From Octopus sinensis (taxonomy: Eukaryota): a stretch of 64,000 nucleotides of DNA. Location of the stretch: the NCBI RefSeq assembly GCF_006345805.1, contig NC_043024.1, forward strand, positions 16,988,001 through 17,052,000, in the 5' to 3' direction. Under the pieces are notes generated by a model. It was not told where the DNA came from and ran no database searches. It saw nothing but the letters and a program-made list of their open reading frames with translations. Below are positions 1 through 64,000 of this stretch, in pieces. The translations under genes were made by a program, and so were the position numbers. Every line of letters starts with the position of its first letter. Positions within the stretch are counted from its first letter, which is position 1.

Positions 1-682
1 TGTTGAAAAAAATCGATAATAGGGTCCCTGGAAGGGATCCTTATATCTATTACATATAACTAATATTTTATATAAACACCCAAGGGAAATAACCCATAGC
101 ACCTACATTTACAAGTGTCAGTTTTTAGCGAAGCGATCAATATTTGATTCTCATGATCAGTGGACCTAATTTCACTACTTACAGTTTTGAACTGCTAAAC
201 CTTATTATTGCACTTTCTTGATTTGAATCTTAAATCTTAAATACTTCATTCATACATTTATATACATACATACTTTTTTGCACTTATGTATACTACATTT
301 AATAATAATAGACTTGATAAAGTTAGCCTTTAAAATGGCATGACGAGTCAGAGTATGAGTGGGTACTTCTACTCCACAAGCTGCTCTAATGCGACAATAG
401 TTTGAATGAGTAGTAGACCAATTCTTCATCTATTCTACTTCAATATCTAAACACTTATATACATATTGCTCTAATTAATTTAGACATTGCATTAATAGAC
501 ATTTTTTCAACATCTCTAAATAACGAACTCCTGGCAATGCATGTAGGGTTTTCACTTAAATTTGATTACACTTTGAATGCCCATAACGAATAGTTCTGTA
601 TTTTTCCAGTTAAACTTTTTCGATGACAGAAGATAAATTTTTGATTCAAGAACATATTTAATAAGTGTTTCCCAATCCTGCT

Positions 683-802
683 TTTTCTCATGGACAGCTC
701 TATGTCGGATGCTCTAGAGTTGGAAATCCGGAAAATTTATTCATCGATGCACCCAACGGCAAAATCAAAATCCTTGTGTATCATGAAGACCTGCAAGACT
801 AA
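683..802 (+). pseudogene. Helitron PIF1-like helicase C-terminal fragment
   Basis: Frame not in the ORF track reads FSHGQLYVGCSRVGNPENLFIDAPNGKIKILVYHEDLQD*, matching Helitron helicase motif VI (FSHGQLYVAxSRV). Confidence 0.9.
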
Positions 803-1035
803 TTTTGGAACAAAGATGCCTCTCCCTCCTACAACCTATCTTGCCAACCTCCGGAAACCTCTCTTGCCAAACTCCGACAATCTTTCCCTTCTCCAGCTGA
901 CAGTTTTTTTAACTTTTTCACAATGGAAAATACACCTTTTGTTACAGTTAAAACGAAATTGCTTTTTCATATCAGAGAAATAAGGCATTTAACTAAAACA
1001 TCTTTACCCCGGGAATTACTAGGTACAGCAGCTAG
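683..1035 (+). mobile_element. Helitron 3' end
   Basis: Helicase end followed by degenerate GC-rich hairpin (cccgggaattactagg) and terminal CTAG at 1032-1035, then T. Confidence 0.75.
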
Positions 1036-1062
1036 TATGTGTGTGTGTATATATATATATAT

Positions 1063-1226
1063 AGGTGCAGGAGTGGCTGTGTGACTAAGAAGCTTGCTTA
1101 CCAACCACATGGTTCCAGGTTCAGTTGCACTGTGTCACCATGGGCAAGTGCCTTCTACTATAGTCTCAGGTTGACCAAAGCCTTATGAGTGGATTTGGTA
1201 GAAAGAAACTGAAAGAAGCCTGTTGT
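1063..1226 (+). mobile_element. SINE family A, 5' half (tRNA-derived head)
   Basis: ggtgcaggagtggctgtgtg...ggttcag...gggcaagtg...aaagcctt.tgagtggatttggtag; recurs more than 15 times in the window. Confidence 0.85.
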
Positions 1227-1254
1227 AGATATATATATATATGTTTATATAGTC

Positions 1255-1400
1255 AAAGAATTTGAAACCAGGACTTACCTTTTTTTAGTATTTATTCTAT
1301 TAGCATCTTTTGCTGAACCGCTAAATTACTGGGATGTAAACAAACCATTACTGGTTGTCAAGCGATGGTGAGGGGACAAACAACAGATGCACACACATAG
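1255..1400 (-). mobile_element. SINE family A, 3' half
   Basis: Reverse complement of the family A tail (ttgacaacc...cggttcagcaaaag...atagaata). Confidence 0.7.
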
Positions 1401-1769
1401 ATATGCATAAACACACACACACACACAAACACACATATATATAATAAATAAGAAAATGAAATAAAAAATCCAAGGCTTTGAATAGTTTTCAGGATATTTA
1501 TAAAGAGAAAGTCTTACAGCTGTGTCCGTAATGCTATATATATCCCATCACAGCATTACCTGATACCTTTGGGTCTTCTTGACACCAATACTGTTCATAC
1601 CCTATGTATATATATGTATATATATATATATACACACACACACGTGTGTGTGTGTGTATATGATTATAGCGGTGCCTCAATCAATTTCTAACACTATCTG
1701 AAGAAGGAATTTTTATATTCCGAAATATTATTATTATATCAGACTATAGATAATTAATTTATATCTTTT

Positions 1770-1975
1770 CTACTCTTGGCATAAGGCCCGAAATTTTGGG
1801 GGAGGGGGCCAGTTGATTAGAACTACCCCAGTACACAACTGGTACTTAATTTATCGACCCTGAAAGGATGAAAGGCAAAGTCGACCTCAGCAGAATTTGA
1901 ACTCAGATGTAAAGACAGACGAAATACCATTAAGCATTTCACCTGGCTGCTAACGTTTCTGCCAGCTCACCTCTG
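1770..1975 (-). mobile_element. SINE family B
   Basis: Reverse complement of gagctggcagaaacgttagc...ctgagttcaaat...gtcgactttgcctttcatcc...gtcgataaattaagtaccag. Confidence 0.85.
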
Positions 1976-2092
1976 TAATAGATAATTAAATTATAACAGC
2001 TATTATAATCCACTCTGCATTGTTGTGCCTTTCAAGACATGTTATATTTTACAAGCAATACACGATGCTTCCAACGAACTACAATACTCTCA

Positions 2093-2135
<43 letters not shown>

Positions 2136-2160
2136 GCACACACACACACATATATATGTT

Positions 2161-2304
2161 AGGAAGGGCATCCAGCTGTAGAAACTCTGCCAGATCAGAT
2201 TGGAGCTTGGTGCAGCCATCTGGTTCGCCAGACCTCAGTCAAATTGTCCAACCCATGCTAGCATGGAAAGGGGACGTTAAATGATGATGATGATGATGAT
2301 GATA
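2161..2304 (+). mobile_element. RTE LINE 3' terminal fragment (family C) with (GAT)n tail
   Basis: aggaagggcatccagctgtagaaac...catgctagcatggaaa..ggacgttaaa(tga)n. Confidence 0.8.
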
Positions 2305-2348
2305 TATATATATATATACACACATACACACACACACAAATATATATA

Positions 2349-3095
2349 CAGGGGTTGGACAGAATAATGGAAACACCTAGCATCATAATTTTGAAATATC
2401 TATAAAACCATCCAAAGTGTGTTTATTTTTATGTTTTTTTATTTATTATTTGTGCTGCTTAATGTTTTGCTAAAATTGCTGTTTCTTTTCGGATATCAGG
2501 AAAAGGTAATTAAAATTCATTAAAATGACAGACCTATCAGACTTTCAAAGAAGTCAAATTGTTGGTGCTGATATTGCATAATGAAAACAGCTGAAATGTT
2601 TGGTGTATCAAGAAGTACTGTCTCGAAAGAAATAAGAAATGCTAGCACACCTGGCAAAAAAGATGAAGAAATAAGAAGTACTGTCTTGAAAGTAATGACA
2701 CCCTTTGAGAAGAGGGAAAAACCTCTTCTGGAAGAAAACCAAAACTTTCAGAATGGGACTGTCGAACTCCTATGCAAAATCTTAGAAAAGATCACAAAAA
2801 TGCAGCTCCCAAATTTACTACAGAGCTTAATGACTACCTTGAGAACACAGTTTCCACAAAAACTGTTTGCCGGGAGCTGGACAAAGCTGGATTTCATAGG
2901 AGGACTCCAATCAGAAAACCACTACTTTCAAAAACAGACGTTGCAAAGCATTTAAAGTTGAGTAAACACCTACAGAATTGGTCCCTAGAGCAGTAGAAGA
3001 ATGTTATTTTCTCAGATGAGTCATTCTTTACCCTATTTCTGACCACCGGCGGAGTATATGTGTGGAGACAGCCAAAAGAATCAGACTACCTTCTT
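2349..3095 (+). mobile_element. Tc1-family transposon, 5' part (left TIR plus frameshifted transposase)
   Basis: TA|caggggttggacagaataatggaaacacc TIR. Peptides MTDLSDFQRSQIVGA, AEMFGVSRSTVS (HTH), KPLLSK...WSLEQ*KNVIFSDES (first catalytic D), VYVWRQPKE. Confidence 0.9.
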
Positions 3096-3109
3096 CCAAC
3101 TGTTAAACA

Positions 3110-3600
3110 TGCATGACATCAGGGTGCTTTTACATGCCACCAGCACAGCTGCCATCTGTGTGACCCCAGTGTCTGCAATGGCTGCCATTTTGCTCCGTTT
3201 GATGGGTCTTCTTTTCAAGCACGACATAATGCCAAAGGTCTCGTTGGTCATTGCCTCTGTGAAGCCCAGCACTTGAAAGGAACTCAACCACTTTGCCTCC
3301 AGCCCTTCCTAACATGCCGACATCTTCACAGAGTGTGCTGGATGCTATTATGTGTCAATGCACGAGCACTTTTATGGGTGCTTTTATGTAAAGCTGTATG
3401 AATGCTTTATGATGCTGTGTGAATACTTTTACAGGATGCCACACAAGCACTTTTATGTGGGACCACATAGGTGCTTTTTCCTGGCACCACACAGGTATTT
3501 TTATGTGGCACCACCATGGGTGCTTTACACAACCAGACAGATCGGGGTACAGTCTTATTGAGTACAGCCAGGCACCAGGTGTCTTGGTCCTTTGACAGGA
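3110..3600 (-). mobile_element. Degraded RTE LINE 3' ORF end and 3' UTR pieces
   Basis: Similar to the ORF end of the 43.5-kb LINE, plus the repeated ggtgctttttatgtgccacc UTR motif. Confidence 0.6.
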
Positions 3601-4082
3601 ATAGATTTGAATATGACATAGAAGCAGTGCTAATGTATGAAGCATTATCGACCACACATACATAGCATATAAGCATTGTGGATTTACCAGTTTGCTGTGA
3701 TTTGGCATGCTGGGAGGTACTCTCTCAAAGTGCTGGCTGTTAAAACACCTGAAAGTCATGGATGAGTAAGATAACACACCTCAAATACATACACATATAT
3801 GAAGTATATTTGTAAGCACACACATGTATATGTGTATGTGTATATACATGTGGGTGTGTCTGTGTGCAATTATCATTGTGTGAGATAAGCACAGATTATA
3901 TTCTATGACTATGCTTCACCAGCTGACCGTTAACTTTAATGGATTGAATAAATATATATCAGGCTTTGCATTCGTCCAACACAAAGTTCGAGTGTGGTCT
4001 TTTCTGATCTTGTACCATAATTTAAATTATGTGTGACTGTGTGTGTGTGTGTGTGTGTGTGTGTACACACATACACACATAC

Positions 4083-4113
<31 letters not shown>

Positions 4114-4253
4114 GATATATATACGGGTGTGTGTGATTATTAATATATATATATATATATATACACACATTTATTCTCGCGTGTATATGTATGTATGTAT
4201 GTATATATATATATATAAATATATACATACATACATATACACACGAGAATAAA

Positions 4254-4296
<43 letters not shown>

Positions 4297-4660
4297 TCAC
4301 ACACTTTTATTCACATAAGCACACATATACACACATATCTATATTTACACATGCATATATTTGTGTGTGGGGACTTGTGTATATGTAAGTGTGTGTGTGT
4401 GGGGGGGGTGTATGTATAGACTAATAGACAGATATGTAGCTAAATAGATAGACAGACAGACAGATAGATAGATGGATAGATATAGGGTGAAAGCATGTAC
4501 TCACTTTCTCAACCAATATGCCATATCGGAAATCATGGGAAGTTATATTATCAGATTAACTGTAAATTGATAGCCATTATTAGGACTAAATAAAATATCT
4601 GCATCTTGCTGCCTGTCCATCTTTCCTTCACCCTATACATCTATGTTAGCATGTGTATAT

Positions 4661-4702
<42 letters not shown>

Positions 4703-4756
4703 CTACACACACACACACACACAGATACATACATACATACATATATACATACATAT

Positions 4757-4789
<33 letters not shown>

Positions 4790-5537
4790 CATATATATGT
4801 GTGTGTGTACACACACACACACACACACACACACGCATATATACCCACAGTGTGTCTGTGACATAAGTTGCAATGGATGTTATTCTATATGTAGAAATCT
4901 CTCCGTCTTTTATGTCTGGCATCTCCCAAATTGATTTTGACACAATGTATTTCAATAAAATTGGACTTGTAACTAACAAGTTATATCTATTTTGGTCTGA
5001 CATTCCTCAAACTAATCTTGACAAAACAAATTCCAGTGTAGAATGGTGGCTTTGAATATCAAACTGCTTCTCTTTTAGCTTTCGTGTTCTGTATAATTGA
5101 CCTTTACTTAATAAATTCTGATTGAAAATTCGAATTGAATCACACAGCTAACCATATTTTTGCTTGTTATTTTGCAAACTGACCTTGGCTCACCAATATA
5201 TTGTAGTGAAAGTTGTGAAATCTATACCAAACTAAACTGGAAATAAAAACCTTTTAATGGAAGTGGATATGTAACTAGGTCTGACCTTTGCGTACAATAT
5301 TCCAATAAAGATGCAGCTGTAGCCATTAAACTGATCTTTATGTAAAACATTTCAGTGGAAGAGTAGGATCATGACCATCTCATTGACCTTGATGCAAATG
5401 GTTTCATTGAAAGTAGAGCAGTGGTCAGTGTTACACACACACATAGCTTAATGACACAGAATGTATAATAACTATGTAGGAATAATGATTATATTGGAGA
5501 TGTAATTACACAAAATAAATTTCACTGAAAGAGTTAA

Positions 5538-5744
5538 CCCACTAGCATTCAGGTTACTCTGTCAAATCTGATGCTTATTTATTCACATTGTTTTGAATTA
5601 ATCATGGATTATCTCAAAGCTTTGAGATTTTGATGATGTGATTGTAAATTTTTAGGGGAGACATAAGAGCCTGGGTCCAGTCAGTCTGAACATAAAACAG
5701 ATGGAACATTTTCACCAGATATGGTTAGTTCAAATGCTAAAGAG
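5538..5744. mobile_element. piggyBac-type MITE
   Basis: TTAA at 5534-5537 and 5745-5748; imperfect TIRs cccactagcatt / aatgctaaagag; same family as 58864-59099. Confidence 0.7.
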
Positions 5745-7063
5745 TTAAAGAGTAGTTCTAATTTTAGTTTGTTACATTCCCAAATAATCCTGACACACTA
5801 TATTTCAACAACAGTTAATTTCAAATGCTTTCTTTTACTTTTGAGATTTACTGTTGACCACCCTGAACTTGAAATATTATACCTCTATGAACGTTGTGCC
5901 ATATCTACCAAACTACAGCCATATTGTCTGCTATCTCTCAGGCTAATTTCATAATATATTTATTTCATTGACAGTAAAGCAATAAATACTAAACTGGCCA
6001 TATTTTAGTGCTTGTGAACACAGCCTGTTTTCAGCCTTTTTTTTTGTTTTCCTTTCTTGATCTCCACCATATTTTTAGTGTATGTGTCCTGTTAGTGTGT
6101 TGGATGCACTCATATATATTGGATTCCAATGTAGATTTATGACTAATTCCAGCATTAGTGCTGTTCGTCTTTGACTTTTACCATCTCCTCCTTCAATTCT
6201 CTTTCTTCGTTTAAAACGAAGACAATAAATCTGAATATATTACTTATAAGGAATTATCTGTGTGTTAGTCATCACCAGTGAAGCATGCAATCATACAGAA
6301 ATGTGCTTATTGATAGAGAAACAGAAGAAAATAGAAAATATTAAATATTAGATTTAGATTTAATTGTGTGAAATTAATGTTTTGAGAAAAATAAAAAGAT
6401 ATTTTTTCTCCACTTCTTTCTTTGATTTATTCATTTTTAATGAGAACAAAAAAATGGAATTGTCCACTCACCATATCAATCTTAGGGCCTATATTTTAGT
6501 TTGTTTCACAGAACAACATTGTTCCACCAATCTATCAAGTTATTTTCTCTGTTATTCCTCAAATTTGAGACTATATTTCATCGAGAGGACAGCTATAAAT
6601 ATGAAGTCAATCCTATTTCAGTTTATTAAAGCATTGTTGTTCATTTGGCAGCAAATCTCAAAGACATATAGCCAAGGATTCCGACTTCTTACTCTGCCAG
6701 CCCCCCAATAAAACCTTCACATCACACATTTTCTTTCCTATTTTCACCATCACATTGGAGTCTCTCCTAATATTTTCTCTCTTTTTTTCTCTCTCTCTAT
6801 TATGATGTTTGTCATTCTGTTTCTCTCCCTCCCTCTTTCTCTCTTTTTCCTTGAAGCCCTTTATTTCAATTGCCTTTCGTTCTTCTCTTCCTCTTCTTCT
6901 GCCATAAAAAACAAATAAATTTATGAAACAATTTTTCTCTTTTTTTTTTAAACTCTGAAAAAAAAAAAAAAACCAAAATGAAACAAAGTAACAACCCAAA
7001 ACAAACATTTGTAAAGCAAACTAAATCAGCTGAATGGAGGTGGTGTTATAGTAGGGATGAAAG

Positions 7064-7111
<48 letters not shown>

Positions 7112-8379
7112 GTGTGTGTATGAATATGTGGGTCGTGTCTTGGTTGATTAACACACATCAGATGAAATTAGGTAAGGTGTGAAAAAAAAACACATTCACA
7201 CAAACACACACATGTACACAAGCACACACACACACACACATACATAAAAGTACATAAATTTGTGTGTGTGTATGTGCATGCGTGCGGTAGAAGTTTCCCT
7301 GTGCATATGTGTAAATGGTTTTGTGTACGTGTGTGTAAATGCCATGATGGTTTCTTTTTTAAAAGTGCATATCCTGTTGCAATGAGATTTGAAGATTATG
7401 CCTTACTTCTCTGAATAACCACCGCTACCACCACTACCTCTACTACAACTAGGCCCTCCCCCCATCCACCTCACCACTATGCCATAGTGACAGCATTCCC
7501 CAAGAACTTTGACATAATGGATTTGTGTTTCATTTCTCCTGGTCAGTGACATTAGTATTAAGCGATCGTGGATGAATGGCTAACTCCACCTAAATAGTCT
7601 GACAATCGCAGCGTCTACCTGCTTTTGCATGGTACCAGATGGAGGGGCTAAGCTTCTAGCAAATGGAACAGAGAAATGTGTCAACCAATTTCTGAACCAA
7701 TAGGGGGAGCATGATCAAAAGTAGTAGCCAAATCTCTCTCAACTCACACTTCAGCATCTGATAAAATGAAGGGCCAGGTACATTCAATATCACACAACCA
7801 TGCTTGCTTCTGGGTCCTATCCCAGCGTCTTTGGTACCTTGGGCGAGTATTTCTTTCCTCATTTACTATAGCTTCATATTGACTAATGCTTTGGGAAAGA
7901 AATTGCATAGAAAACTTAATCCACCACCTACTTTGACACCACTACCACCAGGCACCTTGAGTGCCTTTAGCAAAGGGTAACTCTCTTGTAAGCAATCAGA
8001 CCAGTTTAAAGAAACCTGCTTCCCTCCCACTTGCCACTCCCACTGGCCAACGGAAATCCCCACCCCAGCTACAAAGACGTCCATAGGTAGGTCTGTTGAT
8101 ATCCACTCACTACCACACTACACATTAGGGATGTTGCTGGATGATGGTTCCAGTCCATATGTCAGTGGTTTTATTGAGAAGTGGTTGTTGGTCTCTACTT
8201 CAGCAGACAATCTCTGCAGAGAGCATGTGACTCATGCTCTATCACCTGACTCTGATGAAGAAAGTCGTTCAACTGGAAAAGGGAACCCAATTCTGTTATG
8301 TTAGAATTCTTGTGAATAGCTGTTATTACAGCATAGGGAAGAGGTGTGTGGTAGTGGTGGTGGCAGTATCTATTGATCT

Positions 8380-8424
<45 letters not shown>

Positions 8425-8519
8425 CAGAGAGAGAGAGAGAGAGAGAGAGATAGATCAATAGATACTGCTACCACACACCTCTCTTCTATGCTGTAATGAC
8501 AGCTATTCACAAGAATTAT

Positions 8520-8925
8520 ATATACGCACACATATGCCCAAGGTGCCATGCAGTGGGATCGAACCCAGAACCATGTGGTTGGTAAGCAAGTTTCTTACCA
8601 CACAGCCACTCAGGCGCCTATATATCTATATATTTCTTTTATCTTTTTCTTGTTTCAGGCCATGTTGGGGTACCACATTGAAAAAGTTTTAGACAAATTA
8701 ATCAACCCCAGTAACTTACTTTTTAAGCCTGATAGTTATTCTATCAGCTTTTTTTGCTGAACCACTAAGTTACAGAGACATAAACACACCAACACTGGTG
8801 GGAGACAAACACAGACACAAAAACACTGATACACACACACGATGGGCTTCCTTCAGTTTCCATTTATTAAATCCACTCACAAGGCTTTTGTTGGCCTAAT
8901 GCTATAGTCGAAGTCACTTGCCCAA
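8520..8925 (-). mobile_element. SINE family A (head fragment plus a second near-complete copy)
   Basis: Reverse-complement matches to the family A head and tail. Confidence 0.75.
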
Positions 8926-9425
8926 GGTGCCACACAGTGGTACTGAACCAGGAACCATGTGGTACAAATATATTCTGTACAAAACCAAACAGAGTGATAT
9001 ATTTGGATGATTTTCCTACCACTACTTCACATCTCCATGCAAATATTATTATCTGGTATTAATTTCCATTTTTTTTTTGTCTGTTAATTAAGCAGATAAT
9101 ACTTGGATTCATTTGAATAATTAAGAATGTCTCAGTCAAGATCTTGGCTAATCCTGTCTATACATGTCTATGTACTTTCATATTTCATATTTTCATACGT
9201 ATTGTATTGCACACTTTCAAATGATCAAAACTTGTGTAACTCACACAGCTAAGATATTTCTCCAGCTTCTATTGTTTTATGGTGAGAGAAAAATGTCCCC
9301 CCTGGATAGAACACTTGTCTCTTGTGGGTAGGTTTTCACGCATGAGACAAATTAGATTCAGTCCAATATTTCCTGAAGAATCATTGATCAACTTCTGTGA
9401 ATGACCTAATTAAATAATACATGTG

Positions 9426-9580
9426 TGGTGCAGGTAAGAAGCTTGCTTCTCAAACACATGGTTCAGAGTTCAGTCCCACTGCATGGCACCATGGGCAAAG
9501 TGTCTTCTACTCTAGCCTCAGGTCGACCGAAGTATTGTGAGTGGATTTGGTAGACAGAAACTGAAAGAAGTCCATTGTGT
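9426..9580 (+). mobile_element. SINE family A, 5' half
   Basis: gtaagaagcttgct...ggttcagagttcagtccc...gagtggatttggtagacagaaactgaaagaag. Confidence 0.8.
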
Positions 9581-9696
9581 GTGCATAAGGTATTTGAGGA
9601 TATGCATTTTTGGGATCATTGCTGCATTTTTTGCTAACTCTGTATAAACTTTGTTACAGAAAATAATAGCGGCAGACGCTAAGCTTATTCAAGAAA

Positions 9697-10691
9697 CGAA
9701 GATACATACTGTTATTGTAGTTAAAAATGCTGAGCATAGCAATTTAGAAATATCTCAATTTTTAAAAGTTGCCAGAACTTTTGTGTACAAAGATTGTCAT
9801 GAGGTGGAGACATATCCCCAGTATCAAAGCATAAAAGCGTTCTAAATGCTCTGGAATCATCAGAACACCTGAATTCATCTAGCAAGTTCAACAGACCTTT
9901 GATTACAATCCCAGAAGGTCCATGAGGTCAATTGCAAAAGTTCTCAATGTATCAGAAGGAACAGTCAGAAATGTTGTCCACAAAGACATCAGATATTAGT
10001 CTTATGTGATGAGGAAAGGTCAATTTGTCAGAAAAAGCAAAAGAAAATCACTACATCAGATTTAAAAGGCTCTTAAACAAACTGAAAAAAAACAGCAGAA
10101 AATGATTTGATTTGGTTTTTCTCAAATGAGAAAAACTTTGACCAAGATCAAAAGGTTAACTAAAGAAATGACAGATGGTTATGTGCAGACCCTTCTGAAG
10201 TTCCAAGTGTTATGCATACAAAATTTTGTGCAACTGTCATGGTTTTAAGGATTGTCAGCAATGAAGGACATGTGATGCCTCCTTACTTCTTTCCACAAGG
10301 CTTTAGAGTTAACTCTGCTGTCTACATTGAGGTCCTGGAGATAATTGTTAAGCCCTGGATAGACAGTGTATGCAATGGAAAGCCATGTATTTCAGTAAGA
10401 CTCTACACTATGACACATGGCTCTAGTAACACAGGAATGAATGGCTGAAAATTTTCATGATCATATAACCCCAAGCATTTGGCCTCCTAATTCCCCAGAT
10501 ATCAATCTGTTGGACTTGTGGGGCATTATTGAGAGGTTAATAAACACACCCATAACACCAAAGACTCTTTGAAAGCTGCCGTAGTCATAGTAATGCCCAA
10601 AATGAACCAGGACCACTTGCTTTGAGCATGTAGATGATTTAGATCTCATATAGAAGCAGTTGTTGAAGCTGAAGGTGGCTTTATTGAATAA
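9697..10691 (+). pseudogene. maT-type (DD37D) Tc1/mariner transposase pseudogene
   Basis: HSNLEISQFLKVART; WFFSNEKNFDQDQKVN; MHTKFCATVMVLRIVSNEGHVMPP; VFQ*DS...WPPNSPDINLLD with 37 residues counted between the second and third D; ends EAEGGFIE*. Contains stops and frameshifts. Confidence 0.9.
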
Positions 10692-10784
10692 CATTATAGA
10701 AGAGAAAGTTTATTTTTATCCTCATAGCATTTTTTGATAAATAAAATTATTATCTGTTATTATATATCTATTTTTTTTCATAAA

Positions 10785-10870
10785 CATGAAAAAACAACAA
10801 CGTGACACATGTAAAGTATTAGCAGATCCTCGGGGAAGGAAAGAAAGATGGTTTAATGTTTCAGAAACAG
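10785..10870 (-). mobile_element. Internally deleted copy of HHR-bearing family E
   Basis: Matches 17630-17880, but the core and stem II are deleted (gtttct^gaaacattaaac). Confidence 0.55.
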
Positions 10871-10929
10871 AGGAAACTCCAATATATACATATGTGTGTA
10901 TATATATCTGTCTCTGTCGCCCTTTTCAA

Positions 10930-11218
10930 TCTTAGGCAGGCTCATGGGCCTGGTTTCCCCGGTTTCTGTGTCGTATTTGTTCTCCCCAGCTGGACGGGAC
11001 GCCAGTCCATCCCAGCATTACTCAAGAAACAGGAAGAAAGAGTGAGAGAAAGTTGTGATGAAGGAGTACAACAGGGGTCACCACCACCCACTGCTGGAGC
11101 CTCGTGGAGCTTTTAGGTGTTTTTGCTCAATACACACACACAACGCCCAGTCTGGGAATTGAAGCCACGATCCTCCAACCGCGAGTCTGCTGCCCTAACC
11201 ACTGGACCATTGCGCCTC
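10930..11218 (-). mobile_element. SINE family D (tRNA-like head), tail type 1
   Basis: Reverse complement: gaggcgcaatggtccagtggttagggcagcagactcgcgg...ttcaattccc (A- and B-box-like); tail gatggactggcgtcccgtccag. Confidence 0.85.
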
Positions 11219-11221
11219 TAC

Positions 11222-12380
11222 ACACATATATATATAATATGTATGTATATATGTATATGTCCATATGTATGTATACATATATATATGTATGTATATGTAT
11301 GTATACATATATGTATGTATATATACATATATATATATATGTATACATGTATATGTATGTATGTATACATATATATATGTATATATGTATACATGTATAT
11401 GTATGTATGTATACATATATATATGTATATATGTATACATATATATATATGTATGTATACATACATATATATATATATATGTATGTATACATATATATAT
11501 GTATGTATGTATACATATATATATATATAGTATGTATGTATACATATATATATGTATGTATGTAACATATATATATGTATACATATATATATATATATAT
11601 AATGTATATATATATATATGTATATATATATATTATATATATATATGTATGTATACATATATGTATGTATGTATACATATATGTATGTATGTATACATAT
11701 ATGTATGTATGTATACATATATGTATGTATGTATACATATATATGTATGTATGTATACATATATATATGTATGTATGTATACATATATATATGTATGTAT
11801 GTATACATATATATATGTATGTATGTATACATATATATATGTATGTATGTATACATATATATATGTATGTATGTATACATATATATATATGTATGTATGT
11901 ATACATATATATATATGTATGTATGTATACATATATATATATGTATGTATTATACATATATATATATGTATGTATGTATACATATATATATGTATGTATG
12001 TATACATATATTATATATATATGTATGTATCATATATATATATATGTATGTAGTATACATATATATATGTATGTATGTATATACATATATATATATATGT
12101 ATGTATGTATACATATATATATATATGTATGTATGTATATATATATATGTATATGTATGTATGTATACATATATATATATATGTATGTATGTATACATAT
12201 ATTATGTATGTATGTATACATATATATATATATGTATGTATGTATACATATATATGTATACATATATATGTATACATATTATATGTATACATATATATGT
12301 ATACATATATATATATATGTATATATATATATATGTATGTATACATATATATATATGTATACATATATATATATATATAT

Positions 12381-12425
<45 letters not shown>

Positions 12426-12675
12426 TATGTATGTATACATATATATATGTATGTATGTATGTATACATATATATGTATACATATATTCTATCGGTCTATT
12501 TCATTGAACCATTAAGTTATGGGGGCATATATATGTATACATATATATATGTATGTATGTATACATATATATATGTATACATACATACATATATATATAT
12601 ATATTATATATATATATGTATATGTATGTATATACATTTATATATGTATATATATACATATATATATGTATATAA
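11222..12675. repeat. Compound (TA)n/(TATG)n microsatellite, about 1.45 kb
   Basis: Directly visible; source of the long Y/I/M/C/V ORFs. Confidence 0.97.
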
Positions 12676-12912
12676 TGCATAGCATTGCGTTTGGCACCAG
12701 TTTGGTTGCAGGAGCTGCTGGAAGAGTGTCAAGTCAGACAATAAACCACCTACAGAGCTCCATTCTGGATTTCATTGAAGGTTGTCTCCTTTCTGTAACC
12801 CTGGATTGGAACTCATACTGGGTACTGTCAGCTGGAGCCAGCTGAGTCTGGGACTCATGTCAAGCAGGGTCCTCACTCCCTAAAGTAGTGAAGAAAATCG
12901 CCACCCACAACG

Positions 12913-12947
<35 letters not shown>

Positions 12948-12971
12948 TATATATATATAGATGCATGTGTG

Positions 12972-13015
<44 letters not shown>

Positions 13016-13019
13016 TATG

Positions 13020-13205
13020 TGTGTGTCTTTGTTCCTCATCACTGCTTGACAACTGATATTGGTGTGTTTATGCCCCCATAACTTAATGGTTCAATGAAAT
13101 AGACCGATAGAATAAGTACCAGACTTATAAAAAGGGTCCTAGGGTTGATTTGTTTGACAATAACCCCAGCCATGGCCACAGTCAAATGACTGAAACAAGC
13201 AAAAG
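13020..13205 (+). mobile_element. SINE family A, 3' half
   Basis: cttgacaactgat...gaccgatagaataagtacc...catggccacagtcaaatgactgaaacaag. Confidence 0.75.
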
Positions 13206-13279
13206 GCAAATGGTTGTAATTAAAAACAAGACAGTTTTCACTAACGATGCAAGATTCACAGTGGGTGATAGTACACAAT

Positions 13280-13490
13280 CCTTTCTACTGTAAGCACAAG
13301 GCCAGAAATGTTAAAGGGGAGGAGGCTAGTCGATTACATTGACCCCAGTACACAACTGGTACATAATTTATCGATCCTGAAAGGACGAAAGGCAAAGTCG
13401 ACCTTGGCAGAATTTGAACTCAGAACTTAAAGACAGATGAAATACTGCTAAGCATTTCACCTGGCTGCTAACGGTTCTGCCACCTGTGAC
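13280..13490 (-). mobile_element. SINE family B
   Basis: Reverse-complement match to the family B core. Confidence 0.85.
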
Positions 13491-13507
13491 AGTATATATC
13501 ACTCTCT

Positions 13508-13899
13508 CTTTTACTCTTTTACTTGCTTCAGTCATTTGACTGTGGCCATGCTGGAGCACCGCCTTTAGTCAAGCAAACTGAACCCTGGACTTATTCTCTG
13601 TAAGCCCAGTACTTATTCTATCAATATCTTTTGCCAAACTGCTAAGTTACGGGAAGGTAAAAACAACAGCATCGGTTGTCAAGCAATGTTGAGGGGACAA
13701 ACACAGACACACACACATACACATATACATATATACGACGGGCTTCTTTCAGTTTCCGTCTACCAGATCCACTCACAAGGGTTTGGTCGGCCTGTGGCCA
13801 TAGTAGAAGACACTTGCCGAAGGTACCACACAGTGGGACTGAACCCAGAACCATGTGGTTAGTAAGCAAACTACTTACCACACAGCCACTCCTACGCCT
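13508..13899 (-). mobile_element. SINE family A, full length
   Basis: Head, internal microsatellite and tail all present. Confidence 0.9.
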
Positions 13900-14764
13900 A
13901 TAAATGTCTTCTCTTTTCTTTTTCTTACTTGTCTCTCTCTTTCCATTTCTCTTTTGTCTCCTTCCACATCTTTGTCTCCATCATCTCCCAACATCATTGT
14001 CTTCTGTCTCCTTCATTTCTTATCTCCTTTAATCTATTTTCTCTCCCCAAGACCATCAAACCCAGTCAACCGATCACATAAATTCACTGATAAATCTAAT
14101 AAAGTCTATTAAAGTATTGTAAAAGGACAAAAATGTTGGATGATTTCCAACAAGGTTTACATTGGAACTGGGAAAAACACAGAATCACCCCTCCATGTCT
14201 GTCTGTCTACCTAAATGCCAGCTTCTGTGACTGTCTCTTTCTTTCTCTTTCTCTCCTTCTCTCTCTGTCTATCTCTTCTCTGTTTCTCTCTCTCCCCCTC
14301 TCTCGTTCTCTCTGTCTCTCTCTGCTCTGTCTGTCTCCCTTTCACCACTCTCTTTCATTCTCTTTTCAGTCTATTATATATATATATATATATAATAATA
14401 ATTATTATTTGAGGGAATAAAATCCAAACTTACAAGGAAAAAAAATTCAATTAGATGTCTTGCAAACAACTTGCACATGCAAGTGCTACCAGTTAAAAGC
14501 TCCGTATATCGGAAGCTAGCAAGTGTATGGGGTCATCAAATTCCACACAATATAATATATATAAAATATTAGGAAAAAAACCCACCTTTTATTAATTCAA
14601 AATGAATAATTAAATTACACCATCTAGAAAATTACATATAATAGGAAAGTTAAAATTAAAATAACAATTAAAAAGTAAAGATTAAGTAAATTACAAAAAT
14701 AATATAATGTATATAATAGGTAGAAAAACATACACACACACACACACACACATGCTTGTCTATA

Positions 14765-14935
14765 CATATATAGACACAAGTATGGTTGTGTGATAAGAAG
14801 TTTGCTTCCCAACCACATGGTCCCGGGTTCAGTTCCACTGTGTGGCACTTTGGGCAAGTGTGTTTTACTATATCCTTGGTCCGACCAAACTTTGTCAGTG
14901 GATTTGGTTGAGGGAAACTGAAAGAAGTCTATCAT
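14765..14935 (+). mobile_element. SINE family A, 5' half
   Basis: Family A head match. Confidence 0.8.
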
Positions 14936-15246
14936 ATATATACATATATATATAAATTAATAAAAACAACTGTTTGTAATATTACACCGCAAAGGAAAAT
15001 TATAGTCGTCAGCTAAACTTGTCTAAGGCTGTGTTATAACCTACATTGCTAGAAATAGGAGCTAAAATGCTTGAATTCTGCTACAAAGCACATACCATAT
15101 ACTCTGATATGGGCTGCAATTGCTCTGAACAGCAAACCGAGAATTCCTTAGACTGCCCAGCTAACTTTCAGCAATTTCTGTTGCCATCTTCAATAAGGCC
15201 AGCTCATTTGGTTGAATCCAGGCTAGCTTGCCTATCGGAGTATACA

Positions 15247-15650
15247 CTTTTACTCTTTTACTTGTTTCAGTCATTTGACTGTGGCCATGCTGGAGCACCA
15301 CCTTTAGTCGAGCAAATCGACCCCAGGACTTATTCTTTGTAAGCCCAGTACTTATTATATCAGTCTTTTTTGCCGAACTGCTAAGTTACGGGGACATCAA
15401 CACACCAGCATCGGTTGTCAAGCAATGTTGGGCGGACAAACACATGCAGACACACATGCACACTCACACACACATATAGATATATACGACAGGCTTCTTT
15501 CAGTTTCCATCTACCAAATCCACTCACAAGGCTTTGGTCGTTCTAATGCTATAGTAGAAGATACTTGCCCAAGGTGCCACGCAGTGGGACTGAACCTGGA
15601 ACCATGTGGTTGGTAAGCAAGCTACTTACCACACAGCCACTCCTGTGTCT
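15247..15650 (-). mobile_element. SINE family A, full length
   Basis: Head and tail match. Confidence 0.9.
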
Positions 15651-15849
15651 ATATATATATTCACCATAAAAATCTAGGGATGTTTTAACAGATCACTAAT
15701 GTGTATATAAAAATTAATAAAAACAGCTGTTTGCAACATTATACCGTAACTAAACTTGACTAACAGAGTCAAGTTTAGTTACAGTATATTGCTAGACATA
15801 GGAGCTAAAATGCTCCAATGCTGTTACAAAATCACATAGCACATACCAG

Positions 15850-16020
15850 TGTTGGTGTGTTTACATTCTCATAACTTAGCAGTTCAGCAACAGTGTCTGA
15901 TAGAATAAGTGTCAGATTTTTAAAACAAAATAAGTACTGGGGTTCATTTATTTTACTAAAACATCCCTCAGGGTGGTGCTCCAGCATGGCTGCAGTCTAA
16001 TATCTGAGACAAATAGAAGG
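15850..16020 (+). mobile_element. SINE family A, degraded 3' half
   Basis: gttggtgtgtttac...gatagaataagt...gtggtgctccagcatggc. Confidence 0.65.
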
Positions 16021-16059
16021 AAAAATAAAAGATACACACCCTCATACATAATACATGGA

Positions 16060-16510
16060 CACACATAAGCATAATTTCACTCATGTGTTCCACTTTAATG
16101 TCCACTTTTCCATGCTTACCTGGGTCAGACAAAAAACTTAGTTTGTAGCAGATTTTTTCCTATGCTCGGATGCTTTTCCTGTCACCAACCCTCAGTTATT
16201 TCCAAGCAAATTAATATTCCACTTAGTCTGTAAACAAGCCATGTGTGTCCAAGGAGGATTGTAAAAAAATGACACTGCGTATATGAATGGTGGCTTTTTA
16301 TTTACAGTGAATGAGCACTTGTGGAGACAAAGGGAGTACAAAGTTGTGCAGAGGCTTCTTCCAGTTGCTATCTCCTCAATTTCAGTCATTCAACATTGGT
16401 CAGCCCACAGCAATAATAGAAGACACCATTTGGCAGGGTCCATGCTGTAGGATTGAAGCCAAGACTATATTGTCTTGACGTTAACTTCTTAACCACATAA
16501 CTACATCTGC
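16060..16510 (-). mobile_element. Degraded SINE with A-like head and RTE-like tail
   Basis: Head remnant near 16440-16510; tail ggatgcttttcctgtcaccaaccc. Confidence 0.45.
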
Positions 16511-17158
16511 ACATGTGTGTATGTATGATGATGAAGATGATGATAAATATGATGATGATGATATATATATTTGAATATAAAATTCATCAAGTGCAGGATA
16601 TCACCAGCAAGTGAAAAATACGTAAACACATAACGAGAGACAAATATGGGAAAAAAATACCACAAGAAGTCTAATCTCTCCTCAGTTGGCGACTGTTAAT
16701 TACTCACTATTTTGAGCTTTCAACCACAAAATAGGAAAAATTCATTACACAGCAGCATCCAGAAATTTTAGAAATATAAAATTTCTGGAGAATTAGAGCT
16801 TTTAAGAAGAAAAATGACAGGGTGGATGTACAGAGTAAACAGTCGACGAAGACAAACAGTAAGGGCTGTTAGGCCAAGACGCATTGTGATGCATAAGGCC
16901 TGGGAGAAATTTTGAAAGGATATAGAATAAATAGAAGAGGAGGAAATAGTAGAAGAGAAAATAAAAAGAGAAAAATGTTGGGAGGCAAGAAAAAAATGAC
17001 ATCCACTTAAGTACATGTGGTGTCCAGAAAGGTGAGAGGTGAGAGAAAAATGGCCTGTAGTCAGGTGAGAACAAACAAGCAGAGGAGAAGGGAGGCAAGA
17101 GAGAGGATGAGGGTAAGAAACAAAGGGAGTGAGAAGGGAGAAATATATTTACATATAT

Positions 17159-17201
<43 letters not shown>

Positions 17202-17216
17202 AATATATATACCATG

Positions 17217-17612
17217 GATCGTAGGGCGACCTGCTGTGCTTGAAGAGATCTATTGAGTCAAGTACATCAACATCAAATAAAAATCAAATGGAAATTGTAG
17301 TTGTGATACCTGTGCCGGTGGCACGTATAAAGCACCATCCGAACGTGGCCGATGCCAGCGCCGCCTTGACCTGCTTCCGTGCTGGTGGCACATAAAAGTC
17401 ACCAACCGACCGTGGCCGTTGTCAGCCTCCCCTGGCACGTAAAAAGCACCCACTACACTCACGGAGTGGTTGGCATTGGGAAGGGCATCCAGCTGTAGAA
17501 ACACTGCCAGATCAGACTAGAGCCTGGTGCAGCCTCCTGGCTTCGCAGACCCCAGTCGAGCTGTCCAACCCATGCTAGCATGGAAAACGGACATTAAACG
17601 ATGATGATGATA
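17217..17612 (+). mobile_element. RTE LINE 3' UTR fragment (family C) with (GAT)n tail
   Basis: Shares aatggaaattg...gtgccggtggca with the 3' UTR of the 43-46 kb LINE; ends ggacattaaacgatgatgatg. Confidence 0.85.
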
Positions 17613-17629
17613 TATATATATATATATAG

Positions 17630-17880
17630 TTAATCCAAACATGAACAAAGAGAAAATACAAGAACGCAAGGACGTGGAATAAGTATAGTGTTATTGGATG
17701 CTCAGGAAAGGAAAGAAAGAAGGAGGATTTAACATTTCAAGCGGAGCTCTTCATCAGAAATATAGCAAAAAGGAAAAAGTTCTAGAAAGGGAAGATAGAG
17801 AAAGAAAATCACCAACGATACACACGCAGTCACATATTGAAACAACTGGAAGGGAATGGGTGAAGAAAAAGTTCTATATA
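17630..17880 (-). mobile_element. Family E element with minimal hammerhead motif (probable Penelope-like terminal repeat)
   Basis: Minus strand ATTT-CTGATGA-A-GAGC-TCC-GCTT-GAAA-TG-TT-AAAT at 17727-17761; 3' end ggattaac(TA)n shared with the 49.5-kb copy. Confidence 0.7.
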
Positions 17881-18399
17881 TATGTATGTATGTATGAATA
17901 TATAGATATATACGTTTTTTTTATTAATAATTAACTGAAATTAAAGTAATTGAGAGGCCAAGAGTTTTGTGTATTAGCATGTGTGTGTCTGTGTAAGTGT
18001 CTATGTATATCTCAGTATACACACACAGACACATATATATATATATATAAGCACTCACTCACATAAATGCACATATTTTTCAAAGTGTATGTAGTGTATA
18101 TATACGTGTATTGGTATCTCCCATAAACTTCTATTGTTCAGCTCTTAATGTTTCCATTGTCCCAAGCCTTGTCCCTGCGCCACCGCAGCAGCCCAACCCA
18201 ACAGATCATGTCCTTTTTGTTTCGCAGCAATAAAGATGTCAGGCTTTCCACAGTCTGACATCTCCAATGTGAGATGTGAGGCACGAGTTAGATAAACACG
18301 TTACAACCACTCTGGTTTGGCATTTAAGGTTAGAGGATACATTGGACAACATGAAGTATGAGGTGCTGGAAGAAAGACATGAGATATACTCACATACAC

Positions 18400-18634
18400 A
18401 CATACACACACGCACATATATATACACATACATATATAGACATATACACACACACATATATATATATGTATGTGTATGTATATATATATGTGTGTGTATA
18501 TGTATATATATGTATATATGTGTGTATATGTGTATATATGTATATATATGTATATATGTATATATATGTATATATGTATATATATGTATATATGTATATA
18601 TATATATATATGTGTATATATGTATATATATATA

Positions 18635-18665
<31 letters not shown>

Positions 18666-18672
18666 GTGTGTG

Positions 18673-18704
<32 letters not shown>

Positions 18705-18780
18705 TATGTATATATATATATGTATATATGTATGTAAATATGTATATGTGTGTATATATATATATATATTATATATATAT

Positions 18781-18813
<33 letters not shown>

Positions 18814-18846
18814 GTGTGTTTTATATATATATATATATATACACAC

Positions 18847-18889
<43 letters not shown>

Positions 18890-18897
18890 GGTATATA

Positions 18898-18949
<52 letters not shown>

Positions 18950-19019
18950 ATATATATATACATATACATATATACATATATATATGTGTATGTACATGTA
19001 TGTATATTATGTATATATA

Positions 19020-19092
<73 letters not shown>

Positions 19093-19150
19093 GTGTATGT
19101 ACATGTATGTATGTATATATATGTGGTATATATATATATGGTGGTGTGGG
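18400..19150. repeat. (TA)/(CA)/(TATG) compound microsatellite
   Basis: Directly visible. Confidence 0.95.
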
Positions 19151-19390
19151 GATATGGAAAAGAATTTTGATGGTGTGTGGCCATTGTGTAGTGGTGTTTT
19201 ATCAGGTTTGGAGATATATGTGTGTGTATGCTTGTATGTATACAGATATGAATATATATGTGTGTATTTCTAGGTGAGCTTATGATTGTGTGTGTGTGTG
19301 CACGTGTGTGTGTATGTGTGCACCCATACCTATATATTTACTATTACTTGTATCTGGTTGGTGCTAATGCCTTCAATCAATTTCATATGA

Positions 19391-19437
<47 letters not shown>

Positions 19438-19573
19438 GAGGGCATTATACATACATGCCAGAGGGCATTATACATACATGCCACACGCTAAGAGGGACAA
19501 TTAGTCATTTCTACCAAAAATTTTACTAATCCCACCGAATGCAATTTTTCAAAGTAAGACATTTAAAAAATAT

Positions 19574-19621
19574 AGACCTGTATCACAGTGATTTCATACT
19601 TACGTATTCATCAGCAGGCCT
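19574..19621 (-). ncRNA. Type I hammerhead ribozyme, identical mirror copy
   Basis: Exact reverse complement of 19761-19808. Confidence 0.85.
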
Positions 19622-19760
19622 GGAGGTATCATAAATAAACGACCCTGCCTCGCTTAAGCCGATCAGCTAACTGATCAACATCAACGAAGCACATGGGTGA
19701 GTTTACATATATTACATCCGGTAAATGGCAGACTTTTACGAATTGCATTATGATACCTCC

Positions 19761-19808
19761 AGGCCTGCTGATGAATACGTAAGTATGAAATCACTGTGAT
19801 ACAGGTCT
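19761..19808 (+). ncRNA. Type I hammerhead ribozyme, canonical core
   Basis: Stem I AGGCCTG/CAGGTCT (7 bp, one G-U); CTGATGA; stem II ATAC-GTAA-GTAT; GAAA; stem III ATCAC-T-GTGAT; predicted cleavage AUA^ after 19801. Confidence 0.85.
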
Positions 19809-20114
19809 ATATTTTTTAAATGTCTTACTTTGAAAAATTGCATTCAGTGGGATTAGTAAAATTTTTGGTAGAAATGACTAATTGTCCCTCTTAGCGTGTG
19901 GCATGTATGTATAATGCCCTCTGGCATGTATGTATAATGCCGTCTGGCATGTATGTATAATGCCCTCTATATATAAATTAATATGTTCAATAAGAAATAA
20001 TTATTTTCGAAATTTTTCTCTTATGAGGTTTTTCACGCTATCTACCTGACAATTTTTTGTTAAGTTTTCCTTATTAAGTAGTTGTCCTTAATTGCTATAT
20101 ATATATATATATAT

Positions 20115-20280
20115 GATGGGCTTCCTTTAGTTTCCATCTACCAAATTCACTTGCAAAGCTTTGGTTCATCCAAGAATATAGAAGATGATGCTTGCGCAAA
20201 ATGCATACAGTGAGACTGAACCTGAAACCATCTGGTTGGGATGTAAGCTTCTTACCACACAGCCACGTCTGCACCTATAA
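20115..20280 (-). mobile_element. SINE family A, 5' half
   Basis: Reverse-complement head match. Confidence 0.7.
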
Positions 20281-21141
20281 AGACGTTTTCATATGCATCG
20301 GCCACGATATAATTCACTGAGAATATTTGCTGTACAGAAGCAAAGTTGTAAATACAAAATATATCTGAAGTCTTCTTTACATATAAAACCAATTCTGCCT
20401 ACCATCCTCTAAGACATACATATCATCATCATCACCACCACAACCACCATCATCAGCATCATTGTTGTCATCCCTATCATCACCACTACCACCTACACTA
20501 CCACTCTACCACCATCATATACCATCCCCCAACATGTATACAATGCCACCATTCCTCCACCCCACCCCATATACACTCAATATGTCTGTCCAATTCTTGT
20601 CATTTCCCAACCACATAATTCTTGTTTTTTTTCCATTCTTCCGCTTTTTACCTTAATTTTCCCATCCATTAACTATGTCTCCCTCTCTCTCTCTCACACA
20701 CACACACTCTCTCTCTCTCTTTCTCTTACACTGTCCTTCCTTGTGTGCATACTCACACATGTACACACATATATACATACATGCATATGTAGATATCATC
20801 ATACACACTCACAAATAAATACATACATATATATGAACATGTATATAAAATTAATCGTCCAAAATATTCCAGTCTTTTCCTCTCTTTGATGCTGCCTAAT
20901 GACATTTTCTTAGTTTTGCCATTCTTTGTCTTCCATCATGTAGAATTCTACATCCACCTTTCATTCTGTATACACACAAATGTGCTTATGTCTGTATATG
21001 AATATATAGTCATATGTGTATGTATATATGTGAGTATACACATACATACATACGTGCATACATACATACATACATACACATACATACATACATACATACA
21101 TACACACATATATTCACAGTTTTAAAACTATTTTTTTCTCT

Positions 21142-21189
<48 letters not shown>

Positions 21190-21361
21190 GGGTGTATCTA
21201 TATATATGTGGGGTGGATAGACACAAGCAGGGTTGTTTGATTAAGAAGTTCACTTTGCAACCACATTGTTTTAAGTTCACTCTCACTGAGAGGCACCTTT
21301 GGTAGGTGTCTTCTAGAATAGCCTCGAACTAAGGGACTGACCACATATATGATACACACAC

Positions 21362-21417
<56 letters not shown>

Positions 21418-21494
21418 GTATGTAGATATAAGTAGATATAGATAGATAGACAGACAGTCATATGTATGTATGTATATAAGGCACAGATAAATAT

Positions 21495-21692
21495 GTGTCC
21501 ATATTGCAGAAAGTACTCCTTCCAATCTTTTCCAGTGGTGAAATGATTAAAAAAGACTATTTACTTATGGAAGATGGGGCTCCTTGTCACACGACTGAAA
21601 TGACCCAAGATTTGTTGGATAAGAATGGCATTAAAAACTTTCCATGGCCAAACCAGTCACCAGATATGAACCCTATCGAACACTTCTGGGAC
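21495..21692 (+). pseudogene. Tc1 transposase DD34E fragment
   Basis: LLMEDGAPCHT...WPNQSPDMNPIEHFWD with 34 residues counted between D and E; truncated by a SINE at about 21695. Confidence 0.85.
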
Positions 21693-21694
21693 AA

Positions 21695-21809
21695 CCAACC
21701 ACATGGTCCCAGGTTTAGTCCCACTGCATGGCACCATGTAGCTTCTACTATCACCTTGAACTGACTAAAGCCTTGTGAGTGGATTTGGTAGACAGAAACT
21801 GAAAGAATC

Positions 21810-21873
<64 letters not shown>

Positions 21874-22080
21874 ACATATTTGTGTGTCCTCCCACCATCT
21901 GTTGAGAACTGATGTTGGTATTTTTATGTCCCCCATAACTTGGTGGCTCAGCAAAAGAGACCGATAGAATAAGTATTAGGCTTACAAAGAATAAATTCTG
22001 GGGTAGATGTGTTTGACTAAAGATTGTGCTCCAGCATGGCCACAGTCAACTGACTGAAACAAGTAAAAGAATAAAAGAAT
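21695..22080 (+). mobile_element. SINE family A (5'-clipped)
   Basis: Head remnant, (TA)n/(TG)n and complete tail. Confidence 0.85.
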
Positions 22081-22239
22081 ATATATATACAGAGACATGC
22101 CAAAAGTAAATAGGCACTCTTATAATCATCAAAATGTATTTAAATCTTAAATTATACATTTACATTATTTATTAGTGGTTATAATGTTAATATTTAATAT
22201 TTAGTTGACAAATCCTTTGCATTTTTCAATGCAAGGACC

Positions 22240-22365
22240 CACACACCCTTACTCTAAAATATGTAACCTCTGCCTTGAAGAGACAATCATTGTAAGATTA
22301 TGTAAGGATAAATTAATAAACAAACACTTGGAGATAATCCTCACATGCAACCGCATCAGCCCTAG
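22240..22365 (+). pseudogene. Penelope-like element GIY-YIG-region C-terminal fragment
   Basis: PYSKICNLCLEETII...LINKHLEIILTCNR resembles the CxLCLxEK...LNKRSE..SKCRH terminus of Penelope-like ORFs. Confidence 0.6.
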
Positions 22366-22734
22366 AAGGATGAAATGTGACTTTATTGGTATTTGAACAC
22401 AGGAACGCAAAATGTTAAAACATTTCCTGTTAGACACTTTTTAGAAGCAGTTAATTCTTATATAGTTGTTAATTCTTAGCTGTTACTATTTATTTTTTCT
22501 TTAGCTGTTAATCACAATCTGTTAAATCTTAGCAGTTAATTTTCAATTATTAATTCTTAACTATAAAATATTAGCTAATAGCTGTTAGTAATTAACAGTT
22601 ATTTATTCATTATTAGTTGCTAATTGTTAGCAGTTAACTTTTTTAAAGATTGCAAGGATATTTGGCTGCTTTTATTAGCAGGTCAAATAATGACCTGTGG
22701 ACTCATTCTCAGAAGTATTGGTATAATTACCATC

Positions 22735-23335
22735 AATTAAGGCGGTCAAGTGGCAGAATCATGAGCACACTGGGCAAAATACTTAGCTGTATTTCATCTG
22801 TCTTTACGTTCTGAGTTCAAATTATGCCGAGGCTGACTTTGCCGTTCATCCTTTCAGGGTTGATAAATTAAGTACCAGTTGCAGACTGGGTTCGCTCTAA
22901 TTGACTGGCTCCCTCTCCAAAAATTTCGGGCCTTGCGCCTAGAGGAGGAAAGAATATTTTAAGACAGCGAGCTAGCGGTATTTCGTCTGTCTTTACATTC
23001 TGAGTTCAAATTCCACCGAGGTCGACTTCACCTTTCATCCTTTCGGGATCAATAAATTAAGTACCAGTTGTGGACTGGGGTTCATCTAATCGACTAGTCT
23101 CCTCCTCAAAAATTTCGGGCCTTGTGCCTTGAGTAGAAAAAAATTGTTAGCATACTGAGGAAATGCTTAGTTGCATTTTGACCATTCTGAGTTCAAATTT
23201 CACCAACGTCAACTTTGCTTTCATCTTTTGGTGGGGGGCAGGGGTCAATAGAATAAGTACCAGTTAGATACTGGGGGTTGATGTAATCTACCCCCCCCCC
23301 CAATTACTGACCTTGAGGCAAAATTTGAAACCAAT
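22735..23335 (+). mobile_element. Three tandem SINE family B copies
   Basis: Cores at about 22735-22960, 22965-23130 and 23145-23335. Confidence 0.85.
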
Positions 23336-23819
23336 ATTAGCATTAATCACAAAGTGAACCCTAATCCAACAAACCCAATGTCATAGGTGTTCCAGCCATG
23401 ACCATCTCATATACTTTATTGAAAATATGTGTTTCTGGGACTCACATTATACCCTAAGGGAATTAAATGTCACTTGGTGATGGTTGCTGTTTATAGCGGG
23501 TAAAATAAGATAGAGGCACCATTCATTGTATCATTTTGTGCTCTTTTTAATGAGATGACAAGGTATGGTTTAAGGGAGGATTGGCTGTTGTTTCTAACAA
23601 AGTAAGTAACCATATAGAGACATCTCCTCACTACCTCATTAATTTCTACAAAAAATATAAAACTGTGTTTTTTTTTAGCAACTTGGAAACTCTAAGGAGT
23701 TCTGGAATCTCAGAGTGTCACCAACTGAAGCTGGATGATTAGTAAATAACAATGAAGATGGTGACAACAACAACACATCAAATACAGAATAGATAACACA
23801 TGGGAAAGTCAGTCAATGT

Positions 23820-24420
23820 ACACCACTATCCCAGAAATAATATAAGAGATGTTATGACAATATAGCAAGGATTGTCCATTGGACACTTTGCAACAAGTAT
23901 AGTCTTGACAGAGCAAAAAAGTGGTATGAACATAAACTCAAAGGCATCATTGAAAATGATAATGCAAAGATCCTATGGGATTTTAAGATTCAGTGTGACC
24001 ATGAGATAGAGAATAGAAAACCATATATAGTGTTTATTGAGAAAGAAAGCAAAGGATGCCGAATCATAGATATAGCATGCCCAGCTGACAACAAGGTATG
24101 AGATAAGGAAGAAAAGAAAGTTGATAGATATGACAGGTTAGCTTGGGAATTTAAGCAGTTGTGGTCTCTGAAAAAGGTGGTAGTAGTACCAATAATTGTT
24201 GGAGCCCTGGGAACAGTGAGTAAAAATCTTGAGAAGTACATTGGACAAATAGGGGCTGCAATAAGGGTGGAGCAGAAAACAGCATTGCTTGGAACCACTC
24301 GAATACTCTGGAAAGTACTTGAAAAACATGAGGTGTTACCTTAGTTCACTGGTAGTGAACAGGTACCACCATAGTACATCTCCAGTATTAGAAGCTGTTC
24401 AAAGGCAATAATAATAATAA
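23820..24420 (+). mobile_element. R4/Dong-like non-LTR retrotransposon 3' fragment (RLE domain)
   Basis: DNIARIVHWTLC...WYEH...ENDNAKILWDFKIQCD...IIDIACP...VVPIIVGALG...QKTALLGT.RIL; (AAT)n tail. Confidence 0.88.
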
Positions 24421-24429
24421 CAACTCCAT

Positions 24430-24649
24430 TCTATTGAAGGCACAAGGTCTCAAATTTGTGGGGAGGGGACTAGTTGATTAAATTGACCGCCCCCCACACA
24501 CAGTACTTGACTGGTACTTAATTTATCGACCCTGAAAGGATGAAAGGCAAAGTCAACCTTGGCAGAATTTGAACTCAGAACATAAAGACTGATAAAATAA
24601 TGCTAAACTCTTCACCCAGTGTGATAACAATTCTGCTACTTCGTCACCC

Positions 24650-24650
<1 letters not shown>
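24430..24650 (-). mobile_element. SINE family B
   Basis: Reverse-complement core match. Confidence 0.8.
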
Positions 24651-24683
<33 letters not shown>

Positions 24684-24795
24684 TATAAAAATAATAATAA
24701 TGATGATGATGATGCTGATGATGATGATGATGAATGATGATGATGATGATGATGATATGATGATGATGATTGATGATTGATGATGATGATGATGA

Positions 24796-24874
<79 letters not shown>

Positions 24875-24889
24875 GATGATGATGATGAT

Positions 24890-24934
<45 letters not shown>

Positions 24935-25057
24935 GATGATGATGATGAGATGATGATGATGATGATGATGTGATGATGATGAGTGATGATGATGATGATG
25001 ATGAGATGATGATGATGTGATGATGATGATGATGATGATGATAATGATGATGATGAT

Positions 25058-25102
<45 letters not shown>

Positions 25103-25120
25103 TGATGATGATGATGATGA

Positions 25121-25187
<67 letters not shown>
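24651..25187. repeat. (AAT)n followed by ~480 bp of (GAT)n
   Basis: Directly visible. Confidence 0.97.
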
Positions 25188-25190
<3 letters not shown>

Positions 25191-26280
25191 ATTACATTTT
25201 ATTAATTTATTTCCAACATAAATCACCTAATCACAGAAAAGTGATACACAGATGTATAGATGTATTGATACACACTCACTCACACACACACACACACACA
25301 GCAACACATGCTTGATGCTAGTATGCAAAACTGTTGCATAAATAGCATAAAATGTAAACATGGGACTCTATTTATATTTATAAGAACAGTATTAAAAAAT
25401 GTCCCATGCCTCTGTGTGTGTGTGTACATGCATTTGTGTAGGCACATGTGAGCATGCATGCATGTATGTGTGCATTCATATATATTTATACATATATATA
25501 TATGCATAACCATATGTTCATGTATATATATATATATATTTACATGTGTGTATGTGTACATATATGTATATATATGTATATATATATATATATATAAATA
25601 CGTACATACATATTACATGTATGTATGTATATATGTATATATATGTATATAAATACGTACATACATATTACATGTATGTATGTATATATATATATGTACA
25701 CACATACACATATACATATATATATGTCAAATATGTATAATCATACATTCACATACATATTTGTTTGTGTATATGCATGTATACCTGACAAATCCCGATT
25801 TAAAAGGATTAATTAAAGCACTCAAAAGAGGGAAAATGAAAGACAAACACACAAGAAACCAAAGAGGAAATGATGTGATGTTTGTCCCAGAACCTTTAAA
25901 AGTACATGTGATCTGAGGGGATGCGGGTGTTATTAGTGGTAGGGATGGATGTGGTGGTGATGGTTTTATTGCTTGAGGTTGTTGTTGCTGTTGCTGTTGT
26001 CAAGGTAGAAATTTGCAGAATATGATAGTGAGATAGAAATATATCACATTTGATGTGTGTGGGTGTGTGCGTGTGACTGTGTGTGCATGTGTGTATCCAT
26101 CCATCCATCCCTCCATCTGTACGTATGTATGTATTGTTGAATGCATGTATGCATACAAGTGAGTGTTTGTATGCAAATATTTGTATTTGTGCTTACACTC
26201 AGTTTGCACATTCACATATTATCCGTGCATATTTGTACATTTATGTATTGATATACCTTTCATTATTCATGTATATGTAT

Positions 26281-26328
<48 letters not shown>

Positions 26329-26703
26329 TATATAAATATATGTGTATATAAATATATGTGTGTGTGTGTCTGTGTATATAAATGTATATATACATGTATA
26401 TTATTTATTATTATATAATTATATATATCCATATGTATGTGTGTATATATATGTGTGTATGTACATGTGTATATGTATATTGAATTAGAAAGTGGGAATA
26501 AAAGAATTTACGAAACGAAAAAAAAAACGAAGGGAAAGAAGTTGAGAAATGAATTAAAAGAGAAGAAAATTGAGCAAGAAAGGGAGGAGATGATATTATT
26601 ACTACCACCACCCACCACTGTATAAAATCAATAAGGGAAAAGAGAAGCTAAAGAGATTTGAAAATGTAATAAGTTAATACAAAGATAGTCAGTTAAATAT
26701 ATA

Positions 26704-26760
<57 letters not shown>

Positions 26761-27051
26761 TGTATGTATGTATGTATGTATATGTATGGGCACACACACA
26801 CACTCATGCATGTAGATGTGTGTATAGTAAACTATAGATGTACAGATACATATATGTGTGTGTCATAGTTATGTGTTGGTATCCTTGCTTCTATTTAATC
26901 TGTGCATATAGTCATGAGAATATCTTCGTGCATATTAATTTGCATACATATTGTTCGTATGTATTAGCTCATACAGATTTATATGTATGTACGCATGCAT
27001 CTGTGCGTGTATAAGTGTATTTTCATTCATACATATGTGTATGCATATACC

Positions 27052-27276
27052 TATTTCTTTATTACCCACAAGGGGCTAAACACAGAGGAGACAAACAAGG
27101 GCAGACATAGGTATTAAGTCGATTACATCGACCCCAGTGAGTAACTGGTACTTAATTTATCGACCCCGAAAGGATGAAAGGCAGTCGACCTCGGCGGAAT
27201 TTGAACTCAGAACGTAGCGGCAGACGAAATACGGCTACGCATTTTGCCCGGCGTGCTAACGTTTCTGCCAGCTCGC
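27052..27276 (-). mobile_element. SINE family B, young full-length copy with extended tail
   Basis: CpG-rich, consensus-like copy with tail ...ctctgtgtttagccccttgtgggtaataaagaaat. Confidence 0.9.
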
Positions 27277-27673
27277 ATATACCTATACATATATACACAT
27301 ATACATACATATATATTTACATATATATATAGTGAAGGCACATGGCTCAGTGGTTACAGCATTGAGCTTACAATTGTGAGGTTGTGAGCTCGAGACTGAA
27401 ACAAGCAAAAGATGAAAGTTAAATAACAAAATTCAAATGTCACAACAAATTGTTTCATAACTTAAAAACATGTAAATATTTTAAAATTACCTATTGTTAA
27501 ATCAAAACTTCATCAAACTATTTCTCCGTCATTTCTGACTTTATTCATTCCTTATCTTTTCCTCTTGTATTGGTATCATGCTATGTAGTCTGTATGTTTG
27601 GTAGAATGATACATTAAGGGGCTTTTTTTTATGAGAACTACCAGAATACTTGAATCTATATATTGTAACTTAA

Positions 27674-27706
<33 letters not shown>

Positions 27707-28189
27707 GTAAATGTCCTTTGAAAATAATTTTATGGCTTCCAGTAAAACCCCAATTTAAATTCACTTTCTTTAGTCGATACAACAAATAGTGTATATGGAA
27801 AAATTAAGTAGTTCTTTTAGATTTATGTGAAGATGGCATCAATAGTTGACTTGTTTGCCCCCTATTTATGAATCTCTAATTCTTTCCGATAACGATTTAT
27901 TGCTATAATTACATGTACTTTAGGTTTTAGGCTTTGTTTATAATTCGGTTTATTTTCTGAAAATCACTCCAAAGCATGAGATATTTCATTAAGTCTTTTA
28001 GTTAAGGCTTTCTGTCATGAAACCCAGTTTTGGTGGTGTTGGTGGTGGGGAGTCTCATCTTTGGAATCTAAACTAGACTCTTGTTGTTTGTTAATGTTTT
28101 CTGGTCTTCATACAATAAATTCTGACTTAAAACTCCACCAATTTCTTCAAATTTTATCTACAATCTGTAGAAAACCATTGCAAAAGAGA

Positions 28190-28830
28190 ATGTTTCATTT
28201 TCTATCATTTGTTTCTTTTAACTGCTTTTGGATATAGTTTTCCAAATTCCCAAAAGGCATAGAAGGTTCTAATTCTTCTAGAATTCTTTAACCAACTGCT
28301 GTTCATCATAAATCACTTTAATTAATTATTCTTCTGAGACAATATATCTTGAATGTAGAAAGAAATTCCTGACAATAGGCTGTAGTAATGAAGTCCTGTT
28401 TGGTGAAATGTGAACAATTTCCGCAGGTATACATGTTTGGATTAAAGTGAAATTTGGATAATGACCAGCAGTCCACAATAATGTTTGGCAGTAGACTAGA
28501 AATATTTAACAAACCATTCAGCAAACAGATCCTGTATAACCCAGGTTTGTTGTTTCAGTTCCCATTGGAAATGCCAGCAGAATTTGGAGATGCCTTTTAG
28601 TGTTCTTTCAACAAGTTCCAAGTCTCCACTAATATTTGATATCAACAACAATATTTTCCCATTTCATTTCTCTTTTGAAATGGAAGTTTCAGAAAAAATC
28701 CATTTCGAAATCTCTCATATCCACATATTCATCTCCATTAAAAATTAGTTTTGGTTGATTTAATACTAACCTTCAAAGATCCCTTCTTCATAATCCAGGT
28801 TTTAATGCCAAAGAGAAGAATGCTTCCATC
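28190..28830 (-). pseudogene. Tigger/pogo-family transposase fragment
   Basis: Minus-strand peptides LLISNISGDLEL, QTWVIQDLFAEWFVKYF*STAKHYC, PNRTSLLQP, QEFLSTFKIYCLRR match Tigger1 DDE-region motifs (AWMT..LF..WF, PANTTSILQPMDQGVISTFKSYYLR). Confidence 0.75.
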
Positions 28831-29409
28831 CCTCTCTCTCTCTTTATATATATATATATACAGAATCCCTGAAGAAGGCGAGTCATATAACTGAAATACT
28901 TGATTAATCAATGTTGTGGAAGTTGTTACAAACACTCGAGGACTGTCCTTTGTGTATGAGGAAGTGTTTCCATACAAGAATGAATAAAAGATTTATAAAA
29001 AGGATGAAAGCAGTGAAGGGAAACATAATGATGAGCTCAGAAGAGAGAACCAGCTTTCATAGTGGTGCATTTAGGGAGAGATCTAAAATTATAATCAATA
29101 CAAAAAGTTTAACCTAAAATTGGACATAAAAACAGGAATATTATCAGAGTATGTGTAGGGGTGGGGGTGGGGGGTTAATGGAAAGGAGTTTAGTTTTTAC
29201 AGAGTTGAAAGTAATGAAAGATAGAACTCTGCCATTAGTCATCAAATGGAGATGACACTGAAGAGAACCAACTATTTCCTCATCATCTCCGTGAACACCC
29301 CCATCATCATCATCATCACCACCACCACCACCACCGCCACTCTGATCAAATAAGACTTCAAATTCAAGCAAGGAATACAAAGTGTAATCAATAAGGTCTG
29401 AAAGATCAT

Positions 29410-29895
29410 GAATGAATAATCTGAGGTGGCTGGGGCATGTCAGGAGAATGGATGACCATCGAATCCCGAAGCAACTGCTCTCTGGAGAACTGGCCCAGGG
29501 CAAGAGACCAAGAGGAAGACCAAAACTGAGGTATAAGGAGACTTGCAAAACTAGTTTGTCCAAGTGTGAGGTGGATGTCAGCACCTGGGAAAAGAGGGCA
29601 GAGGACAGAACAACATGGGGGACTGTGGTGAAGGAAGGAACTGCTTCAATAGGGAGCAGCTACAGAAACAAACAAGTTTAGAAGCATCAGTGGTGAAAGG
29701 AAAACAACAGAAATGCAGAGCACTGAGAGCCACCCTCTTGGTATTCAAGTACTGTGACAGAAGCTGCACCTCAATCATAGGAAAAATCCATGATGAAAGA
29801 AGCTGCAAGAAAGGGAGCCCCTGATATGTTCAATTAAGTGACCTCTAAGCTAAATTGACCGTCTGCATAGACGAAAAGGGCCAGAGCATCTTATA
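29410..29895 (+). mobile_element. RTE/BovB-like LINE 3' fragment
   Basis: LRWLGHVRRMDDHRIPKQLLSGELAQGKRPRGRPKLRYKE...WEKRAEDRTTW. Confidence 0.88.
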
Positions 29896-29904
29896 CAGTT
29901 CTCT

Positions 29905-30230
29905 GGATATATTACTATATCTAATAGATGTATGTAAAATATATACACACATATTTTATTTAGACACACACTTCATATATTTCCCTTGATATATATGACT
30001 GCATTTCTCAGCTGTGTGTAAAATATATACACATATTTTATCTATATATATACTCACATTTTGTTATGGTTAGCAATTATGCATTTAATGTACACACACA
30101 TATTCTATATTGACATATGAATATATTTCCTGAGATATATATTACTGTTACACACATATTTTATTCATTTCTCTAGATATATTACTATGGTTAACGGTTG
30201 TGTATAAAATATATACACACATATGCTCCC
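29905..30230. repeat. Degenerate AT-rich minisatellite
   Basis: Recurring gatatattact...tgtaaaatatatacacacatatttt units. Confidence 0.5.
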
Positions 30231-30539
30231 GTCATCTGAAATATATTGGGAATAAATCCCCAGTTGTAGAGTTTGAGCCATTATCTCTAAATAGGAATAT
30301 AAGAATATCATAGGTATTGGAATTCTTGAGAAAATTCAGTTAACTATCGAGGGAAATATATATATATATGTCTTGTTTTATTTCTGTGTCCTTTAAAATT
30401 TGCATTATTTGCTATATTAATATATTTCTACATCTGAATTTTGATTTCATTCTATATTCACTCTCTCTTTCTCTCTCTTTCTCTCTCATTCACGAGATGA
30501 AAATTAACCACATCATCATCATCATCATGTCCAACTTTA

Positions 30540-30686
30540 TCCGCTGAGTTCAAATTCCGCTGGGGTCGACTTTGCCATTCATCCTTTTGGGATTGATAAA
30601 ACAAGTACCAGCTGAGCCCTAGGGCCGATGTAATTGACTTATCCCCCCTCCTCCAAAATTGCTGCTCTTGTGGTAAAATTTGAAAC

Positions 30687-30690
<4 letters not shown>
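30540..30690 (+). mobile_element. SINE family B (5'-clipped)
   Basis: Core match. Confidence 0.75.
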
Positions 30691-30725
<35 letters not shown>

Positions 30726-31639
30726 CATTGTCATCATTCTTGTTTGACTTGAAGGCTAAAAGACATTGATTAAAATATCCTTTTTATTTATATTAATTAC
30801 CATAGATTTTCTTCGTCTCCTTCCCCTTATTCCACCTGATCATCATCATCACCTCCACCACCACCACCACCTTTATCATCATCATTATCATCATTGTTGT
30901 CATTGTCATCGTAATCATTATCAACAACAACACTGCCATCAATTTTGAGAACTTATTCAAGAGATCCATTGCAGGAGCCTCTATATGGATACTTGGCCTT
31001 CTGGAAACAGCAGCCAAATACCTTTCAAATCATATTTCGCTGTCTTAAAGAAGGAAGGAAATATTGCAATTCATAGTCCTAGATATACATTGCCTTTGAA
31101 AAAGATGGGTTGGTTAAGACATAAATACTATTGATCAGAATAAGCCTTGGGTTGAAGAACATCATCAACCACTAGTGGTTGTTCAATCTGCAAGAAATAG
31201 CAGCCAGATCCTCCTCAAATCTCATACGCTTGAAAAATAAGAGAAACATTTGTTAATAGAATACCACAATGCCCTTAAAATGTTGGCGATGGTCATCGTT
31301 GGATTACGTTTGATCATTGATTTACTCAACCAGAAGTGACCTAGGGCCAAGCAGTAGCAGCAGCAACAATAACGACTTGTGTTTTTCTTTGATTATTTTT
31401 TTGTTCTATTTACATGAGGCAGTTTTAGCATGGAACAGGGAAAGAAAAAGGAATAGTGCTGGTTCAAATCCTGCTGAGGTTGGCTTTACCTATCATGCTT
31501 TTGGGATTGATAAAGTATAGTACCAGTCATGTACTGGGGTTGATTTAATTAACTAAACATTCCCATTAAACTTGTCTGATCACACAATGTTCAAAATTGT
31601 TATATTTTTGGTATTATTATTATTATCATCATTATTTTA

Positions 31640-31860
31640 AGATGGCAAACTGGCTGAATTATGAGCATGCCGGGCAAAATGATTCGTGGCATTTCATATG
31701 TCTTTACATTCTGAGTTCAAATTCCATGGAGGTCAACTTTGCATTTTATCACTTCAAGAGTCAATGAAACAAGTACCTGTTGAATACTGGGGTCGATGGA
31801 CTCAACTTATCCCCTCCCCTAAAATTGCTGGCTTTGGACCAAAATTTAAAACCATAATTA
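31640..31860 (+). mobile_element. SINE family B
   Basis: Core match. Confidence 0.75.
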
Positions 31861-31874
31861 ATATCATTGTTTTA

Positions 31875-32535
31875 AGGCGGCAGATTGGCAAAATCATTAG
31901 CACACCTGGCAAAATGCTTAGCAGTATTTCGTCCATCTTTTCAATCATCATCATCATCATTTAACGTCCGTTTTCCATGCTAGCATGGGTTGGATGGTTT
32001 GACCGGGGTCTGGGAATCCAGGAGGCTGCACCAGGCTCCTGTCTGATTTGGCTGTGTTTCTACAGCTGGATGCCCTTCCTAATGCCAACCACTCTGTGAG
32101 TGTAGTGGGTGCTTTTTACATGCCACCAGCACAGGTGCCAGAGGAGGCTGGCAATGGCCACGATCAGTTGGTGCTTTTTACGTGCCACCGGCATGGAAGC
32201 CAGTCAAGGTGGCACTGGCATTGGCCATATTTGGATGGTGCTTTTTGGGTGCTTTTTATGTGCCACCGGTAAGGTGCCAGGGGAAGCTGGCAATGGTCAT
32301 GATCGGTTGGTGCTTTTTATGTGCCACCAGCATGGAAGCCAGTCAAGACGGCGCTGGCATTGGCCACGTTTGGTAGTGCTTTTTATGTGCTACCAGCACG
32401 TAATCCTACTGAGGTCAGCTTTGCCTTTCATCCTTTTGGGGTCGATAAATTAAGAACCAGTTGAGCACTGGGGTCGATGTAATCAACTTACTCCCTCCCC
32501 CGAAATTGCTGGCCTTGTGCCAAAATTTGAAATCA
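31875..32535 (+). mobile_element. SINE family B interrupted by an antisense RTE 3' fragment (31945-32400)
   Basis: Head at 31875-31943; core resumes at about 32408; the insert begins (CAT)n ttaacgtccg. Confidence 0.75.
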
Positions 32536-32869
32536 TTGTTATTGCTGTTGTTGTTAATACTTTGCTGTTATTCGATGGTGGATCAGTTTAATTGTTTCCT
32601 ATCAAACCTCAATCCATAATCTAAGATGTGAAGAATCTTTTGTTTCATCTCCTTTGATGCTGTTCATGTCTATTCTTACTTTTGAAGACTTTTTATTATT
32701 GTTGTTGTTGTGGCGGTGTTGGTGATGGTGGTGGCTGAGGGGGAGATAATTGTTGTTGAAACAAATAAACAAGGTTTTGGAAGTTCCAACACTTCCCCCT
32801 CAACCACCACCACTACTACTACTACTAATAATAATAATAATAATACTTCCACTTTCACTTTCACTATGT

Positions 32870-33030
32870 GGTGAGCTGCCAGAATTGTTGTTACAGCCAA
32901 CAAAAATACTCAGCAGCATTTCATCTATCTTCATATTCTGAGTTCAAATTCTGCTAAGGTCGACTTTCATCGTTTTGGGGGTTGATAAAATAAAGACTGG
33001 GGTCAGTGTAATTTCAGGCCCTGTGCCAAT
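32870..33030 (+). mobile_element. SINE family B, degraded
   Basis: Head and core match. Confidence 0.65.
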
Positions 33031-33041
33031 AGTAGAAATTA

Positions 33042-33402
33042 TTATTACCTCTGCTTTAGTGAAGGTAGAGGTATTGTTTTCAGTTGAGTTCGCTTATTTG
33101 TTTGTCTGTGGACAAGATATCTCAAGAACTGCTGCATGGATTTGGATGAAACTATCAAAGATGTTTGGCCTTGGGACTGGCACCAACTAATTAGATTTTG
33201 GGATCGATATGGTACTGGACAAGGATTCTGGATTATTTTTCAGGTTTTTTTTACTTAATTTTTGAGAGCGGTCAGGTTCGTATTTAGTATTTTCGTTTTT
33301 GAGAGCAGTCGAGTTTATTTCAGATATTCTCATTTTAAAAATCATCTTTGGCTAATCATTTAGAGGACATTGGTGTTGCCTTGGCAGAGGTTTGTGCTCT
33401 TG
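33042..33402 (+). mobile_element. Helentron-associated (HINE/DINE-like) non-autonomous element
   Basis: Starts ttattacctctgc with a 5' hairpin (acctctgctt/aaggtagaggt), then gtttgtctgt...ggatttggatgaaact; 3' subterminal inverted copy gccttggcagaggt. Confidence 0.55.
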
Positions 33403-33569
33403 TTATTATTATTTTTACTTTTAATCTGCTTGTTTGTTACAGTCACTTGCCGACACACACCCAGTGTCCTGGGGCGAGTGAAGAATAAGAGATGATACAG
33501 TATGACTGAAAGCTTGGGGAGGGGAAGTAGCAAAATATCTTCATGTAATACAACACAGACATTTAAATT

Positions 33570-33810
33570 AATAAGGTTTTTCTAAGGATGTGTGCAGTAC
33601 TTGTCAGTACAATCTTTTGGATTTCTCTGAGACAAGGTTCTCCTGTGATCTTATCTAAATGTTTCTGACATCCCTTTTTTTATCATACCTAGGGCACCTA
33701 CAATAACAGGAACAGCTCTTTCTTTAAGATGCTGCATCTTTCGTATTTCAATTTCCAGGTCGTTATATTTACTTAGTTTATCAAATTCCTTGACAGATAT
33801 TTTTTTTTAA
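33570..33810 (-). mobile_element. R4/Dong-like LINE 3' end, second family
   Basis: KEFDKLSKYNDLEIEI...VPVIVGALGMIKK...EIQKIVLTSTAHILRK. Confidence 0.8.
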
Positions 33811-33964
33811 CATCTATTTGTCTACAAGTATTTTCTTCTATGTCTCTAATAATTATATCTGATCAATTAGCCTGGATCATTCTGTCAGTTTTCACTGGAA
33901 AATCTCAGAGGATAGTGATATTTTTTCCTTCAACGATATTATTATTACTATTATTATTATTGTT

Positions 33965-34180
33965 AAGGCTGCAAGCTATCAGAATTGTTAGCATGCTGGG
34001 TGAAATGCTTAGTAGTTTTTCATCTGTTTTTACATTCTGAGTTCAAATTCTGCCAAGGTCAACTTTGCCTTATCAGGGGCAATAAATTGAGTACCTTTGT
34101 AACACTGGTGTTGATGTAATCAACTTCTCCCTTGCCCCAATATGTCTGCCCTTGTGGTAAAATTTGAAACCATTATGATT
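33965..34180 (+). mobile_element. SINE family B
   Basis: Head and core match. Confidence 0.75.
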
Positions 34181-34519
34181 ATTATTATTATTATTCTATG
34201 TTTGACTTTTGCTTTATATTTGTACAAGTTGGCTCCGAGTCTCACCCAGAGACCTCAAGAGGCAATAGGTTGGAAGTTCGTATTGTTGTTATGCCTAGTG
34301 TGCCATATATTTGGTTTTGTATTTAGTGTTGTACTAGTGAATGCCTAAAAAAAAAGAAAAAAAAAAGTTATGTTTGTTTTAAAACTTGAGGTTACATAGA
34401 AAGTATTTTGCCTAGGATATGAGCAGTTCCCATGAGCACTATCTTTTGAATTTCTGCCATTTTGGGGTTTCCTGGTATCTGAGTTAGGTAGCGATCACCC
34501 CCTTATTATTATTATTATT

Positions 34520-34995
34520 ATTCAGTAGTCTTATTTTTCCACGTGCATTCACTGCACTACCAAGCACAGCTCTGTATGCCTTGAGTATGTGCTGTGGTTT
34601 GTTCTGATGCTCTTATGGTTATTGTATTGAAAGTGTTTTACGTAGGATGTGTGCGGTACCTAGTAGTGCAATTTTCTGTATGTTATATAGATTTGTTAGT
34701 CCTGGTGTTTTTGTTATGTATTTGTCTGAATAATTTTTTATCATACCTAATGCACCTACTATGATAGGAATTGTTTCTGCTTTTAAACTCCACTTTCAAG
34801 TTACCTCTATTTCCAGTTCTTTGTATTTTGAAAGTTTCTCCATTTCTTTTAGAGAAATGTTGTCATCTGTTGGTATTGATACATCAATTAGAAAGCATTT
34901 TTTTCTTCATGATCTCTGACAACCACATCTGGCCTATTGTCCTTAATTTCTCTATCTCTGTATATTGGCATATCACATTATATTATTGCTTTCTC
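34520..34995 (-). mobile_element. R4/Dong-like LINE 3' end, third family (RLE domain)
   Basis: NRPDVVVRD...LIDVSIP...KLSKYKELEIEV...IPIIVGALGMIK...IQKIALLGTAHILRKTLSIQ* (stop at 34619-34621); abuts (TTA)n. Confidence 0.85.
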
Positions 34996-35009
34996 ATTTT
35001 CTGTGACCC

Positions 35010-35105
35010 TTCTTCTTCTTCTCTTCTTCTTCTTCTTCTTCTTCTTCTTCTTCTTCTTCTTCTCCTCCTCCTCCTCCTCCTCCTCCTCCTCCTCCTCCTC
35101 CTCCT
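35010..35105. repeat. (TCT)n(CCT)n microsatellite
   Basis: Directly visible. Confidence 0.95.
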
Positions 35106-35129
35106 ATTCTTATTCTCCACTTCCTCCTC

Positions 35130-36715
35130 CTGTTAGCCACTACACTTACATAAGAGATAATTGCTACTTTCTTCTTTCCTACAGATTCTGAGTCTGTTGA
35201 TCTTTGTCTTTATCAGATTTCTCCTAATACTTTGTTCCTGAGTGGCTATAATTAGCACTTCAGTCTCTCATTCCAGATTTCTCTCTGTCATCCGTGGTCA
35301 ACATTCTGTATTTCCATCATCCTTGGTTTGTTACATGAATTGGCCATAAAGTTCAATTTCCTTACCCCTGCTTTCTCTCTTCTTCTCTTCATCAATTTTT
35401 CTCCTGTTTCCATAACTTTTTGGACATCATTAGCTACCAACAGTATTCTTTATTCACTCCTCACTCTATAATTTTTCAACCCCAATGTCATGGTACTAAC
35501 GGTGTCTTCTGCATTTAGTAACCCTATGCCACTTTTCTTTCTTGGTAGAATGAATCTGTTAGTATTAATTTTAGGGTGGTGTGCATTGTGAACAGCTTTC
35601 TAGTTCTTCCATCCAAGATCTGTAGCTTTGTCCATTATAGAAAAGGAGCAGAGTATCTTAACACTGGCATAGTCCATGTATTTATAGCTTTAATGGTGTT
35701 CCCTCCATTTAAGTTTGTCTTGAGCATCTTCCTAATTCTCCTCTTGTACTCTTTAGAGATTTCTCTTTCCGTTACCCTATTGTCTTGCAGCATTCCTAGC
35801 TTTTTGTGTCCCTCATTACTCCGGCAATTTAATGATGTCATGATAATTTTGTACCACCAGAGTTTATCTTCTGATCTCCCTTCAGATGTACATATCCCAA
35901 ATTAGTTTTATATACTTTCAGAATACTCTTGGATCAAAGAATACAGGTCTTTCTCATTTTATCTTGTATATAGTTTGATGTCATCTGTATAAAGCAGGTG
36001 GCTTATTTTCACCATGGTTTTGGTAAACTAATAGGCAGGCCTAGATTTTCTCAGCATACTTGTACAAGGCATTGATGCAAAGATGAAGAGTAGTGGAGAG
36101 AGGGAGTCTCCCAGAAAAACGCCTGTGCATCTCTTTGTGTTTCCTAGGAATTCATTTGTGCATGTCAGCTCTACTTCCCGCACACTCATCACTTGTTCAA
36201 AAAAGTTTTTTTATCTTCTCATTGATTCCCAATGTCCCTAGACACTCCAAGAGCCAGCAGTACAAAACATTGTCTTAAGCCTTCCTATAATCTACCCAAA
36301 ACAACAGCTAAATTCTTTTATTTATTCATGCCTCATTTAGTATCCTACTATCAATATACAGCAGATCATCAGTTCTTCATGACTTCTTGTCTGCTTCTTT
36401 TTTGCAAATCTGGCAACAAATTCTCCCTTCCCAGAAAGTTATATCTACTTCATCCGCTACAAGGCCAATTAATAACTTCCAAAGTAATGATAAACATGGA
36501 ATAAATCCACAGTTGCTAATTCTCTTCAGTGTATCAACACTTTAGTCATACATGCTGGCATTCCATTTCTTGGAAGACTTTTTGGCATCATCTGGTCCAA
36601 GAGCAGTTTGTTATTCTCTTAATCATTTCTTTCACTTTTTTATCCATAATTGTTTTATTTTCCTATTTCATTCCATCTTCCATTTCTCTTTAAAATTCCC
36701 ATAATCAATCTGCAT
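35130..36715 (-). pseudogene. R4/Dong-like LINE reverse transcriptase region, degraded
   Basis: GVFLGDSLSPL, HLLYTDDIKLY, KEYKRRIRKMLKTNLNGGNTIKAINTW.MPVLRYSA. Confidence 0.85.
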
Positions 36716-36849
36716 TTATATGATGTTGGACATGTTTGCTCCAGATTTCTACCCTCAGTTTTCTTGCCACTTCAGCATTTTGCATGATTCTCTTCCTTGT
36801 TGTTCAGTTGTTTATAGAATTTTCTTTCATTGTTCTTTAAAGAGTTTAT

Positions 36850-37070
36850 TCTTATTTCTTTATTGCCCACAGGGGGCTAAACATAGAGGGGACAAACTAG
36901 GACAGACAAAGAGATTAAATCGATTAGATTGACCCCAGTGCGTAACTGGTACTTAATTTATTGACTCCGAAAGGATGAAAGGCAAAGTCGACTCATATTG
37001 TAACAGCAGACGAAATACCGCAAAGCATTTCGCCCAGTGTGCTAACGTTTCTGCCTGCTCGCAGCCTTCT
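36850..37070 (-). mobile_element. SINE family B with extended tail
   Basis: Same tail as the 27052 copy. Confidence 0.85.
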
Positions 37071-37621
37071 TTGAAGAGTCTTTTCTGCTGGTACTGATTT
37101 GTTCTCTATTGGTACGCATGTGTGTGTGTGTTTGTTTACCTGACACTTCTTTGACATTTTTGCCTTAACTCTTATTTATCTACCTGCAGTCCTTTGCGTT
37201 TCATGTACTTCCTTTATAGTTCATCCCCATGTCTTTCCTTCACCCTCTTCATTTCTATGATTGCCTGTATCCATTCAAGATCTCTCTTGAGCTGTTCAAT
37301 CTGGTTCTCATCTCAGGTATTCACTCCCACCGTGGGACTTTTTCCTTTGTTTTTCTTTGTCTTTCAATCCCCCAAATTTGCACATTGACAGAAGCTTTGC
37401 AGTATATAAGGTCGTGTATCTTCAATCTAGATTTTCTTGACAGTTCAACCATCTTTTTTACTATTTAGTTTTTCTTTTCTAATTCCTTTCAGGAGTGACA
37501 GTCTCTTGTTTTCACTATTTCATGTCTTATATATAAGGATAAGATCATTATTTAAATACCGATCTTATCAGGTGGCCAGCATGGGAATAAAAACCTTCAA
37601 AGGTAATAATTATTATTAAAA

Positions 37622-38142
37622 TTATAATTTAGGGTATCTAAGAGATACCATCACGCTGGAAATAGCAGCCAAAACTTGACTCTAAAACCACATTAAATGT
37701 TCATACAGCACCAAGAGAGAAGACAAAGAGACAAAATAAACTAGCAAAAAAGTTACTGGATAATTCCAGATCCCGGATTTCTGGCTCTGCATAAGAAATG
37801 CTCTGCCTTCATCAGTGGAATATACTCAGGTAGCACATAAATACAAATATATATATATATTTATATATATATATATATATACATACAACATATGAATACT
37901 AACATATATGAACGTATACATACATATATATGCATGTATGCACACGACCAGTTTAAATTTAAACTCTACTTATGTAGGAGCTAGAAATCCAGGATCTGGA
38001 ATTATCCAGTAATTTTTTTGCTAGCTTTTTTGTCTCTTTCTCGTCTCTCCTGGTGCTGTATGAACATTTAATGTGGTTTTAGAGTCAAGTTTTGGCTGCT
38101 ATTTCCAGCACGTTGGTATGTCTTAGATACCGTAAATTATAA
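37622..38142. mobile_element. Older fold-back element with hammerhead motif
   Basis: Inverted arms ~37622-37793 and ~37971-38142; minus-strand ATTCCA-CTGATGA-AGGC...GCCA-GAAATCC-G-GGAT-C-TGGAAT at 37762-37821. Confidence 0.8.
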
Positions 38143-38156
38143 GTTTATATACATAC

Positions 38157-38218
<62 letters not shown>

Positions 38219-38570
38219 GTGTGTGTGTGTGTGTGTGTGTATATAATGTAAACAGCATCTACAAATAATTAGCTAAATGCTTGTGTTTGCGAACAAAATA
38301 GGAAAAAGATTCAATAGACAAAGGCTGAAGTTATAGTTTTTATGGTGGCAATCTAGAACTTCACAAGTTTCACTTAATACTTTTATGTCCCTCATCTCAC
38401 CATCAATACATACATACATATATGCATGCATACATACATACATACATACATATATATTCATACACACATACTCTCATATGAATACGCATATAAACTTCCG
38501 AATATGTATAGAAATATATTTACACACACAAATGCATCCAAACACTCAAGCACATAAACATGTCCCCCCA

Positions 38571-38604
<34 letters not shown>

Positions 38605-38924
38605 CATACCGGTTATTGGTATCTAATCAAAGACTCTGACCATGTTACTGCTGTTCTTCTAATCTAACTGATACCATTATCTTTGACCACAGCATTAGAA
38701 CCTAATTTTATAAGACTGCTTCTTTTATGATTTCGGTAAAATGCCAACTAGTACTTGTACACGGAGAAACCATTCTGCGCCCTAACCCTTCCTTTTACCC
38801 TTAACGAGTGCCAATTCCAACATTATTTCTCAAGTTCAAATACAATTTTGTTTATATCTAATGTTTTTTATAGTGTTATCCACAGAGTGATTATTTATAT
38901 TGGTGTGTGTGTGTATATATGCGT

Positions 38925-39205
38925 ATATATAGGATATATGTATATATATGATATATGTATATATATGTAATATATGTATATATATATGATATATATATAT
39001 ATATATATCATATATATATGTATATATATATGATATATGATATATATATGTATATATATATGATATATGATATATATATATATATATATATGATATATAT
39101 GATATATGATATATATGATATATATATGATATATGATATATATATGATATATGATATATATATATGATATATGTATATATATATGATATATATATAATAT
39201 ATATA
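38925..39205. repeat. (ATATG)/(AT) microsatellite
   Basis: Directly visible. Confidence 0.93.
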
Positions 39206-39353
39206 TGGTGTATATACATGTGTGTATATACATATTAACACACACACACAAACACACATATATCAGATTGGAGCCTGGTGCAGCTGCTGACTTTCCAGAT
39301 CTCAGGCAAACTGTCCAACCCATGCCACATTCACACACACTTGCCTTCACTCT

Positions 39354-39408
<55 letters not shown>

Positions 39409-39629
39409 TGTATTTACATCAACTGGTTTCAGTAATGTAACTGCAGCTCATCTGAGCCATCATCTTTGAAAATGTTTTAAGTTGATTCCAGTCGTGTCTG
39501 ACTCCTATTTCATTAACCTTGGACAAGGGGCCTGGTGCAAGAACGATTTCAACTCAGAACCAAATGTAAGGAAGAACATAGTTGAGTGAGAGTGTGTGTG
39601 CTTGGAGTACTGGAATATAATCTCTGTTA

Positions 39630-40385
39630 TATGTGTGTGTGTGGTAAGAAGCTTTCTTCCCAACTACATGGTTCTGGGTTCAGTCCTACTGCATGGCACC
39701 TTGGGCAAGTGTCTTCTACTATAGCCTCGGGCTGACCAAAGCCTTGTGAGTGAATTTAGTAGAGAGAAACTGAAAGAAGCCTTTCGTATGTGTGTGTGTG
39801 TGTGTGTGTTTGTCCCCCACCCTCCCATCGCTTGACAACCTTTGTTTACATCCCTGTAACCTAGCTGTTCAGCAAAAGAGACTGATAGAATAAGTACTAG
39901 GCTTACAAAGAATAAATCCTGTGGTCAATTTGTTCAACTAAAGGTGGTGCTCCAGCATGACCACAGTCAAATGACTGAAACCAGTAAAAGAGTATATATA
40001 TGTGTGCATAGGTGTAGGCATGGCTGTGAAGTTAGAAGCTTGCTTTCTAACCACATGGTTCTGGGTTCAGTCTCACTGCATGGAATCTTAGGCAAGAGTC
40101 TTCTACTCTTGCCTCAGGCTGACCAAAGCCTTGTGAGTGGATTTGATAGATGGAAACTGAAATAAGCCTATCATATATATATATGTATGCGTGTGTGCAT
40201 TTTTGTGTTTGTTTGTCCCCTACCACCACAAGACAACCAGTGCTGGTGTGTTTACATCCCCATCCCCCAGTGGCTCAGCAGAAGAGACTATTAGCATAAG
40301 TACTAAGCTTAAAATAATAAGTCCTAGTGTCGATTTCTTAGACTAAAACCCTTCAACACAGCATGGTCGCAGTCAAAGGACTAAA
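39630..40385 (+). mobile_element. Two tandem SINE family A copies
   Basis: Copies at about 39630-39992 and 40010-40385. Confidence 0.85.
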
Positions 40386-40700
40386 ACACACACACACACA
40401 CACATGTAAAATCAATTAAAACAGTGCAGTTACCTTGCAATGAGGAGTGGAAAATCCAACGTTTCAGATAAAGTTCTTTTTCAGTTGGAAAGTCAGAAGG
40501 AGTGAAATGAAAGAAATAAAGAAGAGTTTTAAATAATTTAAGTTTAAATAAAATGGTTGCAACTGATAAGGCCAAGACAGAAAGTTCCAATGGCTGCAGA
40601 CACAGAAATCTTTTGTTTTAAATTAAATTTGAATATTGCAAGCAATATGGTGCAAGCCAAGAAAGATGGGAAAAGATAGCAAAGATAGCTATTCATAGTA

Positions 40701-41256
40701 TTGGGTTGTCCGGAAAGTTGGTGCCGATTTATAGTAGCTTACCTTTCAACTTATAGTTGAGTCCATAAAATAGTATTTGACTACACCTCCATTTAGAGCA
40801 CAGTTTAAGCTATCTTTTCGTGGAAGAAGGTTTATGTTCCTATAACCTGTGTTAATTCTGTAACCCTTTAAAATGGACGATAAGAAAGTTCATTTTCGGC
40901 ACTTGATGCTTTGGGAACCAGACAAAAATTGCTGCAGCTCGGCTGGGATGTGTTACCCGACCTTCCATATTCACCAGATATTGCTCCTTCGGATTTCCGC
41001 TTATTCAGGTTTCTGTAGAATAGTCTTAATGGTAAAACTTTCAATTCCTTGGATGACATAAAAAGATACCTTGATGAATTCTTTGCCATGAAACCACCTC
41101 AATTGTGGGAAGAGGGTATTTTCAAGTCAAAGGAAAGATGGAGACGCATTGTGCAACAAAATGGTTCATATTTGGTTGATTAAAAATGTAATGACAAGTA
41201 TTTATTGACCTTTTTCTTTCCTTTAAAAATCAGCATGAACTTTCTGGACAACCCAA
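40701..41256 (+). mobile_element. Internally deleted mariner with both TIRs
   Basis: TA|ttgggttgtccggaaagtt...aactttctggacaacccaa|TA; N-terminal MDDKKVHFRHLMLWE joined to QKLLQLGWDVLP..PYSPDIAPSDF...WRRIVQQNGSYLVD*. Confidence 0.92.
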
Positions 41257-41362
41257 TATTAAGACACTTAAGATTAGGCACAGCAAAAGAGATAATTTAG
41301 ACAGTAAATATGATCAGACATTATACATGAATGGTATATATATATGAACGGTGTATATATCT

Positions 41363-41725
41363 GAGGAGATGCAATGGCCCAGTGGTTAGGGCAGCGGACT
41401 TGTGGTCATAGGATTACGGTTTTGATTTCCAGAGCAGGCGTTGTGAGTGTTTATTGAGCAAAAACACCTAAAGCTCCATGAGGATCCAGCAGGGGGTGGT
41501 GGTGAACCACAGCTTTCTCTCACTTATTTTTCCTGTCTCTGTTGTACCTGTATTTTGAAGGGCCAGCCTTGTCACACTCTGTGTCACGCTGAATCTCCCC
41601 AAGAACTATGTTAAGGGTACACATATCTGTTGAGTGCTCAGCCACTTGTATGTTAATTTCATGAGCAGGCTGTTCCATTGATCGGATCAACTGGAACCCA
41701 CGTCGTTGTAACAGACAAAGTGCCA
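41363..41725 (+). mobile_element. SINE family D, tail type 2
   Basis: tRNA-like head gcaatggcccagtggttagggcagcggac; tail gggccagccttgtcacactctgtgtcacgctgaatc. Confidence 0.85.
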
Positions 41726-41884
41726 TGAGAGAGAGAGAGAGAGATAAAGATGCTGGCAAGAGTGATGTTTTGTTTTAATTTATTGATCCTAAAATATGAA
41801 CAAAATTTACCTTGGTGAAATTTGAACTCAGAGCACAGAGATCTGGAATGACTACAGCAAACCAATCTATCTGATGCAACTTGG

Positions 41885-41926
<42 letters not shown>

Positions 41927-42818
41927 GTAAGTTGGCAGAGGGTGAGAGAGATAATGAAACACTAAATTATTTAGATTTACTATATTGTGGAGAAGACACA
42001 GCCAACCCCTGGGCGGTTGTGGTGTTCGTGGTGGTGGTGGTGGTGGCAGCGGTTGTGACTGTACTGGCAGTGATGGGGATGGGCACAGCGGTGCTGCTGC
42101 TCCTGATGATGATGATGATGGTGTTTTTATCCTGTTGTATGTTTATGACTTTACATGTAAAAACCAACAAAATTAATCAATACATACTCGTTGGAAAGTA
42201 TGTAGAGACAATACTGTACATACACATACACACACTCACACACATACACATACACATGTATATACATATAAATATACGTAAATATATATGCGTGTGTGTG
42301 TGTTTACGTATAAAATAATCTAAACATGTTTTTGTACTACAAAATATAAAAATGTGTATATATATATATATATATATCCCTGCATGCATACATACATACA
42401 AACATACATACATACATACAGATAGATAGATAAACTGATACACTCACACGGACAAATATTTCCACACACACACATATTTATATACATATGTGTGTGTGTG
42501 TGTGTCTGTAAGTCATGTTTTAGTTTAATTAGCTTACAATATAGCTTTCTCATAAAATCATGTTTTTTGAGTGATCAAACAACTCGGAATATCTATTAAC
42601 TGCTGGGATTTATTTGTTTTTCCTCATTTTAAGTTGTTCTGTTTGTATTGTTTTACAACCTGTGTAGCCAGTATCAGAACCAATGGAAATGAAATTCTTG
42701 TCTAATCTCAATGAGTCGAGCTTTCGGTCACACACGTGGCTATCCTCAGGGGGAAATTTTTGATTAAACACTATAACACTATGTCAATAAATGCAAACAT
42801 AGAAATATGGGACAACTA

Positions 42819-42890
42819 CCCACTGGCTTGGGCAGTAAAATACCCATTGGTTTGTGCAGTAAAACACCCACTGCATTGGGCAGTAAAATT
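42819..42890. repeat. Three 24-bp tandem units
   Basis: ccca(c/t)tg..tgggcagtaaaa at 42819, 42843 and 42867. Confidence 0.8.
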
Positions 42891-42901
42891 TCATTTCAAC
42901 A

Positions 42902-43147
42902 TGTATGAAGGGTGCCAAAAAGTTACTGGCTTTGGGTAACAGAGAATAAAGGAAGATCGGTTAATTATGACTTTACTCAACAAATTCCCCTCTCAGATTC
43001 ACACACTTATTGCAGTGGTCCTTCAGTTTCTTTAAAGTTCCTGTCTCTAAGAATCATAAAATTGTAAAAGAAATTGGAAGGTTGGGCCTCCAGCCAAGCC
43101 TTTCGTGATACCCTTAGAGACAGGAACTTTTCAGTAAACCATCATAT
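42902..43147. mobile_element. Mariner-type MITE remnant
   Basis: Ends tatgaagggtgccaaaaagttactgg and caggaacttttcagtaaaccatcata are imperfect inverted repeats. Confidence 0.55.
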
Positions 43148-43292
43148 GTAGCTTTTGCCTTCATTGAAACTCCTGCAACTCAGACTCTTTCTGTCTCTTT
43201 TACTTCCAGTTAAATTCTATTATAGTTTATATATCCATACAGATGTACAAACATTCTGTATATATATATATATCTTTCTGTATATCCATCTG

Positions 43293-46200
43293 TCACTTGC
43301 CTCAATGGGTCTTCACAAGCAGAGTTTCGACATGCCACCGGCACTGGTAGCACATCCGCAATTTCCATTGATCGATTTCGATTCTGATCCTCACTTGCCT
43401 CAACACGTCTTCACAAGTAGAGTTTTGTGTCCCAAGAAGGGAAGGTATGCATACGTAGGCTGGCTCCATCCCATGTAGAAGGCCACGGGTTGTGGACTCA
43501 CTTGTCCTGCCGGGTCTTCTCGCGCACAGCACACTTCCAGAGGTCTCGGTCTCTAGTCATTTCCTCAGTGAGACCTAAAGTTCGAAGGTCGTGCTTCACC
43601 ACCTCGTCCAGGTTTTCCTGGGTCTGCCTCTTCCACAGGTTCCCTCAACCGCTAGGGTGTGGCACTTTTTCACACAACTATCTTCATCCATTCTCGCCAC
43701 ATGACCATACCAGCGCAAACGTCTCTCTTGCACACCACAACTGATGCTTCTTAGGTCCAGCTTTTCTCTCAAGGTACTTACACTCTGCCGAGTGTGAGTA
43801 CCGGCATTACACATCCATCGGAGCATACTGGCTTCATTTCTAGCAAGCTTACGCATATCCTCAGCAGTCACGGCCCATGTTTCACTGCCATGTAGCATGG
43901 CTGTTCGTACACACGCATCATACAGTCTGCCTTTCACTCTGTGCGAGAGGCCTTTTGTCACCAGCAGAGGTAAGAGCTCTCTGAACTTTGCCCAAGCTAT
44001 TCTTACTCTAGCAGTTACACTTTCAGCACACCCACCCCCGCTGCTGACTGGTCACCTAGGTAACGGAAACTATCAACTATTTCTAGTTTTTCTCCCTGGA
44101 AAGTGACGGAGGTTGGTCTCAGAGCATTTTCAGTGTTTATTGTTCCTGAGCATCTGCCACATACAAAAACCATCTTCCTAGTTAGCCTTCCTTTGATATT
44201 GCTGCATCTCTTATGTGTCCATAGCTTACACTTGGTGCATCTTATAGAGTTTCTACCTACACCTTTTCTACAGATCGAGCAGGGCCATCTACCTGAAGGT
44301 GTTTGTGATTTGTCTACTTCCTACTGATTACGACTTTGGTTTTAGCTAGATTGACTCTGAGGCCCTTCGATTCAAATCCTTGTTTCCACACCTGAAACTT
44401 CTCCTCCAGTTCTGATAGCGACTCAGCAATTAGAGCAAGGTCATCAGCATAGAGGAGCTCCCAAGGGCATCCTGTCTTGAATTCCTCCGTTATTGCCTGG
44501 AGGACTATGATAAATAGGAGGGGGCTGAGTACTGAGCCTTGGTGGACCCCTACCTCTACCCGGAATTCTTCACTGTACTCATTTCCAACCCTCACCCTAC
44601 TAGCGGCGTCCCTATACATGGCCCGCACAGCTCTCACTAACCATTCATCTATCCCTAGTTTTCTCATTGCCCACCAGATAAGGGATCGGGGGACCCTGTC
44701 GAAGGCTTTCTCATGTCAACAAAAGCCAGGTACAGGGGCTTATCTTTGGCTAGGTATTTCTCCTGCAGCTGCCTTACCAGGAATATAGCATCAGTAGTAC
44801 TTTTCCCTGGCACCAACCCAAACTGCATCTCATCTAAACTAACTCTCTCTCTAATTAGTTGGGCTATGACCCTCTCCATAACCTTCATCACCTGGTCCAA
44901 CAGCTTGATACCTCTGTAGTTATTTGTATCTAGGGCATCACAATACCTTTGTAGCAGTTGACTATTATACTGCTACACCAGTCATTGGGTATGACCCCTT
45001 TGTGTATCACCTGATTAACTATATGGGTGACTAGGCTATAGCCGACACTACCAGACATTTTGAGCATCTCTGCAGTGATTCCTGATGGGCCTGGGGCTTT
45101 CCCTGTCTTCATGCTTCTAATTGCCTTAGCTACCACAGAACTATCAACTCGGATAGCTGGTCCCTCTGTTGGGTCAACATTCGGCAGACTCTCTTTATCC
45201 CATTCATTTTCTTCATTCAGCAACCTTTCATAGTGGCATCTCCAAACCTCTCTCTTCGCATCCTCATTTAGCGCAAGTGAACCATCTTCCATGCGAACAC
45301 ACTTCTCTCCTACCACATCACGATTCTCTCTCAAACACTGTCTTGCAACACGAAACACCTCCAGTCTTTGGTCCTCACGGCACAGAACATTGGCTAATTT
45401 TTCTTATCTGCTTCCCCTCTGGCTAAATAACCTGTCTCCTAGCTTCTCTTTTGGCAGTCTGATACAATTCCCTGCTACCCCCATTTTTCCAGACCTTCCA
45501 AGCCTGTCTCTTTTCTCTAATAGCCCTGTCTACAATATTGTTCCACCACCACGTTATTCTAGGTCGAGAGGGGACTTTGCACCAGCCACAGATCTGGTCA
45601 GTGGCTCTCAGCAGGTTTTCCCTTAGAAACGTCCAGCTGTCTTCTACCCCCTGTGATGCTCTATCCCCTTCTACTTCGTCAGAGGCTTCAAGTAATATGT
45701 CCCTAAATCTCTGTCCATTTGCAGGATCTTTAAGCTTCCAGATCCTTCTTCTCCATATTTGTCGTCTTCTGGTTGTCCTCCTAGTCCTGATCCTAAAGTC
45801 ACTAACTACCAGTCTATGTTGTGGGGTACATTCTTCACCTGGGAAGGTTTTGGCATTTATAAGCAGCCATCTCTCCCTTTGCCTTGTAAGGATGTAGTCA
45901 ATTTGGCTGGTATGTTGGCCCGATTGGTAAGTGACTAGGTGGCTGGTAGGTTTCCTGAAGTTAGTGTTGCAAATCATAAGATTATTTGCATCGCAGAACT
46001 CCAGCAGCCTGGTTCCCTCCTCGTTGCGGGAGCCATAGCCATAGCCTCCATGTATGCCATGGAAGCCCCCAGCATGTCGTCCAACGTGACATTGAAGTCA
46101 CCAGCCACAAAGATAAGGTCTCTGTCGTCGTCAATGAGGTAGTCTGCAGTAGTAGAGTGTCATAGAATCAGTCTTTCTGTCCATCGGGTAGCCCCGACTG

Positions 46201-46560
46201 AGGAGCATAGGCTGATATAATGGTTGCTAAACTATGATGAAGCACTAATCTAATCTTAAGTATTCTGTCACTTACTCTGATTACCTCAATTACTTTATCT
46301 ACCCATTTCTCAGCGATAAGTATACCCACGCCACCAACCCCGTCAGTGTTCCCTGCCCAGAAAATCTTGTACCTGCGTTCCTTGCCTGTGAGGAACCTAG
46401 CTCCTCTCTCTCCACCTTATTTCTTGCATGCAACATATATCCACACATCTCCGTTCAAGCATCTCGACTATCTCACCAGACCTACCTTTCAGAGTGCCAA
46501 CGTTGAGGGTGCCAACCCTGAGGGTGTGGAAGGCATGGGCTCTAGAGACCCTGGGACGGT
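43293..46560 (-). mobile_element. Near-full-length RTE-clade LINE (APE endonuclease plus RT), with frameshifts
   Basis: LRVGTLNVGTLKGRSGEIVEML..CMQE; SQIDYILTR; QFGLVPGKSTTDAIF; GVHQGSVLSPLLF; LLYADDL; LRWYGHVARM; ORF stop at 43498-43500. Confidence 0.95.
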
Positions 46561-46834
46561 GGACAGTAGCTTCGTGTGTAGTACTGAAAAGAAAGCTCGC
46601 ATTTGGCAGAATTCATGTGCAAGAAATGAAGTAGTAAAGTAGCCTTCAGTACAACCTGCATAACGCTAGCCTTTCATATTTTGCACTGTATGAACATTAC
46701 CTTACATAGGTTGAGACTAGGGGTAGGGAGGGGTATGGATGGTGAGAGCATTTGCAGTCTTCATGGGAAGCAACCCCGGAATGGAAGAGAATAGGAACTT
46801 CCGGCATGCGTGGTGGGGGTGGGAGGGCGGGTGC

Positions 46835-47780
46835 TAGCTGAGTAAAGAGGTTCTGTTAATCGTGAGCTAGCAAATGGGTTTGTATGAATCGGGAGACAAT
46901 ACTAATTGAAAAATTGAAAAGTCAGAGTGGCTATGAACCTGGAGACAAGTCTAAACGAAAAAAAAAAAAAAATGTTGAGCTAGACAGGGTAATGAGGGAA
47001 TACTGAAAGAATGAGTGACAATACAATGAGATGGAAATTGAAGAATAGAGAAAGAATAAGGATAAGTGCAAGAAAGAAGGTAGTCGTAGCGAGGTTGGAC
47101 GATTCACTTAACTTTTAGCCATTCATGATCTGTGCGTATTCTTTAGATATTTTGAAGCGAGTGGGGTTAACGATAAATGCGATGGCTCTGTTACGTATGG
47201 CGATGATGGTTTTGGGGAGGGGGGGCATAGAGGACCATGGCGATGATGGTTATGGGAAGGGGGGACATAGCGAGAGAGAGATACGGTTAGTTAGAGAGAG
47301 AGGTCAAGGGACAGTGACAATAAGCGGTGTGGAGGTTGTGAGGGGAATTTGACTGGGGACGGCATTGTCGATAAATAAACATTAGATAAATAGGTTTGAA
47401 AATCAGAAAAATCAGAGGGAATATCATTATTGATAGCTAATATAACACCGTAGCTGAGTAAAGAGGTTCTGTTAATCGTGAGCTAGCAAATGGGTTTGTA
47501 TGAATCGGGAGACAATACTAATTGAAAAATTGAAAAATCAGAGTGGCTATGAACCTGGAGACAAGTCTAAACGAAAAAAAAAAAAAAAAAATGTTTGAGC
47601 TAGACAGGGTAATGAGGGAATACTGAAAGAATGAGTGACAATACAATGAGATGGAAATTGAAGAATAGAGAAAGAATAAGGATAAGTGCAAGAAAGAAGG
47701 TAGTCGTAGCGAGGTTGGACGATTCACTTAACTTTTAGCCATTCATGATCTGTGCGTATTCTTTAGATATTTTGAAGCGA
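46835..47780. repeat. Near-identical direct repeat, ~326 bp twice, period 616 bp
   Basis: 46835-47160 and 47451-47780; visible differences are A-run length, one extra T and one substitution. Confidence 0.9.
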
Positions 47781-48071
47781 CAACATGCAATTTCACATCA
47801 GGAGTTTTGCAAAATGAATTGATAAATGTGTATATATATATAATGGAAATATTAAAATTACTAAGTCTCTCTAAAAGAGAACAACGGCAGCGTTCCCGGA
47901 AAATATTAGTTATCGCCATACTAATATGGCATTCTTATAAAAATAAGAATAAAGCTGTCCGCTTATTAGCTCCATGAGGCCATCGCCTTAAGTTAGCTAT
48001 TTGATACACAAACTGTATCCATATAACCTTTGAACAAGGGAGGTCAGTCGCTCCACACTACTTGGCCGGCA

Positions 48072-48113
48072 GCTACAGACGCGTTTCGGGGTATTGCCCC
48101 TTTTCAATGCAGC
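48072..48113 (-). ncRNA. Type I hammerhead ribozyme, U3-A8 variant, inverted copy
   Basis: Reverse complement of the 48452 motif, with stem II loop CAATA. Confidence 0.8.
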
Positions 48114-48451
48114 GTAGCCAAACCAGTAGCTGCCGGCCAAGTAGTGTGGAGCGACTGACCTCCCTTGTTCAAAGGTTATATGGATACAGTTTGTGTATCA
48201 AATAGCTAACTTAAGGCGATGGCCTCATGGAGCTAATAAGCGGACAGCTTTATTCTTATTTTTATAAGAATGCCATATTAGTATGGCGATAACTAATATT
48301 TTCCGGGAACGCTGCCGTTGTTCTCTTTTAGAGAGACTTAGTAATTTTAATATTTCTATTATTGAAAACAAGTGGATGTATTCCACCGAAGCTAGGTAAA
48401 TAAAACCTTTGAACAGAGATTGTCAGAAGCGACACCTACTGGTCTGGCTAC

Positions 48452-48493
48452 GCTGCATTGAAAAGGGGGAATACCCCGAAACGCGTCTGTAGC
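48452..48493 (+). ncRNA. Type I hammerhead ribozyme, U3-A8 core variant
   Basis: Stem I GCTGCA/TGTAGC; core TTGAAAA; stem II GGGG-GAATA-CCCC; GAAAC-GC-GTC^ (palindromic ACGCGT); predicted cut after 48487. Confidence 0.8.
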
Positions 48494-48714
48494 TGCCGGC
48501 CAAGTAGTGTGGAGCGACTGACCTCCCTTGTTCAAAGGTTATATGGATACAGTTTGTGTATCAAATAGCTAACTTAAGGTGATGGCCTCATGAAGCTAAT
48601 AAGCGGACAGCTTTATTCTTATTTTTATAAGAATGCCATATTAGTATGGTGATAACTAATATATATATATATATATACAACTAAAAATAAGGGTGTCTGA
48701 GACATATATATATA

Positions 48715-49095
48715 TATTCTTTCTTTTATTTGTTTCAGTCATTTAACTGCAGCCATGCTGGAGCACCACCTTTAGTCAAACAAATCGACCCCTGGACTTA
48801 AGCTTTGTAAGCCTAGTACTTGTTCTATCGGTCTCTTTTGCCGAACTGATAAGTTACGGGAATGTGAACACACCAATATCTGTTGTCAACCGATGATTGG
48901 GGGACAAACACAGACACACAAACACACACACACACACACATACATATATATATATGATGGGCTTTTTTTAGTTTCTGTCTACTGGCCCGAGACTACAATA
49001 GAAGACACTTGCCCAAGGTGCCACACAGTGGGACTGAACCCGGAACCATGTGGTTGGTAAACAAGCTACTTACCACACAGCCACTCCTGCACCTA
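48715..49095 (-). mobile_element. SINE family A, full length
   Basis: Head and tail match. Confidence 0.9.
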
Positions 49096-49226
49096 TTGAT
49101 ATATATATATATATTATATATATATGACCATTGTACCACTCTCTTTCTCTCTCCATCTGTGTATTATATTCTACCTACAACTCTTGACCTCACTCTAAAA
49201 CTCATTCTGTTTCTTTTCTAAATCAG

Positions 49227-49347
49227 ATTTGAACGGCACCACAATGTTGACAAATACAAGATGGTCTCAGAGCAGACAATGCCGCCAACCAATGTTAACC
49301 AAATGTCTACAACGGCCCTCGAGGACAACATGGCATTTGCATATCAG
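49227..49347 (+). CDS. Internal coding exon of an unidentified host gene
   Basis: Acceptor ctgtttcttttctaaatcAG; donor CAG|GTAAGG; 121 nt (1 + 40 codons) open as FERHHNVDKYKMVSEQTMPPTNVNQMSTTALEDNMAFAYQ; non-repetitive sequence. Confidence 0.7.
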
Positions 49348-49514
49348 GTAAGGGCACTTATCTTAGCAGACGTCACTAACAATTTGACTCCATTTGACCT
49401 CACTATAAAAATTTGACCTGTTGACATTTTAACCCACTCTGTTTTGCATTTTTTCACTTTTTGTAAATTTGAAGAATTTGATAAAAAAAAATTAGTATGA
49501 AGTTTCCAACATCT

Positions 49515-49780
49515 AGTGAGTTCTTAACTGTATCATTGTGTTATCCTCACTCTCTTCCCCTGTGAATTCGTGACCGCGTGTGTACTGTTGGCGATTCTTT
49601 TTTCCTCTGTCTTCCCTTCTCTGGATTTTCCTTCTCCTATGTTTCCGACGAAGAGCTCCGCTCAAAACGTTAAACCCTCCTTCTTTCCTTCTTTCCTGAG
49701 CATCCAATAATACTATATTTGTTCCACGTCCTCGCGTTGTTGTGTTTTTTGTGCTTTCTTGAATGGATTAACTATATATA
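49515..49780 (+). mobile_element. Family E element with mutated hammerhead
   Basis: GTTT-CCGACGA-A-GAGC-TCC-GCTC-AAAAC-GTT-AAAC at 49641-49675; 3' end ggattaac(TA)n. Confidence 0.7.
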
Positions 49781-50159
49781 TATATATATATTTGAAGTTT
49801 TTCAATATATATGAAGATTTTTTTTTTAAACGTTCTTCTACAGAAGTAATTAAAGAAAATTTATTTATTGAAAAATACAGAACTTGCCTAAATATTAATG
49901 CATAACCAACTTTGGTCTCAATATATTTTTCAATTCATGATCACATATCCATCACTGTACATATTTCACCTCACTAACTTAGCTCATCAGGTTTTGTATG
50001 TTTATTTATACCACCCCAAAAATGAATTATTCCCTCCCCTATCCTGAATAATAACTATCACCAGTTACCTCTCTTTAGGTTTTTCTACTTGTTGATTCAT
50101 TCACAAACTTTCATACAAGAACATGGACTAAAATCTTTTTAAGAAAATACAAAATTACA

Positions 50160-50321
50160 ATAATTTCAATGTCATAATTAGCAAAAGCAAAACCAGTCGA
50201 CAACCACAATATTCTTTCCTTTAAAATATATTAAAATTATATAAACTGTGTGTATTTTGCTCATTTTATATCATATATATATATACACTGGCAATATGAC
50301 CATTCCGAAATACAACAATAT

Positions 50322-50396
<75 letters not shown>

Positions 50397-50520
50397 ATGC
50401 AATAATTTCAATGTCATGATTAGTGAAAGCGAAACCGGTTGACAAACACAATACTCTTTTATTCAAAATATATTAAAACTATGTAAACTGTGCATTTTCC
50501 TTCTTTTATCTGATATATAT
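50160..50520 (+). mobile_element. Two diverged direct repeats (period 242) with A3-U8 hammerhead-like motif
   Basis: 50170 TGTC-ATAATTA-GC-AAAA-GC-AAAACCAGTC-GACA and 50412 TGTC-ATGATTA-GT-GAAA-GC-GAAACCGGTT-GACA, separated by (TA)n. Confidence 0.65.
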
Positions 50521-50811
50521 ATATTTTTGCATTGCAACTCACAACGTGGGGATAACCGAAATTCACTTCCTCCATTTTCTTACTTTATGTATGTATGTAT
50601 ATATGTATGTATGTATGTATGTATGTACATATGTATGTATAGTTGTAGCCAGTTTTTTCCTAGCATAGAGGATGTAAAACTCTTGTTTCTCATCCATTTC
50701 TCTCCTCTGAAATTTTCCCTGAAGACTCTCTGAAACTGATTCTCCACTCCTAGCAGCAAGTTCATTGCACTCATTTTATGTACTTTACTACTACTACTGT
50801 CACCGTGATCA

Positions 50812-51086
50812 CCCAGGCTATCAGATGTTGCTACACATCGCTGGTCACAATGCGCTTCGCATTGTTTTAGTCTCCAAATCACGCCACCCCACTGGCTAAT
50901 CTAGCAGGCCAACAGAAGAAAGAGAGAGAGAAAGTTGTGGCGAAAGTCGCCACCACCCCCTGCCAGAGCCTCATGGAGCTTTAGGTGTTTTCGTTCTATA
51001 AACACTCACAACGCCCGGTCTGGGAATCGAAACCGCGATCCTACAACTACGAGTCCGCTGCCCTAACCACTGGGCCATTGCGCCTC
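50812..51086 (-). mobile_element. SINE family D, tail type 3
   Basis: Same head as 10930 and 41363; tail gcgaagcgcattgtgaccagcgatgtgtagcaacatctgatagcc. Confidence 0.85.
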
Positions 51087-51144
51087 CACACACATACATA
51101 TATACATATATATATATACACACATACATATGTGTATATAATAT

Positions 51145-51176
<32 letters not shown>

Positions 51177-51747
51177 ATATACATATGTGCGTGGGTGTGT
51201 ATCTGTGTATATGCATGCGCAAATACAACACACACACGCATACACAGACACATGCTCAAATATATGTATGTGTCTATATACGTATTCTTTTATTGTTTTC
51301 AACCCTAAGCTGTAGCCATGCTGGAGCACTGCTGCTCCAACTTGAAGTATGAGTTTTAAATCCTTGGCCGGCAGGATGCTGGCTGCCTGGCTGGCTGGTT
51401 GGTTGGCTGAACTAAAATGTCATCTTAGAAGTCACCAAGGACCATAAATATATGCTAAGAGATAATGTCAATGTGCCAAAGGTGGCTTTACTTGGACACA
51501 TGTTCACTTACACCATACATGTGTATATATGTACATATATGTGTATGTAGGTATGTATGTATAAATATGTGTGTGTGTGTGTGTGTGCATTTCATACATT
51601 ATAAGGAACAACCTAAGTACCGATGATGGAACTTGAACCACAAATATATCCACATACCAAAAAAGTTTCTAGTCTCCCCTCTTGGGCCAAGGCTGAATAA
51701 GCCATCAGGGTTAAATTTAAAGCCTCACTTAGTATAAATTTCGTATT

Positions 51748-51995
51748 GCATCATCATCATCATTATCATCATCATAATTACTATGACCACCACCACCACC
51801 ATCACCACCATCACCACCATCATCACCATCACCAACACCACCAGCACCATCACCACCACCTTTTTCTTCTTCTTCTTCTTCTTCTTCTTCTTTGTCTTCT
51901 TCTTTTCCTCCTCCTCCATTGTCATCATCATAACCACCAACACAACCACCACATTATTCTCCTCTTCCTCCTCCTTTTCTTTCTCCTTCTCCATT
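51748..51995. repeat. Trinucleotide mosaic (CAT/CAC/TTC/CCT)
   Basis: Directly visible. Confidence 0.9.
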
Positions 51996-52194
51996 ATGAA
52001 TTCGTGTGCAATTTTTATCAGTATTTTGTATTTAAATCTGTAAACAAAAAAGTTATTTATTCCAGAAAAATGAAAACTGATCAATTAGTTTGCTTGTGTG
52101 TGAAGGTGTGTGGATCTGGAGGGAGTTAGGATGGGGTAGAAATGTCTAACAACTTCTTGGAATTTTACTTAATAATTTTATTATTCATCATTTT

Positions 52195-52860
52195 TCCTTC
52201 ATTTAACATCTGCTTTCCATGCTGGCATGGGTTGGACGGTTTGACAGAAGCTGGTTAGGCAAGAAGACTGTGCCAGGCTCCAGTGTCTGTTTTGGTGTGG
52301 TTTTTATAACTGGATGCCATTCCTAACACCAACCACCCTGTAGAGTGGACTGAGTGCTTTTTACATGGCACCAGTACAGAAGATGTCGGTTTTGGCATGG
52401 TTTTTACTACTGGGTCCCTTCCTAACACAAACCACCTTACAGAGAGGACTGGGTTCTTTTTACATAGTACCAGCACAGGCAAGGTCAGTCTCAGCATGGG
52501 TTTTACAGCTGGATGCCCTTCCAAATGCCAACCACTTCACAGTGTGGACTGGATTTTTTGTGGCACCAGCACTGGCAGGGTCACTAAGTAACTTGCAATA
52601 CAAAACTCCTTTGAGAGGGGAGGAGGACACTGGAGGAGGTGATCTTGTGCCAGATGATGAAAGGTTAAAGTGTGACAGAGGGACAGAAACAGGTGTCTTG
52701 CTGGGAGGTATATTGTTACCTGGTCAGAGAGAGGGAGAGTGATGAAGAATGAAGACAGAAACAGGTATGTTGCTGTAGAGAGGTTCTTGTTAGGAATTAC
52801 GGAGCCAGAGGTTGCTGATCTGAGGTCAAACAATAACAACAATACTAAAAGCATACAAAG
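52195..52860 (-). mobile_element. RTE LINE 3' UTR fragments
   Basis: ttaacatctgctttccatgctggcatgggttggacgg; two ctggatgcc.ttcc.aa..ccaacc modules. Confidence 0.7.
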
Positions 52861-53060
52861 TTCCTTTGTGGGTTTGTATTGTCTCAGGTTTGAATGAATG
52901 AAGAAATAGGCCCTTGCTCAGAGCAGTGGGTTAATGGGAGGCACAGGCACGTCCACCATTTCTCGATGTGTGTGTGTGTGTGTGCATGTCACCCTGTCTT
53001 GACATCATGCAACAGTCGTGAGTAGCATAATAAAGTGGTGTCTTTTCCTTTCCAGCTATT

Positions 53061-54733
53061 CATGTAGACCTGTCCAGCTCTACACCATGTACAACCTTTG
53101 GCCATGTACAAGCTCTAACCATGACCAAGCTCTGGACCATGTACAAGCTCTGGTTATGTACAAGCTCTGGTTGTGTACAAGCTCTGGCCACATGCAAGCT
53201 CTGGCCGTATGCAAGCTTTGGCCATGTACAAGCTCTAACCATGACCAAGCTCTGGACCATGTACAAGCTCTGGTTATGTACAAGCTCTGGCCACATGCAA
53301 GCTCTGGCCGTATGCAAGCTTTGGCCATGTACAAGCTCTAACCATGACCAAGCTCTGGACCATGACCAAGCTCTGGACCATGTACAAGCTCTGGTTGTGT
53401 ACAAGCTCTGGCCACATGCAAGCTCTGGCCGTATGCAAGCTTTGGCCATGTACAAGCTCTAACCATGACCAAGCTCTGGACCATGACCAAGCTCTGGACC
53501 ATGTACAAGCTCTGGTTGTGTACAAGCTCTGGCCGTATGCAAGCTTTGGCCATGTACAAGCTCTAACCATGACCAAGCTCTGGACCATGTACAAGCTCTG
53601 GTTGTGTACAAGCTCTGGCCACATGCAAGCTCTGGCCATGTACAAGCTCTAACCATGACCAAGCTCTGGACCATGTACAAGCTCTGGCTATGTACAAGCT
53701 CTGGCCACATGCAAGCTCTGGCCGTATGCAAGCTTTGGCCATGTACAAGCTCTAACCGTGACCAAGCTCTGGACCATGTACAAGCTCTGGTTATGTACAA
53801 GCTCTGGCCACATGCAAGCTCTGGCCATGTACAAGCTCTAACCATGACCAAGCTCTGGACCATGTACAAGCTCTGGCTATGTACAAGCTCTGGCCACATG
53901 CAAGCTCTGGCCGTATGCAAGCTTTGGCCATGTACAAGCTCTAACCATGACCAAGCTCTGGACCATGTACAAGCTCTGGCTATGTACAAGCTCTGGCCAC
54001 ATGCAAGCTCTGGCCGTATGCAAGCTTTGGCCATGTACAAGCTCTAACCATGACCAAGCTCTGGACCATGTACAAGCTCTGGCCACATGTAAGCTCTGGC
54101 CGTATGCAAGCTTTGGCCATGTACAAGCTCTAACCATGACCAAGCTCTGGACCATGTACAAGCTCTGGTTATGTACAAGCTCTGGCCACATGCAAGCTCT
54201 GGCCGTATGCAAGCTTTGGCCATGTACAAGCTCTAACCATGACCAAGCTCTGGACCATGTACAAGCTCTGGTTATGTACAAGCTCTGGCCACATGCAAGT
54301 CCTGGCCATGTACAAGCTCTAACCATGACCAAGCTCTGGACCATGTACAAGCTCTGGCTATGTACAAGCTCTGGCCACATGCAAGCTCTGGCCGTATGCA
54401 AGCTTTGGCCACGTACAAGCTCTAACCATGACCAAGCTCTGGACCATGTACAAGCTCTGGTTATGTACAAGCTCTGGCCACATGCAAGCTCTGGCCATGT
54501 ACAAGCTCTAACCATGACCAAGCTCTGGACCATGTACAAGCTCTGGTTATGTACAAGCTCTGGCCACATGCAAGTTCTGGCCATGTACAAGCTCTAACCA
54601 TGACCAAGCTCTGGACCATGTACAAGCTCTGGTTATGTACAAGCTCTGGCCACATGCAAGTTCTGGCCATGTACAAGCTCTAACCATGACCAAGCTCTGG
54701 ACCATGTACAAGCTCTGGTTATGTACAAGCTCT
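53061..54733. repeat. Higher-order minisatellite (17-bp monomers in 86/103-bp units)
   Basis: Monomers A ggccatgtacaagctct, B aaccatgaccaagctct, C ggaccatgtacaagctct, D ggttatgtacaagctct, E ggccacatgcaagctct, F ggccgtatgcaagcttt; about 17 B copies. Confidence 0.95.
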
Positions 54734-54769
54734 TTTATTTTATCTCTTGACATTTGTGGTGGTGTTGGT

Positions 54770-55230
54770 GGAGATAAGGGTTATGGGTGATGGTGATTGT
54801 AGCAGTAGTGCAAATAGTGCTAATGATCAAAGAAGTAACAGAGATAACAGTGGTGATGACGATGATGGCGATGACAATGATGATGATGATGATTGATGTA
54901 GGTGGTGATGGTGGTGGTAATAATAGCTGCAGTGATGCTGCTGCTGATGTTTGTGATACTGGCAGTGAAGGTTATAATTGTGATGGTGTTGGGAGTAGCA
55001 TTGTTGTTATTAGATATTTCAATTGTTGTTGTGATGGTGGTGCAGGCTTTGGGGGTGGTTGTTGAGGATTATAATTATGGTAGTAATTATTGTAGTAGTA
55101 GTAGTGGTGATGGTGGTGGTGAAATCAGTGTTAATTTTAGTAGAAATAGTTATTGTGGTAGTTGTGTGAAGATGGCGGCAGTATTGGAAGTAGTTCTAAT
55201 AATTATAGTGGTGATGGTGGTAGTGAGATG
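54770..55230. repeat. Degenerate (GGT/GAT/AGT)n low-complexity tract
   Basis: Directly visible. Confidence 0.8.
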
Positions 55231-55358
55231 TGGTGGGAGAGATTATGTGTCACTGAGTGCATTTCAGGAGAGGTTCAACAGATCAATATGAGACTTGCTT
55301 TAACAATCAGTTTTCTTTACATTGTTGACTTCATAAGGAAAAATAAAATTGATTTCTC

Positions 55359-55393
<35 letters not shown>

Positions 55394-55549
55394 AAGAAGA
55401 AGAAGAATCATATTACACAATAAGAAGAATGCAATGTAATAACTACAGATTGATTCTTTTTATTGAATAAAAAGCTATAATATCTTGTATTCATTGTATA
55501 TTATATAATGTAATAATATATCATTTTGTGCAATATAATGGCTCCCATA

Positions 55550-55770
55550 AGGCAGGGAGCTGGCAGAATAGTTAGCACCCCAGGTAAAATAGTTAATGGC
55601 ATTTTGCCTGTCACTATGTTTTGAGTTCAAATTATGCTGAGGTTGATTTTGCCTTTCATCTTTTCAGGGTCGATGTAATAGAATACCAGTCAAGCACTGT
55701 GGTTGATATAATTGACTTTCACCCTCCCCCAACCTTGCTGGCCTTGTGCTAACATTTGAAATCAATATAA
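55550..55770 (+). mobile_element. SINE family B
   Basis: Head and core match. Confidence 0.75.
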
Positions 55771-56229
55771 TGGTTCTCGTAGAACAGGAATCAATTGATC
55801 CTCCTTGCAAATATAATGGGATTTTAATGGATTAAATAAAGGGCTGGGTGCAGAAAAATACCCATGTTTAATAAATTTTAGGTGTTTCCCAACTTTTTTC
55901 AACTTGTCCTTCCCCATGGTGAATCATGAAGAATTATGTAGAGGTAGACTCTGTATTCCATCTTCCCATTAATCCAAAGCGGGGTGGGATGAGGGTGAAA
56001 ATTCCATAATGTTATGGTGGAAGGGGAGGTAGTGGTGGTGGTGGCGTTTGGTGGTTTGGTTTGAGGAAATATAACATCATACCATATCATATTGTATACC
56101 TTACATTATGTCATGTACATTAATACATAACCATGTATTATATGATATCATCCATCCGTATCATATTACAGATATATCATATTACATCATAACATTTAAA
56201 TATAGTTCATGTATGATATCATGTAATAT

Positions 56230-56645
56230 ATTTATTTCTTTATTGCCCACAGGGGGCTAAACATAGAAGGGACAAACAAGGATAGACAAAGGGACTGAGT
56301 CGATTTCATTGACCCAGTGTGTAACTGGTACTTATTTAATCAACCCTGAAAGGATGAAAGACAAAGTCGACCTTGGCGGAATTTGAACTCAGAATGTAAT
56401 GGCAGACAAAATACCTATTTCTTTACTACCCACAAGGGGCTAAACACAGAGAGGACAAACAAGGACAGACAAACGGATTAAGTCGATTATATCAACACCA
56501 GTGCATAACTGGTACTTACTTAATCGACCCCGAAAGGATGAAAAGCAAAGTCAACCTTGATGGAATTTGAACTCAGAATGTTGCGGCAGATGAAATATTG
56601 TTTAGCATTTCACCAGGCGTGCTAACGATTCTGCCAGCTCACTTC
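56230..56645 (-). mobile_element. Tandem pair of SINE family B with extended tails
   Basis: Two atttcttta.t.cccaca.ggggctaaaca tails, at about 56232 and 56416. Confidence 0.85.
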
Positions 56646-57679
56646 CCTATCATGTAATATATTGTATCATATATATCATATAACATATCTATCATATATT
56701 ATGTGTGTGTGTGTTTATATTTCTATTTATTAAATGTCGCATGCATGAGAAATTTACATCGAGGGTTCTGAGTTTCTGTGCAACATGTTGGCAACGAAAC
56801 TCAGAATATCACAAGTGATTGTATCCAATGCTCGGCTGATTTTGTTAGACCGCTGACCTTATTCATTATGACAACGTTAATTATTACTATAAGCATTGAG
56901 TTCAAAGTCACAAATTTTAGGACAGAAATCAATTAATTATTTAAACAACCTCTAATACTTGCCTAATAATTATTTCAATATTGAGGGATTTGAGAAATAC
57001 CACAAGGCCTTTGGTCTGATGCTTTAACGATTCTACCAAACTCATACAACTTTTAATAACTATTTCTAATTTAGGTACAAGGTGAACAATTTTGAGGGGA
57101 GGGCTTAGTCAATACTATTGATTACAGTACTTGATTTGTACTTTAATTTTATTAACTCCAGAGAAAGATGAAAGACAATTTTGTCATTGGTGGAATTTCA
57201 ACTTGAGTTCAAACAGATACCACATTCTTCCCAATAATTTGAGAATTCTGCTTATCCCATTGCCCTTAATTCTGTCCGGATTAGGCACCATGACAGCAAT
57301 TTGGAGAATGGCCTTAAGTACTTCACTGGTACTTTATTTTATTGACCCAGTGGGGGATGAAAGCAAAGTTGACCGTGGCAAGATTTGAACTCAACATACA
57401 AAGGACTGTGAATAAATACAGGAAGGCTTTAGTGGTCTTGCCAATCCACTACTTGTGGTGGTGATGATGTTGCTGCTGCTGCTGCTGATGATGATGATGA
57501 AGAGGAGGAGGAGGAGGAGTGATAGTTTTGAATTTGGTGATGGTGTTGGTGCTATTTAGCCCAAGGTCATTTCTGGTCTTGTAGATTACTTCTTGTCAAA
57601 GACATTCCGAACCATGACCCTCCCCTCTTTATAGCCAGTTATATTGCAGGCTGTATTATTGCAGACGCAAAACAACCAC

Positions 57680-57990
57680 AATAGCAAAGACAACACAACC
57701 AACAACAGAGATATCAACAACGACAACAACATGAACAATATCGATGACATCGTAAATAACAACATAAAACAATAACGAGAACATAAATACTCATAAAACC
57801 AACAACAACAACGAAAACAACCCAGAAAAACAATTAGAAAAATTACAATAATACAAAATATATAAACAACACAAATTGAGATAAAATCCACAACTAACAT
57901 CAGTATCAATAACATTAACGACAACAACAACCACATGAATATAAATATACTCAACAACAACAACAACAATAACGGTAACTATAATAACAG
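57680..57990. repeat. Degenerate (AAC/AAT)n tract
   Basis: Directly visible. Confidence 0.75.
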
Positions 57991-58437
57991 CATAATCAAC
58001 ATGAAACAATAAATTTCTCCACAATTTTAATGTTTATTGAGAGCTGGTGACTTTAAGATCTATTGATGTAGTGATGATGGTGGTGGTGGTGGTGGTGGTG
58101 GCAGCAGCTATTGTTGTTGTTGTTGTTGAAGATAGTATCAGGATGTCTAGTAAAAGAAGTGACTGGTTATTTGAAGAGTGTTAAATTCATCTATTTTTAA
58201 TGATGGAAAGGTTGACAGTGACTTTGAAGTCTCAGCTTTCTTGCCATCATCTGATCGTTTTATAATGGTAAAATGAAACTTCAAAGTTACTATCAACCAT
58301 TTCCTTGCAAAAATACTTGAGAGTATTGAGTGGTTCTTCAATTTAATTATTGACTATTTTTATATATCTAACTTTATATGAAAAAAAAAAATTTATATAT
58401 ATATATGTGTGTGTGTGTCTATATATATATTTATATA

Positions 58438-58768
58438 TAGGTGCAGGCATGGTTGTGTGGTAAGAAGCTTACTTCCTAACAACATGGTTCCTGGTTCAGT
58501 CCCATTGCGTGGCACCTTGGGCAAGTGTCTTCTACTATCGCCTCAGTCTGACGAAAGCTTTGTGAAGGGATTTGATAGATGGAAACAAAAAGAAGCCCAT
58601 CGTATACGTGTGTGTGCTGTACTCTTTTGCCACAACTTTCTCTCACTCTTTCTTCTGTTGGCCTGCTTGCTTAGCCAGCGGGGTGGCGTCATTTGGGGGC
58701 TAAAACAATACGAAGCGCATTGTGACCAGCGATGTGTAGCAACATCTGATAGCCTGGTACAGTACACT
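58438..58768 (+). mobile_element. SINE family A head followed by family D type-3 tail fragment
   Basis: A head at 58438-58605; D body and tail at 58612-58768. Confidence 0.75.
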
Positions 58769-58863
58769 GCTATTTCTACTTCGTGGATTTTCTCCTATCA
58801 CATGTGGTTTTGAAATGCAACGCCTGCGATAGTCAGGGGATTACTGTAATATGCTTTCATTAA

Positions 58864-59099
58864 CCCTTTAGTGTTTAAACCGGCCATATCCGGCCTAAAT
58901 ATTCTACATGTTTTATATTCAAACTGGCCATATCTAGCCTCTCGCACTTAACTTACATTGACACTTCAAAAATAAACAATAACATCGTTGAAACCTCAAA
59001 ACTGTAAGATAATACATGATTAATTAAAACAATTTGAGTGAAAAATTATTACATTTAAATGTAATACTCTGTTAACAGAGTAATCTGAACACTAAAGGG
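58864..59099. mobile_element. piggyBac-type MITE
   Basis: TTAA|ccctttagtgtt...aacactaaaggg|TTAA; perfect 12-bp TIRs. Confidence 0.88.
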
Positions 59100-59223
59100 T
59101 TAAAGGTGCAAAATTTCTACAAAACTGTTATCAATTGTTATATTCAACACTTTTTAAATAGGTAATTAACCAGTATTTACATTGGATTTTATTATCCCTT
59201 ATCCATTATTGAGGTTTGTAACC

Positions 59224-59590
59224 TTTAGTTTGCTTACCAACCACATGATTCCGGGTTCAGTCCCACTGCATGGCAGCTTGGGCAAATGTCTTCTACTATA
59301 GCCTCGGGCTGACTGAAGCCTTGTGAGTTGATTTGGTAGACAGAAATTGAAAAGAAGCCCGTCATATATATATATATATATACATATATGTATATATATG
59401 TGTGTGTGTTTGTGTGTCTGTGTTTGTCCCCCAACATCACTTGACAACTGATGCTGGTGTGTTTACGTTCCCCGTAACTTAGCGGTTCGGCAAAAGAGAT
59501 CGATAGAATAAGTACTAGGCTAACAAAGTATAAGTCCTGGGGACTATTTGCTCGACTAAAGGCGGTGCTCCAAAAGAGAGTAAAAGAGAT
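59224..59590 (+). mobile_element. SINE family A
   Basis: Head (5'-clipped) and tail match. Confidence 0.85.
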
Positions 59591-60104
59591 ATGCACACAT
59601 ATATATACATGCGTGTGTGCACACACTCGCACACCTGCATACATACATATATACATACATACACAGACATACATCATTTTTGTTTGTCTGCTGGAACAAC
59701 AAGGACCATCTAATCATCCGAGGATAACCAAGATGTCCTGCTTGCCTCATCTTGCTCTCTGCACACCACAAAATGTTACCGTAATGGCCTTCCCCTCTGT
59801 GGAGCCATGGAGATTTCTTCTACAGAGTTCACTGAATTGAGTCTTCTCATGCACAGGTACGCAAGCCTTAATATATTAATTAAACCATAACTGGGACCTT
59901 GATAAGGGTTACTTCTCTGGGTTAGAGTAGCAGACATGAGAACAATATTGGCAACTTGGGAATGTACCTTCTACTGCCTTAGCTGATGCATTGGTTGTGA
60001 GTGACTTCGGTAGACAGAAGCTGGAAGAACCTGTTTTGTGTGTGTGTGTGTGGTTTGGCAAAAGGGTGCGATAGAATAAGCTCCAGACTTTAAAAAAAAC
60101 CTAG

Positions 60105-60255
60105 TGGCTGTGTGGTAAGAAGCTTGCTTTACAACCGCATGTGTCCGAGTATAGTCCCACTGTGTGGCACCTTGGGCATGTATCTTCTACTATAGCCTCG
60201 GGCCAACCAAAGCCTTGTGAGTGGATTTGGTAGGCGGAAACTGAAAGAAGCCTGT

Positions 60256-60286
<31 letters not shown>

Positions 60287-60307
60287 GTGCATGTGTGTGC
60301 ATGTGTG

Positions 60308-60341
<34 letters not shown>

Positions 60342-60545
60342 TGTATTGTGTGTCTGTATTTGTCCTCCTACCATCACTTGACAACCGTTGTTGGTGTGTT
60401 TATACCCCTGTAACTAAGCTGTTCAGCAAAAGAGACCAATAGAATAAGTACTAGACTTACAAAGAGCAAGTCCTGGAGTCGATCTGTTCAACTAAAGGCA
60501 GTACTCCAGCATGACCACAGTCAAATGACTGAAACAATTACAAGA
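60105..60545 (+). mobile_element. SINE family A, full length
   Basis: Head and tail match. Confidence 0.85.
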
Positions 60546-60676
60546 ATAAAACAATATATACTGGAATTGATTCGTTTGGCTAAAGTTCTTCTAGGCAGTG
60601 CCCCAGCATGGCCACAGTCTAATAACTGAAACCAGTCATTAGAAATAAATGCTAAAAATAGATATAAACCCTAGAC

Positions 60677-60952
60677 CAGGGGTTTCCAACCACGAGTAAA
60701 TAATTATAATTTGTGGGTCCATATATAAATTTTGTTTGCTGGGAGGGGTAACTGTATTCATTGAAAGCTTCAAGATTTGTATTTGGAATTTATGTTATGA
60801 ATATAACGAAATTGTTTCATTGTTAGTTTTTACTAACCTACAAGCAAATATTTTATTTCAAAATCTTATATGTGCATCTATGGGGGTCACATATAAGATA
60901 GCTCTCAGGGAATAAGATAGCTCTACAAGTAAAATAAGGTTGGGAACCCTTG
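60677..60952. mobile_element. hAT (Charlie-type) MITE
   Basis: TIRs caggggtttccaacc / ggttgggaacccttg; 8-bp TSD ccctagac / ctctagac fitting the NTCTAGAN preference. Confidence 0.85.
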
Positions 60953-61339
60953 CTCTAGACATATAACATTATTATCAGTCATTATATTGTGGAACAGCTG
61001 TGTTAACCAAGTAAACCACTCCAAAATGTGAAATTCATTTTTCCATTTTCTGCCAGACAGGCACATCTCTAAAATTCATATCAAGTCTAAGAAATATGGT
61101 AAATTTCCTACTACAATCTGTTATACATTAACATTTAGTAATTAATCGCTAATATTATTTGTAATTAGTAATTCACTCAAGCAATTACTAATTAAAAGTC
61201 AATTTATATCATGTCTACTAGCATTCTGTATCTTGATCAAGCATTGCATTATCAGGATGTTGCCTGTTGCTCCAGCATACATTAAACTCACCTACACACG
61301 TTAGTATGTGTGTATGGGTGTGTGTGTGGCGGGGTGTAT

Positions 61340-61461
61340 AGATATAGATAGATATATACATACATACATACATATATATATATTTATACACATGTACAGA
61401 TATACACATGTATATACTTGTATATATATATGTATATATATTTATATATATATATATACAT

Positions 61462-61498
<37 letters not shown>

Positions 61499-61649
61499 CA
61501 CATACAGATATACACATGTATATACTTGTATATATATATGTATATATATACATACACACACACACATATATATATATATACACACATACAGATATATACA
61601 TGTATATACTTGTATATATATATATATATACATACACACACACACACAT

Positions 61650-61687
<38 letters not shown>

Positions 61688-61740
61688 GTACAGATATACA
61701 TATGTATATACTTGTATATATATGTGTGTATGTATGTATA

Positions 61741-61771
<31 letters not shown>

Positions 61772-61807
61772 CGTACAGATATACATATGTATATACTTGT
61801 ATATATA

Positions 61808-61871
<64 letters not shown>

Positions 61872-61900
61872 CTACACATACACATATATGTTCATGTGTA
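61340..61900. repeat. Microsatellite block with a recurring ~30-bp core
   Basis: tacagatataca.atgtatatacttgtata five times, with variable (TA)/(CA) spacers. Confidence 0.85.
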
Positions 61901-62084
61901 CATGTGTGTGTGGATATACATGTAAACTTATATATATCCAAAGAGATGGAAAAGGAGGGAGAGAAATAAAACAGTGTAAATGAGCAACATAACCACCACT
62001 GGCACCACAACATACTATCAACTTGCCTTACAATACTCCACCCACCAAATTAACAACACACAATCCACCAACCTCATAACACAC

Positions 62085-62410
62085 CACCTATCAGCCTCAC
62101 AACACATCACCTGTGAACCTCACAATATACCATCTATGAACTTCACAACACATCATCTATGAACCTCACAACATACCATCTAACAGCCTCACAACACATC
62201 ACCTAGGAACCTCACAATATACCATTTATGAACTTCACAACACATCATCTATGAATGTCACAACACACCATCTATGAACCTCACAACATACCGTCTAACA
62301 GCCTCACAACACACACATCAACCTCACAATGCATCATTTATTCATTTATCAGCCTCGTAACACATCATCTATGAACTTCACAACACATCATCTACCAGCC
62401 TCACAACACC
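62085..62410. repeat. ~23-bp minisatellite
   Basis: cctcacaacacatcatctatgaa-like units, about 13 copies, running into an RTE tail at 62410-62470. Confidence 0.85.
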
Positions 62411-63269
62411 CATGACCAACCCCTGTCAGCATGGAAAACGGACGTTAAATGATGATAGTGATGATAAGGATGTTCTGCAAAACTAGTGGCAGGAAGGTCG
62501 GGGTGTTACCTTCAATATTTACCCCAGGGTGGATTCTGTTAAAGATCCACCCTTATGAAAAAAGACCAGCAGAGGTTGTTAATCTGGGTGACTGAACACG
62601 ATGGGGGAGGGGGACAAAAACCACAAGGCATGTTGTGTTATATGGCGGTGAGTGGGAGGGGGGGGAAGCAGGTTTTAGCAGAAGTAGATGCAATGATGGT
62701 AGGGATTATAGCAACACTGGCCTTCCTAGCTGTAATGGTTTTGGTGGTGGTGGTGGTGGTGATGGTTGTTTTGGGGTGGCAACAGTTGTAGTAGAAGTGA
62801 AAAGAAGAAGAGGAGCACTGATTGTAGTATAGATGCAAGAACCAGTGGTGATGGTGGTTGTGGTTGTAGTGGTTTTAAGTCAGATGCTGCAGTGTTGTTA
62901 ATTGTGTTGGATTGTTGGGATGCCATGTTTTGACAGACACACAGACATTTGAGCTGAGACGTGCCATTTTGTAATTAAAAGGAGAAGCAATTGCCCAGGT
63001 GGGGGGGATGGCAGAAAGGGGGAAGAAGTTGGTCATAAAATTAATATTATCATCATTATTATTATTTTCATCATCATTATTATTATCATTATCATCATTA
63101 TTATTATCATTTTTATTATACATTCTTAAACAATGCGATGGTAAGGATGATGGTGGAAGTAGTGGTGTTAATGGTTCCGAAGGAGAAGAAGAATACAATG
63201 GCTGAGTGAAGAATGACGAATTTTCTGTCAGTCTTGGCCACGAGTATTCCTGCTGTTTGATCAACTAAA

Positions 63270-63560
63270 TTACCAACATGTTAAATTAACATGTAAGTGG
63301 CTGAATATTCCACAGCCACATGTATCTTTAACATAATTCGTCAGCAGCCAAATCGGTTTGACACAGGTGTATGACAATGCTGGTCTTTAGAATTCCAGTT
63401 ACAATCCATTCAACAGGCTTCCACACAGTTTCCACCTGCCCAATTTCAGTCACAGATCTTTGGTCAATCCAAGACTATGGCAAATAACAGCAACCAATAG
63501 GATTGAGCACAGGATTTTGGGATTATGAAAGAACTTCTGACCATGTGACCATGACCACAT
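63270..63560 (-). mobile_element. Degraded SINE related to the family D type-2 tail
   Basis: acatgtaagtggctgaatattccacag...tgacacaggtgtatgacaatgctgg. Confidence 0.5.
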
Positions 63561-63668
63561 TTACACCACATTTACAGTGCAAAGAATAATATATGATGTG
63601 TGTGTGAGGGGTTTATGTACATATATACATATGTATGTGTGTACATACTTATATACATTCATGTATAT

Positions 63669-63700
<32 letters not shown>

Positions 63701-63904
63701 GGCAAAAGAGACCAATAGAATAAGTGCTGGGTTCAATTTGTTTGACTAAATGTACGTGGTGCTCCAGCATGGCTGCAATCAAACGACTGAAACAAGTAAA
63801 AGAATAAAAGTATATATATATATAAATACACTTTTATATATATAAATATATATACATATAGAAATACATAAATATATATATATGTAAATATATACTAAAT
63901 CCAA

Positions 63905-64000
63905 AAAAGAAAAAAAACAAGAACAAAATGACAATGCAAGGATGTGGTACGTGTATTAGCAGATGCTCAGGGAAGGAAAAAAAGATGGTTTAATGTTTTG
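63905..64000 (-). mobile_element. Family E element cut by the window edge
   Basis: gatgctcagggaaggaaa...gatggtttaatgttttg matches the 17690-17740 context. Confidence 0.55.

What the first reader, a model, noticed from the sequence alone, without database searches (positions are those of the whole stretch)
19427..19978. Young fold-back element with a complete hammerhead ribozyme in each arm
Seen: ~197-bp inverted arms with one mismatch noticed, a 113-bp spacer and 23-bp terminal repeats. Each arm holds a full type I HHR reading outward: 7-bp stem I, CUGAUGA, stem II with a GUAA (GNRA) loop, GAAA, and a palindromic stem III ATCAC-T-GTGAT. Known: Penelope-like elements carry minimal type I HHRs with palindromic helix III in their terminal repeats and often insert with an inverted 5' repeat. 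Inference: this is a recent non-coding, ribozyme-processed mobile unit that looks like a MITE but is probably RNA-derived. A transcript from either strand would carry one HHR but could also fold into ~200-bp dsRNA that masks it.
Basis: partly seen in the sequence, partly recalled or inferred. Interest (0 to 1): 0.9.

Follow-up and report, generated by a model that had tools for sequence, protein, structure and literature searches.

The report
Twin inverted hammerhead-ribozyme retroelement copies
Two almost identical, head-to-head copies of a short ribozyme-carrying retroelement sit inside a TA microsatellite of an animal genome; this looks like the normal insertion footprint of Penelope-like or retrozyme elements, not a new kind of mobile element.

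Summary
Arms 19437-19634 and 19748-19945 are 198 nt with 2 mismatches, separated by 113 nt. A 23-nt unit is repeated 2x at the left end and 3x at the right. Each arm carries a complete type I hammerhead (HHR) motif reading outward (+ 19761-19808, cut 19801|19802; mirror on the minus strand). These are the only hits to an explicit HHR descriptor in the window, and 400 random 64-kb sequences gave none. Rfam aligns the core in register but far below threshold (16.7 vs 52 bits), and pair 10.1-11.1 is A-U rather than G-C. No other copy could be found because the source genome is not in any searchable collection. A second, unrelated locus in the window (47840-48662) has the same architecture with a PLE-type minimal HHR. 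There, a third copy proves that the "spacer" is the extra 5' sequence of the longer inverted copy, and one copy starts 1 nt from the predicted ribozyme cut. Published PLE biology (both DNA strands cut and extended, inverted 5'-truncated copies, (TA)n targets) predicts this structure. Best reading: a one-off, probably inert twin insertion of an HHR-bearing PLE/retrozyme-type unit, not a MITE-like mobile fold-back. New member of a known kind; moderate interest.

The parts
19392..19437 (.). (TA)23 microsatellite plus TTTATATATA: target sequence on the left of the insertion
   Evidence: Tandem repeat finder and sequence. Only 2.5-3.6% of window positions are preceded by (TA)3-4.
19437..19634 (-). 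Left arm: inverted copy of the unit, 3' end pointing left, cut off 13 nt upstream of its HHR
   Evidence: 198-nt inverted repeat, 99% complementary; mismatches located.
19437..19483 (-). Two copies of the 23-nt terminal unit (AGAGGGCATTATACATACATGCC on the + strand)
   Evidence: period 23, 2.0 copies, 100% matches.
19574..19621 (-). Left hammerhead motif (type I), predicted cut between 19581 and 19580
   Evidence: Descriptor hit with 7/4/4 bp; exact mirror of the right motif.
19635..19747 (.). 113-nt asymmetric centre. Inferred to be the extra 5' sequence of the longer copy, probably the right (+ strand) one. GC 42%, 6 CpG.
   Evidence: Arm boundaries are abrupt. The last 26 nt repeat a segment of the right arm in direct orientation. 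By analogy, the spacer of the second locus is proven to be a 5' extension.
19748..19968 (+). Right arm: direct copy of the unit, 3' end pointing right (198 nt paired with the left arm plus one extra 23-nt unit)
19761..19808 (+). Right hammerhead motif (type I): helix I 7 bp, CUGAUGA, helix II 4 bp with GUAA loop, GAA, helix III 4 bp with CUG loop, A17; cut between 19801 and 19802
   Evidence: Rfam HH9 model aligns the core in register at 16.7 bits. Dimer MFE is the double hammerhead.
19722..19749 (+). Direct repeat 1 bracketing the HHR (22/28 identical to 19817-19844)
   Evidence: family D6; none of 600 shuffles reached 22/28.
19817..19844 (+). Direct repeat 2 bracketing the HHR
19899..19968 (+). 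Three copies of the 23-nt terminal unit; the middle one carries the variant base (19942)
   Evidence: period 23, 3.0 copies, 95% matches.
19968..19978 (.). Right flank TATATATAAAT. TATATATA is repeated on both sides (a possible target-site duplication of up to 8 bp, uninformative inside a TA repeat), and the flank mirrors the left flank for 11 nt.

Best explanation
The locus is the product of one retrotransposition event of a short (at least ~333 nt), non-coding, AT-rich unit that carries a type I hammerhead. The unit is of the kind found in Penelope-like-element pseudo-LTRs and animal non-LTR retrozymes. A PLE-type RT/GIY-YIG enzyme cut both strands of a (TA)n target and primed cDNA synthesis from both. 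That left two copies head to head with their 3' ends (the 23-nt repeats) pointing outward. One copy stops 13 nt upstream of its hammerhead. The other runs 113 nt further, and that stretch is the apparent 'spacer'. The 2-versus-3 difference in 23-nt units reflects an alternative start or slippage of reverse transcription, or later slippage. The hammerhead belongs to the parent's RNA life cycle, probably acting as a dimer between tandem units. At this locus each strand holds only one hammerhead, so no unit-length or circular RNA can be released, and a read-through transcript folds into a 198-bp hairpin. The locus is therefore most likely an inert, recent insertion. Shown: the anatomy, the non-random motif, the TA target, the youth, and the same architecture with a proven 5'-extension spacer at a second locus. 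Inferred: the enzyme, the RNA intermediate, the direction of the longer copy, and catalytic activity.
For: Anatomy. HHR motif is non-random and both copies read outward, towards the ends carrying the 23-nt repeats. Dimer MFE is the double hammerhead, -31.1 vs 2 x -12.1 kcal/mol. Literature: PLE insertions are strongly 5'-truncated, often have an inverted 5'-truncated copy directly adjacent, carry HHRs near their 3' ends, and prefer microsatellites including (TA)n (PMC8557442). A purified PLE protein cuts and extends both strands, starts RT at two adjacent internal sites (the one-sided 'tail'), and does not need HHR cleavage (PMC11167929). Pairs of HHRs 100-700 bp apart on opposite strands were seen in S. 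mansoni and ascribed to truncated PLEs (PMC4209133). Retrozymes have ~300-bp, <45% GC units, are related to PLE pLTRs, and solo copies are common; here the unit is 333 nt and 38.7% GC. In-window analogue at 47840-48662: inverted plus tandem copies in (TA)n, PLE-type min-HHR on both strands reading outward, spacer proven to be the longer copy's 5' part, and one copy starting 1 nt from the cut site. All four outer junctions abut TA runs, although only 2.5-3.6% of positions do.
Against: No other copy of this unit and no RT/GIY-YIG ORF could be linked to it. The window has none, and all external searches were empty because the source genome is not in the collections. Family-level conservation and covariation of the HHR are therefore untested. 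The HHR has A10.1-U11.1 instead of the conserved G-C. It scores 16.7 bits against a gathering score of 52 in Rfam. As a monomer it is not the MFE fold (-9.7 vs -12.1 kcal/mol; helix III probability ~0.03). The perfectly symmetric ends, the possible 8-bp TATATATA duplication and the palindromic target context would also suit a DNA transposon. The extra terminal piece is 23 nt, not the 30-40 nt described for PLE tails.
Confidence: 0.7

Rival explanations
1. It is a genuine fold-back MITE: a non-autonomous DNA transposon with ~220-bp terminal inverted repeats built partly of 23-nt subrepeats, moved by a transposase (for example hAT-, Mutator/Foldback- or long-IR Tc1-like). Its arms happened to be built from, or captured, an HHR-bearing repeat.
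For: The inverted repeat reaches both termini, with subterminal tandem repeats as in Foldback-type elements. TATATATA is present on both sides and the target context ATT-TATATATA-AAT is palindromic. No coding capacity. A weak sign of a Tc1-like transposase N-terminal (HTH) fragment in the window: only a sub-threshold HTH match. MITEs, Tc1/mariner, hAT and Mutator families are recently active in octopus if that is the host (PMC13282606).
Against: The apparent duplication is uninformative inside a TA repeat. There is no second copy and no shared termini elsewhere in the window. It does not explain why the HHR reads outward in both arms or why the ends differ by one 23-nt unit in a 99%-identical young element. 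The second locus shows that fold-backs in this genome arise from differently truncated retro-copies, in a pattern no cut-and-paste element gives. No report of HHRs in MITEs turned up.
Confidence: 0.15
2. The HHR-like motif is a chance match inside a local inverted duplication or palindrome (replication fold-back or repair) and has never been a ribozyme.
For: One deviant conserved pair (A10.1-U11.1). Rfam score far below threshold. The monomer HHR fold is not the MFE. Extrapolating the descriptor rate (0.005 per 64 kb at 5/3/2 bp, about 0.38 per extra pair) gives roughly 4e-5 per 64 kb at 7/4/4 bp, so about one chance match per few Gb is possible, and the window was picked after a scan.
Against: 0 of 400 random windows hit at >=6/4/3 bp. 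All invariant core positions, U16.1 and H17 are present, and helix III is palindromic so the dimer is favoured. A second, independent HHR pair with the same architecture lies 28 kb away. Compensatory changes at 10.1/11.1 occur in natural HHRs (PMC2837043). Rfam also misses the second locus's min-HHR entirely.
Confidence: 0.07
3. The palindrome is an assembly or sequencing artefact (a fold-back chimeric read).
For: PLE-type tandem/inverted structures are known to trouble assemblies (PMC8557442). Near-perfect palindromes are a typical artefact of some library types (own knowledge).
Against: The palindrome is short and has an asymmetric 113-nt centre. The arms differ by a CpG/TpG change and by one 23-nt unit. 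Its flanks are different unique sequences. A second, more complex structure of the same kind sits in the same window.
Confidence: 0.03

Closest known systems
Complex tandem/inverted insertions of Penelope-like elements (Evgen'ev & Arkhipova 2005; Craig et al. 2021, PMC8557442; Frangieh et al. 2024, PMC11167929)
   Same: Inverted 5'-truncated copy directly next to another copy; HHR on the sense strand reading towards the 3' end; insertion into a (TA)n microsatellite; one end longer than the other; HHR left uncleaved in the inserted copy.
   Different: No RT/GIY-YIG ORF and no pseudo-LTR/ORF structure here; both copies are only ~200-330 nt. The extra terminal piece is one 23-nt repeat unit, not a 30-40-nt tail. 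The HHR is canonical-type rather than the minimal PLE type.
Dual HHRs on opposite strands in Schistosoma mansoni (Cervera & de la Pena 2014, PMC4209133)
   Same: Two HHR motifs ~100-700 bp apart on opposite strands, interpreted as truncated PLE copies; here the two cut sites are 221 nt apart.
   Different: Those are min-HHRs (helix II 7-8 bp, helix I 4-5 bp, no helix III). This one has helices of 7/4/4 bp and an A10.1-U11.1 pair. The second locus in this window (47840-48662) does carry the min-HHR type, including the U3-A8 covariant core described for Cercyon.
Animal non-LTR retrozymes (Cervera & de la Pena 2020, PMC7229834; Li et al. 2026 preprint, 10.64898/2026.07.22.740005)
   Same: Non-coding, AT-rich (38.7% GC) unit of ~330 nt with a canonical-proportion type I HHR (helix I 6-7 bp, helix II 4 bp, palindromic helix III favouring dimers); solo or dead copies are common.
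   Different: The defining head-to-tail tandem arrangement is absent, so two same-strand HHRs are not available and no circular RNA can form from this locus.
Foldback elements and long-TIR MITEs (DNA transposons)
   Same: Near-perfect long inverted arms reaching the termini, subterminal tandem repeats, small size, no ORF, TA-rich target.
   Different: No family, fixed target-site duplication or transposase partner could be shown. Outward-reading HHRs and unequal terminal repeats are not expected features.

Membership tests
Hammerhead ribozyme, type I | Invariant core C3 U4 G5 A6 N7 G8 A9 / G12 A13 A14 / A15.1-U16.1 / H17 | tested here: met
   CUGAUGA ... GAA A...U A at 19768-19801, identical on the minus strand.
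Hammerhead ribozyme, type I | Three helices around the core, helix I open, helices II and III closed by loops | tested here: met
   7, 4 and 4 bp. These are the only descriptor hits in the window; 0 of 400 random sequences hit at >=6/4/3 bp.
Hammerhead ribozyme, type I | Conserved G10.1-C11.1 pair at the base of helix II | tested here: not met
   A10.1-U11.1. Pairing is kept, and compensatory changes at these positions occur in cricket satellite HHRs (PMC2837043), but this is a departure from the consensus (PMC4209133).
Hammerhead ribozyme, type I | Score at or above the gathering threshold of an Rfam hammerhead model | tested here: not met
   No hit at gathering score. Hammerhead_HH9 scores 16.7 bits vs 52, E = 0.042 on 81 nt, with the core aligned in register. 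Rfam also misses the PLE-type min-HHR of the second locus.
Hammerhead ribozyme, type I | Site-specific self-cleavage; conservation or covariation among family copies | not testable with these tools
   No wet test is possible, and no other copy is retrievable.
PLE minimal HHR (Cervera & de la Pena 2014) | Long helix II (6-8 bp), short helix I (4-5 bp), unpaired nucleotide between A9 and 10.1, little or no helix III | tested here: not met
   Helix II 4 bp, helix I 7 bp, no bulge, helix III 4 bp against the definition. A dedicated min-HHR scan finds nothing at this locus.
PLE minimal HHR (Cervera & de la Pena 2014) | Palindromic positions 15.2-16.2 / loop 3, allowing a dimeric active form | tested here: met
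   AUCAC-U-GUGAU. The two-copy MFE is the double hammerhead with a 5+5 bp helix III.
Penelope-like element insertion | Inverted 5'-truncated copy adjacent to another copy, 3' ends outward, HHR on the sense strand towards the 3' end | tested here: met
   definition; mechanism.
Penelope-like element insertion | Insertion bias for microsatellites such as (TA)n | tested here: met
   (TA)23 on the left and TATATATA on the right. The background frequency of TA-flanked positions is 2.5-3.6%.
Penelope-like element insertion | Optional 30-40-bp tail at one end | tested here: inconclusive
   One end is longer, but by a 23-nt repeat unit.
Penelope-like element insertion | RT plus GIY-YIG ORF, or arms matching the pLTR of such an element | tested here: not met
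   No ORF above 39 aa in the element. The window's only RT is a LINE type with RVT_1, whose relatives carry an exonuclease-type endonuclease and a PHD finger. A matching pLTR elsewhere in the genome could not be searched.
Non-LTR retrozyme | Head-to-tail tandem repeats, each with a type I HHR | tested here: not met
   The copies are inverted, and no direct repeat of the unit exists.
Non-LTR retrozyme | Non-coding unit of ~170-400 nt with low GC | tested here: met
   333 nt, 38.7% GC; definition.
MITE / fold-back DNA transposon | Constant-length target-site duplication and a family of copies with the same termini | tested here: inconclusive
   Up to 8 bp of TATATATA on both sides, but inside a TA repeat. 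No second copy in 64 kb. The rest of the genome is not searchable.

The most novel reading that the evidence does not exclude
The fold-back itself is the propagating unit: a MITE-like, non-autonomous element whose two arms each carry an outward-reading hammerhead. It would spread either through a hairpin RNA trimmed by the ribozymes or through a DNA transposase that has adopted retroelement-derived arms. Alternatively, such loci are kept as sources of ribozyme-trimmed double-stranded RNA.
Probability: 0.1. Interest if true: 0.7.

Novelty: new member of a known kind. Interest (0 to 1): 0.4.

Why it matters
In itself the locus is an ordinary, probably dead insertion. Its value lies in two things. 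First, two unrelated HHR-bearing units in one 64-kb window both show the head-to-head footprint that the in vitro finding of PLE enzymes cutting and extending both DNA strands predicts, so they are genomic support for that mechanism. Second, at the neighbouring locus one copy begins 1 nt from the predicted ribozyme cut. The role of hammerheads in PLEs and retrozymes is still called unclear (PMC8557442), and RNA-seq found no ends at the cut site for an anole PLE (PMC11167929). A genome-wide tally of where retro-copies begin relative to HHR cut sites would be a cheap test of whether cleaved RNAs are used as templates in vivo. My literature searches found no description of hammerheads in cephalopods, if that is the host.

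Tried and rejected
- Rfam at gathering score on the whole window found nothing. At a permissive threshold on 641 nt it returned only microsatellite noise.
- Exact look-ups of ORFs inside the element and of thirteen window ORFs in all found none on record.
- A six-frame peptide query from arm plus spacer against 5.8 billion proteins gave no hit at E <= 10.
- DNA pattern scans of the metagenome, prokaryotic-genome and viral collections with the HHR, the helix II/core segment and the 23-nt repeat all returned zero.
- The window's LINE RT as query gave best hits at only ~40-44% identity. The one 70% hit led to a contig with no nucleotide similarity to the window.
- A SINE-derived peptide query meant to name the host gave one uninformative hit. 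The host therefore stays unidentified; my impression that the SINE-like repeats are octopus-like rests on memory only.
- Supplements of the key papers hold no searchable consensus sequences.
- The CUGAUGA..GAAA match at 17735-17757 was rejected as chance because it has no stems.
- A circular or tandem template shorter than the right copy was rejected because the start and end of 19635-19968 share no direct repeat.
- The copy boundaries at this locus do not coincide with the HHR cut site, unlike at the second locus.

Full report
**The observation.** The sequence at 19427-19978 is as described. Arms 19437-19634 and 19748-19945 are 198 nt and 99% complementary, with 113 nt between them. The two mismatches are 19440/19942 and 19536 C versus 19846 A, the latter a CpG/TpG difference. 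A 23-nt unit is repeated twice at the left end (19437-19483) and three times at the right end (19899-19968). If the extra, variant unit on the right is treated as an indel, the arms differ at one base. The inner edges of the arms are abrupt. The element lies at the right end of a (TA)23 run. TATATATA occurs on both sides and the flanks mirror each other for 11 nt, so any target-site duplication of up to 8 bp is hidden by the microsatellite. The element keeps more CpG than its surroundings (observed/expected 0.63 versus 0.34; six CpGs in the 113-nt centre), which fits a young insertion.

**The hammerhead.** On the + strand, 19761-19808 reads AGGCCUG / CUGAUGA / AUAC-GUAA-GUAU / GAA / AUCA-CUG-UGAU / A | CAGGUCU. 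The exact mirror lies on the minus strand at 19621-19574. I wrote an explicit descriptor (core, A15.1-U16.1, H17, three helices). It finds only these two sites in the window at every stringency tried. Among 400 random 64-kb sequences with the same dinucleotide make-up it found none at >=6/4/3 bp and 0.005 per sequence at >=5/3/2 bp. A third CUGAUGA..GAAA string at 17735-17757 has no helices.

Four cautions apply:
- Rfam gives no hit at gathering score. On 81 nt, the HH9 hammerhead model aligns the whole core in register but at 16.7 bits against a threshold of 52.
- Pair 10.1-11.1 is A-U, where G-C is described as highly conserved (PMC4209133). Compensatory changes at these positions are known in cricket satellite hammerheads (PMC2837043).
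- The monomeric hammerhead fold is 2.4 kcal/mol above the MFE, and helix III has about 3% probability.
It is 4 bp with a CUG loop in a monomer. Its near-palindromic sequence gives a 5+5 bp helix between two copies, and the two-copy MFE is exactly the double hammerhead (-31.1 versus 2 x -12.1 kcal/mol).

With helices of 7, 4 and 4 bp the motif resembles the canonical metazoan type I hammerhead (helix I 6 bp, helix II 4 bp, palindromic helix III), not the PLE minimal type. A dedicated min-HHR scan finds nothing at this locus.

**Search for relatives.** The window has no second copy. I tried exact look-ups of ORFs inside the element, a six-frame peptide search, and pattern scans of the metagenome, prokaryotic-genome and viral collections with three different parts of the element. 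All were empty. The host genome is not represented. The window's LINE RT finds relatives at only 40-44% identity, the single 70% hit comes from an unrelated contig, eleven other window ORFs (twelve counting the RT fragment) are not on record, and a SINE-derived query gave nothing useful. The repeats and microsatellites look cephalopod-like to me, but that is memory, not a result.

**A second locus in the same window.** A scan for long inverted repeats turned up a second young structure at 47840-48662 with no sequence similarity to the first. Alignment resolves it into three copies of one unit:
- A on the minus strand, from ~48128 down to 47840.
- B on the plus strand, 48126-48362.
- C on the plus strand, ~48437-48662, 363 nt downstream of B in register.

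A and B form a 237-nt, 100% fold-back with a 49-nt "spacer". Copy C carries that same 49-nt sequence contiguous with the arm, so the spacer is simply the 5' part of the longer inverted copy. A and C each contain a hammerhead of the PLE minimal type, again on opposite strands and reading outward: GCUGCA / UUGAAAA / GGGG-loop-CCCC / GAA / A-CGCG-U / C | UGUAGC. It has the U3-A8 covariant core reported for Cercyon PLEs, G10.1-C11.1 and a palindromic loop 3 (definition). The chance rate for this descriptor is 0.0025 per 64 kb. Rfam does not see it at all, so Rfam's silence counts for little with such variants. Its two-copy MFE is also the double hammerhead. Copy B begins at 48126, which is position 1.2, one nucleotide after the predicted cut (48487|48488 in copy C). 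It shares a 4-nt GTAG/CTAC overlap with the 5' end of copy A. Both outer ends abut TA repeats at AT-rich microhomologies. Only 2.5-3.6% of window positions are preceded by (TA)3-4, yet all four outer junctions of the two loci are.

**Mechanism.** Four points from the literature match these features:
- PLE insertions are strongly 5'-truncated and often organised as partial tandems. They often have an inverted 5'-truncated copy directly adjacent. They carry hammerheads near their 3' ends and prefer microsatellites, including (TA)n (PMC8557442).
- A purified PLE protein cuts and extends both DNA strands, unlike R2 and LINE-1. It starts reverse transcription at two adjacent internal sites, which explains a one-sided tail. 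It inserts hammerhead-dead RNA equally well (PMC11167929).
- Opposite-strand hammerhead pairs 100-700 bp apart were already noted in S. mansoni and attributed to truncated PLEs (PMC4209133).
- Animal retrozymes have non-coding ~300-bp units below 45% GC, are related to PLE pseudo-LTRs, and solo copies are common.

The first locus fits. It has two outward-pointing copies in a (TA)n target, a unit of 333 nt at 38.7% GC, an uncleaved hammerhead in each copy, and ends that differ by one 23-nt unit. I therefore read it as one twin insertion of a PLE/retrozyme-type unit, with confidence 0.7. The 113-nt centre is the extra 5' part of one copy. A 28-nt direct repeat brackets the right hammerhead (19722-19749 and 19817-19844, 22/28 identical; none of 600 shuffles reached that). 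It ties the centre to the arm sequence and mildly favours the right copy as the longer one. Why a hammerhead should be bracketed by direct repeats is unexplained.

**Consequences at this locus.** Each strand has a single hammerhead, so no unit-length or circular RNA can be cut out. A read-through transcript folds into a 198-bp hairpin at -382 kcal/mol that buries the ribozyme. The locus is probably inert, though it could yield double-stranded RNA.

**Rivals.**
- A true fold-back MITE moved by a transposase (0.15) is compatible with the symmetric ends, the subterminal repeats and a possible 8-bp duplication. It explains neither the outward hammerheads nor the unequal ends, and it has no support from other copies.
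- A chance motif in a local palindrome (0.07) is unlikely given the descriptor statistics and the second independent locus. By my extrapolation about one such chance match per few gigabases cannot be excluded.
- An assembly artefact (0.03) does not fit the asymmetric centre, the arm differences or the unique flanks.

**Verdict.** Most of that interest comes from two points. Both loci together display the footprint of priming on both DNA strands. And the neighbouring copy that starts at the ribozyme cut suggests a simple genome-wide test of hammerhead function in these elements.

Noticed in passing
window 47840-48662: Second, unrelated young fold-back plus tandem complex in a (TA)n run, made of three copies of one unit: A on the minus strand (~48128 down to 47840), B on the plus strand (48126-48362) and C on the plus strand (~48437-48662, 363 nt after B). 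A and B are 100% complementary over 237 nt. The 49-nt spacer is the 5' extension of copy A, proven by copy C. PLE-type minimal hammerheads with the U3-A8 covariant core (UUGAAAA) and a CGCG loop 3 lie at 48452-48493 (+) and 48113-48072 (-). Copy B starts 1 nt after the predicted cut, which suggests reverse transcription of a ribozyme-cleaved RNA.
   Followed up: yes
window 19722-19749 and 19817-19844: A 28-nt direct repeat (22/28 identical) brackets the right-arm hammerhead. None of 600 shuffles reached this score. Its meaning is unexplained.
   Followed up: partly
window 43596-45977 (minus strand): Broken LINE-type retrotransposon: four ORF fragments, one with an RVT_1 domain. The nearest database relatives (40-44% identity) carry an exonuclease-type endonuclease, RT and a PHD finger. 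It is not a Penelope-like element.
   Followed up: partly
window, e.g. 59226-59572, 15247-15660, 13508-13902, 21694-22088, 39631-40388, 48707-49111, 60103-60551: An abundant SINE-like repeat family (at least 14 copies at ~75-90% identity) with a TA/TG microsatellite inside the unit. From memory it resembles octopus SINEs, but the host could not be confirmed with the tools.
   Followed up: partly
window 53076-54733: A 1.7-kb satellite-like array with nested periods of 86, 103 and 189 nt built from a short CCATGTACAAGCTCTGG-type motif.
   Followed up: no
whole window: Strong CpG depletion (observed/expected 0.34) at 36.5% GC, with very dense TA, TG and ATG microsatellites (for example 11226-12674, 18416-19139, 24700-25188). 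This suggests a methylated animal genome.
   Followed up: no
window 17735-17757 (minus strand): An isolated CUGAUGA-N12-GAAA string in CT-rich sequence with no helices I or III; a chance core match.
   Followed up: yes
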